DNA of 64,000 nucleotides, from positions 14,309 to 78,308 of IMG/VR virus record IMGVR_UViG_3300010400_000002; one strand, 5' to 3'. This stretch comes from a virus. Every line of letters begins with the position of its first letter. Position 1 is the first letter of the stretch. Both the position numbers and the translations under genes were made by a program. The notes beneath the pieces were generated by a model. It was not told where the DNA came from and did no database searches. It saw only the letters and a list, made by a program, of their open reading frames with translations. Positions 1 through 64,000 of this stretch are shown piece by piece.

Positions 1-2
1 GT

Positions 3-1040
3 ACTATCGAAGATTGGGGAGTATCATTAGCCAAAGGTGAAGAAAAGAAAATTGACCCAAGAAACGGAAAATCTGATAAGCCTCTCGATAAAGATTCAGC
101 CACAGTTAAAGATGATGAACAGTTGCTTGCGGCGGCACAAGAGAAAGAGGAATCACAAGGCACACCGTCAAGTGTTCTCGACGCTATGACCAAAGGTGAG
201 GATAATGACTTCTCACTGGACGAACCGGAAAAGAAAGAAGGTGAAGCGGAACTTGGTAAAGACGGCAAGCCTGTTGAAAAAACAAAAGAAAAAATCATTG
301 ATGCCACTGAAGTAGTCAGTCGCATCGCTAAAGAACTTGAGATCGGCGACGCTCAGACTCCTGAGCAACTGATCTCTTCTATTAAAGAGAAATTGTCCAC
401 TGCAAAGGCGGGAGCGGACGCTCCTGTTGCGGGTATTGACAAGGTTCTCGCATTAAGTAACCGTGACCTGTATAAGGCTTTTCTTATGCGGAATTCAAAC
501 TTTACTGACGAACGGGCAGAGAAATACATTACCGAGCGCATGGAAACATTGGGCGACGAATGGATTGATCTGAAAGCCGAAGATGTCAGGATTGATTTGG
601 AGGCTGCAAGGGCAAAGATCGTATCAGACCACGTTTCGCGTGAAACAGCTAAAGTAAATGAAGCTGCACAGTTCGCTACAACGGCGAGGAACACTGTTAA
701 AGAGATCAAAACAATCTTTGGCAAGATTCCTCTCAAAGAGCATGTCGCTCAGTTGAAAGAATTCCAAGCCCAGATCAGCACCGAAGAAGGTCTTAATGCT
801 ATGCGTAATGACCCTAAGAAACTGACCGAAGCCATGTTCATGCTCAATTTTGGTGAGCAGATTCTTGAAGCCTTTTTGGACAAGAAACTGTCGGAAGCCG
901 AAAAGCAGGGATGGAGGAAATCTTACAAAGCGAATGTTACGGACAAAATCATCAATCAGTCCAAGCAGCGTGAGCAAACTGAATTTCCTAATGAGCCAGT
1001 CAAGCCCTCCGCCTACCAAGAAGGAGGTTGGGAAAACTAA
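3..1040 (+). CDS. putative capsid scaffolding protein (5' partial)
   Basis: Frame is open from the window start; acidic, Lys/Glu-rich, helical; lies immediately upstream of the capsid gene. Confidence 0.55.
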   Translation, partial: TIEDWGVSLAKGEEKKIDPRNGKSDKPLDKDSATVKDDEQLLAAAQEKEESQGTPSSVLDAMTKGEDNDFSLDEPEKKEGEAELGKDGKPVEKTKEKIIDATEVVSRIAKELEIGDAQTPEQLISSIKEKLSTAKAGADAPVAGIDKVLALSNRDLYKAFLMRNSNFTDERAEKYITERMETLGDEWIDLKAEDVRIDLEAARAKIVSDHVSRETAKVNEAAQFATTARNTVKEIKTIFGKIPLKEHVAQLKEFQAQISTEEGLNAMRNDPKKLTEAMFMLNFGEQILEAFLDKKLSEAEKQGWRKSYKANVTDKIINQSKQREQTEFPNEPVKPSAYQEGGWEN

Positions 1041-1135
1041 GTAAGTTCCTACCGTAGCCTATCACGTTCACTGCACATGGTGTATGCCGTGTGATCGTCA
1101 TTTTTCTTTCTTCATCTCAAACAAAACTCTAAAAC

Positions 1136-2572
1136 GTGAAACAAGGTGGTTTAACCATATCTAAAGGTACTTTTGACAAGGACGCTATCACGACCCAAAA
1201 CTCGTTGTATGCGAACTCTCTTCAGTATCCTGAAATAGCGCGGACGCTCCTGATGTTGCAGCCTCAATACTCGCTGACCAACATCACAGCCCCGTTCATC
1301 CAGTCCGAAGAAATGGCTGTCGGCGATCTCAAATTTGAGTATCCCGTTATCGGACGTACAGACAAGCCTCTCACCTGCACCGGTACGGCTCCCACGGGCG
1401 ACGGCAAAGGCGACTCCATCGTTTACATCGAAGTGGAAGAAAATTATGCACACCCGACATGGGAATACAAACTTGGTGAAGATGTGCTCCTTCGTGTTGA
1501 CTCCACCGTTCTGGTGAAGAAAACGGTGAAAGGATACCTCGTTCCCTTCAAGATCATGGGCAACGACAATACCGATACCATCTCCTCTTCCGACATCTAC
1601 GCACAACGCAGACTCGGAAAGGTAGCCAACTCCAACACCGAATACTCCGAAAGGGGCTACGGCGCACAGCAGTATCCTGACTGGCTGGCGAATTACCTCA
1701 CCACCACTCGTAAGCAACAGACCGTTACCGGGGACGCAGCTACCTCAATCCTGTGGTTGCAGAAAGGTGACTACAAACTGTGGGCTATCGGAGCATCACC
1801 GGATGAACTGATGAATGAACTTGGTCAGCGTGACGGTGGATTTCTGTGGGACATGGAGAAAGACGCATGGTTTGGACGTACCACCATGGATGAAAATGGC
1901 ATTTGCACCAAAACAGATAATGGAAAGCCGTTGGTTCGTGGTAATGGATTTCTGCAGCAGATTCAAAGCAATATGACCGACGAGTTTTCGAAAGGTCAGT
2001 TGACACAGAAAATGTTGCTCAACCATATCCGTGACTTCAAGATTGCAGCCGGTATCAATGGTGGCAAGATTACCGTTCACACCGGCGCGGGTGGAGTAGC
2101 AGCATGGTATGAACTTCTCGCCAATTTCTACCTGCACCAAGGCAACCAGGGTATCGTTTATACCATGGACAATGGACGCAAGGTGACGGTGGGTGAAGAT
2201 ATTCCTACGGTGCATCTGCTTAACTGCGACATCACCATCTTCGAGAATCCGATTCTTACTGACCCATTGAACAATGACACCGATGATGAAGGGCTGTCAC
2301 TTCTTGGACAGTCATACTTCTTTGTTGATGGCAATACCACCATGGGAACCGATGGGAAGCAGATTCCTACCGTTCAGAAGATGGTCCGTAAAGCCAATGG
2401 CATTGACCGGAGCATGATCGTAAAGGTTGTTGACGGGATGGTAAACCCTGTTGACCCGATGCGCATTTTCGCTGCTTCTGCCCGTGATGGGTACACCATT
2501 GAGTGGCTGTCACAGTGGATGCTGACGTTACGCAAGATCAATGGAGTGTCAGCATTGTTCTGTACCGGATGA
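1136..2572 (+). CDS. major capsid protein (crAss-like, HK97 fold)
   Basis: 478 aa; position after the scaffold; motifs NYLTTTRKQQTVTGDA, DMEKDAWFG, GNGFLQQI and ITVHTGAGG resemble crAss-like MCPs. Confidence 0.8.
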   Translation: MKQGGLTISKGTFDKDAITTQNSLYANSLQYPEIARTLLMLQPQYSLTNITAPFIQSEEMAVGDLKFEYPVIGRTDKPLTCTGTAPTGDGKGDSIVYIEVEENYAHPTWEYKLGEDVLLRVDSTVLVKKTVKGYLVPFKIMGNDNTDTISSSDIYAQRRLGKVANSNTEYSERGYGAQQYPDWLANYLTTTRKQQTVTGDAATSILWLQKGDYKLWAIGASPDELMNELGQRDGGFLWDMEKDAWFGRTTMDENGICTKTDNGKPLVRGNGFLQQIQSNMTDEFSKGQLTQKMLLNHIRDFKIAAGINGGKITVHTGAGGVAAWYELLANFYLHQGNQGIVYTMDNGRKVTVGEDIPTVHLLNCDITIFENPILTDPLNNDTDDEGLSLLGQSYFFVDGNTTMGTDGKQIPTVQKMVRKANGIDRSMIVKVVDGMVNPVDPMRIFAASARDGYTIEWLSQWMLTLRKINGVSALFCTG

Positions 2573-2580
2573 TTTCAACA

Positions 2581-2596
2581 TGGTCGAATTCGACCA
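2581..2596. repeat. 16-bp perfect palindrome after the MCP stop
   Basis: TGGTCGAATTCGACCA. Confidence 0.6.
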
Positions 2597-2641
2597 CTTT
2601 AAATAATATTCATTTTTTCACAAACTTTCAACAAAAACATC

Positions 2642-3475
2642 ATGGCAACTAACACAAAAGGTCTGGGGCAGAAAGCCAAAAACGCCGCTGCCGCCTCCGA
2701 CGATGAAACAATCGTAATCTCTTGGGTTGAGAACCAGTACTCAAAATTTGCCGGAAACCACACTTTACGCGCTTACCGCGATCCTGTGGAACGGCATAAA
2801 CTGATTGAACTGCGTGACCCCACTACCGCTACCAAAGAAGAGCCGTTAGGACAGAAAAAGCCTTACGTCATTCTTGGTGGCAAAACCATGAAACTGTACA
2901 TATCCAAGAACCCTTGGCACATGGCAGTTTACAAATTCATCATCGGTAACACCGAAGAGGAAGGACAGTGGCGTGGTCACCCCCGTTTCAACCCGGGCAA
3001 GAAGATTTTCACTATTGAAAACGTCACCGAAAAGGCTAAGAAAAATAACCTGAATCGCAAGCAGATTCGTGCATTGCAGACGAAAGTCGAGACAATGAAC
3101 CAAGATGCACTCATGCAGTTCGGGTTACTGTTTGGCTTCGACGGTAAGGAACTATCTTACGATGATGTGCTCGACGGTATCGAGGCTATCATTGAGACTC
3201 CGGCTGACAATAGCGAAAGTTTCTTCACTTGCGCAAACGTGAAAGAGGCTATCGAGAATCCAGACTTCGACTATATTGTGTTAGTTGCTGTTTTGAAGCA
3301 TAAGAAGGTGTTTATCTCGAATGATGGTGTATACAAGTACAATGGTGCTACCATCGCCGTCACCGACGATCAACTCGTAAAGTGGCTGAAGGATAACTCT
3401 ACCGTCTATATGACGCTGAAAGAAAAATACCTGGCGCAGACCAAGGTGGAAGAGCCTGACCCTGCTAAAGAATGA
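2642..3475 (+). CDS. conserved virion-module protein downstream of MCP
   Basis: 277 aa; C-terminal KKVFISNDGVYKYNGATIAVTDDQLVKWLKD resembles the crAss-like protein that follows MCP. Confidence 0.55.
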   Translation: MATNTKGLGQKAKNAAAASDDETIVISWVENQYSKFAGNHTLRAYRDPVERHKLIELRDPTTATKEEPLGQKKPYVILGGKTMKLYISKNPWHMAVYKFIIGNTEEEGQWRGHPRFNPGKKIFTIENVTEKAKKNNLNRKQIRALQTKVETMNQDALMQFGLLFGFDGKELSYDDVLDGIEAIIETPADNSESFFTCANVKEAIENPDFDYIVLVAVLKHKKVFISNDGVYKYNGATIAVTDDQLVKWLKDNSTVYMTLKEKYLAQTKVEEPDPAKE

Positions 3476-4146
3476 CGTGGCAACAGATTGCAGATAATGT
3501 GAATCGTAAGCTGGTTCAGTTTGCCTCCCCTCCTGTATTACCTGCGGAGATGGTGGGTTTACTGAATGAGGCTTACGATGCACTATTGACACAGTGGTGG
3601 CAGATGACTTTCGAAAGAGACGAGTTTGCTATCCAGTTGCTCACGCCGCTGAAGCAAGGTCCAATCTCCCCCACTTTAACAAGCGCCAATCACATTTCTA
3701 CGTTCGAAATTGATACGACGGTATTCCCAGGTGGATTAAGAGCAATTGCCTCCTTTCGTGGATATTTCAAGCAGTCATGCAGTGGGCTGTCAGCATGGAG
3801 GATGATCGAGTTTCTGTCAGACAATGACCTATCAGACCTCGAAAATCCATTGCGAATGCCTACCAATGACTTTCCACGCTATCGTATGTGGTTCAACACT
3901 ACTTCCTCAAAGAAGAAAGTGTCAATCTATTACGATGGGGATGCTCCGACCACTACTGAACTGTTTTATTACCGGCAGCAAACCATCCTCACTTCCATAA
4001 CTGGAAGCCCGGAGGTGGACCAAACAGGACACCGGCTGATAGTGAACAAAGCGGTAGCTATACAGTCAGGCACCAACGAGGATCAGCGTGAAGAGATATT
4101 TGAACGTGAAACCAACAAAGATTTACAAGTGGAGAATGCCTCATAA
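3472..4146 (+). CDS. putative head-tail adaptor/ring protein
   Basis: 224 aa; N-terminal helical pair (MVGLLNEAYDALL) and C-terminal ELFYYRQ...HRLIVNKAV fit P22 gp4-like adaptors. Confidence 0.55.
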   Translation: MTWQQIADNVNRKLVQFASPPVLPAEMVGLLNEAYDALLTQWWQMTFERDEFAIQLLTPLKQGPISPTLTSANHISTFEIDTTVFPGGLRAIASFRGYFKQSCSGLSAWRMIEFLSDNDLSDLENPLRMPTNDFPRYRMWFNTTSSKKKVSIYYDGDAPTTTELFYYRQQTILTSITGSPEVDQTGHRLIVNKAVAIQSGTNEDQREEIFERETNKDLQVENAS

Positions 4147-4199
4147 GCTTCTCCTGATAAAACATGATTAACTAACTTTTTCAAAAAAAACTCTTAAAA

Positions 4200-5108
4200 A
4201 TGAACAGAAACAATGTGCATTGCAGTCCGGTGAATGAAATTCCCGGGATGCCCGATTACTGGATGATCGCCAATGATGGGGGCGACATGGGCGCTAACAG
4301 TTACAGTATCGCCAAAGGCATACTGAACATCAATAACGGAACAAGCCCTGTTTTGGCTAAAAAGGCTATTAACATCGCATGGAACCTGATTGACCGTGAG
4401 AATGGTGTCAAGGTTCTTTGTCCGCAAGACCCAACAGCGCAGGTGGACACGGTGACAACTATTACTGTTCCTAATGCTGATTGTTGCGGAGATCAGTTGT
4501 GTTATTATGTAACCCTGACATGGCATGATGCTACTTCAGGTCAGGAAATGACACATACCTATTCCGCATGTTTTACCACAGGTTCTACGTGGACCAAAAC
4601 ACAGGTGAGTGCTGCCTTGATTGCAGATATAAATGCTGATCCCAACCGTATTGTTACGGCTGCTGCAGTAGGTGAAACATTTACCCTTACTGCTACTACT
4701 GCATTTGTAGGGCATCCATTTCTTACAAAGACGAACACGGCTTTACAGACCGTTGCTCACACCACTCCGAATGTTATTTCTTGGGGTGACGGTGATGACC
4801 TTCTTGCTATGGGATTCACCGCTGCTGACGGAATTGATGCTACCAACGAATACGCTATCGTAGAGATTCCTTATTATACCGTTCGCGAAGGTGACATTCC
4901 TTCTGACAATGCTTACTCAGGACAACGGGTATTAAGCTGGCATAAGTTCTGGCTGATCGTAGAAACCGGAGGAACGGCTGAAGATGCTGTCCTCGGAACT
5001 TCCATCAGCGACAATACGCCTACCGATAGCCTGTGCTACATCCTTGCCGGAAGCTCGACGGCATCGAAGTACCTCGGTGTCATCAATGACGGCTGTCCTT
5101 GCAGCTAA
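4200..5108 (+). CDS. putative auxiliary capsid/structural protein
   Basis: 302 aa, Thr/Ala-rich beta protein (ALIADINADPNRIVTA...FTLTA), followed by a terminator-like hairpin. Confidence 0.5.
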   Translation: MNRNNVHCSPVNEIPGMPDYWMIANDGGDMGANSYSIAKGILNINNGTSPVLAKKAINIAWNLIDRENGVKVLCPQDPTAQVDTVTTITVPNADCCGDQLCYYVTLTWHDATSGQEMTHTYSACFTTGSTWTKTQVSAALIADINADPNRIVTAAAVGETFTLTATTAFVGHPFLTKTNTALQTVAHTTPNVISWGDGDDLLAMGFTAADGIDATNEYAIVEIPYYTVREGDIPSDNAYSGQRVLSWHKFWLIVETGGTAEDAVLGTSISDNTPTDSLCYILAGSSTASKYLGVINDGCPCS

Positions 5109-5134
5109 GAGTATCTGAGTGATTAACAAAATTT

Positions 5135-5165
5135 AGCAGGCGGGACATAAGTTCCTGCCTGCTTT
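5135..5165 (+). terminator. probable intrinsic terminator/hairpin
   Basis: AGCAGGCGGGA-CATAAG-TTCCTGCCTGCT followed by TT. Confidence 0.55.
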
Positions 5166-5177
5166 AAAACTTTCACT

Positions 5178-5906
5178 ATGGTTCCTCTCCGCACGTTATC
5201 CAAAGACATTTTGAGCATCGCCAACCGACTCGGCACTGCCGAACCACGGCGTAATGATATTAGTGAGCGCCAGGTGGAACTATGGATACATCAATACAGA
5301 GAATGGTGGATCAATGACCGCTTCAACCGGAAGAGGCAAACATATTACGAAGCAAAGCAGGCGCTCGTTCAGGATTTGGGGTGCATGCTGTTACAGTGTG
5401 TTGACCAAGCGGAATGTGATGCCTTACCTGTTGGATGCTTTGTAGCCAAGGTAATTATCCCGACACCGGTGGAAGTAGAAGGATGCCTTGATTATGTGGG
5501 TAGCATCAGTAAAAGGAAGAAGTTCATAGAATGCAAGAATGTGAATGAACTGGAAGGAAAACTATCCGCACCGTATGGGCGCAACTTCCTGTACTACTTT
5601 CGGATTGGACCAACCAACCTTTACGTAGCCACCTCTGACAGCGACACCTTCTTTGACCTGTGCTATATTAATGTACGGGGCATCTTTGGTGACCCAACGC
5701 AAGCCTGCTACAAGAAAAGCCTGACTACTTCGACATGCTGTTATGATCCGGTAAACACCAATTATCCGGCTACGGGGGATATGATGGAAGAAGTGAAGAT
5801 GATGATACTTACGAAAGAATTCAACATTTCCATGCACTATATCAGGGATTGGAAAGATACCAACCGTGATGACAGGCAAGTTCAAAACTTTCAACCGATT
5901 CACTAA
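5178..5906 (+). CDS. tail ring protein (crAss-like)
   Basis: DISERQVELWIHQYR...VQDLGCMLLQCVD...INVRGIFGDP pattern of crAss-like ring proteins. Confidence 0.6.
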   Translation: MVPLRTLSKDILSIANRLGTAEPRRNDISERQVELWIHQYREWWINDRFNRKRQTYYEAKQALVQDLGCMLLQCVDQAECDALPVGCFVAKVIIPTPVEVEGCLDYVGSISKRKKFIECKNVNELEGKLSAPYGRNFLYYFRIGPTNLYVATSDSDTFFDLCYINVRGIFGDPTQACYKKSLTTSTCCYDPVNTNYPATGDMMEEVKMMILTKEFNISMHYIRDWKDTNRDDRQVQNFQPIH

Positions 5907-6556
5907 TGAGATTCCGTTCAATCACGTCCATATTGCCAATGCTGAAACTACAGTCAGGCTATCCGAATGTAGATCAGTTGAAGCCGGAGCTTGCCCAGAT
6001 GGTTCCGATGGTGGAGCGTAACCTTGGACTCACCAACAAAGCACTGCATCCACATAAAGCACTTGGAATAGAAGTATCCGGTTCCGTGGCTCAGTTACCA
6101 AGCGGATTCTTTGAAGAAGATCAGATTCTTGATTTCTGTATTCCGCCCAACTTGTGCAACATGACCAGTTGCAGTTGCAACAATGATCCGTGTCGCTGTG
6201 GATACACGCTATGGCAGACACAATGTGGTGACTTTACATTTGGAGATACGATACTAAGGTGTCCATTCAAAACCGGAAGTGTGAGTTTCAGCTATTGGAG
6301 TTTGGAACTGGATGAAGAAGGGTTGCCGATGATACTGGATAGTCACGTAGAAGCATTTGTAGCCTATGCCATTCAGTTGATGAAGAAAGGAGAGATGAAT
6401 GCAGGGCTGATTTCACCGGCGCTGTACCAGATAAATAAGCAAGACTGGCACGATCAATCACTATGGACACGATCACGCGATAATGTGCCCAGTAAAAAGA
6501 GTGTGCGCATTGCCGATTACATCACTAATAACGCCTACAAATTTTACCTCAAATAA
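5906..6556 (+). CDS. tail ring/tubular protein
   Basis: AQLPSGF...FKTGSVSFSYWSLELDEEGLPMILD...EAFVAY; directly upstream of the muzzle gene. Confidence 0.6.
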   Translation: MRFRSITSILPMLKLQSGYPNVDQLKPELAQMVPMVERNLGLTNKALHPHKALGIEVSGSVAQLPSGFFEEDQILDFCIPPNLCNMTSCSCNNDPCRCGYTLWQTQCGDFTFGDTILRCPFKTGSVSFSYWSLELDEEGLPMILDSHVEAFVAYAIQLMKKGEMNAGLISPALYQINKQDWHDQSLWTRSRDNVPSKKSVRIADYITNNAYKFYLK

Positions 6557-9500
6557 TTGCCCTTCAAGAAAAATATAGCGACCAACACTTTTACCCTTGG
6601 AATGCGCCAAGATCGGACGGTATTTGCACAAGATCGTCGCTCTTATCGCTCGGCACTAAATGGTAACATCATTTTCTCCGGGGCTGGTGATGCACAGTAC
6701 TGTAATGAACCGGGTACTACACTACTCGATAACTCCGTTCCAGATGGATACTATATTGTAGGCAGCAAAGAAATACGGGATAAAACTGTAATCATGTCCA
6801 CCAATGATACCTTCAGCGAGATTGGATTATTGGAGTTGGATGTGACGGGAACGGTGGCTACCTACACAACTTTATTCAATGATGAATTTGATCCCAATGG
6901 TGATAAACTAAATTTCGCCTCACAGGATTTTATCTTTCCTGCAGAGTCATGTTTCGAAACCATTGACAAGAACAGGGTCTATTGGCTCGAACCGAACAAT
7001 GAACCCAGGTGCTTCAACACACGGTTAGGAGATCAAGAAGTTTCACCTGAGTTCATTGATGGTTCCTATACTCCGCTTATCGCCACAGGAAAGTATCCTC
7101 ATTTTTATTCAGTCCATTCCATGTCACTACAGGCAGATTTTAAAATGGGGAGATTGAAATTAAAAAACACAACGGCGGGAGGCTCATTAAAAACTGGGAT
7201 GTATGAATTGTGTTATCGTCCGGTTACAAGAGATGGATATGCGCCGCCGTGGACTCCATTGACGCGACACTTCTTTGTTACTCTCGACCCTACTATTCCT
7301 GATCCGCTTACCAACTATCATTACCGTTCTATGTATGCTTCAAATGTGATGACCAACAAAGGTTACACATTTACGATTCATGGTGTAGATACACGGTTCT
7401 ATCAGTTGGAAGTAGCGTATGTGTATAGCACCGACAAAGATGTAACGCAGGAAGCAAGCATTTTCTACCGTGAAAAAATTGATCCGGCACTCACTGATGT
7501 TGACGTTGTATTTTCTTCTACTACTGGCATCGCTGTTTCATTCGCTGAATTTAATAGATACATTGTTCCGATTCGAAGAGGTAAGGCAATAGGGCAAAAA
7601 GATAAGCGACTGTGGGTAGGTGCGCCGGAAACTTACGGACCGTTCGAACTGGATTTATCAGGAGTAACAATTGCTCCGTTTATCCGTGAGATGACTGTTG
7701 ACACTCGCGAAGGCGCAACAACATTGCCGCTTACTAATATGAGTCCTACATCGAACGGAACCATTTCTATCGAGTCATATAAAAATAATGTGGGCGCGGC
7801 AGTCAATGAATCGTATGCAGTAATTGATGACTTTCCGAATTACAAAGGAGTACAGGGGGAACATTTACTTGCCTCGTATTGGGGTGGAGAAACATATCCC
7901 CTATCGGTAGTAGTTTTTGATTTAAAGGGGAATCCATTTTATGCACAGCATATCATTGACTACACTTTTCCTAACCGTTATGACGATCCGTCGTATCACC
8001 TGATGACAACCATTGACGGAAAAATCAATATCATGGGAATGAAAATCTCAGGTATTGATTTGACCGACATATTATATGATGCGGATGGAAAATTACAAGT
8101 AAGCGGTATTGCGATATGCCGTGGAAAAAGAATTCCGCAAACTCTCTTTCAGGGAGTGATACTTCCGGCAACGATTGAAGATAACCCTGATGCCACACAT
8201 CCTATTGAACATACGAGTAACGACTTTCACGGTGCCGGTGCAGGCTTCGCCGATTCACTGAAGTATTGGGGGGGGGCAAGTATAGGGCAACAGATTAATT
8301 CACGTCCCTACACTTCGATGATTTATGCACCTGATATTTTGTTCGGGCGCAACATATATGAAGGAACAAGTCAGGATGACGTGAACGAAGAAACCGATCA
8401 GCTTGAGTTGGTATCATTGTATGACTGTCCCTTTCAGGATAGCATCTATCCACGCACCATTGACCTGAACCCGGGACTCTCTGGCGGCATTGATGGACTC
8501 GAAAAATTCTATACCAAGAATTATGAACTCAATGTTGACAACAAAAATTTCGAGTACGGATCAAAGTCACGTATAAAAAGATTACTGACGATAGAGACCT
8601 TTAAAGAACAGGACACTGAATGGGATCACTACGATCAGGATGACCCTGATTTATTTTTCACCGACGACTCCAACTTCGACCCGCAAGATGCTTCAGGCTT
8701 TCCGAATATGCACTCACGCGGGGTAACATTATCGTGGCTGATTAAGAACAAAGACTTTAAGAATACCACGTACATGCCTTCTGACACGACTGGAGTAAAT
8801 ATTGACCGTCCCCGTTACTACACCGTCAACTACAAAATCAACAACGAAAAATATTTCACATCGCCTACACAGAAGTCACTTGCTGAACGGTTGTATATTG
8901 GAACCGGACATTTTCAACCTATCAATCAGGATGTGCTCGATGATATTGTAGATAGTGACGGACGCTATATTCTCAATGATGTAGAAGTGTGGGGCGGTGA
9001 CTGCTACCCGTGGATTTTTGAATTCGTGCGTAACTATCCTGCATTTAGTGGTGACTGCTCAGAAGGTGACTATGCTATTGCGCACGTAGTACCATTAGAA
9101 AGTTCGATGAACTTCGCACTGCGCCGTGGCAGAAGTTTCGGTGGTGACGGAATACGTAGTGAGCATGAAGCCTGCAATCCTCCACCTGCAGCACAGTACT
9201 TTCCTAACGGAATTATGGAAGGGCAACCGGAAGAATTTAATCTCAATTCAGTGGTGATGCACGAAGGCAACGTGCAGATGTTTATTGCAAAACCAGAAGT
9301 GATAGACCCTGAGATCACGCAATTCGACTATCGGTGGTTGTACAGCAACCTGAAAATATTTGGTGAGATCACCGACCAGTACCGCACATTCCTTACCAGC
9401 AACTACGGGGATATGGAACCCAACTACGGAAGGATTGTAGGACGTGGGTATTTATTCGAACAGATGTATTGTCTGCAGGAACGCGCATTCTCTATGTTGC

Positions 9501-10666
9501 GCATCAATCAGATTCGCGCTATCAGCACTGCCGATGGTGAACCTATAGGTACCGGAGTGACGGAAGTGTGGCAGAAGCCGGATGAAAGGAGCACCATACA
9601 CGGAACGGTTTATCCGTATGGAACTATCAATACCGACAAAGCAATCTATTGGGCTGACTACTACAATAAATGCTTCTGCCGTTTTGCCCAAGACGGAGTT
9701 ACCAATATCAGTGATGACTGTGAGATCAAAGAACTGTCGTATGAGCTTCTGAAATTTTTCGATAGTGAGCAGCCGTTAAGTTTGAGTGGCTATCAGCACG
9801 TAGCGGCGGGATGGGATAGTGTGCGCAACATGATCTACTGGACTGCGACGGAGCAACATGGGCTTGTGCAGGTGAAGAAAACATTAGCGTACAGCGCCAA
9901 TCCGCACGTACATTCTTTCGTGGCAGAAATGGATTTCTACCCTAAGATTTATCTCAACTGCAAAGGATGGTTACTGGATTCAAGATACATTGATGATGGC
10001 GGCGATGCTACTACACTGTGGTCACACTACACAGGCGAACGCGGAAAATATCATGGTAGTTACAGGCACACAAAAATTGCGTTCATCGTAAATGATGTAG
10101 CCAATGTGGACAAACTATTTGATAACTCATGGGCTTCATTCAATCCTGATGCGTACGCGTTGCTTGAAAAACTCACGCTCACTACCGATACGCAGTCGGC
10201 AATCATTACACCTATAAATGGAGATTTACGCAGTGATTACCGCAATCTCATCTTCCGCAATGAAACAGTGGCGCGTCCTGCACCCGACAACTGCGACTAC
10301 ACAATCAATGTAGGTACACCAACATTTCCGTTGAACAATTTCACTTACGTGAAGAACGGTAATACTGTGGTGATAGCGCAGGTCGTGAATCAGGTTGCAT
10401 TGCAGGCATTCTTTGTAGCACAAGGATTTGTTGACACCTATCCGATATTCACAATCACGCAAACACCTGATACGTGGACTTCAATTACATGGAATGGACT
10501 GGTTGCTCCGATACTGTTTACACAGTCTGGTTGCGTGTCACCGATACAAAATCATTTGAGTGGTAAGTACCTGATGACAGAATATGATTTCTTAAATGCA
10601 GACAATAAAATCATTCAGTTCACAAGTTGCGATCAAAGTTTTAGATTGATTCCTAAAGTCAGATAA
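6557..10666 (+). CDS. tail stabilisation/muzzle protein (P22 gp10-like, crAss-like)
   Basis: 1369 aa; NTFTLGMRQD...YRSALNG...NEPGT N-terminus, VWGGDCY, YWADYYN; beta-propeller-like. Confidence 0.75.
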   Translation: MPFKKNIATNTFTLGMRQDRTVFAQDRRSYRSALNGNIIFSGAGDAQYCNEPGTTLLDNSVPDGYYIVGSKEIRDKTVIMSTNDTFSEIGLLELDVTGTVATYTTLFNDEFDPNGDKLNFASQDFIFPAESCFETIDKNRVYWLEPNNEPRCFNTRLGDQEVSPEFIDGSYTPLIATGKYPHFYSVHSMSLQADFKMGRLKLKNTTAGGSLKTGMYELCYRPVTRDGYAPPWTPLTRHFFVTLDPTIPDPLTNYHYRSMYASNVMTNKGYTFTIHGVDTRFYQLEVAYVYSTDKDVTQEASIFYREKIDPALTDVDVVFSSTTGIAVSFAEFNRYIVPIRRGKAIGQKDKRLWVGAPETYGPFELDLSGVTIAPFIREMTVDTREGATTLPLTNMSPTSNGTISIESYKNNVGAAVNESYAVIDDFPNYKGVQGEHLLASYWGGETYPLSVVVFDLKGNPFYAQHIIDYTFPNRYDDPSYHLMTTIDGKINIMGMKISGIDLTDILYDADGKLQVSGIAICRGKRIPQTLFQGVILPATIEDNPDATHPIEHTSNDFHGAGAGFADSLKYWGGASIGQQINSRPYTSMIYAPDILFGRNIYEGTSQDDVNEETDQLELVSLYDCPFQDSIYPRTIDLNPGLSGGIDGLEKFYTKNYELNVDNKNFEYGSKSRIKRLLTIETFKEQDTEWDHYDQDDPDLFFTDDSNFDPQDASGFPNMHSRGVTLSWLIKNKDFKNTTYMPSDTTGVNIDRPRYYTVNYKINNEKYFTSPTQKSLAERLYIGTGHFQPINQDVLDDIVDSDGRYILNDVEVWGGDCYPWIFEFVRNYPAFSGDCSEGDYAIAHVVPLESSMNFALRRGRSFGGDGIRSEHEACNPPPAAQYFPNGIMEGQPEEFNLNSVVMHEGNVQMFIAKPEVIDPEITQFDYRWLYSNLKIFGEITDQYRTFLTSNYGDMEPNYGRIVGRGYLFEQMYCLQERAFSMLRINQIRAISTADGEPIGTGVTEVWQKPDERSTIHGTVYPYGTINTDKAIYWADYYNKCFCRFAQDGVTNISDDCEIKELSYELLKFFDSEQPLSLSGYQHVAAGWDSVRNMIYWTATEQHGLVQVKKTLAYSANPHVHSFVAEMDFYPKIYLNCKGWLLDSRYIDDGGDATTLWSHYTGERGKYHGSYRHTKIAFIVNDVANVDKLFDNSWASFNPDAYALLEKLTLTTDTQSAIITPINGDLRSDYRNLIFRNETVARPAPDNCDYTINVGTPTFPLNNFTYVKNGNTVVIAQVVNQVALQAFFVAQGFVDTYPIFTITQTPDTWTSITWNGLVAPILFTQSGCVSPIQNHLSGKYLMTEYDFLNADNKIIQFTSCDQSFRLIPKVR

Positions 10667-10676
10667 CTTTACTGCG

Positions 10677-12404
10677 ATGCTGTTCAACGAAGAAGTTCCT
10701 GAATCACAGTTTGAAATTGACCCGACATATCTGCCGGAGAATAGAAAGTTTCTTGCTTCTATACTTGGATTCAAGCCAACGGGTGAGCGAAATAACTGGG
10801 GTAATACGATGCGGTTTCTTCCGGTGCCTCTTCTTCCTCCTGGTAGTGGTGCTATTGCATCAAACATCGCCGCTCGTCAATTAGGAACAAAGAGTAGTGA
10901 CTATGGACAGCATGTAAAAGAGAACTTGTCGGGTGATATATCAGGAACATTAGTGGGACAGGGTGCAGGTGCGATAGCAGGAGGCATACTAAGTGGCAAT
11001 CCGGCTATGGTAGGTAGCGGTGCTGAAAGTGTTTTATCAAATGTACCTAATGCTTTCAATTTTAAAGACGTGAATCTGAATGGTGATTGGGAAACAAAAT
11101 ATTATCGCAAAGGTGGCATAATCCATTACGATGAAGGAGGCAAAATCATTATGGTCAACGGCAAAAAACCTTGGTGGGATGGTGGTGAGGACATCGCCAT
11201 GCTCGACAAAAAGACAGGCGCTCATGTAGGTGATGTTTCCTATGGTGAACGTATAATGGACAAGGGAGCAAATAAAAAGATGAAGGAACTGGCTGATAAA
11301 AAATCATTCTATAAACTGGGTAAGTATATCGCTGATGAAATGGAGACGCAGAATGATACCGATAATGAGACAGAGGAATTTAAAGAAGGTGGTGAGTTGA
11401 CCGCAGATAAAGCGAAACTGATTCTCAAAGACGGCACTATAAGAGGAAAGAAAATAACTCCGAAACAAAAAAGATTCTTCGGATTCATTGCAGGTGGTGG
11501 GCATCCTTCTCAATATAAAAGTGGTGGTACTATCGAAGTAAAAAAGTATGATACTGGTGGAGACATTCTTTCTCCTGACGGTGATGTGCAAGATATATTG
11601 AACAATCAAACAGATCAAAATTTATTCAACCTTGTAAAGCAAAATAATTGGGGAATACCTGCTGGCAAAACCTCAGATGCTCCATCCACACCTTTCAACT
11701 GGGATGAACTTGGCGGACCGGAACAACTATTCAACATAGGTCAATTAATCACAGGAATCACCGGAGCAAATGATAAACTTCCTTCCTATCATAAACCCGA
11801 TGAATGGAATCGCTTTCTTCTCGACCAACGTGCTCGTTCCTTATATGGTATGACCAACGCTGAACGTGCCGATCTGCAACGCATGAATGACCGCGCACTC
11901 ACGACAGGATTAAATAATGCAAGAGAGATTTCCGGTGGTAACAGTTCCTTCGCAGTAGGGGAAGCGTCGAAGTTTGCAGGTGACTACATGGACAGAGCGT
12001 TAAAACTTGCAGTGGCAAACGATAAGATCAAGCAAGACGCTACGGCTCGTTATGGCAATACGCTGATGCACGACATTGCTTATGACAAAGATGCTTTCGA
12101 TCAGAAGTATCAGGAAGCATTAATGAAGAAATCTGCGGCTGCCAAACTTGCACATACAGGATTACAGAATACCATTGACCAAGCTGACTACGAAAAAAAT
12201 TATGGAAAAAATTCTGTGAACCAACAGTACTTGCAGGCGCAGTTGGATTTGGTGAAGAAACTTACAGGAATGGATTACAGTCAGTTTGTGAGGGGATTAA
12301 TTCCTGATGTTGCAACACCGACAACAGATTCTTTCGGCGCACCTATCGCAACAGAATTTACAGGTGGAAGTAATCAGGATTGGTGGAATAGCGTAAATCA
12401 ATAA
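10677..12404 (+). CDS. internal virion (cargo/ejection) protein 1
   Basis: Gly-rich hydrophobic segment, repeated (Y/F)xxGG motifs, coiled-coil C-terminal half. Confidence 0.55.
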   Translation: MLFNEEVPESQFEIDPTYLPENRKFLASILGFKPTGERNNWGNTMRFLPVPLLPPGSGAIASNIAARQLGTKSSDYGQHVKENLSGDISGTLVGQGAGAIAGGILSGNPAMVGSGAESVLSNVPNAFNFKDVNLNGDWETKYYRKGGIIHYDEGGKIIMVNGKKPWWDGGEDIAMLDKKTGAHVGDVSYGERIMDKGANKKMKELADKKSFYKLGKYIADEMETQNDTDNETEEFKEGGELTADKAKLILKDGTIRGKKITPKQKRFFGFIAGGGHPSQYKSGGTIEVKKYDTGGDILSPDGDVQDILNNQTDQNLFNLVKQNNWGIPAGKTSDAPSTPFNWDELGGPEQLFNIGQLITGITGANDKLPSYHKPDEWNRFLLDQRARSLYGMTNAERADLQRMNDRALTTGLNNAREISGGNSSFAVGEASKFAGDYMDRALKLAVANDKIKQDATARYGNTLMHDIAYDKDAFDQKYQEALMKKSAAAKLAHTGLQNTIDQADYEKNYGKNSVNQQYLQAQLDLVKKLTGMDYSQFVRGLIPDVATPTTDSFGAPIATEFTGGSNQDWWNSVNQ

Positions 12405-12405
12405 G

Positions 12406-13737
12406 ATGCCAGATTTTGCTTTGTATGATTCTTTAAATGTTGCTCCTCACTTCGATGTGAGGCGGCGCGATGCTATGGCAAACCTGACTATTGCCAAGCA
12501 GATGAAAGATGATGCCATTGCACAGATGCAGGAGCGCATGAAAGCAATGGCATCAATAAGCGATGCACTCAATGAAACTACCGATGCAGAGAAAACATTT
12601 CTTGATCCCGATGCAGAAAGATTGAAGGCAAAAGAAAATGAGATCAGGAGAAAGAATATCATTGAACCATTACAATCAAATAATAATGATGCGCTGATGT
12701 TTGAGATGAGCGGAGGTGATGCGTTCAAAAAAAAATATCACCGTGAGTTGGTTGGTAGTGAAGAATTCAGGAATGGTGTAGAGAATGCACAGAACTATAA
12801 GTTAGGAGTAGCAGCTACTATGAAAGGAGAAATCCTTTCTCCTGTGGAAGTGGAATTCCCGGGTGGGACAAAACAAACTGTTCCGTGGCATGACGCTGTT
12901 GACCTCTACAATCAGAAGGTGATTAAAAAACTTCCTTTCAAGTCCAGTGCGCCACTTGCTGAATTCGATCCGCTTGACTTCATGAAATTTGAAATCCCTG
13001 ATGCTGACATGAAGCACAAAGGATTTGTGGGACTGAAGTATCTCGCTGATCGGATACAGGCAGGAAATCCGAAACTCAACCTAACTGATGAGCAGGCGAT
13101 GGAGCAGGCGAAGTTGTATCAGAATAAAGATGTGCAGGGTGCTTCTATGTTTACGTGGGGAAGGAGGTTGCCACACAGTTCGGGATTAAGTTCCTTCTAT
13201 GCAAAGCAGGGTGAGCAGCAGCAAAATACATTGCAACGCTATCAGTATTTAAAGCAGGGAATAAAAACCAATCCTGCATTGATAGGACAGATTGTGATGA
13301 ATCAACCATATAACGGAGGTATCATTACCGGCTTTAAAATTCATCCACAAGGTGTTCCCATTAAAGCAATAGGAACAAATAAAATGTTCACGCCATCCAG
13401 CCCAATTGCCTTGATAGAATACACTACTAAAAATAAACATGGAAATTTCATAAAAGAACAAGACGAGATACGATTAACAAAGGAGAATGATTATGGTTTC
13501 CAGTTGTTCAACAAACTCGCAAACATTAATCGTGAAGGAACAGCGCAGTTCGTAAATCCTGAAGAACTGAATGCTATCTACCAAAGTGATCCTGAATATT
13601 TTGGTGGTGGAAGTACACCGCAGCAAACAGCAACAAAATCAAATGCTCAATATACAGCCACAATGCCTGATGGCTCATTAATTTATTCTCTTGATGGTCA
13701 AAGTTGGGTAGATGAAAAAGGAAATCCTGTACAATAA
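12406..13737 (+). CDS. internal virion (cargo) protein 2
   Basis: 443 aa helical protein between two cargo-like genes; the next gene overlaps its stop codon. Confidence 0.45.
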   Translation: MPDFALYDSLNVAPHFDVRRRDAMANLTIAKQMKDDAIAQMQERMKAMASISDALNETTDAEKTFLDPDAERLKAKENEIRRKNIIEPLQSNNNDALMFEMSGGDAFKKKYHRELVGSEEFRNGVENAQNYKLGVAATMKGEILSPVEVEFPGGTKQTVPWHDAVDLYNQKVIKKLPFKSSAPLAEFDPLDFMKFEIPDADMKHKGFVGLKYLADRIQAGNPKLNLTDEQAMEQAKLYQNKDVQGASMFTWGRRLPHSSGLSSFYAKQGEQQQNTLQRYQYLKQGIKTNPALIGQIVMNQPYNGGIITGFKIHPQGVPIKAIGTNKMFTPSSPIALIEYTTKNKHGNFIKEQDEIRLTKENDYGFQLFNKLANINREGTAQFVNPEELNAIYQSDPEYFGGGSTPQQTATKSNAQYTATMPDGSLIYSLDGQSWVDEKGNPVQ

Positions 13738-16700
13738 TGCCAAATGGACAAGATATAAAATTACCAAAGGGAGCGACACTTGTTACTTCGCCTCCTGTGT
13801 CCGGCATTAAATTACCGAAAGGTGCAACGCTTATAAATAATAAATCCGATGAATCACAAGCGAAAGTGCCGCAAGTGCAAGAAGAAAAAAATGGTGTAAA
13901 TGCGCAACCAACAGACGCTACGGCAGCGAATAGCACTACGGAAGTACCGCAAAAAGAAAATAACAGCATTCCAAAAAATTTGGACAATCACATTAAGGCG
14001 CTTCAAAATGTTAAACAGAATATTAGCATCTACTCGCAATCAATTCCAAAGAATGCTCCATTAACATTACCTACCAAAGAACAAGAGGCGCAGATAGAAC
14101 CTGCAATTGTAGCAAGCGGAGGAAGAAATGCTACAATAGAGGATGATGGAAATATTATTGACTATAGTAAGCCAAACCAAATTACTCAGTGGGCACAATC
14201 GCAACTTGAAAAATTAAATGCGATTCCTGCATTTGATGGAACACCAACCGGAATGGGTATTCCTGATGTTACACCAATTACACCAATTATTGTTGCTGGT
14301 AAAGAAGTTGCAAAATCAATACTTGGAAGTATAAGCGGACTGGGCGAAGGAATTCAGCAGGCAACAAAAGGAAGTGAGGATATAAGAATACCATCTTCAC
14401 AAAATAGATTAGCTGCATTGGAACTTCCGGCAGGATTAGTAAAATCAGGATTTAGCGGATTAAGTTTGGTGGTGCCGCAAGTTGCTGCATTTAATCTTGG
14501 AATACAGGAAGCGGGAAATGTACTTCCTGAAAAATGGGTGCAAGCAGCGATGTCACCCGTGTCAACTATTTTGCAAGAAACACATGGCATAGTAAACTTC
14601 AATGGTAAAATTTATGATCTCGGAAATAGCGATGGAGTAAAGGCTGCTGCTGAATTAACTGACCTTGTATGGGATATATTTTTATTCAAGAAAGCGGAAG
14701 GGTTGGGTAAAAAGATAATTCATAATGAAGTTCTCACTCCTATTGAACAAGCTGAGGCGAATAAGATTATTGATGAAGGTATCAAAGATTTTGGAACACC
14801 ATTCAAGAAAGAAACTTTAAATAAAATTCCTCCTGAATTACCGGATGCAGTAAAGATAAAAGTTGCTCCATTGATTGAGGAGAAAGAAAAAATAATTGAT
14901 GGAAAGCAAAATATTGATGTTGGATTACATCAGTTAGAAGATCAAAAAATTGCTGACATCAATGAACAAATAATTGACCACGTTGCGCCACAACCATTTA
15001 CTGTTTCTGAATTTGAAGTTCACCCAAAAGAAAACATCTCTGCTGTTGTTGGTAAAGATGCTGAATACAAAGGAAAGATCGGTGTGATCGAAAAAGACGA
15101 TGAAGGCAATTTTGTTTTCAATGATGGCAAACGACAACAGATACTTCCGGTAGAAAATAAAGTAGAGCCGACAGAAACAATTTCCGACTCGGGATTGACA
15201 GTAGCCAAAGAGAAAATTTTCAAAGGAGAAATTCCGGTAATCGTGAAGCAAGGTGATGTTGAATATCGTAACAGGAAATACTTTGTATCGTTCACCAATG
15301 ATCCGAAAGATGCAACAGGAACGAGAGTATATGAATATACTAAGGACAAAAATTTACTTCCTGTTGGCAAGCCTAAAAAAGTCAATGAAATAATTCAACA
15401 GTTCAAAGACGAGAATGGAATTGCAACGAAGCAATCACCATTTGAATTTCCGAAGTCAAAAGAAGGAGAACCAACAATCTCAGAGGGTGACGGGACTGCT
15501 AAAGGGGAGTTGCAAGTTCCGTTATCCTCTGAACCTAAAACGACCGACAATGTTTCCGACAAACCACCAGTGTCAGATGAGCGACAACAGGAGTCAGCAC
15601 CAATCGGTGAAGCTCCCAGTGCCGAAACCGTCGTTAGCGAAGAGGTTAAAGCGCCGGAGGAAAAAGTAGATGAAGCCAAACAGTTCGCTATTGACATGGT
15701 GAACAATGATCTTGTTGAGCCAGGGAATACTTCTCGAAGTGAAATGACAATCAAGGGTAGTGGCAAGAAAGCAAGTGCGAACATCGAACCACGACTTGAC
15801 TTAGGAATGAGTAGTGCCGATAAGAACAAAGCTATTGCTGACATCAAAAAAGGAAACTACGAAACAGCACCAGCTAAGAAGTTAATTCAAAAGTTAAGTG
15901 AGTTCCATAAGAATGATGCGTTTGAGATGATACGCGGAACGGGTGGTAATGCTGATCGGTTTATGGAACTGACGCTCGAAGAAATGCGTCATCAGATTGA
16001 GGACATGAAAGAATTCAAGGCAGCCGAAGCCATGAAGGGAATACCGGATGAAGAAGCGCAGGCGATAGAAGATTTTGTCAGACCTTTTGAAGATGAGCAT
16101 GGAAACATTAATTTTGAGGAAGCGATAAAACATCTTGATGAAATCGGATGGACATTACCTGAAGGACATGAGGAAAGAATTTCGGACTTAATCAAAAAAA
16201 TAAAAGATGAAACAGGAAAGCGAGAAGTCCAAAAAGGCGAAGCAAATTCTTCTGGGTCTGTTAGCAGCGAAGCGCCGGAAGGAGTCATCAAAGATGAAAA
16301 GCCCCGCACAAGAGAACAAATCCTCCAAGAGTTAGAGCAGGCTAAAGCGGAGCACGCTACCGCAGAGAGTGACTACAACAAAGCCAAAGATGCTCTCGAC
16401 AAAAATCTACAAGGCAAGCAGGGTGATTTACTACAAGGTAATGAGCAGAAGTTGTTTGATGACACTTCTGAAATGAAGTCCAAAGCGGATGCAGCTAAGA
16501 AAACTCTTGACGCTGCAAAAGAAAAACTCGATGCCGCACAGAAGTTGGCTGATGATAATTTACCAGGGCAACAGGAGATACTTAGTCTTTCACATGGACT
16601 CACCCCTGAGCAAATAAATGAAAGTGCCCAATTCGTTGTTAAGTTTGAACGGGATGAATTACCTACCGATATAAAACTTGCAAAAGAACAACAAGAAAAA

Positions 16701-19700
16701 GCGTTTGGTCGCGATAAAGAATCTTACAATGAAAAAATTAAGTATTTAGAAGATCGGCTTAAATATCTATCTGATCAGAAAAATTTTGATGCTGAGGTCG
16801 AGAAAATAAAAAGCAAGTATGATCAACCAACTTCCTTAGAACACGAAGCTAAGAATCTCGCTGATAAAATTCGCGGACTGAAAGGAAAACCACTAATGGT
16901 TCGTGATTCTGTCACTGGTGAAATGGTGGAAGTAAAATCAAAATCATTCTTTGATGAAGCCATTGACATAGTTGCTAACCTCATTGAGAAAGCAGGCAAG
17001 GAACTGAATCACACAAAACTTGGTGATGCAATTGTCGCGGGACTAAAGCATATCCGCTCTTCTGAGTGGTACAAGAAACTTAAATTCTCCGAAAAGCAGG
17101 GTGTGATAAAAGAATTCAAAGCGATGTTTGCTCCGATGCAGGAAGCATTAGTGAAGGGAAGGAAGGAAGATTTGAAGAAGCGAACAGAGAACACTACCGG
17201 ACAGCGTGACCTTTCTGAAAAAATTAAGACCACGGCGCGACGCATATTCCGACAGAATGAAATTTCATTCAAGCGTGGTGTGGGCGCAGAGAGAAAGGGA
17301 CAGTCAATACAGCGCAAAGAATTCGCTGCGGCAATCGCTGACCTACTAAAGTCAAACCAGCTAAAAGGTGAAATAACTCCAGCACAATTCAAGACTATTA
17401 TTAAAGCCGCTACCAACATTGGCACAGAAGCGCAACTCAATCGTTTCCTCACATTTTCCGACCGTGTTATCAGTGATGCTAACTATGCACAGCGCATATC
17501 TGACATCTCTGCCACAAGAAAGAAACTTGGCTCACGCGATTATGGTACGTTGACAAATACTGTCAAGTCATTTCTTGCTATCAACCCGCGCAGTGTTCCT
17601 CTCGACAAACTGGATTTGTATGAGCGTGTGATAAATGGGCTTGCACAGAAGCGTGTTCCGTCAGCAACAGAGCTGGTACGCAACTACAATGAGATTGCAG
17701 ATGCAGTGCAGAGCAAAACATTTCCGTCTGAAGGTAAGTCGTATAATGATATTGAAGATGGACTTGCCGAACTCACACAGGCGAAATTTGATAATGTTGA
17801 TGACTACATAAAAGCACGTCAGCAATTAGCAGCACTCAATCGGGGGTTACAGAAACTAATTAATGAGGGAAGCATAACACCGGAAGAATCGGCACAGGCG
17901 CAAGACCTGTTTATGCAGACTGGAAAAACATTGGAAGAGCATGCAGCAGAAAATCTTCTTGCCGAAGAAGTGAAACTGAAAGATGAAATGATTACAGAAG
18001 CGAAAATGATTGCTTCAAATCAGGAGCTTGCCGATTTCACGCCGGAGCAGAAGAAATACATTGAGAAGTTTCAGTCAATTCCTGAATCACTACTAAAGCA
18101 AATGCCGATTGAAGATGTAGATGCTTATGTGAAGGTGATGGATGGACTGGATGATGGGTTGGTGAATAGTAAAATGTATGAGTTGCTGAATAAAGCAGGG
18201 CTGATGAAAGCCACCAACGAAATCAAAGGACAGGTGCTCGATCAGGCGATCAACAAAACCGGAAAGGCAATAAAGGTATTAGGACAGAAAATAGAAGTAC
18301 CTAATCCGAAGAAACTATTTGGTGATCTAACTACAAGAGGGAAATATTTCTGGGATGAATACTTTGGACTGGGTGGGCAGAAGCCGATATGGAAAACAAT
18401 AGTAAGCCCAATCCTTCGCGCCTACAATCACATGCAGTTGGATGCAATTAGGTTGCGGAGTGAATATCATACAGCGTCCAAAAAAGTAAACAGTGTTGAT
18501 AAAGCCAAAATATCTATTGTGCTGAATCAACTCGACTACCAAAGTAACCCTATTCGTCTTGAAGATAAAACGGTGCATGACTTTGCCGATCTTCCAAATC
18601 AGGAGAAAGATTATTTCAAAGTGATAAACAATCCTGACAATGCGATGCTCGGACTCAACAATGTCCGTATCGCCGATCAGAAGATTGCGCGTGAAGCGTA
18701 TACTGAATTACCAAAGGACTCTTATGGCAACATTGACACGCAGAAGGCACTCGATGAATTGAATGGTGATCCTGACATAAAAGCGTTACTCGATACTGTT
18801 CAAAAAATAAAAGATGCGCTGGAAGATAAGAACCGTGTAGCAACGGAAAAGCGTGGTGATGTATATGTACCGCGCGAAAATTATCATCCTCGCATGGTGC
18901 GACAGTCACGACCTCGTGGAGGGCTATTCGATACCGAACCACTTACGGCGGAACAGGCAGTAGAATCATTACTCGGTAAGCCTGTAAATAATGTGACAGC
19001 AAGGGCAGGCTCTACTCATGCACGTACCGACTACCGCTACTATGTTTCTTACAACCTTGACCATGTAATCGGTAACCACATTCAGGATGTGTTGCGTGAT
19101 TACCATTTGGGTGATCCCATGAAGCAAAGGTTGGGAGCACTTGGCTCGCTGATGCTATCACAGACGGGAGGAAAGCAAGCAACAGCGAGGGCACTGTATG
19201 AAGCGATGAAAGATGGTGTGGTGACTTCATTTCATCTCGACAATAAAGTTGCGAATGATGATATGAAGCTGATTGAAAAAGTTCTCTCCACTACACGAAC
19301 ACTTGCACTTGCGCGACCTACTCGCTTGATAAATGACTTCGCCTCCAACTTCGTGAGAGAAACATTATCAAGCGGTCAGATTAATCCGGGACGACACGAA
19401 GCATATAAGCAACTGCTCGACAATTCATATTCATCATTGATGTTTAAAGCGGGCAAGTACGCTGAAGAACGGTATGAAACAAATCAGGGTGCAATGCGTA
19501 AACTCGCTGATGCTATCATTCCGTTTGCTGATACACCGGTTACTCGTGCTGCATTTGCCGGAGCATTCGACACGAGATTCGAAACACTCACAGGAGAGCG
19601 ATTTAATCCAGACGAGTATGTTAAATCAGAAGCGTATCGTGATAAATTCGCTGCACAGATTGATGATGCCTCATCCCATGCTGAAGCCTCCATGTCGCAG

Positions 19701-20843
19701 AAGTTCAATGCTCAAACACCTTTTGCGGCTGCTTCAAAAACGAAATGGACACCACTTGGTTCGCCGAAAGAAAAATATAGTCTGATCTCACAGGCGCTTG
19801 GATTTCTGAATTCATGGAATGCAAATGATACTCGTAATCTTCTTACTAAAGCAAAACAATTGTATGATGGCTCAGGAACGGGGCGTATGGATGCGCTCAG
19901 AGATATTTCTGGTGTGTTAGCATCTAACTATGTTTACACCACGACTGCTATTCTTGTAGCTAACATCATCAAAAATGGAATTGCTTCAGCACTCGATGAT
20001 GATGAAAAAGGATGGTGGCAGGAGTTGGGTGATGATTTTGAAAAAGGATTTTCAGACACTTTCAATACAGAGACGCAAGGTGAAGTTGGTGTAGGTACGG
20101 TGCTGTCACTTGCTATGGGGCGTTACGGAAATTTGTTCCGTGGAATGTATGCACTCATATCAGGTATTCTCGCCAACGGTCTTAAGGATAATCCGGCAGC
20201 ACTGTCGAAACTCGATGCTGTTAATGGTGGCATGACGCGCACATTCTATGCTGATCCTATAAAGAGCGATAGTCGAACAGTGGATATGTTGCGACTTATC
20301 CCGGCTATGGGAGAAATAGCTGCACAAGTTTATCAAGGTAGTTCCTCAGCAATAGCCTTAACAAACAAGGTGGCTAATGATGGCTTTGAATCTCTCAACG
20401 CTTCTGATAAAGATTTATGGACTACGATTCAGGCTACAAATTATCTGATCGGCGCCGCTTTTCCAAATCCTATCTCTCCTGAGTTTCATACGGAGTCACG
20501 ACGCATTGCATCTGCTGTCATTCAGGATGAAAAGAATGATCGTATGAGAGCAATCGGTGTGTACGACATTTATGAAAAGGCAAAAGCCAATGAACTTATT
20601 CCACCCATTGCGCCAAATACCGTTACTATTGATGGAGAGAAACGAACACTGACTTACAAGGAACATGAAGAATTTAATGACCTTGTGATGAAGTACCGGA
20701 AAGAATGGGTTGATGACCTTCGCAAAAATGATCCTGAATTTAAGAAGGCACCACAGAAAGAAAAGATCAAAATGATTAAATCAGCTTACGCGAGTGGATA
20801 TAATGAGGCTAAAGATGAATTTTTTAACACAGAAGAAAAATAA
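13737..20843 (+). CDS. giant internal virion/ejection protein (2368 aa)
   Basis: Duplicated N-terminal IKLPKGATL, long acidic/coiled-coil middle, hydrophobic C-terminal segments; no catalytic motif recognised. Confidence 0.6.
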   Translation: MPNGQDIKLPKGATLVTSPPVSGIKLPKGATLINNKSDESQAKVPQVQEEKNGVNAQPTDATAANSTTEVPQKENNSIPKNLDNHIKALQNVKQNISIYSQSIPKNAPLTLPTKEQEAQIEPAIVASGGRNATIEDDGNIIDYSKPNQITQWAQSQLEKLNAIPAFDGTPTGMGIPDVTPITPIIVAGKEVAKSILGSISGLGEGIQQATKGSEDIRIPSSQNRLAALELPAGLVKSGFSGLSLVVPQVAAFNLGIQEAGNVLPEKWVQAAMSPVSTILQETHGIVNFNGKIYDLGNSDGVKAAAELTDLVWDIFLFKKAEGLGKKIIHNEVLTPIEQAEANKIIDEGIKDFGTPFKKETLNKIPPELPDAVKIKVAPLIEEKEKIIDGKQNIDVGLHQLEDQKIADINEQIIDHVAPQPFTVSEFEVHPKENISAVVGKDAEYKGKIGVIEKDDEGNFVFNDGKRQQILPVENKVEPTETISDSGLTVAKEKIFKGEIPVIVKQGDVEYRNRKYFVSFTNDPKDATGTRVYEYTKDKNLLPVGKPKKVNEIIQQFKDENGIATKQSPFEFPKSKEGEPTISEGDGTAKGELQVPLSSEPKTTDNVSDKPPVSDERQQESAPIGEAPSAETVVSEEVKAPEEKVDEAKQFAIDMVNNDLVEPGNTSRSEMTIKGSGKKASANIEPRLDLGMSSADKNKAIADIKKGNYETAPAKKLIQKLSEFHKNDAFEMIRGTGGNADRFMELTLEEMRHQIEDMKEFKAAEAMKGIPDEEAQAIEDFVRPFEDEHGNINFEEAIKHLDEIGWTLPEGHEERISDLIKKIKDETGKREVQKGEANSSGSVSSEAPEGVIKDEKPRTREQILQELEQAKAEHATAESDYNKAKDALDKNLQGKQGDLLQGNEQKLFDDTSEMKSKADAAKKTLDAAKEKLDAAQKLADDNLPGQQEILSLSHGLTPEQINESAQFVVKFERDELPTDIKLAKEQQEKAFGRDKESYNEKIKYLEDRLKYLSDQKNFDAEVEKIKSKYDQPTSLEHEAKNLADKIRGLKGKPLMVRDSVTGEMVEVKSKSFFDEAIDIVANLIEKAGKELNHTKLGDAIVAGLKHIRSSEWYKKLKFSEKQGVIKEFKAMFAPMQEALVKGRKEDLKKRTENTTGQRDLSEKIKTTARRIFRQNEISFKRGVGAERKGQSIQRKEFAAAIADLLKSNQLKGEITPAQFKTIIKAATNIGTEAQLNRFLTFSDRVISDANYAQRISDISATRKKLGSRDYGTLTNTVKSFLAINPRSVPLDKLDLYERVINGLAQKRVPSATELVRNYNEIADAVQSKTFPSEGKSYNDIEDGLAELTQAKFDNVDDYIKARQQLAALNRGLQKLINEGSITPEESAQAQDLFMQTGKTLEEHAAENLLAEEVKLKDEMITEAKMIASNQELADFTPEQKKYIEKFQSIPESLLKQMPIEDVDAYVKVMDGLDDGLVNSKMYELLNKAGLMKATNEIKGQVLDQAINKTGKAIKVLGQKIEVPNPKKLFGDLTTRGKYFWDEYFGLGGQKPIWKTIVSPILRAYNHMQLDAIRLRSEYHTASKKVNSVDKAKISIVLNQLDYQSNPIRLEDKTVHDFADLPNQEKDYFKVINNPDNAMLGLNNVRIADQKIAREAYTELPKDSYGNIDTQKALDELNGDPDIKALLDTVQKIKDALEDKNRVATEKRGDVYVPRENYHPRMVRQSRPRGGLFDTEPLTAEQAVESLLGKPVNNVTARAGSTHARTDYRYYVSYNLDHVIGNHIQDVLRDYHLGDPMKQRLGALGSLMLSQTGGKQATARALYEAMKDGVVTSFHLDNKVANDDMKLIEKVLSTTRTLALARPTRLINDFASNFVRETLSSGQINPGRHEAYKQLLDNSYSSLMFKAGKYAEERYETNQGAMRKLADAIIPFADTPVTRAAFAGAFDTRFETLTGERFNPDEYVKSEAYRDKFAAQIDDASSHAEASMSQKFNAQTPFAAASKTKWTPLGSPKEKYSLISQALGFLNSWNANDTRNLLTKAKQLYDGSGTGRMDALRDISGVLASNYVYTTTAILVANIIKNGIASALDDDEKGWWQELGDDFEKGFSDTFNTETQGEVGVGTVLSLAMGRYGNLFRGMYALISGILANGLKDNPAALSKLDAVNGGMTRTFYADPIKSDSRTVDMLRLIPAMGEIAAQVYQGSSSAIALTNKVANDGFESLNASDKDLWTTIQATNYLIGAAFPNPISPEFHTESRRIASAVIQDEKNDRMRAIGVYDIYEKAKANELIPPIAPNTVTIDGEKRTLTYKEHEEFNDLVMKYRKEWVDDLRKNDPEFKKAPQKEKIKMIKSAYASGYNEAKDEFFNTEEK

Positions 20844-20852
20844 CTTTACGCT

Positions 20853-21773
20853 ATGAGTCTATCACTGAAGGCAACAGTTCAATTACAATTCACGAGCGAG
20901 TCGGTCCAAAACGAATTATATTTCGATGACTCCACCGGAGACTATGACGCAAGTACTAATCCAGGAGGTTACGGAACCCCCAATCCAACCAAAGCAAGCA
21001 TTACTTCGACCTCATTACAGATGATTGCCCCTGGTTCCGATGATGTGGCTGTACTTACACCGTGGACATATCTGCCAACCGATGCCAACCCTGCCACTAT
21101 CACTTGTGATATGTATGTTCCGATAGAAGAAGAAACGTGCGACTACGCTATTAATATTGGCAGTCCCGCTTATCCTCTCGCTAACTTCACAGTAATAAAA
21201 AATGGTGAGTCAACTAATATTGGCTCTATGTTGAATCAGGCGGCAGTATCGGCTTACTTCGTTTCACAAGGATTCACAGATGCTTACCCCGCATTCTCCA
21301 AACTACAGACCGAAGATGTATGGACATCGGTAGCATGGACGGGACAATCGGCAATAACATTTACTCCTGACAACTGTGTTGACGATGATCCTACAACAGA
21401 TGGTTGCGCTGATTGCCCTGATGATATTTTAGAGACTGACTGCGATGATGAAGAAACGACGTGCTTTGTAGATGGATGCTGGACATTTATCTACACGGTA
21501 TTTACTGGAAGCACCGTAATTGCCACTACTACATTCACACAATTTTTCTATGGACAGACATTGAAGAGACTGGAAGATTTGTTTTCTCTTTATTACAGCA
21601 ACCAGCTTCCGAATGTTGAGAATATAAACTGGCAACTACAACTCAATATTCTCAAAAATGATTTCGACAATGCTTTGGTGAATGCAAGCGTGAATGACTG
21701 TGACTGTTTGTGCATGACCAACATCCTTGCTTCGATACAGAAAAGGTTAACAGAGTACGAAAACAAAATATAA
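20853..21773 (+). CDS. putative tail hub/fibre-attachment protein
   Basis: DSTGDYDASTNPGGYGTPNP motif, DGCWTFIYTV, Cys-rich C-terminal helices. Confidence 0.5.
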   Translation: MSLSLKATVQLQFTSESVQNELYFDDSTGDYDASTNPGGYGTPNPTKASITSTSLQMIAPGSDDVAVLTPWTYLPTDANPATITCDMYVPIEEETCDYAINIGSPAYPLANFTVIKNGESTNIGSMLNQAAVSAYFVSQGFTDAYPAFSKLQTEDVWTSVAWTGQSAITFTPDNCVDDDPTTDGCADCPDDILETDCDDEETTCFVDGCWTFIYTVFTGSTVIATTTFTQFFYGQTLKRLEDLFSLYYSNQLPNVENINWQLQLNILKNDFDNALVNASVNDCDCLCMTNILASIQKRLTEYENKI

Positions 21774-21776
21774 CTT

Positions 21777-22037
21777 ATGATACAAAAACAAAAAATTTCA
21801 TTCTGGAAAAACAACCAATCAAAGGGCGAATTTGATCTGCCTTTTAATATTGCCGACATGAGAGGTATTGATAAGATTGCTGCTGACAACAAAATTGAAT
21901 GGGATTCTTACTACATAATAAAATATTGGGAGGAGGGTATAATACTCCGACGCGAATCAATAGAATCACATTTACAGGATGAAGGTCCAAATACTTGGAA
22001 GGAAACATTCAAATTTGATTATCCAACAAAATCTTGA
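21777..22037 (+). CDS. hypothetical protein
   Basis: ORF fills the gap in the operon. Confidence 0.45.
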   Translation: MIQKQKISFWKNNQSKGEFDLPFNIADMRGIDKIAADNKIEWDSYYIIKYWEEGIILRRESIESHLQDEGPNTWKETFKFDYPTKS

Positions 22038-22039
22038 CT

Positions 22040-22288
22040 ATGGGAAATATCATCCCGACACTCTACCTTATCGCTGCCAACGCCACGGCTGACAAGCTCG
22101 CCTGTGATGTACAAGAACGGCTTAACAAAATGTTTTGCCGTGAGATGTACTACCGGCGCATTGGAAAGGACTGGCAGTCGTCGTATGGAAGGAGAATGGA
22201 TTTACTAAATATCAATTGGCTGCTTCAGTACAATCCATCTATTGCTTTTGTTGATGTAATGAACTGTTGGTATCGCAACGTGTATTAA
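22040..22288 (+). CDS. hypothetical protein
   Basis: ATG at 22040, tightly packed in the operon. Confidence 0.5.
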   Translation: MGNIIPTLYLIAANATADKLACDVQERLNKMFCREMYYRRIGKDWQSSYGRRMDLLNINWLLQYNPSIAFVDVMNCWYRNVY

Positions 22289-22291
22289 CCT

Positions 22292-24001
22292 ATGAACAAA
22301 CTTCCGGGCATATCAGTTCAGCAACGCAATGTGTCTGTCACTAAGACTGCCACTATTCCGGCTATCCGTGTGGATGCTGAACCCTGTGATGACGACTGCA
22401 ACACCAGCGGAAGGTTGCCTGCAATAAAAGTTATTGGGAGTTGCCATGAATGTCCTGATGAGGGGCAAGTTCCTGACGTGATTAGCGAAGATTATGAGTG
22501 GATAACATATCGAGCTGCGCTAAGAACTTACACTTACACTATCAACTGGATTTATGATGGCGGATTTTGGATTGTGGTGGACAATAATGTGAAGTTTGTG
22601 GGTGAGCCAACAAGTGATGATGAATTGCTTGAGATGCTTAATGAAATGGACTTGGGTGTGTTCACACTTGACGGCACTACGATAACGGTGAAGGGGTATC
22701 ACATCTATGGGGATATTTTGGAGACGGATAGTGATGCGCCGACGGTGATTACTCCGGTGGTTGGTTGCATGAATCCGTCTGCACTTGACTACAATCCAAA
22801 TGCAAATGTTCCGGGTGCATGCACTTTTGCCATTCCAAATACAGTCACCTTCAATATAGCATCTAAGAAGGCAGTGGAAACCCAAATCGGGGCAAATCTT
22901 TTTGAACGCGATGTAACTAAGTTCGCAGCATGGACGGCAAAGACAATTGAATTAGGATTACAGATGCTTTACTACACGCCGATTACCGGAATGTCGAATA
23001 GCCATGCAGCCACGTTAGTTACAATGTTAATTGCAACGGGGTGTGATCTCGGAATATTCTATCCAATTCGCGACAACAACACAGCCGTAAACTTTCCCAC
23101 TTTCTACGATTGGATTAAATTGAAGTTCGGTGCTTACTTAACTTTTGTTCAATTGGATGATGAGTCGCAGTTGAAAAACAAACATCTTGACACACTAAAT
23201 CCTCCATACTCTGCTTTGTATATCTCCCGCGCTCAACAGGTGATGAACTATGATCCAGCGATGCAATTCTCTTGGGACACAGCACCCATTTACAGAACAA
23301 CGACAGCTTCCGTAAACCGGAATCAAGCACTCAAAGATTTGAATGATACCGATTGGGGACGGCAGTACGAACAAATTTCTCCTGATCGTTGCATATTTAG
23401 TCCAACTGATTCTGCCCACAATCTTATGTTGGTGAATTATTATTATGACACTCAATTACCAGGGGACTTAGTTGCTTTCTTTGCATTGTTCACACACATA
23501 ACAAAGCAAACGATAAATCAATTTCACAACAACGACACTGGCACCACAGAACTTTCACATCCACTTCGAAATTATTCGATAGGGCGCATGGCAATATTTA
23601 CGCTTGCCAACACAGAGAAGTTTGCAAACGTATTGTATATGCAGCTTTCAGAATTAGTAAGGGGTGTGCATCCTGAGTTTGATTCGATGAAACGGATTGC
23701 AAAATGTTTCTACTTCACTTATACGATGCCTGTGACAATTCCGTATGCAGGCTGTTTAGCGCAAGGGTTTCAGACAGGATCAAATTCATTTGGAATTCTT
23801 ATCACCAACCAAACAGCAACGGAAGTGACTATTGCAGCATCGGATATTGCTATCACCGGAAAAACTGTATCGGGATTGTTTACTTATGATCGGGGATATT
23901 CAGACAGCATTGATGGAGTAATGACGAATGAAACCGGAACGGCGGCTACAATAGATGTGAAACCATTTAGTGTGACCTGGGTTACGTTCACTACCGTGTA
24001 A
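22292..24001 (+). CDS. tail fibre/spike with glycoside-hydrolase-like C-terminal region
   Basis: GCMNPSALDYNPNA linker motif; TIM-barrel-like middle; C-terminal beta-sandwich ending IDVKPFSVTWVTF. Confidence 0.45.
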   Translation: MNKLPGISVQQRNVSVTKTATIPAIRVDAEPCDDDCNTSGRLPAIKVIGSCHECPDEGQVPDVISEDYEWITYRAALRTYTYTINWIYDGGFWIVVDNNVKFVGEPTSDDELLEMLNEMDLGVFTLDGTTITVKGYHIYGDILETDSDAPTVITPVVGCMNPSALDYNPNANVPGACTFAIPNTVTFNIASKKAVETQIGANLFERDVTKFAAWTAKTIELGLQMLYYTPITGMSNSHAATLVTMLIATGCDLGIFYPIRDNNTAVNFPTFYDWIKLKFGAYLTFVQLDDESQLKNKHLDTLNPPYSALYISRAQQVMNYDPAMQFSWDTAPIYRTTTASVNRNQALKDLNDTDWGRQYEQISPDRCIFSPTDSAHNLMLVNYYYDTQLPGDLVAFFALFTHITKQTINQFHNNDTGTTELSHPLRNYSIGRMAIFTLANTEKFANVLYMQLSELVRGVHPEFDSMKRIAKCFYFTYTMPVTIPYAGCLAQGFQTGSNSFGILITNQTATEVTIAASDIAITGKTVSGLFTYDRGYSDSIDGVMTNETGTAATIDVKPFSVTWVTFTTV

Positions 24002-24376
24002 TCACCTATTCCAAACATACCCATAAAGAGTATCGGTAGCAGAGTGCTTGATCGCATAGATTTGTTTCTGCAGCCTCTCCTTTGCTGTTCTCTGTATTGA
24101 ATAAAAGCTGGGCATGATAAACCAACTGTTCAACAACCGATCATAAGAAACAAAAGCAGTATCGCCAACGTGACCTCTTGGCTGTGGCATTCGTATCGCT
24201 CCCGTCTGCCACTTGTTATCCAAACTTGTAGCTTGCCAAATGTAATCGTTATCCTGACGTTCAATTGAGGTGACTCTCATATCGCAGTAGATCATTCGAG
24301 CCATATGCTTGTTGTAACTTGATGCGGCAATTATCACTGTAATAAGCAGGGAGAAGGAGAGAAGTATTTTCTTCAT
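24002..24376 (-). CDS. secreted/membrane-anchored protein, antisense moron
   Basis: Start MKKILLSFSLLITVIIAASS (signal peptide); own TACGTTTG promoter box. Confidence 0.6.
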   Translation of the reverse strand: MKKILLSFSLLITVIIAASSYNKHMARMIYCDMRVTSIERQDNDYIWQATSLDNKWQTGAIRMPQPRGHVGDTAFVSYDRLLNSWFIMPSFYSIQRTAKERLQKQIYAIKHSATDTLYGYVWNR

Positions 24377-24383
24377 GAGCGCA

Positions 24384-24391
24384 CAAACGTA
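24384..24391 (-). promoter_or_regulatory. Bacteroidota -7 promoter box
   Basis: TACGTTTG (TAnnTTTG) 7 nt before ATG 24376. Confidence 0.6.
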
Positions 24392-24453
24392 CAGATAATT
24401 TTCCTTGTGAACAATAAACCAAATAACATTGTGCAATCGGTAATTTTTGCAAT

Positions 24454-24461
24454 TAACTTTG
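24454..24461 (+). promoter_or_regulatory. Bacteroidota -7 promoter box
   Basis: TAACTTTG 6 nt before ATG 24468. Confidence 0.55.
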
Positions 24462-24467
24462 GACGCT

Positions 24468-27254
24468 ATGGTTCCTGCAACTGCGAGCTATATTAGTAGT
24501 GGTGCTTTCGGAAAAACGACTGACGTTTTTGATGCGCTCAATGCAAGAATTCATGATCCATTCCGTCGTGAATTTCTCCAACTTGATTTACAACTTACAG
24601 GCAACGTCACAACCTTCGTAGCGGGAACAGCCGTTGACTACACTTCCGGTTATGATGTGATTGTAAATATCGGCGGTGATAATTATTCCATCGGTGATCC
24701 TGTCGATGCGAATGACCTCGAAGCGCGATTAAATAATTTGGATATTGGTCAATGGTACTTTGATGCTGACGACAATCTTGCTATCAGAAGCCTGCACAAT
24801 ATCGGTGACATTACACAGAATGGAAATACCATTTTCTCTACGAGTAGTGTTGTGGATAATATTGATGAACCGGAGATAACGGATGCAATTCGTGAACTTG
24901 CATTACGAATTCACAAACTCTCTACTACGGTAGCTTTGCCGTGGACTGAAATTGGTTTTGGCAGCATTGACAACACAGCGATTGTTTCATCTCCGAAACT
25001 GACGTACAATGATCTGACTGATACCTTAACCATGACCGATGTGCATGGCATTGATTCATTGAAGATAGCACCAGGGATATTTTACCCATTTGCTAATAAC
25101 GGTTGGGATGCGGGTATTACTCTCTATAAAAATACAAGTGGTGGGCAATTTGTTGCCGGTGCCACTGATTCTGATTCCACATTTGCTCTATGGCAGTCTT
25201 TCCATCTTTCGGATGACCTGACTACACAATATATTACAGAGGCGATGTTATGGTCTTGTGGCACTTATGATAGGGGAATTACAGGTAATGAATTGGGTAC
25301 TCATTTTAAGATTAATGATTACGACAGGATTTATATTAATGATACCTATGTCAGACTGTACAATGCTGACCCATCTTCCAGTGCTGCCTACGTCCAACGA
25401 TTCTACGGAGCATACACAGCTGGAATACCACATTATGTAGGACTGCAGGCATCGAATTCAGTAGCGGCTGACAGCACATACATTTTACCGACAAATTACC
25501 CGGGAGTAAGCGGTTACGTTCTATCTTCTACAACATTTGGTGTGATGAGTTGGATTGCTCCGGCAACTGGAAGCGTTACATCTGTTAGTGTAGCCACTGC
25601 CAACGGATTCGCCGGTTCATCAAGCGGAGGCGCAACACCGATACTTACTTTATCCACCACCATCACCGGCATCCTCAAAGGCAACGGAACAGCGATCAGT
25701 GCAGCGACCGATTTAGACATAACAGGAAAACTATTAACAGGGTATGTAAGTGGTGCAGGAACGGTAGCGGCAACAGATTCTATTTTACAAGGGATACAAA
25801 AATTAAATGGGAACACGGCGGCATTGGTGACAGGCGTAAGTTCTGTAAATGGAGGAACAGGCGCAGTAACAATTACCGTAACTGGTACAGCAAATAAAAT
25901 AGATGTAAGTGGTGGAACTGGATTAACGCCAACGATAACCATATCACCAACCTATGTTGGACAAACAAGCATCACAACATTAGGAACGGTAACAACCGGA
26001 ACATGGAGTGCCACGACCATAGGTACCACAAAAGGAGGGACCGGATTAACGAGTTATACGACAGGCGATATTATTTATGCAAGCGCTTCTAATACACTAT
26101 CAAAATTGGCAGTTGGAACCACTGGTCAGGTGTTGACATTGGCGGCAGGGATTCCGTCATGGGCAACACCGACAACGGGGACGGTTACTTCTATTGCTAC
26201 GGCGGGATTAATTTCTGGAGGCACTATCAATACTACCGGAACGATTACTACCGCGATTGCCACTAACAAACTTGTTGGCAGGGCAACGGCAGGAACAGGA
26301 GTGTTTGAAGCGATCACTTTAGGGACGGGGCTTTCTTTTTCGGGAACTACGCTTAATGTCACCTTTCCGGCTGATTATATTTCATCAATAGCAGATACGG
26401 CTACGATAGATTTAAGTGTAAGTGGTGGAGGACAGTTGACAGCATCATTCGTTTCATTGGATATATCGCAGTTTGCTAATGATGTTCCTTATGCTAATCT
26501 TGCAGGAATTGATAAACAAATTATATTTAATGATGGTGGAAGCGCCTATAATGGCGATGCAGGATTACAATATAGCAAGACCGATACGCAGATACTTTTA
26601 GCTAATGGAAGTGACAAGAATCCATCCTATGCTTTTGTGAGTGATGTAGGAAGCGGAATGTATAGTAATGGAGCTAATGGGATTGTATTGGCAACAAATG
26701 GTATAAATGCGTGGCAGATAGATAGTAGTCAAACTTTATTCCCCATGGGGGGTCAGTCATTGGGTTTGAATACTAACCCCATTAGTAAGGCATATGTAGA
26801 TTTAATAAATGCGGTAGGAAACGATGGGGTTACTGGAAGCGGAAATACAATTACAACAATCGGCGGAGTTGTAACAGGAATAAGCAATGCGGTCGTTGCA
26901 ACAATAGTGGCAGACAATGACCTAACAGGACAAACAACCGCCGTAGCAAATATAACAACGTATACTCCAGGCGCTGATGGAACGTATAGAGTTGGAGGCT
27001 ATCTTACTACGACTGCAATATCAGCAGGAACACTTAACTTCCAAGTTACTTATACTGATGAAACAAGTGTGACAAGAACCCAGACATTTGCAATCATGGG
27101 AACGACTACCCAAAATATTACCACAACCGGAAGCTTTACCTTTCCTGACATACAGATAAGAGTAAAGAGCGGAAGCGCAATAACAGTTAAGACTACATTT
27201 GTAGGAGTTTCGACTACTTACGACGTTGGAGCCACAATAGAATTTTTACGATAA
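24468..27254 (+). CDS. tail fibre protein
   Basis: Gly/Thr/Ser-rich fibre repeats (GSVTSVSV, GGTGLTSYTTGD, GQVLTL, WATP). Confidence 0.8.
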   Translation: MVPATASYISSGAFGKTTDVFDALNARIHDPFRREFLQLDLQLTGNVTTFVAGTAVDYTSGYDVIVNIGGDNYSIGDPVDANDLEARLNNLDIGQWYFDADDNLAIRSLHNIGDITQNGNTIFSTSSVVDNIDEPEITDAIRELALRIHKLSTTVALPWTEIGFGSIDNTAIVSSPKLTYNDLTDTLTMTDVHGIDSLKIAPGIFYPFANNGWDAGITLYKNTSGGQFVAGATDSDSTFALWQSFHLSDDLTTQYITEAMLWSCGTYDRGITGNELGTHFKINDYDRIYINDTYVRLYNADPSSSAAYVQRFYGAYTAGIPHYVGLQASNSVAADSTYILPTNYPGVSGYVLSSTTFGVMSWIAPATGSVTSVSVATANGFAGSSSGGATPILTLSTTITGILKGNGTAISAATDLDITGKLLTGYVSGAGTVAATDSILQGIQKLNGNTAALVTGVSSVNGGTGAVTITVTGTANKIDVSGGTGLTPTITISPTYVGQTSITTLGTVTTGTWSATTIGTTKGGTGLTSYTTGDIIYASASNTLSKLAVGTTGQVLTLAAGIPSWATPTTGTVTSIATAGLISGGTINTTGTITTAIATNKLVGRATAGTGVFEAITLGTGLSFSGTTLNVTFPADYISSIADTATIDLSVSGGGQLTASFVSLDISQFANDVPYANLAGIDKQIIFNDGGSAYNGDAGLQYSKTDTQILLANGSDKNPSYAFVSDVGSGMYSNGANGIVLATNGINAWQIDSSQTLFPMGGQSLGLNTNPISKAYVDLINAVGNDGVTGSGNTITTIGGVVTGISNAVVATIVADNDLTGQTTAVANITTYTPGADGTYRVGGYLTTTAISAGTLNFQVTYTDETSVTRTQTFAIMGTTTQNITTTGSFTFPDIQIRVKSGSAITVKTTFVGVSTTYDVGATIEFLR

Positions 27255-27363
27255 AAGAAATCATAACCCACATTTGTGAACTCTCATTGTTCACAATTTC
27301 AGGTAATGATGTTGTGACAACATAAAATAGCAGAGTAATTTTCACCAATTAAAAACCATAAAC

Positions 27364-27597
27364 ATGAAAATCGAAATCGTAGAAGGGCAAGACACCAAGA
27401 AAATTGCACCTCACAATCTGAAAGTGAGTGTGACACGCACCAAAGAAGTCGCCGAAGAATTATCGTTATCACAGATTGATGATCGGATTAAAGGTGAAGA
27501 GGGTGCAATTAAGAACTATGAAAATGAGATCATCAAGCACCAAGCATTGATTGAGGAATACAAGGCATTGAAAGAAGAAATTGAAAAGGCGCTGTAA
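27364..27597 (+). CDS. small coiled-coil protein (possible fibre chaperone)
   Basis: 77 aa directly after the fibre gene. Confidence 0.45.
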   Translation: MKIEIVEGQDTKKIAPHNLKVSVTRTKEVAEELSLSQIDDRIKGEEGAIKNYENEIIKHQALIEEYKALKEEIEKAL

Positions 27598-27598
27598 G

Positions 27599-28144
27599 AT
27601 GGCAAAGAAAACAATCAAGCAGGCTATTGACTTCATAGAAATGAGCAATCAGTACTCGAAAGTGCTGACGAATATTTCTGAGAAGAAACGACTGCAGGAA
27701 CGCTCTGACGCTATCAAAAATAAATGGCCATATTCACACAGTGAGCAAAAGCAACTTGCCGCACGTAACAAATTGGAGTATGCAGCGAATAAGGTCAAGA
27801 GCCAACTGAGCAAGAAACTGAATCCTTACAATGAGACGGTGGAGGATATTAACAATGAATTTGCATTGACAGGGGAAGATAAAGCGTACGTCCTCGACGC
27901 CAACGGAAATAAGAAATACACTCCTGAGAATGAGAAGAAGCGCCTTGACAAAATCCGTGAACTGCAAAAGGGAGAGATTGAGTTTGAGCCGCACATGGCT
28001 ACGCAAGTTCCTGATGATCTCAATGAAGTTATCGTAGATGCGTTCAGGGGATTTGTGCTACCGGAAGATTTCGAATTGAAAGAACCAGAAGGTGAAGCTG
28101 TAAGTAGCAATGGAGTAGAAAAACTTGAACCAACAGAATCATGA
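27599..28144 (+). CDS. hypothetical coiled-coil protein (fibre-associated)
   Basis: KLEYAANKVKSQL...LNPYNE...GEIEFEP pattern seen after phage fibre genes. Confidence 0.5.
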   Translation: MAKKTIKQAIDFIEMSNQYSKVLTNISEKKRLQERSDAIKNKWPYSHSEQKQLAARNKLEYAANKVKSQLSKKLNPYNETVEDINNEFALTGEDKAYVLDANGNKKYTPENEKKRLDKIRELQKGEIEFEPHMATQVPDDLNEVIVDAFRGFVLPEDFELKEPEGEAVSSNGVEKLEPTES

Positions 28145-28716
28145 CAAAATATTTCGGAAAAATCCTAATGCTCCTCACCGCCCTACTTGGTGCGATGCTC
28201 ATTGGCGTATTAACATCAGATGCCCAAACGTACAGTTCAAGCAATATCCTGCATGCTCTTTTTCTTAAACAGGATTCAAAGACATGGCTGCAACATTCAT
28301 GGGTGTACGTGTTGCATGATAACTACAACACCGACACGGTGACGTATTGGAGTGATAAGCAGACATTGATACGTCAGATGAAGCACATGGATACGACGAT
28401 CAATTGGTATGATAGTTCTGCAAAAAAATACTATAAGCCATTGTACATACACGACAAGGGTTATCTTAATGACAGCACCTTTAAAGGACCGGGAATACAA
28501 TATCGAGTAGGAGAGATTGCAATTAACCCGTGGCAGTTGAAAGATATTTCAGATGCAGCTATTGATAAGGCTACACAGACGGTAGTGCGGTGGTTTAGTC
28601 AGAATTATTACCCTTATGATGCAAAACACTATTGGGTTAATCCCGCTAAGTCGGGAGCATACCTGAAGATAATTTACCCTAACATTGTTAATGGAAAGTT
28701 TTATGGAAGCAAATGA
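28141..28716 (+). CDS. secreted protein with signal peptide
   Basis: MTKYFGKILMLLTALLGAMLIGVLTSDAQ. Confidence 0.55.
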   Translation: MTKYFGKILMLLTALLGAMLIGVLTSDAQTYSSSNILHALFLKQDSKTWLQHSWVYVLHDNYNTDTVTYWSDKQTLIRQMKHMDTTINWYDSSAKKYYKPLYIHDKGYLNDSTFKGPGIQYRVGEIAINPWQLKDISDAAIDKATQTVVRWFSQNYYPYDAKHYWVNPAKSGAYLKIIYPNIVNGKFYGSK

Positions 28717-29155
28717 ATTGAGAATTAAAAATCTTGTCAATTACGACGAGGATAATACCGTATTTGAAGTAATCGAAATAAGCGAAAGTGGAATAAAAGT
28801 TAAAGATAGTGAAGAAGAAACTTGGATTGAATTAGATCAATTTTCAGGAATTCCACTCACTGAAGAATGGCTATTGAAGTTTGGATTTAAAAAGCAAGAT
28901 GATGGTTGGTTTTATCCTAATAATAATTTCAGAAATCAACTTAGGATTTGCTTACCAGATGGCGGTGAATGGTGGAATTATTCATTAGGATATAATGATT
29001 TTCCAAAACGAAAAGAAGATGAACAGCCTGTACAGGAATGGTTGGTAATTAAATTATTCAAACACGTTCACCAACTTCAAAATTTATATTACGCATTAAC
29101 AGGTGAAGAATTAACCATAAAAGAATTAGCAACTTCAAATAAGTACCTCAAATAG
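28703..29155 (+). CDS. Bacteroidota-phage conserved protein (ANELRI..IPLTEEWL..HQLQNLY family), paralogue 1
   Basis: Motifs shared with 60882-61358 and 62076-62483. Confidence 0.7.
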   Translation: MEANELRIKNLVNYDEDNTVFEVIEISESGIKVKDSEEETWIELDQFSGIPLTEEWLLKFGFKKQDDGWFYPNNNFRNQLRICLPDGGEWWNYSLGYNDFPKRKEDEQPVQEWLVIKLFKHVHQLQNLYYALTGEELTIKELATSNKYLK

Positions 29156-29180
29156 TTATCACTTAAAACAATACTTTCTT

Positions 29181-30581
29181 ATGAAGCCAATGATGAAAAT
29201 TTATACCAACCCCGCCAAGTTCTCCGGCAAACCGAAGCCCATAAAAATGAAGTATGGCGTTTCTATGCTCCCACAGAATGGCGGCAATGGACCTGCTCCG
29301 TATCTCGACACCCCGTGGATGGATAAGATGAAAGAACTTTACAACCTTTCATACATAAGCGGCGCGGCAGGCAGTATTGTTATCTATACCAATTACATCT
29401 CTCCTCCCGGCGTAAGCATAGGATTCAATGGCAATCACCAAGATTGTATTGACAGGCATGTTGACTTTAACACCGTTGTCTCTGGAAGATTGGCAAAGCC
29501 ATTTTCTTACGGCTGCTTCGAGAGTGACATTCAGGTAGCGGGGCAATTAGGGAAAGCATACTTGCCGGGAATAAATTGCAGCACACCCATTCTTGATGGT
29601 CGCCGTACCACGCCACCGGCACCATACAACTTCAACCGCTTGCACAGCCAAGTAGATTACATCCTGAGTTTAGCAGCTACAAAAGGAGTAAAGATTATCG
29701 GGATAAAGTGGAATGAAGAATCACAGGGAAAGGGTAATGCTGACGTGTTCCCCACTATTCAGTCACTCGTAGATGTAACGGCAGAAGGCGCTCGTTATGT
29801 TCATGGAAAGAATTCTTCCATCATTAACATCACCGATGCACAAATCACTGATGATCCGAATTGCAGATTCATAAACATGAATGCAACGATGGGCACTATT
29901 CCGTTTGCAAGCTGTCACCGAAACTATTTTCAGGTGCAGAAGCAGATGAATGACTGGACGGATATCATCACCCGCGTAAGAGAATTCCATTCTGTTACTG
30001 ATAAGTTCCGTCAACAATTCCCCGGTGGTCAGGAAGAACTTGCACAGCAACAATTTGGAGACATTGATGGCATGGATGTCAGTTTAAATATCTATTCCGG
30101 CAAAGTGGGGCAGGGAATTGTGATGAGCAGTATTCTCCTTCGCGCTATTATGGAAACGGCAACAGATGATGTGATTGCTTTCTTCACACATTCACAGTCT
30201 AATGGACTCATGAGCGGCACCGGAAGAAACTTTTCTGTGAAGCCTTGTTTCTATATGATCAAAGCATTACAGGGCGCATTGGTGAATGACGGACTGATTG
30301 ATGTGCAATTACAGAGTATTGAAGGCGCAGAAAATCTTGTGTATGCAGGAGTGCAACGCGGTTCTGTTTCTGAAATCTATTTTGTGAATGAAGGCAAGCC
30401 GGGAGTTGACCGCGATATAGTGATACCCACTGTTCAGGTGAATGATCACCACAAATCCGTCGCAGTAGTTGATGGGTGGGGTGGAGATTTAGCAAGCGAT
30501 ACAGCAACACAATACACACAGCCTACTGGTGATTCTATTACTATCAAGGCGGGATATTGCATAAAGGTTGTGACTCAATAA
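29181..30581 (+). CDS. glycoside-hydrolase-like protein
   Basis: IIGIKWNEE (clan GH-A-like NE), TIM-barrel-like pattern, C-terminal beta-sandwich (EIYFVNE...TIKAGYCIKVV). Confidence 0.4.
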   Translation: MKPMMKIYTNPAKFSGKPKPIKMKYGVSMLPQNGGNGPAPYLDTPWMDKMKELYNLSYISGAAGSIVIYTNYISPPGVSIGFNGNHQDCIDRHVDFNTVVSGRLAKPFSYGCFESDIQVAGQLGKAYLPGINCSTPILDGRRTTPPAPYNFNRLHSQVDYILSLAATKGVKIIGIKWNEESQGKGNADVFPTIQSLVDVTAEGARYVHGKNSSIINITDAQITDDPNCRFINMNATMGTIPFASCHRNYFQVQKQMNDWTDIITRVREFHSVTDKFRQQFPGGQEELAQQQFGDIDGMDVSLNIYSGKVGQGIVMSSILLRAIMETATDDVIAFFTHSQSNGLMSGTGRNFSVKPCFYMIKALQGALVNDGLIDVQLQSIEGAENLVYAGVQRGSVSEIYFVNEGKPGVDRDIVIPTVQVNDHHKSVAVVDGWGGDLASDTATQYTQPTGDSITIKAGYCIKVVTQ

Positions 30582-30620
30582 TTTGTTACTTCAATAAGTT
30601 TCACTTTCAAACTAAACGCT

Positions 30621-30884
30621 ATGACTACCCTCAACAGAATAGAAAGCGACCGATGGAAAATGTATATCCAGCAGGTTAACGAAACCGGAGATCACGGTGA
30701 CTTCTGGGAAATGATGTTGAATAGCTCAAGCATTTCAGCACCATTATATAACTCATGGAGATCGGAGTTTCTAACGTGGAAAGGGATCTACGATGATGAC
30801 AGAAAATTGTACATCACCAAACCTGATGATACCACATACAAGGAAGATGGTATCTCCAATTTTCCGGTACCACCTTCAAAATAA
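30621..30884 (+). CDS. hypothetical protein
   Basis: 87-aa ORF with A-rich leader. Confidence 0.5.
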   Translation: MTTLNRIESDRWKMYIQQVNETGDHGDFWEMMLNSSSISAPLYNSWRSEFLTWKGIYDDDRKLYITKPDDTTYKEDGISNFPVPPSK

Positions 30885-30889
30885 TCCTG

Positions 30890-31270
30890 ATGCTTATAAC
30901 AGACATTGCCCATGAGATAGTATTTCAGTGGAATACCCACATCAAAAAATCGGTGTTGCTTATGACTCCACTAAGTGCTACAACATTTTTGGTGACACTA
31001 ATTGTAGGGCAAGTTCTCTCTGTCAATGATGCTTTTCCTAATTGGCTTGTAGGAATACTAACCGCAACCATTACTGTTCTTCTTTCTATTATTGCCTTTG
31101 TCGCTGTACAGGTTTATCTCATTGTGAAAAAAGAGATCAGCAGTAATAATGTCAGAATGGATAAGCTTCTTGAAGTGCAAATAAAACATGGCAATGAGCT
31201 AATTCGATTGAGTACTGAAGTAGAAAACTTAAAAGAGGATGAGCAACCAAAGAAAAAAAGACTGGGATGA
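30890..31270 (+). CDS. membrane protein (holin-like)
   Basis: Two hydrophobic helices, coiled coil, basic C-terminus. Confidence 0.5.
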   Translation: MLITDIAHEIVFQWNTHIKKSVLLMTPLSATTFLVTLIVGQVLSVNDAFPNWLVGILTATITVLLSIIAFVAVQVYLIVKKEISSNNVRMDKLLEVQIKHGNELIRLSTEVENLKEDEQPKKKRLG

Positions 31271-31734
31271 AAATTACTTACATCGTTGGAGTATTTCTGC
31301 TCACATCACTACTTGAAATGTGGTGGCACATCAAAACATATCCTGCTACTCTCACTCCAATGGAACTGTATCAAGCGCGGGTTCATACATACAATCTATC
31401 TATGAGTATGGCACAAGAGCTTCTTTACATTACTATGCTGATTTTTATTCCAGGGCTGTATGAAAAGACATTGGCAATTATCTGTATTGTGTTTCAAGGA
31501 CTGAATGTTGCAGACTGGTATTTCGATTTCAATTGGAGAACAACAAACTATGACTTTGCGCTCTTCACTGTTTCAATTACGCTCATTATTTTGATGATGC
31601 GATTCAAAGTGTATGAACGAATAGACATCTTCACTCATAATATTTTGCATATACTCTTCAGGAATGGAACGATACAAATTGCGGGGAGGGTGATTAACAT
31701 TGAGCGAAAGAAGAAAAATAAATCATCATTGTAA
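31267..31734 (+). CDS. four-TM membrane protein
   Basis: Four hydrophobic segments, basic tail. Confidence 0.55.
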   Translation: MKITYIVGVFLLTSLLEMWWHIKTYPATLTPMELYQARVHTYNLSMSMAQELLYITMLIFIPGLYEKTLAIICIVFQGLNVADWYFDFNWRTTNYDFALFTVSITLIILMMRFKVYERIDIFTHNILHILFRNGTIQIAGRVINIERKKKNKSSL

Positions 31735-31743
31735 ACAACCAGT

Positions 31744-32145
31744 ATGGAGGAAGATCACTTAGAAGCAGCCGCGGCAGAAGAGAAATTTTCATTCGATCTT
31801 CTTTTGGCAGTGTTTCAGAAGTTGCCGGATGCGATAGTTATCCTTAATGAGGACAGAAAGATATTCAGGGTAAACCCACAGGCAGAGCTATTGTTTGGGT
31901 ATAATGAAATAGAATTAAAAAATAAACCCATTGAAATTCTTGTACCGGACTCACTGAAAGAACGCCACACTACGCATACTCAAACCTATGTAGATTCACC
32001 CTCATTACGTGCGATGGGAAGCGGTATTGAGTTGAAGGCAAAGAGAAAAAACGGAACAGAAATTCCTGTTGAAATAAATCTTAGTCCTGTGTCTACGGTT
32101 CGTGGTTTGTATGTGATTGCTGTAATCAGAAGAAAAGTAAAATAA
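31744..32145 (+). CDS. stand-alone PAS-domain protein (FixL-like)
   Basis: PDAIVILN..G-equivalent..VNPQAELLFGY..EL....IEILVP...RH...R.MG.G.EL.AKRKNG.EIPVEINLSP. Confidence 0.9.
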   Translation: MEEDHLEAAAAEEKFSFDLLLAVFQKLPDAIVILNEDRKIFRVNPQAELLFGYNEIELKNKPIEILVPDSLKERHTTHTQTYVDSPSLRAMGSGIELKAKRKNGTEIPVEINLSPVSTVRGLYVIAVIRRKVK

Positions 32146-32154
32146 GTTTCTTGC

Positions 32155-32496
32155 ATGATAAGTTCCGTTTGGATTGGAATTACGGCAATAGCACTTGGCT
32201 TGATAGGTGGTTATATCTCTTTGCGAGAACGATTAGTGAGATTGGAAGTGAAGATTGATGTATTCTGGCGTGACGTAAGTTATAGTTCTGCAAAACTTCT
32301 CCACAAACCGCACCCTGACAGTGCACGTATGGATTACCTCATAGATAAATACCTTGATGACAAACTGAATCAATCGGAGATAGTAGAATTCATTGGCAAA
32401 CTAAAGGAACTTTTTGAAAACAAAGACGCAGAAACAGCAGAAAGACAATCGGCAGCGATACTTCTTGCGGCACTGAGGCAGCGATACAAAGTGTAA
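32155..32496 (+). CDS. single-TM protein
   Basis: N-terminal TM followed by LRERLVRLEVKID coiled coil. Confidence 0.55.
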   Translation: MISSVWIGITAIALGLIGGYISLRERLVRLEVKIDVFWRDVSYSSAKLLHKPHPDSARMDYLIDKYLDDKLNQSEIVEFIGKLKELFENKDAETAERQSAAILLAALRQRYKV

Positions 32497-32525
32497 ATTT
32501 GATTACTAACTTTAAAACCAAAACT

Positions 32526-32771
32526 ATGAAACTACTTTCAATCTTACTCGCAATCTTCGCTGCACCATTCATGCAGGTAATCGGATTCTTCATCGTCATC
32601 TGTATTGTTGCATGGGCATTATGGTGGCTGCTTACCACGGTAATCATTCCTCCGGCTCCGGCACCGCCGCGACCATTTAAGAACCTGGGCTACATCATCT
32701 ATGTGATCGTGGTGGCACTTATGTTTATTTGGTGGGTCAGTTTCGCCTTCGGGTTGGGGATATTTAATTAG
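32526..32771 (+). CDS. small membrane protein (2-3 TM, Pro-rich loop)
   Basis: Hydrophobic helices flank PPAPAPPRP. Confidence 0.55.
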   Translation: MKLLSILLAIFAAPFMQVIGFFIVICIVAWALWWLLTTVIIPPAPAPPRPFKNLGYIIYVIVVALMFIWWVSFAFGLGIFN

Positions 32772-32807
32772 TGGTGGCAAATTTTTTAATCCTACATTTA
32801 CAATCTC

Positions 32808-33179
32808 ATGGAGAAAGAAAACATCATCATTCACGTTCACAATGAAGGAATCATTGAGATAGGAATGATGTTGCAGAAGATTCTCCACTCACAAGAAATT
32901 ATTCTTCAAACTCTAAAACAAATTCAAATGACAAACGAAGAACTCAAAAAAGGACTCGATGATGTAAAAGCTACTCTCGACAGTATCGGTACAGAGGTTG
33001 ACAAAGTTGCAACCGAAACCAACACATTGAATTCAAAGATCGCTGATCTCGAAACTCAAATCGGGAATCTCGGTACTGTACCACAAGAATTACAGGATGC
33101 TTTCAATGCGGTAAAAGATCAAGCCGGTGTTGTTGCATCTAAGGTTCAGGCGGTGGATGCTCTTGTGCCTGACGCGTAA
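32808..33179 (+). CDS. coiled-coil protein (start may be 32928)
   Basis: Heptad pattern; last + strand gene before the terminator. Confidence 0.55.
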   Translation: MEKENIIIHVHNEGIIEIGMMLQKILHSQEIILQTLKQIQMTNEELKKGLDDVKATLDSIGTEVDKVATETNTLNSKIADLETQIGNLGTVPQELQDAFNAVKDQAGVVASKVQAVDALVPDA

Positions 33180-33207
33180 AGATTGTGTGTGTATGTGTTT
33201 AGGAGAG

Positions 33208-33236
33208 CGGGGTGGCAAATCAGCACCCCGTTTTTT
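33208..33236 (+). terminator. intrinsic terminator of the late operon
   Basis: CGGGGTG-GCAAATCAG-CACCCCG followed by TTTTTT. Confidence 0.8.
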
Positions 33237-33300
33237 ATTGAGGCAACTCAATCTGAAAGAGAAGTTTCTTTTGCTTCGGCGCAGTATCAATTCGGGGGGC

Positions 33301-33333
33301 AAAAAAAATGGATGATGTTTAGTCACCCATTTT
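33301..33333 (-). terminator. intrinsic terminator closing the RAMP/array transcript
   Basis: Minus strand AAAATGGGTGA-CTAAACA-TCATCCATTTT-TTTT; the stem is complete (one G-U) only on the minus strand. Confidence 0.75.
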
Positions 33334-33340
33334 AAACAGT

Positions 33341-33935
33341 ACCATAGCGGTGCGAACCCAACCATGCCAGCGCCTAACAGAACCATATCCAACAATACCG
33401 AGCCTTACACGATCACACCATACCGGCTTTCCAGCCCGTTCCATGCCATACCTCTACTTACATCAGCCAACCATACAGGACTAAAGCAAGCCATTGCTAA
33501 CCTATCCCGACCATACCGACTCTTTCGAGTCCGTACCCAACCGAACCATACCGAACACAAGCGAACCGCGCCGACGCCGAAGCTAACAATACCATTCCCG
33601 ATACTACCGCGCTCGACATAAGCTGACCAATCCATACCAAACCGGAGATAATTTTCCCGTTCCTTACCATACTCAACCGAACATTACCTAAGCCAGCCGT
33701 ACCCTGCATAACCGAAGCTGACCGAACCGACTGAAATTAATCAGTCCGTACCACGCCGTACACTACCATTCCAAACAAAATTGAACCGTATCCCGCCATG
33801 CCGAATCGAACCTTACCACAACACACGGAACACCACCATGCACTACCATACCGGCTTTTAAAAAGCCCGCACCAAACCAAAACTCAGCTAACCGGACAAA
33901 ACCGAACTCCACATAACCCCGCCCCGGCAAACCGG
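33341..33935 (-). ncRNA. array of six GGY-NN pentamer tracts separated by hairpins (putative gapped guide RNAs, VIPR-like)
   Basis: 103 in-phase pentamers by hand count, 55 with exact GGY and most others one mismatch away; tracts 33871-33935, 33750-33854, 33661-33730, 33535-33645, 33440-33519, 33341-33426; five junction hairpins. Confidence 0.85.
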
Positions 33936-33938
33936 AAT

Positions 33939-34565
33939 TTAATCTTCAATGACATCATAATTCTTAATAGCAAATCTTCCATATGACGGTCTGAAATCTC
34001 CAACGCCGCACAATCTTCCTGCCTGTACCAACGTGTCAATAAACAATGCCACATCAATATACTCAGGCAACTGAATCATGAATTGACATTTGCAAGTCCA
34101 TCCTGATTTTAATGCAGGACGAGTGCGATTAATGCCTGACCGCTGAATAACAACACGCCGACGATCTTCATAATCCCATTCTTTCTTTCCTAAAGAGCAA
34201 AGTGGAGTTAATGAGATTACTCCTGCTTTGAATAAGTCCATTGCCGACTTACGAGGCGAGCGAGGGTCTTGTTTGAACTTTGATGCAGCGATACAACTCA
34301 TGCGAAAATATTCACCCGGGATACAGAGAAATCCTTTATCATCCCGATAGACGTAGCTTTCGAGATCATCAGTTTTTTTAGCAGCAGAATTTTTTTTCGC
34401 TTTCGCTTTTTCATCTACTGCCTCTGCATTCCATCGGTGAAACAGCATGTCGGCTGTACCTTGAAATGTTACTTCAATCATGAACGGTTCTGAATGTTCA
34501 ATGACTTTCTTTGCGCCGTTTGTTGGCTCACTCACATTCTTAGCGAGTGTTTTTGCTGTACTCAT
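33939..34565 (-). CDS. solo RAMP/Cas7-like protein (Vipr-like)
   Basis: RAMP beta1 (MIEVTFQGTADMLFH), motif-II-like GFLCIPGEYFRMSCIAA, RTRP, C-terminal Gly-rich loop AGRLCGVGDFRPSYGRF. Confidence 0.8.
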   Translation of the reverse strand: MSTAKTLAKNVSEPTNGAKKVIEHSEPFMIEVTFQGTADMLFHRWNAEAVDEKAKAKKNSAAKKTDDLESYVYRDDKGFLCIPGEYFRMSCIAASKFKQDPRSPRKSAMDLFKAGVISLTPLCSLGKKEWDYEDRRRVVIQRSGINRTRPALKSGWTCKCQFMIQLPEYIDVALFIDTLVQAGRLCGVGDFRPSYGRFAIKNYDVIED

Positions 34566-34577
34566 AATTATGAAATT

Positions 34578-34683
34578 AAAAAGCCCCTACGACAAATGGT
34601 TCAAACCTTCACCGTTAGGAGAAAGTACATCTGCTTTCAGGGCTGTTTGGAAATGTCGTGATTGACACGATGAAAGTTTGAAC
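34578..34683 (-). promoter_or_regulatory. structured 5' leader of the RAMP gene
   Basis: 17-bp stem GTTCAAACTTTCATCGT/ACGGTGAAGGTTTGAAC; enclosed ACGACA and AGCCC are complementary to TGTCGT and GGGCT just upstream of the start codon. Confidence 0.6.
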
Positions 34684-34687
34684 GAGG

Positions 34688-34720
34688 CAAATATAAGGTG
34701 AGGGTATTACTAAATGCAAA
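34688..34720 (-). promoter_or_regulatory. Bacteroidota housekeeping-sigma promoter
   Basis: TTTG-N21-TATATTTG matches the -33/-7 consensus. Confidence 0.75.
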
Positions 34721-34827
34721 TCAGGATATAAACATTCGATTCACATAAATTGTCCTTTGTCAATCCATAGTGGCTTGTCGCCGTTCATCATGGAAAGATA
34801 CTTCTGCTTAATTTTTTTGGCTCTCAT

Positions 34828-35424
34828 TTATATTTCAATTGAGTTATTCACTTCATTGCCTAATAAATCCCATCCCTCATATTCATAATTAGGGAACATT
34901 CCTTCACGTTCCCTTGCGAATAACTCCAATCGTTTAGGCTCTTCGAAAACCCTGTCAGTGACCTTCATTATCAATTCGCGGAAGTAATGCGGTTTCTGTG
35001 AGTGCTTACCAACTTTCTGTTCGTGAAGATCACCGAAGTCAAATTCCGAAGCATAGAAATTACAGGTTTGTTCTCTGAAGGCAGTAACATTTCCTTTAAT
35101 TCCTAATAGCAGATGTTCGCATTGACCACGAAACCAATATCCCATTCCCTGACTCATTACCTTTCGCCACGTCATCATTGTCTTATACTTAAATCCCCAC
35201 GCAGCCATTACCTCAAAGGCTTCCGGCAATAGCGGAACGGTTGCCCCTAAGAACAACACCGAATTTTTCTCAGAAGGAATTTGCATTGCCTTGATATCAT
35301 CAAGCGGCATCGTTTCATATTTTGTATGAGCGCCACTTCCTTCCGGCTGATCTCCATTAGTTCGCCCTGTCTTTTTATTCTCGTAAGACCACGGCGGATC
35401 TGCGTAAATGACATTGTACTTCAT
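34828..35424 (-). CDS. MT-A70 family N6-adenine methyltransferase
   Basis: VIYADPPW, WGFKYKT, GMGYWFRGQCEHLLLG, HSQKP, LELFAR. Confidence 0.9.
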   Translation of the reverse strand: MKYNVIYADPPWSYENKKTGRTNGDQPEGSGAHTKYETMPLDDIKAMQIPSEKNSVLFLGATVPLLPEAFEVMAAWGFKYKTMMTWRKVMSQGMGYWFRGQCEHLLLGIKGNVTAFREQTCNFYASEFDFGDLHEQKVGKHSQKPHYFRELIMKVTDRVFEEPKRLELFAREREGMFPNYEYEGWDLLGNEVNNSIEI

Positions 35425-35640
35425 GCCGAAAGTTTTTTCACTCTAATATCCACAATCCACCTGAAAAAGCACAGGGAGAGAATCTTAAATTTCCCGTCCT
35501 TACAGTGATGGACTCCGTGGACGAGGCTGAACTTTAGGATGGAGGGGTTGGGTAATAATTTCATGGTGTATATTTAGTGATCTTAAACGTAAAAAACTCC
35601 TTCCCCTTCGCCACGATCTCCTTCTCCACGACAAGCCGGA

Positions 35641-36378
35641 CTAACACACTTTCTTCTGAACATGAATACCATAAGAGTCCGTTATTTTATGGCATGGCTT
35701 ACATAATGTTAATCCGTTATCCACATCCCATAATAACTTACAGGAAAGAGCATCAATAGTGTCCTTCAAATTGAATTGATAGATAATATTTGCTAAACTT
35801 ATTTTATGATGGCATTCCAACCTAACATTATTTTTACCACAGTTTTGGCAAGTGAAATTATCTCTCTTATAAACACTCAATCTCCATTGATTATATTCAA
35901 CCAATCTTCTTATCTTATCTTTAATAATATTAAACCCTTTTCCCTTCCCATATCTCCAATGATTCGTTCCGCTAATTCTAAGCCTCGCTTCTAAAGTATA
36001 CTTTTTGTTTCGGGTGAACGCCTTTCCTTTCATAAAGGCACTGTGCGCTGGTCTCTGTCTACCTAATTTAAAAACATGATAGCATTGTTGAGAACAGAAT
36101 TTTCTTTTTAGTGATTTGGAAAATTTAATATCTCTATTACAGATGGAGCATTTTGATTTCACCTTTCCTTTTCCAAAATCATTAGTCATACATATGACGT
36201 CACAATATATCCGCTTACATTTCTTTTTACAGTACCTACAATTATTTAGAATAGTTATCTTTCTTTTTCTTCTTTTTCTTATTCTTGAGCATGTTTCCGA
36301 ACAAGTTGTTCTGTTATTAAGTTGACATGGAAATACTTTGAATGGTGCATTACAAACAATACAGTTCTTAGTAATCAT
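35641..36378 (-). CDS. HNH endonuclease with Zn-ribbon repeats
   Basis: Start MITKNC; CxxC repeats; WRLSVYKRDNFTCQNCG...LECHH...NGLTLCKPCH. Confidence 0.85.
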   Translation of the reverse strand: MITKNCIVCNAPFKVFPCQLNNRTTCSETCSRIRKRRKRKITILNNCRYCKKKCKRIYCDVICMTNDFGKGKVKSKCSICNRDIKFSKSLKRKFCSQQCYHVFKLGRQRPAHSAFMKGKAFTRNKKYTLEARLRISGTNHWRYGKGKGFNIIKDKIRRLVEYNQWRLSVYKRDNFTCQNCGKNNVRLECHHKISLANIIYQFNLKDTIDALSCKLLWDVDNGLTLCKPCHKITDSYGIHVQKKVC

Positions 36379-36379
36379 C

Positions 36380-36505
36380 TTAAAAAAGATAGCCGCTGGC
36401 AATGGTGGCTTATCAACACAATCCGTAGGGAAGGAGTTGCACCAAAGCAGCGGCGTTTTTTGTTGAAGATGTTCATGGATTGAATTGATAAGCATTGCAA
36501 ATTTA
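36380..36505 (-). promoter_or_regulatory. promoter box and structured leader of the HNH gene
   Basis: TAAATTTG (36498-36505); interleaved pairings GCTTATCAA/TTGATAAGC and GCCGCTG/CAGCGGC. Confidence 0.5.
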
Positions 36506-36506
36506 A

Positions 36507-37010
36507 TTAAACTTCTTTTATTTCAATTTTATTAATTGCAAACATCAACTTCTTCTTCAGTCGGTAAACTGCTAACTTCCTTGTCATCTTCGACTTTACA
36601 TCTTCAACAACCTTAACTCCTTTCTCAAAATAACTGAAGTCACTCCGATAATAGCACACCTGTTGACCATTGATTATTAGCGGAAATTCTTCCTGTAACT
36701 GCAAATCCGTAATCTCACGATTCTTCTGCATATCGGATAGAATCAAGTAACGGCGGTACTCTTTCTCCGAATCGAATTTCAATCCTTCTTTGGTGACTAC
36801 CTTCTTGTTTCGGTACTTGGGTAATTTCTTTGATTCCTGCACCCTTGCTTTAACGCTGTCAGGCGACTTCGCTTTGGAGATAGCAGCGGTGGGTTTGGGG
36901 CTTGCGTGGCTCAGAGGGCTTGTTTTGACGTTCTTTCTGTCCAACAAGATTTCATCGAGGGATTTGCCCTTGTGGTATTGGTGATACTCTTCAACCGACA
37001 ACACTGTCAT
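36507..37010 (-). CDS. DUF1064-family PD-(D/E)XK nuclease
   Basis: KYRNKK..G.KFDSEKE.RRY..L...I.DLQLQ..F, YRSDF, VVEDVKS, YRLKKKL. Confidence 0.8.
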   Translation of the reverse strand: MTVLSVEEYHQYHKGKSLDEILLDRKNVKTSPLSHASPKPTAAISKAKSPDSVKARVQESKKLPKYRNKKVVTKEGLKFDSEKEYRRYLILSDMQKNREITDLQLQEEFPLIINGQQVCYYRSDFSYFEKGVKVVEDVKSKMTRKLAVYRLKKKLMFAINKIEIKEV

Positions 37011-37261
37011 ATCCCAAAAGTTTTATTCCTGGAATCAATCTGCTTACAAGCCAAGTCAACTTGCACAGATTCATCATCACGCAATGAATCGTGATAGCGG
37101 ATAATAAATTCTCGCAGTGATTCATTAACCTCCTGTTCAAATAACACTTCTTCCATATTGTCACTTCTTACCTGCCATAGCCCAGAATCTTTGTACAGGG
37201 GTCTGTTTTCAGGAAGTGCATCAATCAGGTCTTGTGTTGAGAATGTTGTGTAGTCGTTCAT
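37007..37261 (-). CDS. hypothetical protein
   Basis: Overlapping-operon ORF. Confidence 0.5.
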   Translation of the reverse strand: MNDYTTFSTQDLIDALPENRPLYKDSGLWQVRSDNMEEVLFEQEVNESLREFIIRYHDSLRDDESVQVDLACKQIDSRNKTFGI

Positions 37262-37408
37262 AGTTTCGGTATTTGCTTTGTCATTAACTGAAATCGTATT
37301 CTCTCCTTCTCACTCTCCGGCAATGCAGCCCAATGATCTACGGGCTGAGTGCGGTAGTGCTTCTCAATCCACCGTGTGAAGTCGGACTGAAACTTCTTGA
37401 GCATTTTA

Positions 37409-37861
37409 TCATTCTTCATCTTCATTTATTTTCACTAAAACCTCTTCAACTTCAGGTTGCATATAGTATTGATATTTCAGTACGTTGTCACGAGGCACAA
37501 GCGCAGTGATTAATTGCCTTTCCATCAGTTGAGCTATCTCAGCACTCGCGCAATTTATTATCCCCACTTCGTAACGTTTCCAATAATATTCTGTTTCGGC
37601 ATTGTAACTGTTGAGGCGAATGTACTCTCCGTACCCAATCCACCTTACGTCCGTCCATTGTTGGAAGTGCCTGTACAGTACCCGCCATGCATTAGTTGAA
37701 CTGAATCCTATGTAAACGATTATGCCGTCCTCTTTTATAATGTAACATCCCGGCTTCTCTACTTTATCGCTTCTCTTGATGCCACAAATACGACGCTGCC
37801 CGCGCTTACCCGTGTAGACAGGATGGAAAGTGAATTGCTTTAGGAGTTCACACATTTTCAT
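37409..37861 (-). CDS. GIY-YIG nuclease
   Basis: PGCYII...VYIG...H...MERQLI..L.PRDN. Confidence 0.75.
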   Translation of the reverse strand: MKMCELLKQFTFHPVYTGKRGQRRICGIKRSDKVEKPGCYIIKEDGIIVYIGFSSTNAWRVLYRHFQQWTDVRWIGYGEYIRLNSYNAETEYYWKRYEVGIINCASAEIAQLMERQLITALVPRDNVLKYQYYMQPEVEEVLVKINEDEE

Positions 37862-38430
37862 TCAATTTCATCTTTATCATTCGTCCAATCCTTCAATCTC
37901 TTCTCCTCCCGCTCCTGGTTGCGTTGCATCTTTGAATCATAATCATCATTGTCAGGATTACGGAGAATGTCAAATATCCCTGTGCGATGATCTTCTAAGT
38001 TTTGCTTGCGTTCAAAATAATCATCGGTCTTATCGGCGTACAACTCTTTGTCGGCGTTGCTACGGTTACATAGTTCATCGAGGGCATTGTCATCTTCAGG
38101 TGGCTTGATCGCAATAGCGAGTCCTGCTTCTATTAATCCGAATAAGTCGAATGACTTTTTCAAACGATGCGCTGTTATTCTTGCGCAATGTTCAGCGCCA
38201 GTGATTTGCTCACCCCATGATTTTGAAAGTGACAGTTCTTCAAGTTGTTCTTCTCTGGTTTGTGAAGAAAGCGGGCGAAGGATGGGCTTAAAGGGGTAGT
38301 GCCATTGCTTCAATAAGATATGACGCAATAAATCAGGAGTTAAAGTTAATTCTCCTTCTTTATGCCCATTGCTCGTAATGCCCAAACACCCTAAATACAA
38401 GTGTAGATAATCTTCAATTTTATTTTCCAT
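37858..38430 (-). CDS. conserved phage hypothetical protein
   Basis: DYLHLYLGC...KPILRPLS...FDLFGLIEAGLAI, a Bacteroidota-phage motif. Confidence 0.6.
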   Translation of the reverse strand: MENKIEDYLHLYLGCLGITSNGHKEGELTLTPDLLRHILLKQWHYPFKPILRPLSSQTREEQLEELSLSKSWGEQITGAEHCARITAHRLKKSFDLFGLIEAGLAIAIKPPEDDNALDELCNRSNADKELYADKTDDYFERKQNLEDHRTGIFDILRNPDNDDYDSKMQRNQEREEKRLKDWTNDKDEIE

Positions 38431-38617
38431 CGTTGTTGGTTTTATATTCAGTTTGTGGATCATCCGTTACAGGTAACTCCTCTTGCAGCATCTTGTGTAT
38501 CGCCCATCTCACTCCCTCTCTCCAATAGTAGCGTTCATCATCGGTGAGGTTTTCTTGCGCTAAGGATGCGTTCATTATTTCGTCGGATGTAATTAGCATG
38601 GTTAATCATTTTTTAGA

Positions 38618-38995
38618 TTATTCAACATGGTTTACAACTCCATTAACTTGTGGCTTACCCCATTTTCTCTTTTTGTTCTTAGCAAGTTTCTTATACGTGT
38701 CACTAAGTAATTCTTCGGCGGTGAGTCCATACTTTGCCGCAGCCCCTATTAGCAACATAAAACAATCTGCAAATTCCTCTCGTATTTCTTCGCTTCCCAA
38801 CTCCTTATAATTTTTTGGCTCATGCTTGTTTGGATTAACCCAAAACATATCTACTAATTCTTTTAACTCACCAACCTCTTCTTCTAAATGATTCATCATA
38901 GCAACGATAGTTCGGTTGTAGCTAAATTTATCGTGACCGAATGTCTTTATCTGCCATTCATCAACTTCAGTCATTAGTTTTTGTAAGTCGCTCAT
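38618..38995 (-). CDS. MazG-like / dATP-dGTP pyrophosphohydrolase (DUF550-like)
   Basis: WQIKTFG...HLEEEVGEL...EEFADC...KLAKNKKRKW. Confidence 0.8.
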   Translation of the reverse strand: MSDLQKLMTEVDEWQIKTFGHDKFSYNRTIVAMMNHLEEEVGELKELVDMFWVNPNKHEPKNYKELGSEEIREEFADCFMLLIGAAAKYGLTAEELLSDTYKKLAKNKKRKWGKPQVNGVVNHVE

Positions 38996-39039
38996 AGGTT
39001 TACTTTTTAGGAGTCAAAGGGTGCTGTTCAAAGTAGCGT

Positions 39040-40146
39040 TTAAAAAGGAAATTCTTGTGCTTCATCAGTTTCTTTAACAAGGGGCACTAATCTGCTCGGC
39101 GGTGCATAATCATCTTCTGTCGGTAATCCCTTTTCAGGAAATCTACTCCAGTCACAATTATAGGTTTTTTCAGTCAATGGATTCCAATTGTTGCGATCAA
39201 CAAATCCAACATTGCCTTTTATCATCTGCAATAACACAGGTGAATCTTTCATCGTCGGAAATCCACCGGTTTCGGTTTCTTTTATCTTGCGCACATGAAG
39301 CTGTGTCACACGCCAATCCAATTCATGGTTGGTTAATCGGTGAATAGTGAGAAAATCATCTGCCTTGCTTGCGAACTTCGTTCCTCCCTCGGTGTCGGCT
39401 TTATTCGGAGCAACAGCATAACCATTATCTAATTTCCTGAACGCTCCGGTAACAGCATGGCAGTTAAGATAAATGCAACAATCATTTTTGCGGGTGAAGT
39501 GTTGAAAGGCTAAACATGCTTCGTAATGGTATGAATGTGAATTGCTGTTCGTGGCTTCATGCAGTGAATTGTATGGGTCAATCAGGATTCCATCAATTTT
39601 TACTTTCTGCATTTTTCTTAACGAGATGTCAAGGATATTTCTATAGGTATAAGCCTCGTCATTGCGCATGAGAAAAAAATGTTCACGTATAAATTGCCTG
39701 CTCTTTTTATCATCCTCTTCAGGAATATATTTTATCCAATTAGCATTTAGGTACTCAACACAATGGCGGGTGAAACTTCCCTTTGAATTTTCTCCGGTAA
39801 AAACAATCCACTTCCACCCATATTTTTTTGCCGTTAACAGAATCATGAACCATAGTAGCGTTGACTTACCTACATTGTCATATCCATTGATTACATTGAA
39901 GTGGGCACGTTTAAACCGGAAGTTAGAATCAATGCTTGGTGATCCTGTACTAAGCCCCATTTGAAAGGTATCATCACGAATTGAGTCAAGGTATTTATCT
40001 ACTCCATCAAGACTAAAGATCGCTTCATCATCAATTTCCTTTGGGGTGATTACCTCCTCTGGAATATGGTTTACATACTTAGGCTTTATCCCGGGTTGAG
40101 ATATTGTGACCGGACGAAAGATTATTCGCTTGCTGGTGCTTTCCAT
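39040..40146 (-). CDS. DnaB/SF4-like replicative helicase
   Basis: Walker A GYDNVGKST, GEN, ILIDPYN, KADDFLTIHR, VRKIK. Confidence 0.85.
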   Translation of the reverse strand: MESTSKRIIFRPVTISQPGIKPKYVNHIPEEVITPKEIDDEAIFSLDGVDKYLDSIRDDTFQMGLSTGSPSIDSNFRFKRAHFNVINGYDNVGKSTLLWFMILLTAKKYGWKWIVFTGENSKGSFTRHCVEYLNANWIKYIPEEDDKKSRQFIREHFFLMRNDEAYTYRNILDISLRKMQKVKIDGILIDPYNSLHEATNSNSHSYHYEACLAFQHFTRKNDCCIYLNCHAVTGAFRKLDNGYAVAPNKADTEGGTKFASKADDFLTIHRLTNHELDWRVTQLHVRKIKETETGGFPTMKDSPVLLQMIKGNVGFVDRNNWNPLTEKTYNCDWSRFPEKGLPTEDDYAPPSRLVPLVKETDEAQEFPF

Positions 40147-40442
40147 TTAGAAGTTAATTCTTCTACTTGTGTTAGAATCTCCAATGCTTCCTTCACGGTT
40201 TCATCACGATCCTGTTTTACAAGTTCTATTTGCTCCATCAGGATTTCGGTGGTATTGATGTAACGGGCGATTGTATCTAAAAATTTATTCTCTCGGTCAA
40301 CATACGCTTTATTTGCTCCTTCCTTCGCAGCGTAATCTTTCAGGTACAATTCCTTTCGCTTTATTTCGTCAGCCACTTCTTCAAAAACTGATAACTGAAT
40401 ATGCTTGGCTCTCAAGTAATCGGTAGTGTCAAATTGCTTCAT
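40122..40442 (-). CDS. hypothetical protein between initiator and helicase
   Basis: Helical ORF overlapping both neighbours. Confidence 0.55.
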   Translation of the reverse strand: MKQFDTTDYLRAKHIQLSVFEEVADEIKRKELYLKDYAAKEGANKAYVDRENKFLDTIARYINTTEILMEQIELVKQDRDETVKEALEILTQVEELTSKWKAPASE

Positions 40443-41296
40443 CGTGGTTTATCCTCCTCGGCTATTTGTGGTGCTCCATGAATCATTTCGTTCATTTGAT
40501 GGTATCGCTGCGTGGCTGAAGTAATCTGGGTTTCATAGTGAATGCCGTTCGTGGTAAGCGGTCTTGTTTCTTTTGGGGACTCCTCCTCCCAGCACCTTTG
40601 ATTAATCCATGTCTGTAGGTGCTTCCATTCCGGAATAAATTTTCCAGGAATTGCAGAATCTTGTTGGCGTCGGAAAATTTGGTTTTTTAAAGCTGGCTCA
40701 AGTAGCGGTAGGGCTGTTTCCCAATCCGCATGCTTTTTCTTGAAGTTGTCAAACTCGGTTTTATTGCCGCGTTTATTTCCTTCGTATAATTTTCGGAAAC
40801 TATCAAACACTATTTCACTATTATCTAATCTATTCTTATCTAATCTATTCTTATGTTGCCGTTCCGTTGTCCCTTCCGTTGCAGTTCCGTTGGCAACGGA
40901 ATTTTCAGTATTATTATTTTCCGTTGAATTATATTGTTTTTTTCTTTTTTCGGCACTTTTTTCTCCTGCCTTCTTTGCAGACTCCCATGTTTTCAATCTC
41001 TTTTGAAGTCCTCTTGAAGTGAATTTGCCCCGAAACTCCTGAAACAAATCTATACGGATTGCATCCCGATACCATGTTAAAAAACGCGGTTCGTCCTTAC
41101 ATCCAATAGTTCCACAAAGCATCTGTAAATCGCCGTCTGTGCTGCTCCAAGAATAGTCCTCTTGGTTGCGCAGAACTTCAATCACATCCCAATAAATTCC
41201 CTTTGCCCAGTGGGTATGTATTTGCACCATCTTGAGGAGTTTTAGATCCCTCCCTGCGTTTGATTCGTGCCTGAACCAGTATGAGTCTGCAGCCAT
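40439..41296 (-). CDS. putative replication initiator (DUF4373/Lin1244-like N-terminus)
   Basis: YWFRHESNA..D.KL...GIYW.VIE.L N-terminus; FDSFRKLY and HLQTWINQRCWEEE C-terminus. Confidence 0.7.
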   Translation of the reverse strand: MAADSYWFRHESNAGRDLKLLKMVQIHTHWAKGIYWDVIEVLRNQEDYSWSSTDGDLQMLCGTIGCKDEPRFLTWYRDAIRIDLFQEFRGKFTSRGLQKRLKTWESAKKAGEKSAEKRKKQYNSTENNNTENSVANGTATEGTTERQHKNRLDKNRLDNSEIVFDSFRKLYEGNKRGNKTEFDNFKKKHADWETALPLLEPALKNQIFRRQQDSAIPGKFIPEWKHLQTWINQRCWEEESPKETRPLTTNGIHYETQITSATQRYHQMNEMIHGAPQIAEEDKPR

Positions 41297-41305
41297 TCTT
41301 TAAAT

Positions 41306-41446
41306 GCGAAAACCCTCGGATGCCGCCGAGGGTTTCGTTTAGAGGTTGAGGTTCGATACCATCAAACCTCTTATCTTAACTGTTACTTTTCGGCATCAAA
41401 GTAACAAATTGCTTTCCATTATTTCAAATCAATGGGCACAAACGTA
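41306..41446 (-). promoter_or_regulatory. promoter and kissing-hairpin leader of the initiator gene
   Basis: TACGTTTG (41439-41446); hairpin loops GATGCCG and CGGCATC are complementary. Confidence 0.55.
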
Positions 41447-41494
41447 ACTGTTGCGGTCGCATCGGAGAAACTTTTGGAAGGGAAGTTTTCAACA

Positions 41495-42454
41495 TTATCG
41501 TGTTCTTATGAAGTTTTCCAATTCCTCAATATCCCCCTTCTCCCGTGTAACCATCTCCTTATATTTCTCAACATCAATCTGCTGCTGTATGTGAGATTCG
41601 ATAATCGAAGTAAGAACCTGGGGCTTCAGCGCATCTACTTCCCAGCAGGTCTTTCCAAATTTAGCAATGTACTTATCACTTCGTGAATCAGTAAGTTTCG
41701 TAGGGTTAGGTGGCAGTTTGTATTTTTTGATTTGCTGCATCGTCAAACCAATCTGGATGATTTGAAAAATGTCAGAAGCAACCAAATGGTACTCTCCCTG
41801 CTCAATCATGAAAGTTAATCGTTCACTTATATCACGAACCATATCTAACCCACTTGGGTCGTGATCTCCAAAATAAAGAATCGTAGTCATCCCTTCGTGA
41901 AGGCTGTTATTTAAAATGCGATTGTAGGCACTATACATCGCACTGGAAGAACTGTAACCTTTGTTAATGATTAGTTGGATGTGATACTTTTCGGTACTGC
42001 GTCGTAGTATTCCTGCAAGTGCATCTTTCTCGCTCCAAAGTTCAACGTGATTTGATTGTCCTTCTTGTCGGTCTAACCTATATTGGTCAATCGTGTCCTG
42101 TAACGCATGTTCAACACTGTTAACCGAATAAGGAATGTACGGTACTCTTCCGCGATCTTCAATAGCACCCCAATCAATGGTTCCACTGTAACGGCAATCA
42201 TCAACAATATCTCCCAATTTTTTATACGCTGTGATATGGTTTATGAATCCTTCTACGTGACCTACGAATTGATAATGAAGCTGCCGGAGAGTTAGAATAT
42301 AACCTTCTGCTGCGTACTCATCTACGATGGATATTATGTTGGCTACAACATCCTCCTTTCTTGTGCGCCACCATTTGATACTGCCGTCATCAAATTTGCA
42401 GCATACATTTATAGCGCCCGTTAATTTCCTATCTTCAAATTTCTCTTTAGCCAT
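41495..42454 (-). CDS. TOPRIM-domain protein (topo VI-A/DUF2399-like)
   Basis: Start MAKEKF; TLRQLHYQ, VELWSEKDAL, KGYSS, YFGDHDPSG, WEVDAL. Confidence 0.8.
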   Translation of the reverse strand: MAKEKFEDRKLTGAINVCCKFDDGSIKWWRTRKEDVVANIISIVDEYAAEGYILTLRQLHYQFVGHVEGFINHITAYKKLGDIVDDCRYSGTIDWGAIEDRGRVPYIPYSVNSVEHALQDTIDQYRLDRQEGQSNHVELWSEKDALAGILRRSTEKYHIQLIINKGYSSSSAMYSAYNRILNNSLHEGMTTILYFGDHDPSGLDMVRDISERLTFMIEQGEYHLVASDIFQIIQIGLTMQQIKKYKLPPNPTKLTDSRSDKYIAKFGKTCWEVDALKPQVLTSIIESHIQQQIDVEKYKEMVTREKGDIEELENFIRTR

Positions 42455-42459
42455 TTCGA

Positions 42460-42543
42460 AGCGAAGGGGGAACTCGAATCCCCGACCTATGCAGACCCAC
42501 TCCACGTAGAAACTGCGTCGCTCTACCAACTGAGCTACTTCGC
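42460..42543 (-). tRNA. tRNA-like RNA with aberrant extended anticodon arm (identity unassignable)
   Basis: Acceptor GCGAAG/CTTCGC, D-arm GCTCAGTTGGTAGAGC, T-arm GGGGATTCGAGTTCCC; 18 nt enclosed by GCAG/CTGC; no CCA. Confidence 0.65.
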
Positions 42544-42780
42544 TACAGGTTAGCTTTGCCTGTATTCATCAGAGAGTTTCCTTCTCCTCACTTTCAACGT
42601 TACAGGTGACGCGCCTTGCTTACATGAGTTCGCTTCGGACTCCATCCAATCTTACGATTGCTCATACGGAAAAAATCTTTAAAAAGAAGGATGCGAATGG
42701 TCACGGCAAAACTGTAATCTGTTCGCTGCAGTCGCACCCTCAACCGGAGTGCTTAACCTCCGGTGTATGGTTTGTAAGTT

Positions 42781-43386
42781 TCAAGATTTTAAAAGTTCTG
42801 GATTTTCGTAAATATTTCCGATCACTTCCATTCCATTTACTTGTTTAAAAAAATCTTCGAAGTCTTTTGCTTCAATTTCAAGTTGCTCACAACAATACTC
42901 CACTGACTCCCATAACTCTCCGTCATCACCATTTCTTAGTGAGCATACCTCCATCATTCTTTGTTTATCATAATCACCAAAACCGCCAATAGTTCCAGTA
43001 AAAGGAGCGTATTCACCTTCATGGTCATCTGTCACAAATCCATTGAAATTATATTTGACAGATTTAATTTTCCAAGATGCTTTTGTGTCAATTGGCTCGG
43101 TATAACTTCCATTTGGAATATTATCACCCGTATGGGTTTGATACTCCGTTTTGATTTCAGCCCACCTCAAAATATCTCCCTCATAAATTTCCTTTCCGTT
43201 CTTGTCATGGAGTCCGGTGAACTCAACAATTTCAACATCTTCTCTATTGAGATAGTCACCATTATAATTTGTTGACTTTAAAGTGAAGCATCCCCCCTCA
43301 TCAGAAATATAAACTGTATCATGGTCAGTCAAAAATCTATTCTTCTTTTTATCCCATGCGCGAAACTTTATTTCTCTGTTTTTCAT
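42781..43386 (-). CDS. YopX family protein
   Basis: REIKFRAWD...FTGLHDKNGKEIYEGDI...EVIGNIYENPELL. Confidence 0.9.
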   Translation of the reverse strand: MKNREIKFRAWDKKKNRFLTDHDTVYISDEGGCFTLKSTNYNGDYLNREDVEIVEFTGLHDKNGKEIYEGDILRWAEIKTEYQTHTGDNIPNGSYTEPIDTKASWKIKSVKYNFNGFVTDDHEGEYAPFTGTIGGFGDYDKQRMMEVCSLRNGDDGELWESVEYCCEQLEIEAKDFEDFFKQVNGMEVIGNIYENPELLKS

Positions 43387-43413
43387 TGGGTCAGTTCGAT
43401 TGGTTCAGGTTCA

Positions 43414-43818
43414 TTAATTGGAATTAACACGGTTAAACTCATTCTTCAAGGCACTAACAGAAGTCCTCACAAAATCCAACTGGTGAGTAATAGTCCGGCT
43501 TAATCTCTCTGCAACATTGTAAGCATACTCCGATTCGCTGCACTTAGCGGTGATATAATCCTTCACCACACTTGCCGGAACCCACTCCAACCGTCGCGCC
43601 TCCACGTTGAAAACAAATTGCTCATACGCTTTTGCTTTCTTATCACTCCACACCTTTTTGAATTCTGCCATCTGCGAATTGGTATAAGCCATGTAACCGG
43701 ATAACTGAGCTCCGTACTCTATCCATTGGTCAATAGTGGATAGTGACTGCATCGTTTCGGAGCAGAGGATACTTTCGATCTTTTTTAATTCTTCCAGGTG
43801 GTCAATCATCGGATTCAA
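43414..43818 (-). CDS. hypothetical helical protein of the recombination module
   Basis: ERLSRTITHQLDFVRTSVS..KNE, a Bacteroidota-phage motif. Confidence 0.55.
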   Translation of the reverse strand: MNPMIDHLEELKKIESILCSETMQSLSTIDQWIEYGAQLSGYMAYTNSQMAEFKKVWSDKKAKAYEQFVFNVEARRLEWVPASVVKDYITAKCSESEYAYNVAERLSRTITHQLDFVRTSVSALKNEFNRVNSN

Positions 43819-45049
43819 CTTTAGAGGAATAGAAATTAGACCATTCTTCTTGTGACTTAAACTTACTGTGATATTCCTTACCGTTCCAAATTAATTTCCA
43901 ATCATTCCAATCAACATCATCAGATGGAAGATCATAAGCATCTACACCGAAAGTATTAGCACCTAATGAGGTTGCAAATTGTAATGTAAAAGGAAAACAT
44001 TTCAGGTTGTTTGCTGCAAGTATTTTAAAGCCATGCTCTAAAATATCAATAACTTCTTTCTCAGATTTGTCATTTCCTAAAATCATTTTCAATCGTCCTG
44101 AGTGAATGAAGTTATGACAGTAATGACACAATGGTTCAATGGAAAGTATCTCACATATACCAGTGCGATAGTCAATTTTCCAAAACTCATGTGCTTCTAA
44201 CCACTCATGTTTTTTTGCTTGGGATTTATGAATGCCGCAGGCAGCGCAATGATAGTCAGTTGAAGCATATACTAATTGGCGTTCACTATTCCACCAATCA
44301 TCTCCCATAATTTCTCTTGGGGCAACTCCATGAAGCGGTTTAGGGATATGAGGGTGGCACAGTATTTCAGGTTTAAGAATTTTCCTTACCGGCGTTCCTG
44401 ATTTTACGATCTCATTCCAATCATCAATCATTCCATGCACTTTGATGAAGTCCACAAATCCTTTAAGTGAATGGATAAGTTTCGTTTCGTAAGCTGCATC
44501 CCACTCGAAAGGAAATTCTTCATGGGTGATGGTAGCTGATAGTTCTTTCTTCTCCTGAATGAAAAATACATCGTAACAGAACATCGGAACATCAGCCATG
44601 AACATATACCATAGGTGCTGTGTCTTATCCATGTACGCTTCATAGGAAGGCTTGGTGCGCGTTGTTTTAAAGTCGTGAATAATCCCGGGGCACAAGCAAT
44701 CTACTTTCCCCCTCACGTTGCAGATGATTCCGTTGACCTCAATTTCTTTGTTCACCCAAACTTCTGTCGCATTGGGTGTTGGTAGCGTTTGATGGAAGTC
44801 AGTGAGAACTTTGAGAACATCATTTGAAAGAAATTCTGCCTCTACGGTAATCCCTCCATACGCTTGCGCATATTCGTCGAATGGGTTTTCAAGAAACTTA
44901 TGTACCGCCGTTCCAAAGTCTTTCTCAAAAGTTTTCTGATCTCTCCCTTCAAGGTAGTCAATAAACTTCTGTTGGTCAAGTCCCCACTTTTCAGCAAGGA
45001 AGTCATCGAACCGTTCCAACTTAGACACGGAGATATTAAGCGATAGCAT
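43802..45049 (-). CDS. PD-(D/E)XK exonuclease fused to an HNH-like domain
   Basis: ISVSKLE, FGTAVH, GKVD...IHDFKTT...QHLWY; C-terminal HCAACG..LEAHEFW..PLCHYCHNFIH. Confidence 0.75.
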   Translation of the reverse strand: MLSLNISVSKLERFDDFLAEKWGLDQQKFIDYLEGRDQKTFEKDFGTAVHKFLENPFDEYAQAYGGITVEAEFLSNDVLKVLTDFHQTLPTPNATEVWVNKEIEVNGIICNVRGKVDCLCPGIIHDFKTTRTKPSYEAYMDKTQHLWYMFMADVPMFCYDVFFIQEKKELSATITHEEFPFEWDAAYETKLIHSLKGFVDFIKVHGMIDDWNEIVKSGTPVRKILKPEILCHPHIPKPLHGVAPREIMGDDWWNSERQLVYASTDYHCAACGIHKSQAKKHEWLEAHEFWKIDYRTGICEILSIEPLCHYCHNFIHSGRLKMILGNDKSEKEVIDILEHGFKILAANNLKCFPFTLQFATSLGANTFGVDAYDLPSDDVDWNDWKLIWNGKEYHSKFKSQEEWSNFYSSKVESDD

Positions 45050-45968
45050 CGGCGGTGTTGTTGATTAGCTCATAGGATGAATTGGCTTTGCTGTACACCA
45101 GTCCGGCTTTGGCGGCTGCTTCTGTCAGCATCTTGCGACAAATAAGTTGAGAATTTTTATCCATTGCCGCTACCTGTGTTACTGCAGCATTGAACTGCCC
45201 AATCTCTGTTGCCTGCTTAATGAATGTTTCGAACTCTGAAACGACGGAAGTAGTCTTAGAAAGAATGCGTGTACGGTCCATAATCTTATCCTTCGTTCTC
45301 TGAATCACCTCAGCCATGAAGTTGGTAAATTTTGGATCCGCCAAATCAGGAACAGAAATAGTTGAGAGCATTGCCGTATCCTTACCAATGTTTTTATCAG
45401 TAGGGGTAAAGCGAATCATACGCTGCTTGTTGGCAATATGCACATAACCCACTTGGTCCGCAAGTCGCATGAGAAGGGCATAGCTTCCACCGGTGATGTC
45501 AGGATATTTAATGATGGTATCACCTTCCTTTTCATCTTTAGCGTGGGCAATCACAATAATATCTTTCCCCGCTTGACGGTAACGGTTATTCCACGACTTG
45601 AACGCTTCACCCATTGCACCATATCCGGCAAGGGAAAGAGCGCCATTTGATTTCTTATTCTTGTAATCCTCTTTGATTACAAACTCAGCGATCACATCAT
45701 CAAGGGCTGCTTTCGCAGTGTCAATGATGATGGTGTCGTAAGCCATTATCTCTTTCTCCAATGACAGAACTTCATCCCAACCTTTTGTAATGGAGAAAGT
45801 GTCTTTGATTAATCCGGCTCGATCATAACCGCGATCAAAGTCCAACAGGATTGGATTGGTAGAGGTCAGGGATATTGTAGTCTTGGAAGAACCTGGTTCT
45901 CCGTACAGGACTGTGAAGATGGGGCGAGATTTAATCTCCGTCATTTGGTTTTGCTTAATTATGGGCAT
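45036..45968 (-). CDS. Sak4-like AAA_24 ATPase/recombinase
   Basis: LYGEPGSSKTT, LLDFDRG, IIIDT, GYG, VIAHAK, ADQVGY. Confidence 0.8.
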   Translation of the reverse strand: MPIIKQNQMTEIKSRPIFTVLYGEPGSSKTTISLTSTNPILLDFDRGYDRAGLIKDTFSITKGWDEVLSLEKEIMAYDTIIIDTAKAALDDVIAEFVIKEDYKNKKSNGALSLAGYGAMGEAFKSWNNRYRQAGKDIIVIAHAKDEKEGDTIIKYPDITGGSYALLMRLADQVGYVHIANKQRMIRFTPTDKNIGKDTAMLSTISVPDLADPKFTNFMAEVIQRTKDKIMDRTRILSKTTSVVSEFETFIKQATEIGQFNAAVTQVAAMDKNSQLICRKMLTEAAAKAGLVYSKANSSYELINNTADAIA

Positions 45969-46066
45969 AGTATTTCGATTTTAAGTTTACGCTTTGATCG
46001 CGGCAAGAGCGACAAGGCAGGCGAAGATCACCAGTGCCGCAATGATGTTTTCGATGGTTCTGGGTT

Positions 46067-46639
46067 TTATTTTATTTTAGATGCCATTACGGATTTCTCT
46101 AAAGCTGTCAAGTTCCAACCAGCCACGGCTACAAACATTCTCTCATTGATTCGCTTGAGCAGCCACGGGTCTGTAGGTGGAATCATTTTCCATTCATCCA
46201 CTTCCCAAAGGATATAGTAATCATCAGTTAGTTTCGCCGGAAGAACAGATGGAGGAATTATAGGAACGGGGGCTGTTAATTCAAAACTCCAATTGGTATT
46301 CGCTGGACGTGGCAAGCACTTTTTAAGAATAACTTGTTCTGAAGTTTTTTTCCAATTTCTTCTCTCCATAAAAGTAATATCTCCCTCTCTTGTAAAGTAG
46401 CAATATACTTCTTTAAATGTCGCTTTACATACTGCCAACTTAGGATAAAAGTTTTCATGCAGTCCACCTTTTTGAATCACCTCAAAGATGTCAATGAGTT
46501 TTTTTCCAAGATACAGTTGGCGGTACAACTGCTTTAAATCCTTGTATGCGGGATCGTTTCTTTTCTTCACAGCCTCACGATATTCCAAGTACTTTTGTTT
46601 TGCTACTTCCGCAGTTTCGCTTATGAAGTCAAGTGTCAT
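46067..46639 (-). CDS. conserved phage hypothetical protein
   Basis: APVPIIPP...YYILWEV.EW..PP.DPWLLKRI...WNLTALEK. Confidence 0.6.
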   Translation of the reverse strand: MTLDFISETAEVAKQKYLEYREAVKKRNDPAYKDLKQLYRQLYLGKKLIDIFEVIQKGGLHENFYPKLAVCKATFKEVYCYFTREGDITFMERRNWKKTSEQVILKKCLPRPANTNWSFELTAPVPIIPPSVLPAKLTDDYYILWEVDEWKMIPPTDPWLLKRINERMFVAVAGWNLTALEKSVMASKIK

Positions 46640-46682
46640 GGTTTTCTATTTTTAACTACTGCTGTCTGCAATTCAGTGTCAA

Positions 46683-46880
46683 TCACTTTTTCTTTTTCAA
46701 CTGTGAAAGTTCGCGCTCCAATTCCGCTATCTTAGTTTCACGCACTGTCATTTCTTTCACATTTTTAAAATAGTGATTTACCACTATTCTCGTATTGTCA
46801 AGTCCGTGCTTTTTAATCATTCCTGCTAATCTGGAATTGATAGCATTCTTTGTTCTGGTAGGAACATTTTTGATTGTCAT
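46683..46880 (-). CDS. hypothetical protein
   Basis: Short basic ORF in the operon. Confidence 0.5.
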   Translation of the reverse strand: MTIKNVPTRTKNAINSRLAGMIKKHGLDNTRIVVNHYFKNVKEMTVRETKIAELERELSQLKKKK

Positions 46881-46882
46881 GA

Positions 46883-47041
46883 TTATTTTGGTTTACGGTT
46901 TTTGAGTCCTATACGAATCAGTTCAGTTGCAAGATGTGGCATTTTTAATCCTTCCTGATAACAGATGCGCCTCATTTGCTGATTCAATTCGAGTGGAAGT
47001 TCTCTAACTTTTAATTCGACTGTAATCTTATCTTGTTTCAT
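46883..47041 (-). CDS. small ribbon-helix-helix-like protein
   Basis: VELKVRELPLELNQQMRRIC...ELIRIGL. Confidence 0.45.
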   Translation of the reverse strand: MKQDKITVELKVRELPLELNQQMRRICYQEGLKMPHLATELIRIGLKNRKPK

Positions 47042-47107
47042 AGGGTGCGAATTTACATACACTTTTACCACTTTACGCTATTAGGGTAAACTAAATTTAT
47101 GAACATT

Positions 47108-47326
47108 TTAATCACTTTCCACCTTCAGCATCTTATCCCCTGCCTCCTCCTTAGAATAGTTCAGCAACTCCAATCGTATCATCCGGCAAATCTCAGCCCC
47201 GGAGTATCGCTCTTTCTTTTTGATCTTACGGCTGAACTGCAACAGCGCCCTGTGTTGGAACTGTGATACTTTGCTCTCTACTATTTTCTTCAGGACGGAC
47301 TGGTTAATCAGTGAATCATATCTCAT
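47108..47326 (-). CDS. hypothetical protein
   Basis: 72-aa ORF. Confidence 0.4.
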   Translation of the reverse strand: MRYDSLINQSVLKKIVESKVSQFQHRALLQFSRKIKKKERYSGAEICRMIRLELLNYSKEEAGDKMLKVESD

Positions 47327-47344
47327 TATTTGGAGTAGTTGGTG

Positions 47345-48061
47345 TCATTTTACAATAACCGCTTCTGTTTCACTGATCGGTTTGATGGATACTCTTTCGC
47401 CTATCTTGGGTTTTTTGGATTTAATGTATAGGTCAAATAATTCTGCGGAAGAAAGACAATCTTCAGTAACAACACCTAAATACCATCCGCATACTTCATT
47501 CGGGTTTTCATAATCACCAGCATGAATATAGTTTTCTTTCACAATCCACTCAGCGAATCCAATCATATCCGATTCAGAGAAGGTGTGTGTTTGTTGGTGG
47601 GATTGTTCTTCGAGCCAATGGGTAACGCATTTTTTATGCTCCTCAATTCGTGTTGCCTGACTCATTCCTAAAGTCCACCATTCGCCTTCTAACACTTGAT
47701 TCTCTATCGCTTTCTTATTTGACCAATCAAGACTTTCATTAACCTTCGGTCTATACTGAGCCATCATCGGTATTCTGCCACCTACAAGAATAAAATGAAT
47801 CGTAGCAAAATCAGGTAATCTTTCATTCACATCCACAGCAACAAAAACTCTTTGCTTCCCCTCAACAACCCTATATTCCTTTCTGGATTGTTCCCAAATT
47901 TTATGTGCATCAGAAAACAATTTAAACTCTTCATCTAACGTAAGACCTTCCATATCAGAAAAGTCATTACGCTGCGGTTCTTTGGCGAAATCTAAAAGCG
48001 TTTTCACGGTAAGCGGTTCAAGGGAAGTTACCACTGCATCTATTGTTTCGAGTCCTGTCAT
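47345..48061 (-). CDS. hypothetical protein with DUF551-like segment
   Basis: VDVNERLP...VTHWLE; FSESDMIGFAEW. Confidence 0.5.
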   Translation of the reverse strand: MTGLETIDAVVTSLEPLTVKTLLDFAKEPQRNDFSDMEGLTLDEEFKLFSDAHKIWEQSRKEYRVVEGKQRVFVAVDVNERLPDFATIHFILVGGRIPMMAQYRPKVNESLDWSNKKAIENQVLEGEWWTLGMSQATRIEEHKKCVTHWLEEQSHQQTHTFSESDMIGFAEWIVKENYIHAGDYENPNEVCGWYLGVVTEDCLSSAELFDLYIKSKKPKIGERVSIKPISETEAVIVK

Positions 48062-48489
48062 GATTTTTTTGTTTGATTGTACCATTTGATGAATTCAATT
48101 ACTGATTTATAAACAGCTTCATGTTTAGTTTTACAGAAACCGCTATATAATTGTGGGAGTTCAAAGTTTTCATACTTAGATGTCATTCCTAATTGAGTAC
48201 TAAATTCCATGAAGCATCTGGTATCTTTGATAATAACTGATATTCCACCATCATATAATAATTCAATCTTCTCCACCACTGGCATAAGCCAATCCCAAGA
48301 GGAATGATATTTAAGACTCTTAACATCAATTGTATCATACCAATTTTCATACTGCTTAGGTGAACCCCGTTTATGTCCCATTGATTTTTTACCGGGCATC
48401 AACTCCCGACCTTCGTAAAAAATATCAATTAGGGTATTGCCTTGTTCAATAGTTACTTCGGCTTCAATTACTGTTTTGGATTCTGTCAT
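48058..48489 (-). CDS. Bacteroidota-phage YHSSWDWLMPV family protein
   Basis: GNTLI..F...LKYHSSWDWLMPVVEKI...VIEFIKWYN; paralogue of 51805-52167. Confidence 0.65.
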   Translation of the reverse strand: MTESKTVIEAEVTIEQGNTLIDIFYEGRELMPGKKSMGHKRGSPKQYENWYDTIDVKSLKYHSSWDWLMPVVEKIELLYDGGISVIIKDTRCFMEFSTQLGMTSKYENFELPQLYSGFCKTKHEAVYKSVIEFIKWYNQTKKS

Positions 48490-48692
48490 GATGTATAGCA
48501 TTTAATCAGTGAAATTATTTTACCGATAGCAACATTGTTAATGTCCATTTGTCCTGATTCAATTTGTGATAGGTAAGAATTACTCACTCCTGTAAGTGAT
48601 TCAACTTGTCTGAGTGAAAGATTTTTTTTCTTTCTTAGCTTCTTTAATCCAGCAGCACTTTTAAAAAAGTCAATGTCTATTTGTAAACTCAT
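48486..48692 (-). CDS. XRE-family HTH regulator
   Basis: LKKLRKKKNLSLRQVESLTGVSNSYLSQIESG. Confidence 0.85.
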   Translation of the reverse strand: MSLQIDIDFFKSAAGLKKLRKKKNLSLRQVESLTGVSNSYLSQIESGQMDINNVAIGKIISLIKCYTS

Positions 48693-49117
48693 GATGATTT
48701 GGTTTGAGAGTTAATTAATAGCACAACAAACTTCCCCTTTGATGGGTCTATTCCGTGACTTCGCAGTAAGGAGAGGAAGGAATCATTTTTATTTAGAAAC
48801 CATCCGCCGCCAAGATATTTTGTATAATCTTGATACCACGTTTTTCCAAGATCGTTATGACTATAACAAAACTCACTGCAATCAAAATCAATTACTCCAT
48901 GATCTATTTTCCCAAGAATTTTGTAATCTTTAGCAAGAGGTAATTCTTTTGTAATTAGTGTTTCATCTCCCGTACATTCCTCAACATCTAAATCATCCAA
49001 ATCAATCATATAAATTAATTCCTGCTTTGTAGTATAGTTCTGAATATCATAACCAAAACTATTTGACGGAACTTCCACGACGATAATATTTTCCCTTGCA
49101 GTTTTAATCTGTTTCAT
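48689..49117 (-). CDS. hypothetical protein, tandem paralogue A
   Basis: Shares YKILG.I..G...FDC..F...WY.DYTK...DSFLSLL..H.ID.SKGKFV with 49114-49533. Confidence 0.65.
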   Translation of the reverse strand: MKQIKTARENIIVVEVPSNSFGYDIQNYTTKQELIYMIDLDDLDVEECTGDETLITKELPLAKDYKILGKIDHGVIDFDCSEFCYSHNDLGKTWYQDYTKYLGGGWFLNKNDSFLSLLRSHGIDPSKGKFVVLLINSQTKSS

Positions 49118-49533
49118 AGTTTATTATTTTTCAATAAGCAAACAAATTTTCCTTTACTTACATCAATGTGATGATGCAGAAGCAATGATAGGAAGGAATC
49201 TTCTTTAGATAAATTCCAATCATTTCTATTTTTTAAATTGGGGGGACGTTTTGTATAATCAGGATACCACCAACTATCGTCATCGCGTGCCCTTAAAAGA
49301 AACTTGCCACAATCAAACTTCACCTCTCCATTCCAAATCTCTCCCAACACTTCATAATCCTCTTCCTTCCCTTCCAACCCGATCATATAATCCGGTGTAT
49401 CATTATCATGACACATCACCCACAGGTATGTTGTTTTACCGTCGTTTCTGATTTGGTATTCGTAGGCGAAGTCGAATACTGAAATGACGAGGATGTTTGC
49501 TTTGGGGGTTGGGATTTTGGTGGGGTTATTCAT
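49114..49533 (-). CDS. hypothetical protein, tandem paralogue B
   Basis: Paralogue of 48689-49117. Confidence 0.65.
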   Translation of the reverse strand: MNNPTKIPTPKANILVISVFDFAYEYQIRNDGKTTYLWVMCHDNDTPDYMIGLEGKEEDYEVLGEIWNGEVKFDCGKFLLRARDDDSWWYPDYTKRPPNLKNRNDWNLSKEDSFLSLLLHHHIDVSKGKFVCLLKNNKL

Positions 49534-49728
49534 TCGGTAGATGATTTAATTGTTTGCAAAACCTCAAGCCATAATTCTAATTCATCAATGTAATTCATAT
49601 CTCTCCTTTTTTGATTAAGTTTAATCTGTGTATCCAATAACTATAAGCCCATTCTGGGGTATTGAATAGCTTTGACACCTTAACTATTAAATATGCCTCC
49701 CAAAATATTCGCTTCTTTAAATATGCTT

Positions 49729-50007
49729 TCATTCTGTTTCAGGTTTAGAGTTAGTGGAGGGAATTCCTTTTGATTTTAGAAATTCTTTTGCAGCATCTTT
49801 CGCAGACTGAAATGTTTTTGGATAGTCCAACTTGTATTCTTCAAGCGTGATTGGATTTTCCGATCTCTCGTGCATTAATTTGTATGCCGCTAACAGTTCG
49901 ATCAGATCAGCTTCGGAGATTAGTATTCCAGAGATGGTTGTTTCTGGCAATTCATCCCCCATGCTAACTTGTTTGTAGTAGGTCTTAGGGATTAGTTTGT
50001 TGTCCAT
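49729..50007 (-). CDS. hypothetical protein
   Basis: 92-aa ORF. Confidence 0.5.
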   Translation of the reverse strand: MDNKLIPKTYYKQVSMGDELPETTISGILISEADLIELLAAYKLMHERSENPITLEEYKLDYPKTFQSAKDAAKEFLKSKGIPSTNSKPETE

Positions 50008-50565
50008 TTGCGTTCTCTTGTTTTAAATCTTCCTTATGAATAGCAATCAGATGATCCAATGTTTCATCGGCACTTTTGCCTTTCGCCTCCCAGCAATCAA
50101 TGATTCCAAGTAGCGCAACAGCCATCGGTGTATTCTCAATTCAATTTACTATCGTTGCTTTTAAATGTTCGAATGTTAGAGGTGTTGTGCTTAAATCGGT
50201 ATCAATGATGTTGCATTACAAATCTCGCAACGGTAATCGTGCTCTTGAATATGTCCGCAGTCCTGACATTGAAAGTGGCTCCACTCTGTTTCTTCATCTT
50301 CGTCTCCTTCATCAATCCAATCTTCCGGCTCCTGTTTGGTTGGGTCGTCCATGTTAGAGTTGGTTAACGATTAACAGCTTCATTTCTGATTAATCCCCAG
50401 GGCACCGCAATTCCAAATCCCTCAAACTTTTTTACTTGCCCTTTTGCCCACTGCCTACCGGACTTAGTAAGTCCTTTCATTAGTGCCTGTTCCAAATAAT
50501 TGCCTGAATTAATCTGGCGAGGGTGTGATTTCGTTTTCATTTTTGCCTGAGTTTAGTTTAAAAAA

Positions 50566-50892
50566 TTAAGAAAGGTCAATTTCATTTTTAGACTGCTGGT
50601 GAGAGATAAAAAAGATTCGTGCATCACGGATAAGAGTAGTTTTCACAACACTGATACCCCACTGCTCAAAGCATTTGATTAGTGGCTGTAATGCCTCAGT
50701 ATTGGCGATATATCCTTCCGGTATCATCACTTGCTTAGGAATACCGTTCTTGCGTACCCATGCTGCTGTATCAGGGTATTCTTCATCGAAGGCGCTGGCG
50801 AATCGCTCTTTACGTCGTGCATCCATATCAGCAAATACTTGCTGCAGAGATTGAAACCTCTTTAATCCTGAAATGATTTCTTTATCTTCCAT
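50566..50892 (-). CDS. hypothetical protein
   Basis: 108-aa ORF. Confidence 0.5.
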   Translation of the reverse strand: MEDKEIISGLKRFQSLQQVFADMDARRKERFASAFDEEYPDTAAWVRKNGIPKQVMIPEGYIANTEALQPLIKCFEQWGISVVKTTLIRDARIFFISHQQSKNEIDLS

Positions 50893-50915
50893 CTATGAAT
50901 GTTTAACTTCTGAAC

Positions 50916-51659
50916 CTATTTTAAGTCGAAAGCGGGGGTTTGTCCTCTGAACTGTAGCGCTACCTCTATCACCTGCGGGGTGAGCTTCAGTATCCATCCT
51001 TCCTCCCATCGGTAGTAGCCTTCATCAATTACCTCCCTGATCTTCCAATACAGTTCACCCGAACACTGCCTGATTTTGATTGGAGCCTGATTAATTAACT
51101 TCAGTAACCCAATCTTCTTTAACCACTGCTTCAATCTCCTTCCTGTGGCTTGTGACATTCGGATAATCCGTCCTGCTCCCTTATCGCTTAAAATCAACGT
51201 TGCTGCGTTGTGTTGCCGTCCAGTACTGTTTTCTCTTAATCGTGCCTTCGACTTATCAAGTGACTGCAAACGTACGTAACGCTGTTGCTGTAATGAGCTT
51301 CGCAGGACTATTGCCCTGAGTTGCTTAATCAAATCGTTTATGGTGGTCCGGTTTAGTATCACCGGTTTGTAGTTGCCTTTGAATCCGGCTATCTGTTGCG
51401 TTGCTCTGCGTAGTGAGATGCAACGGTAGCCGAAGTTGGGATCCGCCTCGATCAATCCAAACTGCATCAGGCGGTTAAAATACTTCACCCTGGTGGCGTG
51501 AGATACGAATTTGATGTTGGACTGCTTGTGAATGTGTCCGGTCTTAAATTGCCTTTTGAATAAGAGCCATGCTGCGAGGGTGCGGACGTGACCATTATCG
51601 TTAGCCCACTTGAGGAGAGGGTATGGTATCAGGACTATTGAACGGTCACAGAAGGACAC
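50916..51659 (-). CDS. basic winged-helix-like DNA-binding protein (GTG start)
   Basis: Two wHTH-like segments (YFNRLMQFGLIE; LSDKGAGRIIRMSQATGRRLKQWLKKIGLL); the upstream part of the ORF is a structured leader. Confidence 0.5.
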   Translation of the reverse strand: MSFCDRSIVLIPYPLLKWANDNGHVRTLAAWLLFKRQFKTGHIHKQSNIKFVSHATRVKYFNRLMQFGLIEADPNFGYRCISLRRATQQIAGFKGNYKPVILNRTTINDLIKQLRAIVLRSSLQQQRYVRLQSLDKSKARLRENSTGRQHNAATLILSDKGAGRIIRMSQATGRRLKQWLKKIGLLKLINQAPIKIRQCSGELYWKIREVIDEGYYRWEEGWILKLTPQVIEVALQFRGQTPAFDLK

Positions 51660-51779
51660 AAAATCAAAATCCGATTGGAGTGTTCGCGCACCCTCGAATC
51701 GGATTTTAGAATTTACCTTGAAATTCTGAATTACTTGCGCGAACAAAAGTAGTTCAGAACTATTTACCGGACAAATGTA
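51660..51779 (-). promoter_or_regulatory. promoter and kissing-hairpin leader
   Basis: TACATTTG (51772-51779); two hairpins carrying complementary TGTTCGCGCA/TGCGCGAACA (51736-51745, 51681-51690). Confidence 0.6.
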
Positions 51780-51804
51780 AAATTGAAATTGAGATTTCTT
51801 CATA

Positions 51805-52167
51805 TTACTTTTCCACATTCTGATTGTACCACTGGATCATTTCCACAATTACCTGACATCCTTTCATGGGATCATTGGTAAAAATTGCCGACTCATATTT
51901 GTCAAGCAATCGGAGATACTTGTCTGATTCTTCCTTGCCCAATTTAGAAACCATATCCTGAAGCAAGTGACCTATTTTACTGTATGCTGGTATTTGCCAA
52001 TCGAAGGAGGAGTGGTATTCTAATGTCCAGTCCACATTCTCACCTACTCCATACCTTGCATCGGATATATTTTGACTACGTACATATCCCTTTTCAAGAG
52101 TAAGTTTAGTTGAACTGTGCATAAATTCCCAAATCAGTTTGTTTCCGGCAATCGTTTCGTCTGGCAT
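51805..52167 (-). CDS. YHSS(W/F)DW family protein, paralogue
   Basis: GNKLIWEFM...LEYHSSFDWQIP...IQWYNQ. Confidence 0.6.
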   Translation of the reverse strand: MPDETIAGNKLIWEFMHSSTKLTLEKGYVRSQNISDARYGVGENVDWTLEYHSSFDWQIPAYSKIGHLLQDMVSKLGKEESDKYLRLLDKYESAIFTNDPMKGCQVIVEMIQWYNQNVEK

Positions 52168-52178
52168 AGGGTTAGGGG

Positions 52179-52430
52179 TTAAACTGAAATAGTTGTGACC
52201 TTAAAAAGTTCTTTTACAAATTTTATTGCTCGCTCCTCTGGTGAAAGAGAATTGGACTGGCTACGTAACTGCCTTTCAAATTCTCGTAATTCTTCACTGC
52301 TGATAAGTTGCCGTAAGCAATAACGGTAACAGTCCTCTTTGTCCGTCATAGTGCTTCTGGTGGGCTTGTAATTAAGAGCAAATGCTTTTGCAATGCTCAA
52401 TGTCGCTTGGAATAAATCTATTTTTCTCAT
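52179..52430 (-). CDS. hypothetical protein
   Basis: Overlapping-operon ORF. Confidence 0.45.
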   Translation of the reverse strand: MRKIDLFQATLSIAKAFALNYKPTRSTMTDKEDCYRYCLRQLISSEELREFERQLRSQSNSLSPEERAIKFVKELFKVTTISV

Positions 52431-52633
52431 TGGCTGTATAAGTTTTTCAACAATCTCGCTGCAATGATCTCCCCGTCCTTCTCAAGGTTGCGCCTCACAC
52501 CTTCATCATCGCCGTTCTCGTAGGCAATGACGATCTGGCGCTGAACCCGGGACTGTTTCTCCGCTAACTGTTCATCGGTCTGCAGGAGGTAACGACGGAG
52601 TTGTGCGGAATCATCTGGTGGAAGTATTGTCAT
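52427..52633 (-). CDS. hypothetical protein
   Basis: Overlapping-operon ORF. Confidence 0.5.
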   Translation of the reverse strand: MTILPPDDSAQLRRYLLQTDEQLAEKQSRVQRQIVIAYENGDDEGVRRNLEKDGEIIAARLLKNLYSQ

Positions 52634-52818
52634 TTGAAAAGTAGTTTTGTTGAGTAAGGTTCAATCCAATAGTCAGGTGCAATGGTTCCGGTCTTTGGCT
52701 GCTCACCATTCGGATAATGCCCGTACACGTCGAAGTAAGCTGAATCGAAAGTCATTCCCATGCGTAACAGTTCAAAGAGGCGTTGCGCGTTGTTAACGGA
52801 TTGGAGGTAGTCTTTCAT
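52630..52818 (-). CDS. hypothetical protein
   Basis: Overlapping-operon ORF. Confidence 0.5.
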   Translation of the reverse strand: MKDYLQSVNNAQRLFELLRMGMTFDSAYFDVYGHYPNGEQPKTGTIAPDYWIEPYSTKLLFK

Positions 52819-53117
52819 AGTGTTGCTTTTACGATTGCGGCGATAGCTTTTTGCTCTGCGGATTCTGCAAAGTCTAATCTATAATCAGCCAATCTCTCAT
52901 CTACAGGTAATTGTCTTACCAAATCTTTAAGGGCTTCATACGTCGTTGTTAGTGCCTCTAAAAGTTCCTGCACTGCCTCTGGGTTGATCTGCTTAGTCAC
53001 CTGTCCGAAAGTATTATCGTAAGCAAGTTGTTTCGCTTCATCCCATGCGTCCATGTATTTGTCGGAGTCAATAGGATTGTTGCGCATGATCTGTTCTAAC
53101 TCTTTGGCTGTTCTCAT
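52815..53117 (-). CDS. hypothetical protein
   Basis: PEAVQELLEAL...AIAAIVKAT, a common phage early-gene motif. Confidence 0.55.
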   Translation of the reverse strand: MRTAKELEQIMRNNPIDSDKYMDAWDEAKQLAYDNTFGQVTKQINPEAVQELLEALTTTYEALKDLVRQLPVDERLADYRLDFAESAEQKAIAAIVKATL

Positions 53118-53305
53118 GGCTTGCGGTTTTTGAACGGAGATATTTTTTCGAGTGCTTCATTTGCCCTGTCATGTAATGCTTGGCAAAATGCGTCGCCCTG
53201 TCTTACTACGTCAATGCGCTCGACAATGTTTTCTAAGGTCTGGCGCATGATTCTATTTTGCTTCCTCAGTCCTCTGATTATTCGCTTGGCTGTTGCATCA
53301 TCCAT
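53114..53305 (-). CDS. hypothetical protein
   Basis: Overlapping-operon ORF. Confidence 0.5.
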   Translation of the reverse strand: MDDATAKRIIRGLRKQNRIMRQTLENIVERIDVVRQGDAFCQALHDRANEALEKISPFKNRKP

Positions 53306-53353
53306 AATTTTCTGATTTTGGTTTTCTGTTAAAAGTGTTCTGAATGTTACTGT

Positions 53354-53393
53354 GTCCGGCGCAAGAGTCGAACTTGCCGCACCGTTACCGGAC
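53354..53393 (-). ncRNA. tRNA minihelix-like element (acceptor stem + T-arm only)
   Basis: GTCCGG...GCAAG-TTCGACT-CTTGC-G-CCGGAC. Confidence 0.45.
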
Positions 53394-53411
53394 TACCTAA
53401 AAACCCACCCT

Positions 53412-54272
53412 TTAATCCTTCGTCTGCTCCTTTTCTAATTCTGCACAACGAATAATATCTTTCATCGCCACTTCATTTGTTTCATAGAAACGTGGTGGGG
53501 CAACTTCAATCGGTGAAGATGCTCTGTAAATTTGTTGCGCGGCAAATGCCGGGGAGGTTGCACGTTCTAATTCATTACCTTCTTTCCCTGCAAGATGGTT
53601 TATCCATCCGGCGCGACAATGTGTAGTATCACAAGTATGCCATGTGGACATATTTAATTGGTTGCCGTTATCCTGAATGGCTTCCAATAATTTTTGGTGA
53701 ATATTTGGAATAACGGGAACCGGAACGCCTCCGATGTAGATACGATTTGGAATAGATTCTTTTTCCTGTGGTGCATCTTGTTCGACTGGGCGAGCGTTTT
53801 TTAAATCACTGCAACCACTGCAACGACTGCAATCACTGCAACGACTGCAACCACTGCAACGACTGCAATCACTGCAACCACTGCAATCACTGCAACGACT
53901 GCAATCACTGCAACCACTGCAATCACTGCAATCACTGCAACCACTGCAATCACTGCAACGACTGCAATCACTGCAACCACTGCAATCACTGCAACCACTG
54001 CAATCACTGCAACCACTGCAACCACTGCAATCACTGCAACCACTGCAATCACTGCAACCACTGCAATCACTGCAACCACTGCAACGACTGCAATCACTGC
54101 AACGACTGCAATCACTGCAACCACTGCAATCACTGCAATTCCAACAGCCTTTGTTATACTTATTTTCTTTCTCCCAATTCGGATTTACTTCAGCAAATTC
54201 AGGAGAAACCCCATTCACATCTTTATCGGAACGGTCAATAAACTCTGAGTAATCTTTGAAAATTTTTGTCAT
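53412..54272 (-). CDS. Cys-repeat protein with WHTCDTTHCRAGW C-terminal domain
   Basis: Start MTKIFK; 37 x CS(D/G/R); LNMSTWHTCDTTHCRAGW. Confidence 0.7.
   Translation of the reverse strand: MTKIFKDYSEFIDRSDKDVNGVSPEFAEVNPNWEKENKYNKGCWNCSDCSGCSDCSRCSDCSRCSGCSDCSGCSDCSGCSDCSGCSGCSDCSGCSDCSGCSDCSRCSDCSGCSDCSDCSGCSDCSRCSDCSGCSDCSRCSGCSRCSDCSRCSGCSDLKNARPVEQDAPQEKESIPNRIYIGGVPVPVIPNIHQKLLEAIQDNGNQLNMSTWHTCDTTHCRAGWINHLAGKEGNELERATSPAFAAQQIYRASSPIEVAPPRFYETNEVAMKDIIRCAELEKEQTKD
53805..54137 (-). repeat. 9-bp tandem repeat x37, TGCAGT(GAT/GGT/CGT)
   Basis: 333 bp with only three unit variants. Confidence 0.95.
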
Positions 54273-54300
54273 GATGTTTTTTGTTTTTTGGTGGGTGAAA

Positions 54301-54768
54301 TTATTCTGCTGTCTCTTTAACGTAAACTTTGTACCATGCCCCTGACTTCCTCGACTGCACACAGTAGAAAAAACTTCCTTTGATGCTGCGGTAAACTCGA
54401 TGCTTTACTCCATCTTTGGTGGTGAAGTAGTAACCGGTGTCGGTTGCATTCTTGGTAAGGTCCGCTTCGCTCTTGGCTGTGCTGCTGCTTGACTGTACGA
54501 ACTTTTGGTAGTCGGCTTGCTCTTTTACAAGGGACTTGCCCTGGGCTGTCGTTTGCGCGTGAATCCTGCTGCAAAGTAACCAGCTAAGGAGGATGAAGAT
54601 TAATATTTTTGTTTCTGATGGCAACCTGAATTTGGATGGATGGAGAATAGGATCACGTTGCAATCTCTTGAATTTCTCTAATCCTTTTTTCTCCGATTCT
54701 GCGCGTCGGTTATTCCATGCCTTCATTTTTTCATGATGGATTTCGTACTCTGATTTTTCATTTCTCAT
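54301..54768 (-). CDS. membrane-anchored/secreted protein
   Basis: Hydrophobic ILIFILLSWLLC; C-terminal VYRSIKGSFFY..QSRKSG.WYKVY. Confidence 0.55.
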   Translation of the reverse strand: MRNEKSEYEIHHEKMKAWNNRRAESEKKGLEKFKRLQRDPILHPSKFRLPSETKILIFILLSWLLCSRIHAQTTAQGKSLVKEQADYQKFVQSSSSTAKSEADLTKNATDTGYYFTTKDGVKHRVYRSIKGSFFYCVQSRKSGAWYKVYVKETAE

Positions 54769-54860
54769 TTTGTGAATTGGTTTTAAGAGTGAAATTAAAT
54801 TGAGTTGGTAAAGATTATTTACTTACTGATTGAACTGTTTCCGAAATGGAAAGAGTTGGA

Positions 54861-55172
54861 TTAACTGAGTGATTGAATTAACTTCATTGCATTGTCATAG
54901 GCTTTATCATCTTCTGCGTCCCATGCGTTGCTCTCAACGTAAGTCTGAAGCTGATAGGCGCATTTATTCAATGCCTCAATGAGTTTGTAATGATTGTTGA
55001 CTGCCTTTGCGATAAACTCCGCTTGTTCTTTTCCGGTATCTCCTTCGAATACTGAACCGATCGGATTTCTTTTTTCATCTTCCATCAAAGCAAAGTCGGG
55101 TGCTTTCGGTGGGTAGATAACTTTCAATTTGAACTTGTGCAATTTTTGCACTGCTTCGGTTGTGTTGCTCAT
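54861..55172 (-). CDS. hypothetical early protein
   Basis: AEFIAKAVNNHYKLIEAL motif. Confidence 0.55.
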   Translation of the reverse strand: MSNTTEAVQKLHKFKLKVIYPPKAPDFALMEDEKRNPIGSVFEGDTGKEQAEFIAKAVNNHYKLIEALNKCAYQLQTYVESNAWDAEDDKAYDNAMKLIQSLS

Positions 55173-55195
55173 TTATTGTGAATTTTTAAGGTGAG

Positions 55196-55399
55196 TTAAA
55201 AAATTGAAATTTGATTTTTGTCGTTTACAGTAACCGGCTCCAGGGAATCTTCCACTATTACTTCTCTCGAAATAAGTAGACCTGTCGAATTTCTAAAGAT
55301 GCCAATGTTGCTACTCTCGAAAAGTTCAGCGATCTTAAATGTTTCATCTGCCTGTTTGCAGGTCGGCTCGAATTCGATTCTACGGTCGGGACGTTTCAT
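55196..55399 (-). CDS. hypothetical protein
   Basis: Short ORF in the operon. Confidence 0.45.
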   Translation of the reverse strand: MKRPDRRIEFEPTCKQADETFKIAELFESSNIGIFRNSTGLLISREVIVEDSLEPVTVNDKNQISIF

Positions 55400-55401
55400 T
55401 G

Positions 55402-55611
55402 TTAAAATCCCTCCGCTTTGTTCCAGTACTTTGTGAGATGGTCAGTAGTAGTCTTTCCTATTACCATGTCCTGAGAGTCCAGTATTTCTACTTCATCTTC
55501 CGCGGTGACATTGTAATCTTTGGCTGCTGGGAAATCCTGACGGATGAAATTCATGACGCTGCTAAATTCATTGTTGAATCTTGCGCGTTGTTCGTGTTCG
55601 TAAATAGTCAT
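55402..55611 (-). CDS. hypothetical protein
   Basis: Short acidic ORF. Confidence 0.5.
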   Translation of the reverse strand: MTIYEHEQRARFNNEFSSVMNFIRQDFPAAKDYNVTAEDEVEILDSQDMVIGKTTTDHLTKYWNKAEGF

Positions 55612-55731
55612 GTAGATGATTTTTAAAATTAACAGAGTAACTCACTCGTACTCTTTGCGCCCGGATAACGCATTCAAGGTACACCGGGCAAGCTCCGTAG
55701 AACCATCTACGGGGGAAACTACGGACTATCT

Positions 55732-56568
55732 TTACAACTCAATGAAAATTTCCTTTTCGTTTTCATCCTGCACGATTCCAATTACTTTGCCGTCTGTGTT
55801 GATTGCGAAGGCGTGGAAGTGGTATGAATCATTTGCCCTCATGTACCCTCCATTGCAAACCCAATAACCGGCGTAGGCGCTCGAACTTGTGTAAGCTAAC
55901 CCTAACTTTTCGTCTATATCTTGATAGCTGAAAGGATGAAACTCTTTTGCGCTTTCCTTGTCGTGTGTTGGCTGCCATTTGTATGTGTATTTTAGGAAGT
56001 GTTTATAGATAGCCCGCTCCACCTGCTTAAATTGTTTCGGTGTCCACTCTTGAATGAAATTGGAATTTACTTTGGATAATTCGCGTATCTTCCGATTCAT
56101 TTCTAATTGCTGGCTGTCATACATTTGAAAGACAATCCCGCCGCCGTATTGCTTATTGTGAAATTTGCGTCCCCCTAATTGTTTGGCTTTGAGTAATGCA
56201 ATGTCATATTCTTCAGAGACAAATGAAATTCCCAGGGTATCAGCTTTAATTTTATCCCCCTCATTGATGAAAGAGAGGAAGTGACAAACGTAGCGTGAAT
56301 TTCCATTGACATCACTTGCAACCCGTGTAAATTCGATAGGTTTTAAAAGTTCATTTACTCGCTGCCTGTCATCATCTTTAAGGGCAATGCTCCCGATGAT
56401 TGTACCGTGACTGATGATTGAAAAAATGTGCTTGCTTTGTTTCGTTTCATCTCTCATAATTTCATCAACCTTATTGCCGCAATAGTAAACGCGGCAATCT
56501 TGTAAGGTGAGCGAATTACTGGTGAAAGACGGTCGAAAGTCTTTGATTACTTCTGCTTGATTTTTCAT
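55732..56568 (-). CDS. multi-domain early protein
   Basis: Contains the conserved phage motif FTRV.SDVNGN.RYVCHFL...GGRKFHNKQYGGGIVFQ. Confidence 0.6.
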   Translation of the reverse strand: MKNQAEVIKDFRPSFTSNSLTLQDCRVYYCGNKVDEIMRDETKQSKHIFSIISHGTIIGSIALKDDDRQRVNELLKPIEFTRVASDVNGNSRYVCHFLSFINEGDKIKADTLGISFVSEEYDIALLKAKQLGGRKFHNKQYGGGIVFQMYDSQQLEMNRKIRELSKVNSNFIQEWTPKQFKQVERAIYKHFLKYTYKWQPTHDKESAKEFHPFSYQDIDEKLGLAYTSSSAYAGYWVCNGGYMRANDSYHFHAFAINTDGKVIGIVQDENEKEIFIEL

Positions 56569-56664
56569 TGTAGATAGTTTTTGAATTACTGAGCTTATGC
56601 TCATTGCGCCCCATCCCCTTTCCGTAAGATTCGCACGCCGTTAGCGTGAAGGACGGAACAAAGA

Positions 56665-57120
56665 TTAAATGAAATAAACTTCGTAAGCTGTAAGGTAAAA
56701 TTTAACTCCGATACGTGAGCTAATAGTATTGTCAACAAGTCTTTTACAAAACTGAGTGAATGATATTTTTTTGCATTGCTTCAATACATCTTCCTTTACT
56801 ATATGGAAGCAACCGGACATTGTATTTACTCTATTTTCCCAGTTTGGTTCATGCTCGATTTCGATTACTTCACTTGCGATCACGTCACAATGTGCGCACA
56901 AGTCAAACATTTCCCAGTTGCCATCTTTCGGGAATACTTCCCCAGCAAGTATTAACCGTTCAATGAACTTTGCATACGGTTGTAAATTGTGGGAATGTGT
57001 TGAGGTGAAAAATTTGTAATTCTTGTCAAAGTAGTAAACGTTTGTTTTCAATCCATTGACATAAAGTGAATGACATCCTTTAATTGATTCACTCGGTTTA
57101 AATTCTGTGTGAAGATTCAT
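56665..57120 (-). CDS. hypothetical early protein
   Basis: First gene downstream of the TATCTTTG box. Confidence 0.5.
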   Translation of the reverse strand: MNLHTEFKPSESIKGCHSLYVNGLKTNVYYFDKNYKFFTSTHSHNLQPYAKFIERLILAGEVFPKDGNWEMFDLCAHCDVIASEVIEIEHEPNWENRVNTMSGCFHIVKEDVLKQCKKISFTQFCKRLVDNTISSRIGVKFYLTAYEVYFI

Positions 57121-57154
57121 TTTGTAGATGGTTGTTTTGTGGTTAATAATAGGA

Positions 57155-57162
57155 CAAAGATA
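57155..57162 (-). promoter_or_regulatory. Bacteroidota -7 promoter box (early leftward)
   Basis: TATCTTTG upstream of 57120. Confidence 0.6.
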
Positions 57163-57307
57163 CTTTACAGTAATTGTGCCAATAATTAAACCAATAAATA
57201 ACGCAACAAACGAAGCAAATAGTAAATAGGTGAGTAATTGTGTAGAATATGCACCACATTCAATTCCACATAATGAGGAAATAAATAGACAATAAAATAG
57301 TACACAA

Positions 57308-57487
57308 TCAAGATGCCAATACCAAAGGTTTGACCTTGCGCCCCCGTTTACGTCCCGAACTTATACCATTGTCACGCATGCGTTTCCTCAGTGTATTTAA
57401 CGATATACCCAATTTTCCGGCTACTTGGGACATGCTTAAATTAGGATTGGAAGCAATAGCCTTTTGAATGATCTCGGTGTCTGACAT
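57308..57487 (-). CDS. small HTH DNA-binding protein
   Basis: LSMSQVAGKLGISLNTLRKRM plus basic tail GRKRGRK. Confidence 0.7.
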   Translation of the reverse strand: MSDTEIIQKAIASNPNLSMSQVAGKLGISLNTLRKRMRDNGISSGRKRGRKVKPLVLAS

Positions 57488-58386
57488 GCTCAATACTGTT
57501 GCATTTATTGTGCCTATTCTTATTGTATAGCGATCCACAGTGTATACCAATAAGCTCCACACGTCGCAATACCACAGCCCCAATACGTCGCTATACTATA
57601 CGATCCACAGTGCGCTATATGTGGCGCTCCATAACGCGCTATACAACGGAACTGTAACTACTTGCCATAACATACTACCGATTTGAGGATCATTTATTAA
57701 CTCCGGTTTATACTTGTATCCATATTCAAACTACATTGTATTGTTTCATATGGCTAAAAATACCCTTCAAGGATAGATTTTGGTAACGTGTGGTATTCTC
57801 CAACACCATCTATTATCCACACGTTACGCACATATGGATAATGAGATGTAACCGATACAAGGCTGTAACAATCAGGAGCAAAGGCACAAATAAGCCTATC
57901 AACGAAGCACAACGGTTAACAACTATCCACATTCAACAAAGGTGCTTACTCAGGTATCAACCAACATTAGATCGTCCCGCTAATGCAAAGTAAACACCAT
58001 GTCAATGTGGCAATAACTGTCATTGTGTCCTGAATAGTAGCCAATGCCCATTTATCACCGTTCCATTTGTTTCGAGTAATCAAGATCAGGTCCGTTCCTG
58101 GTTGCTTCATCCTTTCAGCTTTGCGCCAGTCAATCCTCCATCGATCGCCACAGATTGCTTCAAGTGCCTATTGGCGGAAAAAAGTAAAGTTTGATGGCGG
58201 GGGTATAAGGCAAGTAAGGGTACTTCGGCTGTAGGGGGTAGGGTTACCCCCAAAATCAGACAATACCATGTACAAATAAATAACATAACCGTCACATAAA
58301 GAATCAGGGAACGACCTTGCCCTCTGTGTGCATTCCCCCCGGACTGCACCTCAGCGTCGTTTTACTCGTTAGGCGAAAAGAATTAT

Positions 58387-58394
58387 TACCTTTG
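58387..58394 (+). promoter_or_regulatory. -7 promoter box (leaderless)
   Basis: TACCTTTG-TCGA-ATG. Confidence 0.55.
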
Positions 58395-58398
58395 TCGA

Positions 58399-58611
58399 AT
58401 GGTAGAAGGATTAGACTCTTATTTGAAAGAAATGTGCAAGAAACGAAAGGAAGAAAAACTTAGTGGGACATGGTATGGGTGGTGGTGTGATGACCTTCCT
58501 CTTGAATCAAATGCCTCTGGATTCCATGTTACTGGTTACAGTGACCCTGAACCGTTCAGGTATGTCAAGCAGAGTAAAGAGCAGAAGGGATTGAACTACG
58601 TTGGAGATTGA
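58399..58611 (+). CDS. hypothetical protein
   Basis: ATG 4 nt after a promoter box. Confidence 0.45.
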   Translation: MVEGLDSYLKEMCKKRKEEKLSGTWYGWWCDDLPLESNASGFHVTGYSDPEPFRYVKQSKEQKGLNYVGD

Positions 58612-58806
58612 CGAAACCTGATGTTAGGGATATGGTTGGGGGTTACAGGGGAAAAGTACCGTTTACGCAATAGAAATGTAAATGACTGGTTGGGAAATAT
58701 TCTTCATAGGGGGATTTCAATTTGTCGGTGTTCATGTTCAGGTTTTTGAACATTCAGTTGTGTACAAATAACTGTTCATCGCACATTAAATGTACTTTGT
58801 ACGGCT

Positions 58807-58814
58807 TACATTTG
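58807..58814 (+). promoter_or_regulatory. -7 promoter box (leaderless)
   Basis: TACATTTG-TCGC-ATG. Confidence 0.55.
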
Positions 58815-58818
58815 TCGC

Positions 58819-59322
58819 ATGAATACCGATGAAATTATTGAGGATGTCACTGAAATAGATGGTGCTGTAAATCCCTTCATCTACAATGTAACTTTCGACT
58901 ATGTTGAGCATACCCAGATAACGGTTATCGCCGGAAAGGAGTTCAAGCGGGTGGTAAATGTAGAAGAAATTAAATATACCAAGTTATTCCATGTTGGAGA
59001 GGGGCAACGGCGCAAGATCACCGAACTTAACTCAGGCTCCTTTCGGTTGCTGATGATAATAGCAATGTCCATGGCTCCGAATACTGACAGAATCCGCATT
59101 TTTACCAATAAGTACATGCAAGAAATGAGAATTAACAGCCGGACATCGTTTAATACTGCTGTTAATGGGCTTATAGGCGCAAGCATCCTTACCCACTACA
59201 AGAAAAACATCTATTGGGTAAACACGCAAATACTGTTTAACGGAGATCGCCTGAAGAAATATCCCGGGAAGGGGCATGAAGTAGGAAAGAAGGAATATTA
59301 CTTAAAAAGCACAGAATATTGA
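58819..59322 (+). CDS. RepL-like winged-helix protein
   Basis: SRTSFNTAVNGLI..IL....NIYWVNTQILFNGDR. Confidence 0.65.
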   Translation: MNTDEIIEDVTEIDGAVNPFIYNVTFDYVEHTQITVIAGKEFKRVVNVEEIKYTKLFHVGEGQRRKITELNSGSFRLLMIIAMSMAPNTDRIRIFTNKYMQEMRINSRTSFNTAVNGLIGASILTHYKKNIYWVNTQILFNGDRLKKYPGKGHEVGKKEYYLKSTEY

Positions 59323-60176
59323 TGATTGACGTATCAAATTTTGCGATAACTCAATTACCGACTGCTATTAATCGCATATCGGCTTGCTATATCCTATTCT
59401 ACCATGGTCAAATGGTTTACATCGGAGAAACCAATAACCTACTGCAGCGGATCCAAACCCACCAAAATGATAAGATTTTTGATGAAGTGAGGCATGAGCC
59501 CGTAACTGATGATAAAGGAGTAAGAATCACAAGAGAAAAGGCTTTGATTCAAGAATTTCGCCCAATATTGTCGGGCCAGTATGGGGGCTCAAGAGATCAA
59601 TTTGTATTTATTGATGATGCCGTGTTTACAGCTTACAACCGGAAGTCCTGTTATATTGATGGAAACCGATTACTCAATCCACAGCGGGAGCACATAGGCT
59701 ATATCCATGGTCGCGTATTGCTTTACTTCCATGGCAATGAAGGTGTGAAACACTTCCTTGATGAAGGACGGGTACAACACAAAATAGCAGCGGGCCTGAA
59801 TAAGTCAAAGCCATGGCATGAAAGGTATGGCTACGATGAAAAACATCACAAATTCTTCGATAAAGAAGAAGAATACGGCAAAAAGATCATGGCCGCCGCC
59901 ATGGCTAATCAAAAATGCTGTGCCCGATGCAAAACCCCGATAAGTCCCCCGAAAGGTAAGGAGTGGCGAACACTGTGTTGGGCATGCTTTCAGCGAACCA
60001 AGTTGGAGAAGGAACAGCAAAGTATCTACCTTCGTAACTGTGACAACTGCGGAAAGTCTTTCAAGCCACGGTTTAATGGTATGAGCATTTGTCCGAAGTG
60101 CCATGGACGGAGTAGGGATTTCGCGAAAGACATTATCAGATTCAATGTTTCAAAATTCACGCATTCAAAAAATTAA
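59322..60176 (+). CDS. GIY-YIG-domain protein with C-terminal Zn ribbons
   Basis: ACYIL...VYIGETNNLLQRIQTH...EKALIQEFRP; four CxxC motifs. Confidence 0.7.
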   Translation: MIDVSNFAITQLPTAINRISACYILFYHGQMVYIGETNNLLQRIQTHQNDKIFDEVRHEPVTDDKGVRITREKALIQEFRPILSGQYGGSRDQFVFIDDAVFTAYNRKSCYIDGNRLLNPQREHIGYIHGRVLLYFHGNEGVKHFLDEGRVQHKIAAGLNKSKPWHERYGYDEKHHKFFDKEEEYGKKIMAAAMANQKCCARCKTPISPPKGKEWRTLCWACFQRTKLEKEQQSIYLRNCDNCGKSFKPRFNGMSICPKCHGRSRDFAKDIIRFNVSKFTHSKN

Positions 60177-60341
60177 AATGGCTGTTACGTTTACATGGTA
60201 CACTTCGACCAGTTTCACATTGACTGAGGAACCGAGAACGCCCTGTCTGGACAACAGGGGCTTCCAGCAAAAAAGTGAGAACGGATTTCATCGTACCGTT
60301 CCCTACGAAAAAAGCAGCCATTTTTTTAAACAATAATAACA

Positions 60342-60707
60342 ATGATACACCTCAAAGAAAAATCAGCTTCCCGGTGGCTTACTGACTTGCACCCTGGTAT
60401 TCAATTGGAGAAAAATTCAGAAGCAGGCAATAAGCAGGTCATAGCAATGGAGCATTATGCTGTGTATCAGTTGGAGTTATGGGAAAAGCAAGGTAAATGG
60501 ATTTCAGTTGAGAATGAATTGCCGGAAGATTCAGGTAGATATTTATGCTCATTCAAATCAATTGCAGGCTCAATGTTTATAGTGATTGCCTTTTTTTCAA
60601 AAGAAGATCACGGAGTATGGCTAAACACTGAGGATAAATGGAATAAAATTGTTAGCAGTAACACCTATTGGATGCCACTTCCTGAACCGCCATTGCTAAA
60701 GAAATGA
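60342..60707 (+). CDS. DUF551-like protein
   Basis: WISVENELPE...YL...YWMPLPEPP. Confidence 0.75.
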   Translation: MIHLKEKSASRWLTDLHPGIQLEKNSEAGNKQVIAMEHYAVYQLELWEKQGKWISVENELPEDSGRYLCSFKSIAGSMFIVIAFFSKEDHGVWLNTEDKWNKIVSSNTYWMPLPEPPLLKK

Positions 60708-60881
60708 ACGATAAGCCCCGCGACAACGGCAAACCATTGTCGGGCGTTAGTGAGATACGTTGCCCAACTCACTACTTCCCTTTGGGTTAAGAAGGTGGCA
60801 TGCCGGAATAGACGGCAATTTTTAAAACGTGAATGGCTTACGCCGGAGGGAAAGAATCCGGCACTATTTAAAAACAACAAC

Positions 60882-61358
60882 ATGAAAGCAAACGAATTGA
60901 GGCTTGGAAATAAGATTAAGGCATGTGCTGATTTTAATGATGATGTGAATTTGAGAGATAGGATTTTCACAGTAGTCGAATTACATGAAGATGGATTGGT
61001 TCCAGACAATGACTTTAATGGTATGGAAGGTGAAGAGTGGAGTTACGAAAATTTTGATGGCATTCCAATTACTGAAGAACTATTGTTGAAGTTCTGGTTT
61101 TCAAAATATAAAGACAGCCATATTTATACCATTCGATTTCCAACAACTGATCTTAAAAAATTAGCAACCTTTAAGTATAGAGGTAATGAATGGGCAATTG
61201 GATTTGCAGATTACTATACAGGGAGAGAAAAATCAGAAACATTGCCAACACTAATTAAATATATTCACCAACTGCAAAATTTGTATTTCAGTTTGACAGG
61301 CGAAGAACTTGTTTTAACCCCTTCCTCGGAAGGTTCAGTTAAAGGAGAAAAATTATGA
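60882..61358 (+). CDS. ANELR..IPITEE..HQLQNLY family, paralogue 2
   Basis: Start MKANELRLGN; motifs shared with 28703-29155. Confidence 0.7.
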   Translation: MKANELRLGNKIKACADFNDDVNLRDRIFTVVELHEDGLVPDNDFNGMEGEEWSYENFDGIPITEELLLKFWFSKYKDSHIYTIRFPTTDLKKLATFKYRGNEWAIGFADYYTGREKSETLPTLIKYIHQLQNLYFSLTGEELVLTPSSEGSVKGEKL

Positions 61359-61825
61359 AAGTTATTTTCTTGGACGTAGATGGAGTGATTTCAATTCCTA
61401 AAACGGGATGGTGCGTGCCTTCTGAACAATGGCATGATGAATTTGGTTATCCGACTGATAAGGATTGTATTGCCCGATTGAATAAAATAATTGAAGCAAC
61501 TGGCGCTGAGATAGTTTTTTCATCATCATGGCGATTGCAGTACAAAAGCAAAGAAGGAAAAGAAAAATTATTCAATCATTGGGGAGTGATAAAAGCGCCA
61601 ATAGACCACACGATACTTCTTGGCAATGGATTGAGTTGTCGAGGTGATGAAATACAACGATGGTTAGATCAGTGTGATACCACTATTGAAAGTTTTGTTA
61701 TTCTTGATGATGATTCAGATATGCTCGAAGATCAAAAACCATTTTTTATAAATACGGATGGTATTGATGGATTAACAGATGCAGATGTTGAACGTGCAAT
61801 AGTAATTCTTAACCCTTCCCCCTAG
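61355..61825 (+). CDS. HAD-superfamily phosphatase (HAD_SAK_2-like)
   Basis: IFLDVDGV, IVFSSSWR, RGDEIQRWL, FVILDDDSD, GLT. Confidence 0.85.
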   Translation: MKVIFLDVDGVISIPKTGWCVPSEQWHDEFGYPTDKDCIARLNKIIEATGAEIVFSSSWRLQYKSKEGKEKLFNHWGVIKAPIDHTILLGNGLSCRGDEIQRWLDQCDTTIESFVILDDDSDMLEDQKPFFINTDGIDGLTDADVERAIVILNPSP

Positions 61826-61842
61826 AACCAAAACGAAGTGAA

Positions 61843-62079
61843 ATGAGAATAGAATTAGAAGCAGAGTTTCTTTTCGAACTTGCAAGTAAGCAGGACTGGG
61901 TGAATAATGTTCCTCAGATACTTCCTAAAAAAATAAGACCGGCTGAATCATGGGTTTGGCTTGATGTGAATGGGCACGTATTTGAAATAGGTGTAGATTT
62001 CGAAGCGGCTGAAAAACAAGCAACATATCCATGTAAAGTTTACCGATTGATTAGTGTTTCATCCAACTCTTCCAAATGA
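61843..62079 (+). CDS. hypothetical protein
   Basis: 78-aa operon ORF. Confidence 0.55.
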   Translation: MRIELEAEFLFELASKQDWVNNVPQILPKKIRPAESWVWLDVNGHVFEIGVDFEAAEKQATYPCKVYRLISVSSNSSK

Positions 62080-62483
62080 GCACCCCCCTAACAAGTAAAG
62101 ACCTGCGCGTCGGAAATATCATCAAGGATAACAAGGGAAATGAGATCGTTGTCACTGGAAAAGTGCTGTTCGACTTGTGGTCATCGGAGCAATGGTCAAC
62201 GAAGGCTCATGGGTATAGCGGGGTGGAGTTGACGGAGGAAAGACTTTTGCAATTTGGGTTTAGGTGCATTGATAAAGAAGATAAAGCTTACTGCATAGGC
62301 TTTAAAAACAATGATGATGGTTCATATAGTTGCGATTTTGAAGTGAATATAAACGATGATAATAGTTGGCACTTAGAATTAAGTTCTGTTGAAATTTTTA
62401 CTGTACATCATCTCCAAAATGTTTTCTTCGCTCTCACTGGCTCCGACCTTTCCATCACCGAAAATAAAACGCAGGCAAGATGA
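62076..62483 (+). CDS. DLRVGN..ELTEE..HHLQN family, paralogue 3
   Basis: Motifs shared with 28703 and 60882. Confidence 0.7.
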   Translation: MSTPLTSKDLRVGNIIKDNKGNEIVVTGKVLFDLWSSEQWSTKAHGYSGVELTEERLLQFGFRCIDKEDKAYCIGFKNNDDGSYSCDFEVNINDDNSWHLELSSVEIFTVHHLQNVFFALTGSDLSITENKTQAR

Positions 62484-62701
62484 TTGTAAAATACATTGAC
62501 CGCAGGCTGACCAACACCGTCGAGTTTTATGATGTGGATTTCTTAATCAGGGAAAAGAAAGTGACATTGAGGGTACAATCAGAGAAAGGTAAAATAATCC
62601 GCTGGGAATTTTCTGATTTGCCACCAATTGACGTTTGGTTAATGACGCATAATGAGCGCAAGGAAATTGATTCAATTCTAAATGATGAATTCGAACTATG
62701 A
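62480..62701 (+). CDS. hypothetical protein
   Basis: Overlapping-operon ORF. Confidence 0.45.
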   Translation: MIVKYIDRRLTNTVEFYDVDFLIREKKVTLRVQSEKGKIIRWEFSDLPPIDVWLMTHNERKEIDSILNDEFEL

Positions 62702-62813
62702 AACGCCTCCTTCAAAACCTGCTCACAAAAGATAACCTCAACGAGTTCATGTCGTGGCTTTCGATATTTGCATTCATCGCACTTTTGTTTTGGCTTGCTT
62801 CAATAATCTTCTT

Positions 62814-63023
62814 ATGAAAAACACTTCCTTCAATACCATCCAGTGCGGAATTGTTACTGTGCTACAAGTAGAAGAAAGCGCAGAGGATTTCCTTGAACGC
62901 ACCGAAAAGAAAATGCTCAATCAGTTTCAGGAAACTTCTGAACGATTGATGTACACGGCACAGGAAGGAAGTTTGCTTGACAGAATTTGGAAAGGTGAAA
63001 ATGTAACGGCTGCGGTAAAATGA
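62814..63023 (+). CDS. hypothetical protein
   Basis: ATG at 62814; overlaps the next gene. Confidence 0.4.
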   Translation: MKNTSFNTIQCGIVTVLQVEESAEDFLERTEKKMLNQFQETSERLMYTAQEGSLLDRIWKGENVTAAVK

Positions 63024-63631
63024 TGACCAAAGAACTCTCTGACCGTCTCAATGCCATGCGCAAGGCGAATCCTATTCGCAAGCCTCGCGTTGGTGCTTCA
63101 GAGAGAATATTACTTCGCCAACTGCATGACCTGATTTTAGAGAAGTACGGAACACTCGAACGATTCTGCCGTGTATTTCATTATCGTTTTCGTCTGGTAG
63201 ATACCTTTTTATCAAGATCAAAATTCTTCAACAGGACAATGTATGATATTGTCTATGACCAGGTACTCAACAGTCCTATTGACGTGAACAGGGATGGAGA
63301 GTTGCTTGATAAGGTGATAAAAAAATATTGCGGTGGACATAAAAAGTTTTGTGCTGACTTATTCATACGTGAGAGCACCCTTGAGAAGTTCATCACCAAC
63401 CCTAAGAGCAGCGGATTTCGGAGTGTGGCTTACAAAGCATATAGCCATGCATTACATAAGATAGAAAAGATTGACGAATACATCAGCAAGGAAGCACCGG
63501 CTAAGTTTATGATTCAGGAGCAAGTGCAACGGCGCAACATTGATAAACTAAAACGGGAGACACGTAAGAAACGGAAGCATGATTTCAAACTGGACTTACT
63601 CAAACAGTTAAAGAATAGCAGATACCAATGA
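63020..63631 (+). CDS. basic protein with two HTH-like repeats
   Basis: KYGTLERFC..F and KYCGGHKKFCADL internal duplication. Confidence 0.5.
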   Translation: MMTKELSDRLNAMRKANPIRKPRVGASERILLRQLHDLILEKYGTLERFCRVFHYRFRLVDTFLSRSKFFNRTMYDIVYDQVLNSPIDVNRDGELLDKVIKKYCGGHKKFCADLFIRESTLEKFITNPKSSGFRSVAYKAYSHALHKIEKIDEYISKEAPAKFMIQEQVQRRNIDKLKRETRKKRKHDFKLDLLKQLKNSRYQ

Positions 63632-63663
63632 AAATAATTCACTCCTTAAACCAAAATAACCCT

Positions 63664-64000
63664 ATGCGGATCACAGTACCAAGACAACAGTTTCTCTCCT
63701 TCGACTCACAGATTCAATCGCTGCTCGGAACCATCGAAGGCTACTGGCATCAGACCGATGCACAGCGATTCTACAACCTGAATAAAGAAGAACTCAAGCG
63801 TACCAAAAGCAAACGGTGGCACATCAGCAAACACCACTACGAAACGGAGATTGCCGAAGGTGGCGCAGAAAGAATTAAGTTTGTGGAGACGGAAGAACTG
63901 GATCAGGCAGGAAATAAAATCAAGAAAGCGGTGTTGAAGGAAGGGCATACCGACGAACAGCACGACGAGGAGATGATGGCATTCTTAAATGAGTTAGTGG
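63664..64000 (+). CDS. hypothetical protein (3' partial)
   Basis: Frame MRITVPRQQF... is open to the window end. Confidence 0.45.
   Translation, partial: MRITVPRQQFLSFDSQIQSLLGTIEGYWHQTDAQRFYNLNKEELKRTKSKRWHISKHHYETEIAEGGAERIKFVETEELDQAGNKIKKAVLKEGHTDEQHDEEMMAFLNELV

What the first reader, a model, noticed from the sequence alone, without database searches (positions are those of the whole stretch)
33341..33854. Three tracts with unidentified targets (2, 4, 6)
Tract 2 (33750-33854): AC.GT.CT.AT.AA.AA.GA.GT.CC.AT.GA.GA.TT.AC.AC.GA.CC.AT.CT.AT (e.g. TVLIKKEVPIEELTTEPILI). Tract 4 (33535-33645): CA.GA.AT.GA.CA.GA.GC.GA.GA.TA.AT.AT.CG.CT.GC.CG.TA.TG.AA.AT.AA (e.g. QEIEQEADEYIIRLARYWNIK; ExEAD weakly recalls the third Zn ligand of ImmA-like proteins). 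Tract 6 (33341-33426): AT.GG.GA.CA.AT.AG.TA.GA.AT.CA.AT.GA.TT.CG.AC.AT (e.g. IGDHISYEIQIDFRTI). If the code is right, their targets are candidate unknown defence or competitor genes.
Basis: inference. Interest (0 to 1): 0.72.

Follow-up and report, generated by a model that had tools for sequence, protein, structure and literature searches.

The report
Phage VIPR guide-RNA array, targets sought
The three tracts are guide RNAs of a recently described phage system (VIPR) that reads DNA two bases out of every three; two of them point at genes of rival mobile elements and the third has no target yet.

Summary
Window 33297-33933 is a non-coding array of 5-nt units on the minus strand (GGY plus two variable bases). 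It holds six tracts, each followed by GG(U/A)AC and a small hairpin, and ends in a hairpin-plus-U8 terminator. It starts 6 nt after the stop of a 208-aa gene (33939-34565, minus).

A profile of that protein matches the solved SUSP1 Vipr protein (E 6.7e-10). Its predicted fold matches Cas7/Csm3. So this is a VIPR system, described in two 2026 bioRxiv preprints.

- **Tract 2:** the first 11 units (22 informative bases, plus one more) match perfectly the motif IDEFTTDPILI of a major-head-protein family of other phages. This holds in 9 of 19 family loci, three of them from Bacteroidota MAGs.
- **Tract 4:** the first 13 units (26 bases, plus one more) match perfectly a BT4734-like primase-module gene on two metagenome contigs. 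A 65%-identical homologue lies in an integrative element that carries Septu.
- **Tract 6:** no convincing target.

Skip bases fall on codon wobble positions in both matches. In both, the 3' 8-9 units do not match, so whole-tract identity is 68-72%, below the published 80% threshold.

Verdict: a new member of a known kind, of moderate interest.

The parts
33939..34565 (-). vipr gene (208 aa, P0001), a Cas7-like RAMP protein
   Evidence: The profile of 36 homologues hits PDB 36pp_D 'SUSP1 Vipr protein' at E 6.7e-10, sharing the G-loop GVGD(F/W)RPxxGRF. AF2 model has pLDDT 81.5. Foldseek top hits are type VII Cas7 and Csm3, E 6.5e-6 and up. No Pfam hit; phrog_4652, function unknown.
33874..33933 (-). 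vrRNA1 guide tract, 12 units (not part of the finding)
   Evidence: Unit parse.
33853..33873 (-). Tail 1: GGUGCG plus a 6-bp hairpin
   Evidence: Fold.
   Evidence: 22/22 informative bases, plus the next one, match the IDEFTTDPILI site. Skip base is at the wobble position.
33753..33797 (-). vrRNA2 3' units 12-20: no target found
   Evidence: 0 matches in viral contigs for its 9-unit pattern. At the null level against the capsid and primase loci.
33729..33752 (-). Tail 2: GGUAC plus a 6-bp hairpin
   Evidence: Fold.
33664..33728 (-). vrRNA3 guide tract, 13 units (not part of the finding)
33644..33663 (-). Tail 3: GGAAC plus a short hairpin
   Evidence: This stem pairs better on the plus strand (a G.U pair there against an A.C mismatch on the minus strand).
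   Evidence: 26/26 informative bases, plus the next one, match on L094 and L095. The peptide is DYIIRLARYCNMK and the skip base is at the wobble position.
33573..33578 (-). 6-nt unit 14 of tract 4: a one-base slip of register exactly where the match ends
   Evidence: Units 14-21 show no match at any offset from -4 to +4.
33538..33572 (-). vrRNA4 3' units 15-21: no target found
   Evidence: The 8-unit pattern gave 53 loci and none extends.
33518..33537 (-). Tail 4: GGUAC plus a 5-bp hairpin
33443..33517 (-). vrRNA5 guide tract, 15 units (not part of the finding)
33425..33442 (-). Tail 5: GGAAC plus a 4-bp hairpin
33297..33343 (-). GGUAC followed by an 11-bp hairpin and U8: probable intrinsic terminator of the vipr-array transcript
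   Evidence: Folds. The consensus terminator scan did not list it.

Best explanation
The region is the guide-RNA array of a VIPR (Viral Interference Programmable Repeat) system carried by a 78-kb phage.

**Anatomy (shown).** The vipr gene (33939-34565, minus) encodes a Cas7-like RAMP protein. The array follows on the same strand as six vrRNAs. Each is a run of 5-nt units (a GGY scaffold plus two variable bases) followed by GG(U/A)AC and a small hairpin tail. The array closes with a terminator.

**Mechanism (from the published work on SUSP1 and P. fulva, inferred here).** Vipr subunits coat the vrRNA and hold the GGY triplets. They present the NN pairs, which read double-stranded DNA as NN-x-NN-x. 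The skipped base usually lies on a codon wobble position. Binding silences transcription of competing mobile elements.

**Targets (shown in this window).**
- Tract 2, with its first 11 units, reads a conserved site of the major head gene of another phage family found in Bacteroidota.
- Tract 4, with its first 13 units, reads a BT4734-like gene next to a D5-type primase-helicase gene of a small mobile element.
- The 3' 8-9 units of both long tracts match nothing, and tract 6 has no target in the data searched.

**Guide length (inferred).** The working guide is about 11-13 units counted from the vrRNA 5' end. The long tracts are either two abutting guides or a guide plus unused units.
For: **Protein.** HMM match to the SUSP1 Vipr structure, E 6.7e-10, with a shared C-terminal G-loop. 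Cas7/Csm3 fold: 80 PDB matches at E<=0.001, top hit 8z4l_F at E 6.5e-6 and TM 0.55.

**Array.** 5-nt GGY/NN units on the gene's strand. Five inter-tract hairpins have different stem sequences behind a constant GG(U/A)AC-GG lead. A hairpin plus U8 closes the array.

**Conservation of the pairing.** In 18 of 19 viral contigs that encode a 51-65% identical protein, lag-5 tracts that are G-rich on the gene's strand directly flank the gene. The 19th has one about 770 nt downstream.

**No self-targeting.** The best hits of all six guides in the phage's own 78,308-bp genome are 57-75%, at the shuffled-guide null. The preprint reports the same for its systems.

**Tract 2.**
- An 8-unit seed gave 38 viral loci.
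- About ten of these are one major-head family: phrog_267 at 7.7e-33 and PF19821.
- A 22-base pattern gave 4 of 4 genome-contig hits at the same motif, 3 of them in Bacteroidota MAGs.
- 9 of 19 family loci match 22/22. They comprise 7 distinct sequences in which all 10 skip positions vary and no informative position does.
- By my arithmetic from the 38 seed hits, about 0.002 chance extensions by 7 further bases are expected.

**Tract 4.**
- A 20-base seed gave 2 metagenome loci. Both extend to 27 consecutive informative bases, in frame.
- The gene carries PF08800 (1.4e-8) and PF22292 (1.1e-20). Its neighbour carries DUF5906 and Pox_D5.
- With up to 3 mismatches, 1 of 54 genomes of the family of G001 has a match and the reversed-pattern control gave 0. 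That match is 23/26, in a 65%-identical homologue.
- The homologue sits beside an integrase, an RteC-like gene, a D5 primase-helicase, and Septu PtuA/PtuB (7.3e-65 and 2.4e-41).
Against: - Over the whole tracts the NN identity is only 27-29/40 (tract 2) and 30/42 (tract 4). That is 68-72%, under the >=80% the preprint uses to call natural targets.
- Only 51 of 97 units are exact GGY.
- No vap accessory gene lies next to vipr, although the preprint says loci typically have one.
- There are no expression data. No RNA run holds the region.
- Tract 6 has no target.
- One tail hairpin pairs better on the plus strand.
- Both matched guides are antisense to the target mRNA, so RNA targeting is not excluded by these two cases.
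- The exact tract-4 target was not seen in the one soil run that holds the phage.
- The significance figures are my arithmetic under uniform base composition, not shuffled-pattern scans of the collections.
Confidence: 0.87

Rival explanations
1. Each long tract is one full-length guide of 20-21 units. The true targets match it throughout but are absent from the collections searched. The capsid and primase-module hits are only relatives of the true targets.
For: The preprint's natural targets mostly match over the whole vrRNA. For tract 4, the residues upstream of the matched site differ between the two homologues seen (SFSKGARH against EFVQDKRH), so a variant that fits cannot be excluded. The collections were searched only by exact seeds.
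Against: - **Tract 2:** a full match inside the capsid family would have to replace R64, D66 and Y71. These are invariant in 10 of 10 aligned members, and the guide's bases at those positions encode none of them.
- **Tract 4:** the match stops exactly at the 6-nt unit, and no register from -4 to +4 restores it.
- The 9-unit 3' pattern of tract 2 has 0 matches in viral contigs.
- SUSP1 vrRNAs have 9-16 units, so 11-13 units is a normal guide length.
Confidence: 0.2
2. The tracts are vrRNAs, but the two partial matches are coincidences with conserved protein motifs. All three targets remain unknown.
For: Whole-tract identity is under the published 80% threshold. NN composition is biased (AT 19 and TC 16 of 97 units), which raises chance matches to common codons. 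No shuffled-pattern control could be run on the collections.
Against: - Runs of 23 and 27 consecutive informative bases were found.
- Shuffled guides reach at most 7 perfect units on the 218 kb of capsid-bearing contigs.
- Both matches are in frame with the skip at the wobble position, in genes of mobile elements, as published for VIPR.
- The reversed-pattern control gave 0 hits in 54 genomes where the real tract-4 pattern gave 1.
- The seeds of tract 6 and of the 3' part of tract 4, which behaved as chance, never extended.
Confidence: 0.1
3. The array is not a set of guides. It is a binding platform (RNA or DNA) for a ring or filament protein that recognises the ACC/GGU triplets, as TRAP binds spaced GAG triplets.
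For: This was my first reading from the anatomy alone: triplets spaced by two bases, over 600 nt, between convergent genes.
Against: The adjacent protein is homologous to Vipr, not to TRAP-like proteins. The variable bases carry target information, with 23- and 27-base matches. The published system explains every part.
Confidence: 0.02

Closest known systems
SUSP1 / Pseudomonas fulva VIPR (called type II in bioRxiv 10.64898/2026.04.26.720920)
   Same: A Vipr RAMP protein, with sequence homology to the solved SUSP1 Vipr. GGY/NN 5-nt units on the vipr strand. An array of several vrRNAs downstream of the gene. Carried by a phage. Reads targets by the 1-nt-skip rule with the skip at the wobble position. 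No self-targeting. Targets lie on competing mobile elements.
   Different: No vap gene next to vipr. Tails are simple 4-6-bp hairpins behind GG(U/A)AC, not the pseudoknotted tail described for the SUSP1 clade. Tracts reach 20-21 units, against 9-16. The scaffold is much more degenerate (51 of 97 exact GGY). Only the 5' 11-13 units of the long tracts match. The host is probably a soil Bacteroidota, not an enterobacterium or pseudomonad.
Staggered vrRNA arrays (legend of fig. S18 of the same preprint; figure not seen)
   Same: vrRNAs that abut without a tail between them, with a one-base offset at the junction. Tract 4 loses its match exactly at a one-base slip of register.
   Different: This array has hairpin tails between tracts. 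Tract 2 loses its match without any slip. I could not see the figure, so the comparison rests on the legend alone.
Cas7 backbone of class 1 CRISPR effectors (Csm3, type VII Cas7)
   Same: The fold. A C-terminal glycine-rich loop. One subunit per short, regular segment of guide RNA, with bases periodically withheld from pairing.
   Different: No CRISPR repeats, no other cas genes, and no adaptation genes in the 78-kb genome. The period is 5 nt with only 2 read bases, against 6 nt with 5 read bases.
TRAP-type binding sites (spaced triplets; recalled, not tested)
   Same: Conserved triplets separated by two variable bases.
   Different: The protein is unrelated, and here the variable bases, not the triplets, carry the information.

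Membership tests
VIPR system | Vipr protein: a minimal RAMP (RRM core, G-loop, thumb) homologous to known Vipr | tested here: met
   Profile against PDB 36pp_D 'SUSP1 Vipr protein': E 6.7e-10 over 143 profile positions, including the G-loop. The model matches Cas7/Csm3. The thumb was not inspected separately.
VIPR system | vrRNA: tandem 5-nt units of a conserved GGY and a variable NN, flanking vipr on its strand | tested here: met
   97 units in six tracts, starting 6 nt after the vipr stop. G/G/Y frequencies are 76/78/93% and 51 of 97 units are exact GGY. The same arrangement occurs in 18 of 19 related loci.
VIPR system | A conserved structured 3' tail after each repeat tract | tested here: met
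   Five tails of GG(U/A)AC plus a GG-closed hairpin with differing stems. With only five copies there is no statistical covariation test. It is not the pseudoknot of the SUSP1 clade.
VIPR system | Accessory vap gene in an operon with vipr (described as typical, not universal) | tested here: not met
   The array follows the vipr stop directly. Upstream is a 262-nt gap, then an MT-A70 methyltransferase gene. Six vap families for seven types suggests that one type lacks vap, but the type table is in supplements I could not open.
VIPR system | Targets obey the 1-nt-skip rule at >=80% NN identity, mostly in coding DNA with the skip at the wobble position | tested here: inconclusive
   100% over the 5' 11 units (tract 2) and 13 units (tract 4), in frame. 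Only 68-72% over the whole tracts. Nothing for tract 6.
VIPR system | No self-targeting of the source contig | tested here: met
   The six guides reach 57-75% at best in the 78,308-bp genome, equal to the shuffled-guide null.
VIPR system | vrRNAs are expressed, processed and bound by Vipr; the complex binds dsDNA and represses transcription | not testable with these tools
   No RNA run holds the region. Needs bench work.
CRISPR-Cas | Array of identical direct repeats with unique contiguous spacers, plus cas genes | tested here: not met
   No identical repeats: the inter-tract hairpins differ in sequence. The only 'CRISPR-associated' PHROG hit in the window is a weak one (2e-6) in an HNH protein at 43802-45049. 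No other GGY array exists in the genome.

The most novel reading that the evidence does not exclude
In this vap-less, hairpin-tailed VIPR clade the working guide is set from the vrRNA 5' end to about 11-13 units. Tracts of 20-21 units are two guides joined without a tail, and a one-base slip of register (the 6-nt unit) can mark the junction.

The phage would use such guides in two ways. One is against rival phages, through the capsid gene. The other is to shut down the replication module of small integrative elements that carry anti-phage defence (Septu in one relative). That second use would be RNA-guided counter-defence by silencing the carrier rather than the defence gene.
Probability: 0.3. 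Interest if true: 0.6.

Novelty: new member of a known kind. Interest (0 to 1): 0.45.

Why it matters
VIPR was described only in 2026 preprints and characterised in enterobacterial and Pseudomonas phages. This locus contributes four things:

- It shows the same logic in a soil phage that probably infects Bacteroidota, with a simpler tail and no accessory gene.
- It gives two concrete, testable guide-target pairs: a 33-bp site in a major head gene and a 39-bp site in a primase-module gene.
- It raises a question the preprints do not settle in the parts I read: how guide length is set when a tract is longer than its match.
- The protein family is very large and unnamed in the databases (6629 proteins at E<=1e-5, none of the 120 listed with a Pfam domain), and at least once mis-annotated. 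Recognising it would improve phage annotation.

Tried and rejected
**Alternative readings and general checks**
- TRAP-like protein-binding array. This was my first reading and I dropped it.
- Rfam on 32800-34400 at E<=10 gave only four chance-level eukaryotic lncRNA/snoRNA rows. Rfam on six related loci at E<=0.01 gave nothing, so no hammerhead is recognised between tracts there.
- blastn of the array against 50,697 phage records found no match.

**Tract 6**
- Units 1-8: 13 viral loci, best 22/32, at chance.
- Units 3-10: 19 loci. L102 and L105 (the same sequence) reach 19/20 over units 1-10. However, the 321-aa ORF there puts the skip base off the wobble position, and about one such extension is expected among 19 seeds. 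I treated this as chance.
- The 10-unit pattern with <=1 mismatch: 0 of 401 sampled Bacteroidota genomes.
- With <=3 mismatches in G001-G003: 4 hits against 2 for the reversed control.
- With <=2 mismatches: 0 of 54 genomes of the family of G001.

**Tract 4**
- The 5' 8 units in viral contigs: 4 loci, none extends.
- The 3' 8 units: 53 loci, none extends.
- The 13-unit pattern in G001-G003: 0.

**Tract 2**
- The 3' 9 units: 0 matches in viral contigs.

**All guides and sub-guides**
- Against 19 vipr loci, 15 capsid-bearing contigs (217,667 bases), the two primase contigs and 38 kb of G442, only the two reported matches exceed the null.

**Other searches**
- The primase-module protein in 401 Bacteroidota genomes: only 2 distant matches at 33-35% identity.
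- No RNA holder is listed for the region.
- Contigs of the one soil DNA run that holds the phage, laid on L094, gave only three pieces of 38-83 nt, each under 90% alike.

Full report
**What is there.** The window is most of a 78,308-bp phage genome.
- Late and structural genes run on the plus strand up to 33179.
- Replication and early genes run on the minus strand from 57583 down to 33939.
- Between the two blocks lies a 600-nt non-coding stretch that is C-rich on the plus strand (GC skew about -0.45).
- This stretch has a strict 5-nt period. Lag-5 identity is 0.42-0.46, against 0.264 (sd 0.051) for the whole window.

Read on the minus strand, the stretch is a chain of 120 units that stays almost entirely in register. 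It holds six tracts of 12, 20, 13, 21, 15 and 16 units of the form GGY+NN. Each tract is followed by GG(U/A)AC and a 4-6-bp hairpin whose stem differs from tract to tract.

**What it is.** The array begins 6 nt after the stop of a 208-aa minus-strand gene (33939-34565).
- Its product has no Pfam domain.
- It belongs to a very large unnamed family: 6629 proteins at E<=1e-5 among 6724 candidates.
- A profile of 36 members matches one solved structure, PDB 36pp 'SUSP1 Vipr protein', at E 6.7e-10. The match includes the C-terminal loop GVGD(F/W)RPxxGRF.
- The AlphaFold model (pLDDT 81.5) matches Cas7 proteins of type VII and type III CRISPR complexes.
- In 18 of 19 viral contigs that encode a 51-65% identical protein, 5-nt-periodic tracts that are G-rich on the gene's strand directly flank the gene, upstream, downstream or both.

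Two 2026 bioRxiv preprints describe exactly this system as VIPR.
- From 10.64898/2026.04.26.720920 I read the abstract, all Results, Methods sections 18, 20, 26 and 27, and passages found by term.
- From 10.64898/2026.10.15.759431 I read the abstract and sections 8 and 17.
- Supplements of both are closed.

According to them, Vipr is a minimal RAMP protein and vrRNAs are GGY/NN repeats with a structured 3' tail. The NN pairs read double-stranded DNA with one base skipped between pairs, usually the codon wobble base. Natural targets lie on satellites and rival phages, and guides do not hit their own contig.

**Self-check.** None of the six guides finds anything in the phage's own genome above a shuffled-guide null. 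The best hits are 18/24, 24/40, 18/26, 24/42, 19/30 and 20/32. No second array exists in the genome.

**Tract 2.**
- Its 3' nine units gave 0 matches in viral contigs.
- Eight units from the 5' half gave 38 loci. About ten of these are one protein family in which the match extends to units 1-11 plus one base, 23 consecutive informative positions.
- The gene encodes a roughly 300-aa major head protein (phrog_267 at 7.7e-33; PF19821) that follows a head maturation protease gene.
- The site encodes IDEFTTDPILI. The guide is antisense to the gene, and every skipped base is a wobble base.
- A 22-base pattern found 4 places in 185,579 species genomes, all at this motif. Three are in Bacteroidota MAGs and one is on a 2.7-kb contig of a Methylobacter MAG.
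- Across 19 family loci, 9 match 22/22 and the rest 18-21/22. The 9 comprise 7 different sequences in which all ten skip positions vary and no read position does.
- Units 12-20 do not match. They cannot match within this family, because they would have to replace R64, D66 and Y71, which are invariant in 10 of 10 aligned members.
- Whole-tract identity is 27-29/40.

**Tract 4.**
- The 5' eight units gave 4 viral loci, and none extends.
- The 5' ten units gave 2 metagenome contigs carrying the same gene. There, units 1-13 plus one base match, 27 consecutive informative positions.
- The match ends exactly at the 6-nt unit, and no register shift from -4 to +4 restores it.
- The site encodes DYIIRLARYCNMK in a 405-aa protein with a BT4734-like N-terminal domain and DUF6965. 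The upstream gene has DUF5906 and Pox_D5 domains.
- Allowing 3 mismatches, 1 of 54 genomes of the bacterial family that holds two of the capsid-bearing MAGs has the site at 23/26. The reversed-pattern control gave 0.
- That gene is 65% identical over 298 residues. It lies in an integrative element with this order: tyrosine integrase, RteC-like gene, D5 primase-helicase, the target homologue, then cargo. The cargo includes Septu PtuA/PtuB and an HKD-SNF2 protein.
- Other guides do not hit that contig.

**Tract 6.** Two 8-unit seeds in viral contigs, and mismatch-tolerant scans of 401, 3 and 54 Bacteroidota genomes, gave nothing that exceeds chance or lies in frame. Its target remains unknown.

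**How it most likely works.**
- *Shown here:* the gene, the array, their shared strand, the tails, the terminator, the absence of self-hits, and two in-frame perfect sub-guide matches to genes of other mobile elements.
- *Inferred from the preprints:* Vipr coats the vrRNA, the complex binds DNA, and it represses transcription.
- *Inferred here:* only about 11-13 units counted from the vrRNA 5' end are used. The preprint's SUSP1 vrRNAs have 9-16 units, and it mentions 'staggered' arrays in which one vrRNA abuts the next with a one-base offset (legend only). That fits the slip at the end of the tract-4 match, but tract 2 has no slip.

**Limits.**
- No shuffled-pattern control could be run on the collections, so the chance estimates (about 0.002 for tract 2 and 1e-4 for tract 4) are my arithmetic from the number of seed hits.
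- There are no expression data.
- The VIPR type could not be assigned, because the type table and figures are in supplements I could not see. Those supplements may already include this clade.

**Verdict.** The finding is real and correctly decoded, but the system is already described. This is a new member with some distinctive anatomy: no vap gene, hairpin tails, and long tracts that match only in part. Two of the three 'unidentified' targets now have candidates.

Noticed in passing
window 40781-40900: This is the second lag-5 peak. It consists of tandem 15-nt repeats and several CCGTT-containing short repeats inside the minus-strand ORF 40439-41296, which hits a replication initiation protein family (phrog_2562). 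It looks like iterons of the phage origin within the initiator gene.
   Followed up: partly
window 42458-42544 (-): ARAGORN calls a tRNA-like gene with a four-base anticodon (tcta). It overlaps the start of the topoisomerase-like ORF 41495-42529. It may be a false call or a frameshift-suppressor-like tRNA.
   Followed up: no
window 31744-32145 (+): A 133-aa PAS-domain protein (PF00989, 3.9e-13) is encoded among small late-region genes of the phage.
   Followed up: no
L171 (GenBank OR003939.1, Phage DSL-LC04) 2998-3615: This is the only close relative of the Vipr protein among 50,697 deposited phage records (65% identity). It is annotated there as 'helix-turn-helix transcriptional regulator', which is probably a mis-annotation. 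A 147-aa ORF follows it with overlapping stop and start, and could be an accessory gene that the window's locus lacks.
   Followed up: partly
L002 2221-2960 (related vipr locus): The array lies upstream of vipr and is about 740 nt long. Its tracts are separated by longer elements of about 60 nt, each with two hairpins whose stems differ between copies. Rfam recognises no hammerhead or other family there.
   Followed up: partly
L178 1948-15071 (G442:C13): An integrative element with an integrase, an RteC-like gene and a D5 primase-helicase. It carries Septu (PtuA 7.3e-65, PtuB 2.4e-41), an HKD+SNF2 1199-aa protein with an FHA domain, a DUF3326 protein and an AdoMet-decarboxylase-like protein. 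It appears to be a mobile defence island.
   Followed up: partly
protein family of P0001: Most of the 120 listed relatives sit on contigs of only 1-3 kb. This suggests that assemblies break at the repetitive arrays that flank vipr, which would hide these loci from context-based surveys.
   Followed up: no
L075 (3-Mb contig of a Bacteroidota MAG): The capsid gene that carries the tract-2 site is open for only 209 codons here, against about 300 elsewhere. It may be a decaying prophage copy.
   Followed up: no
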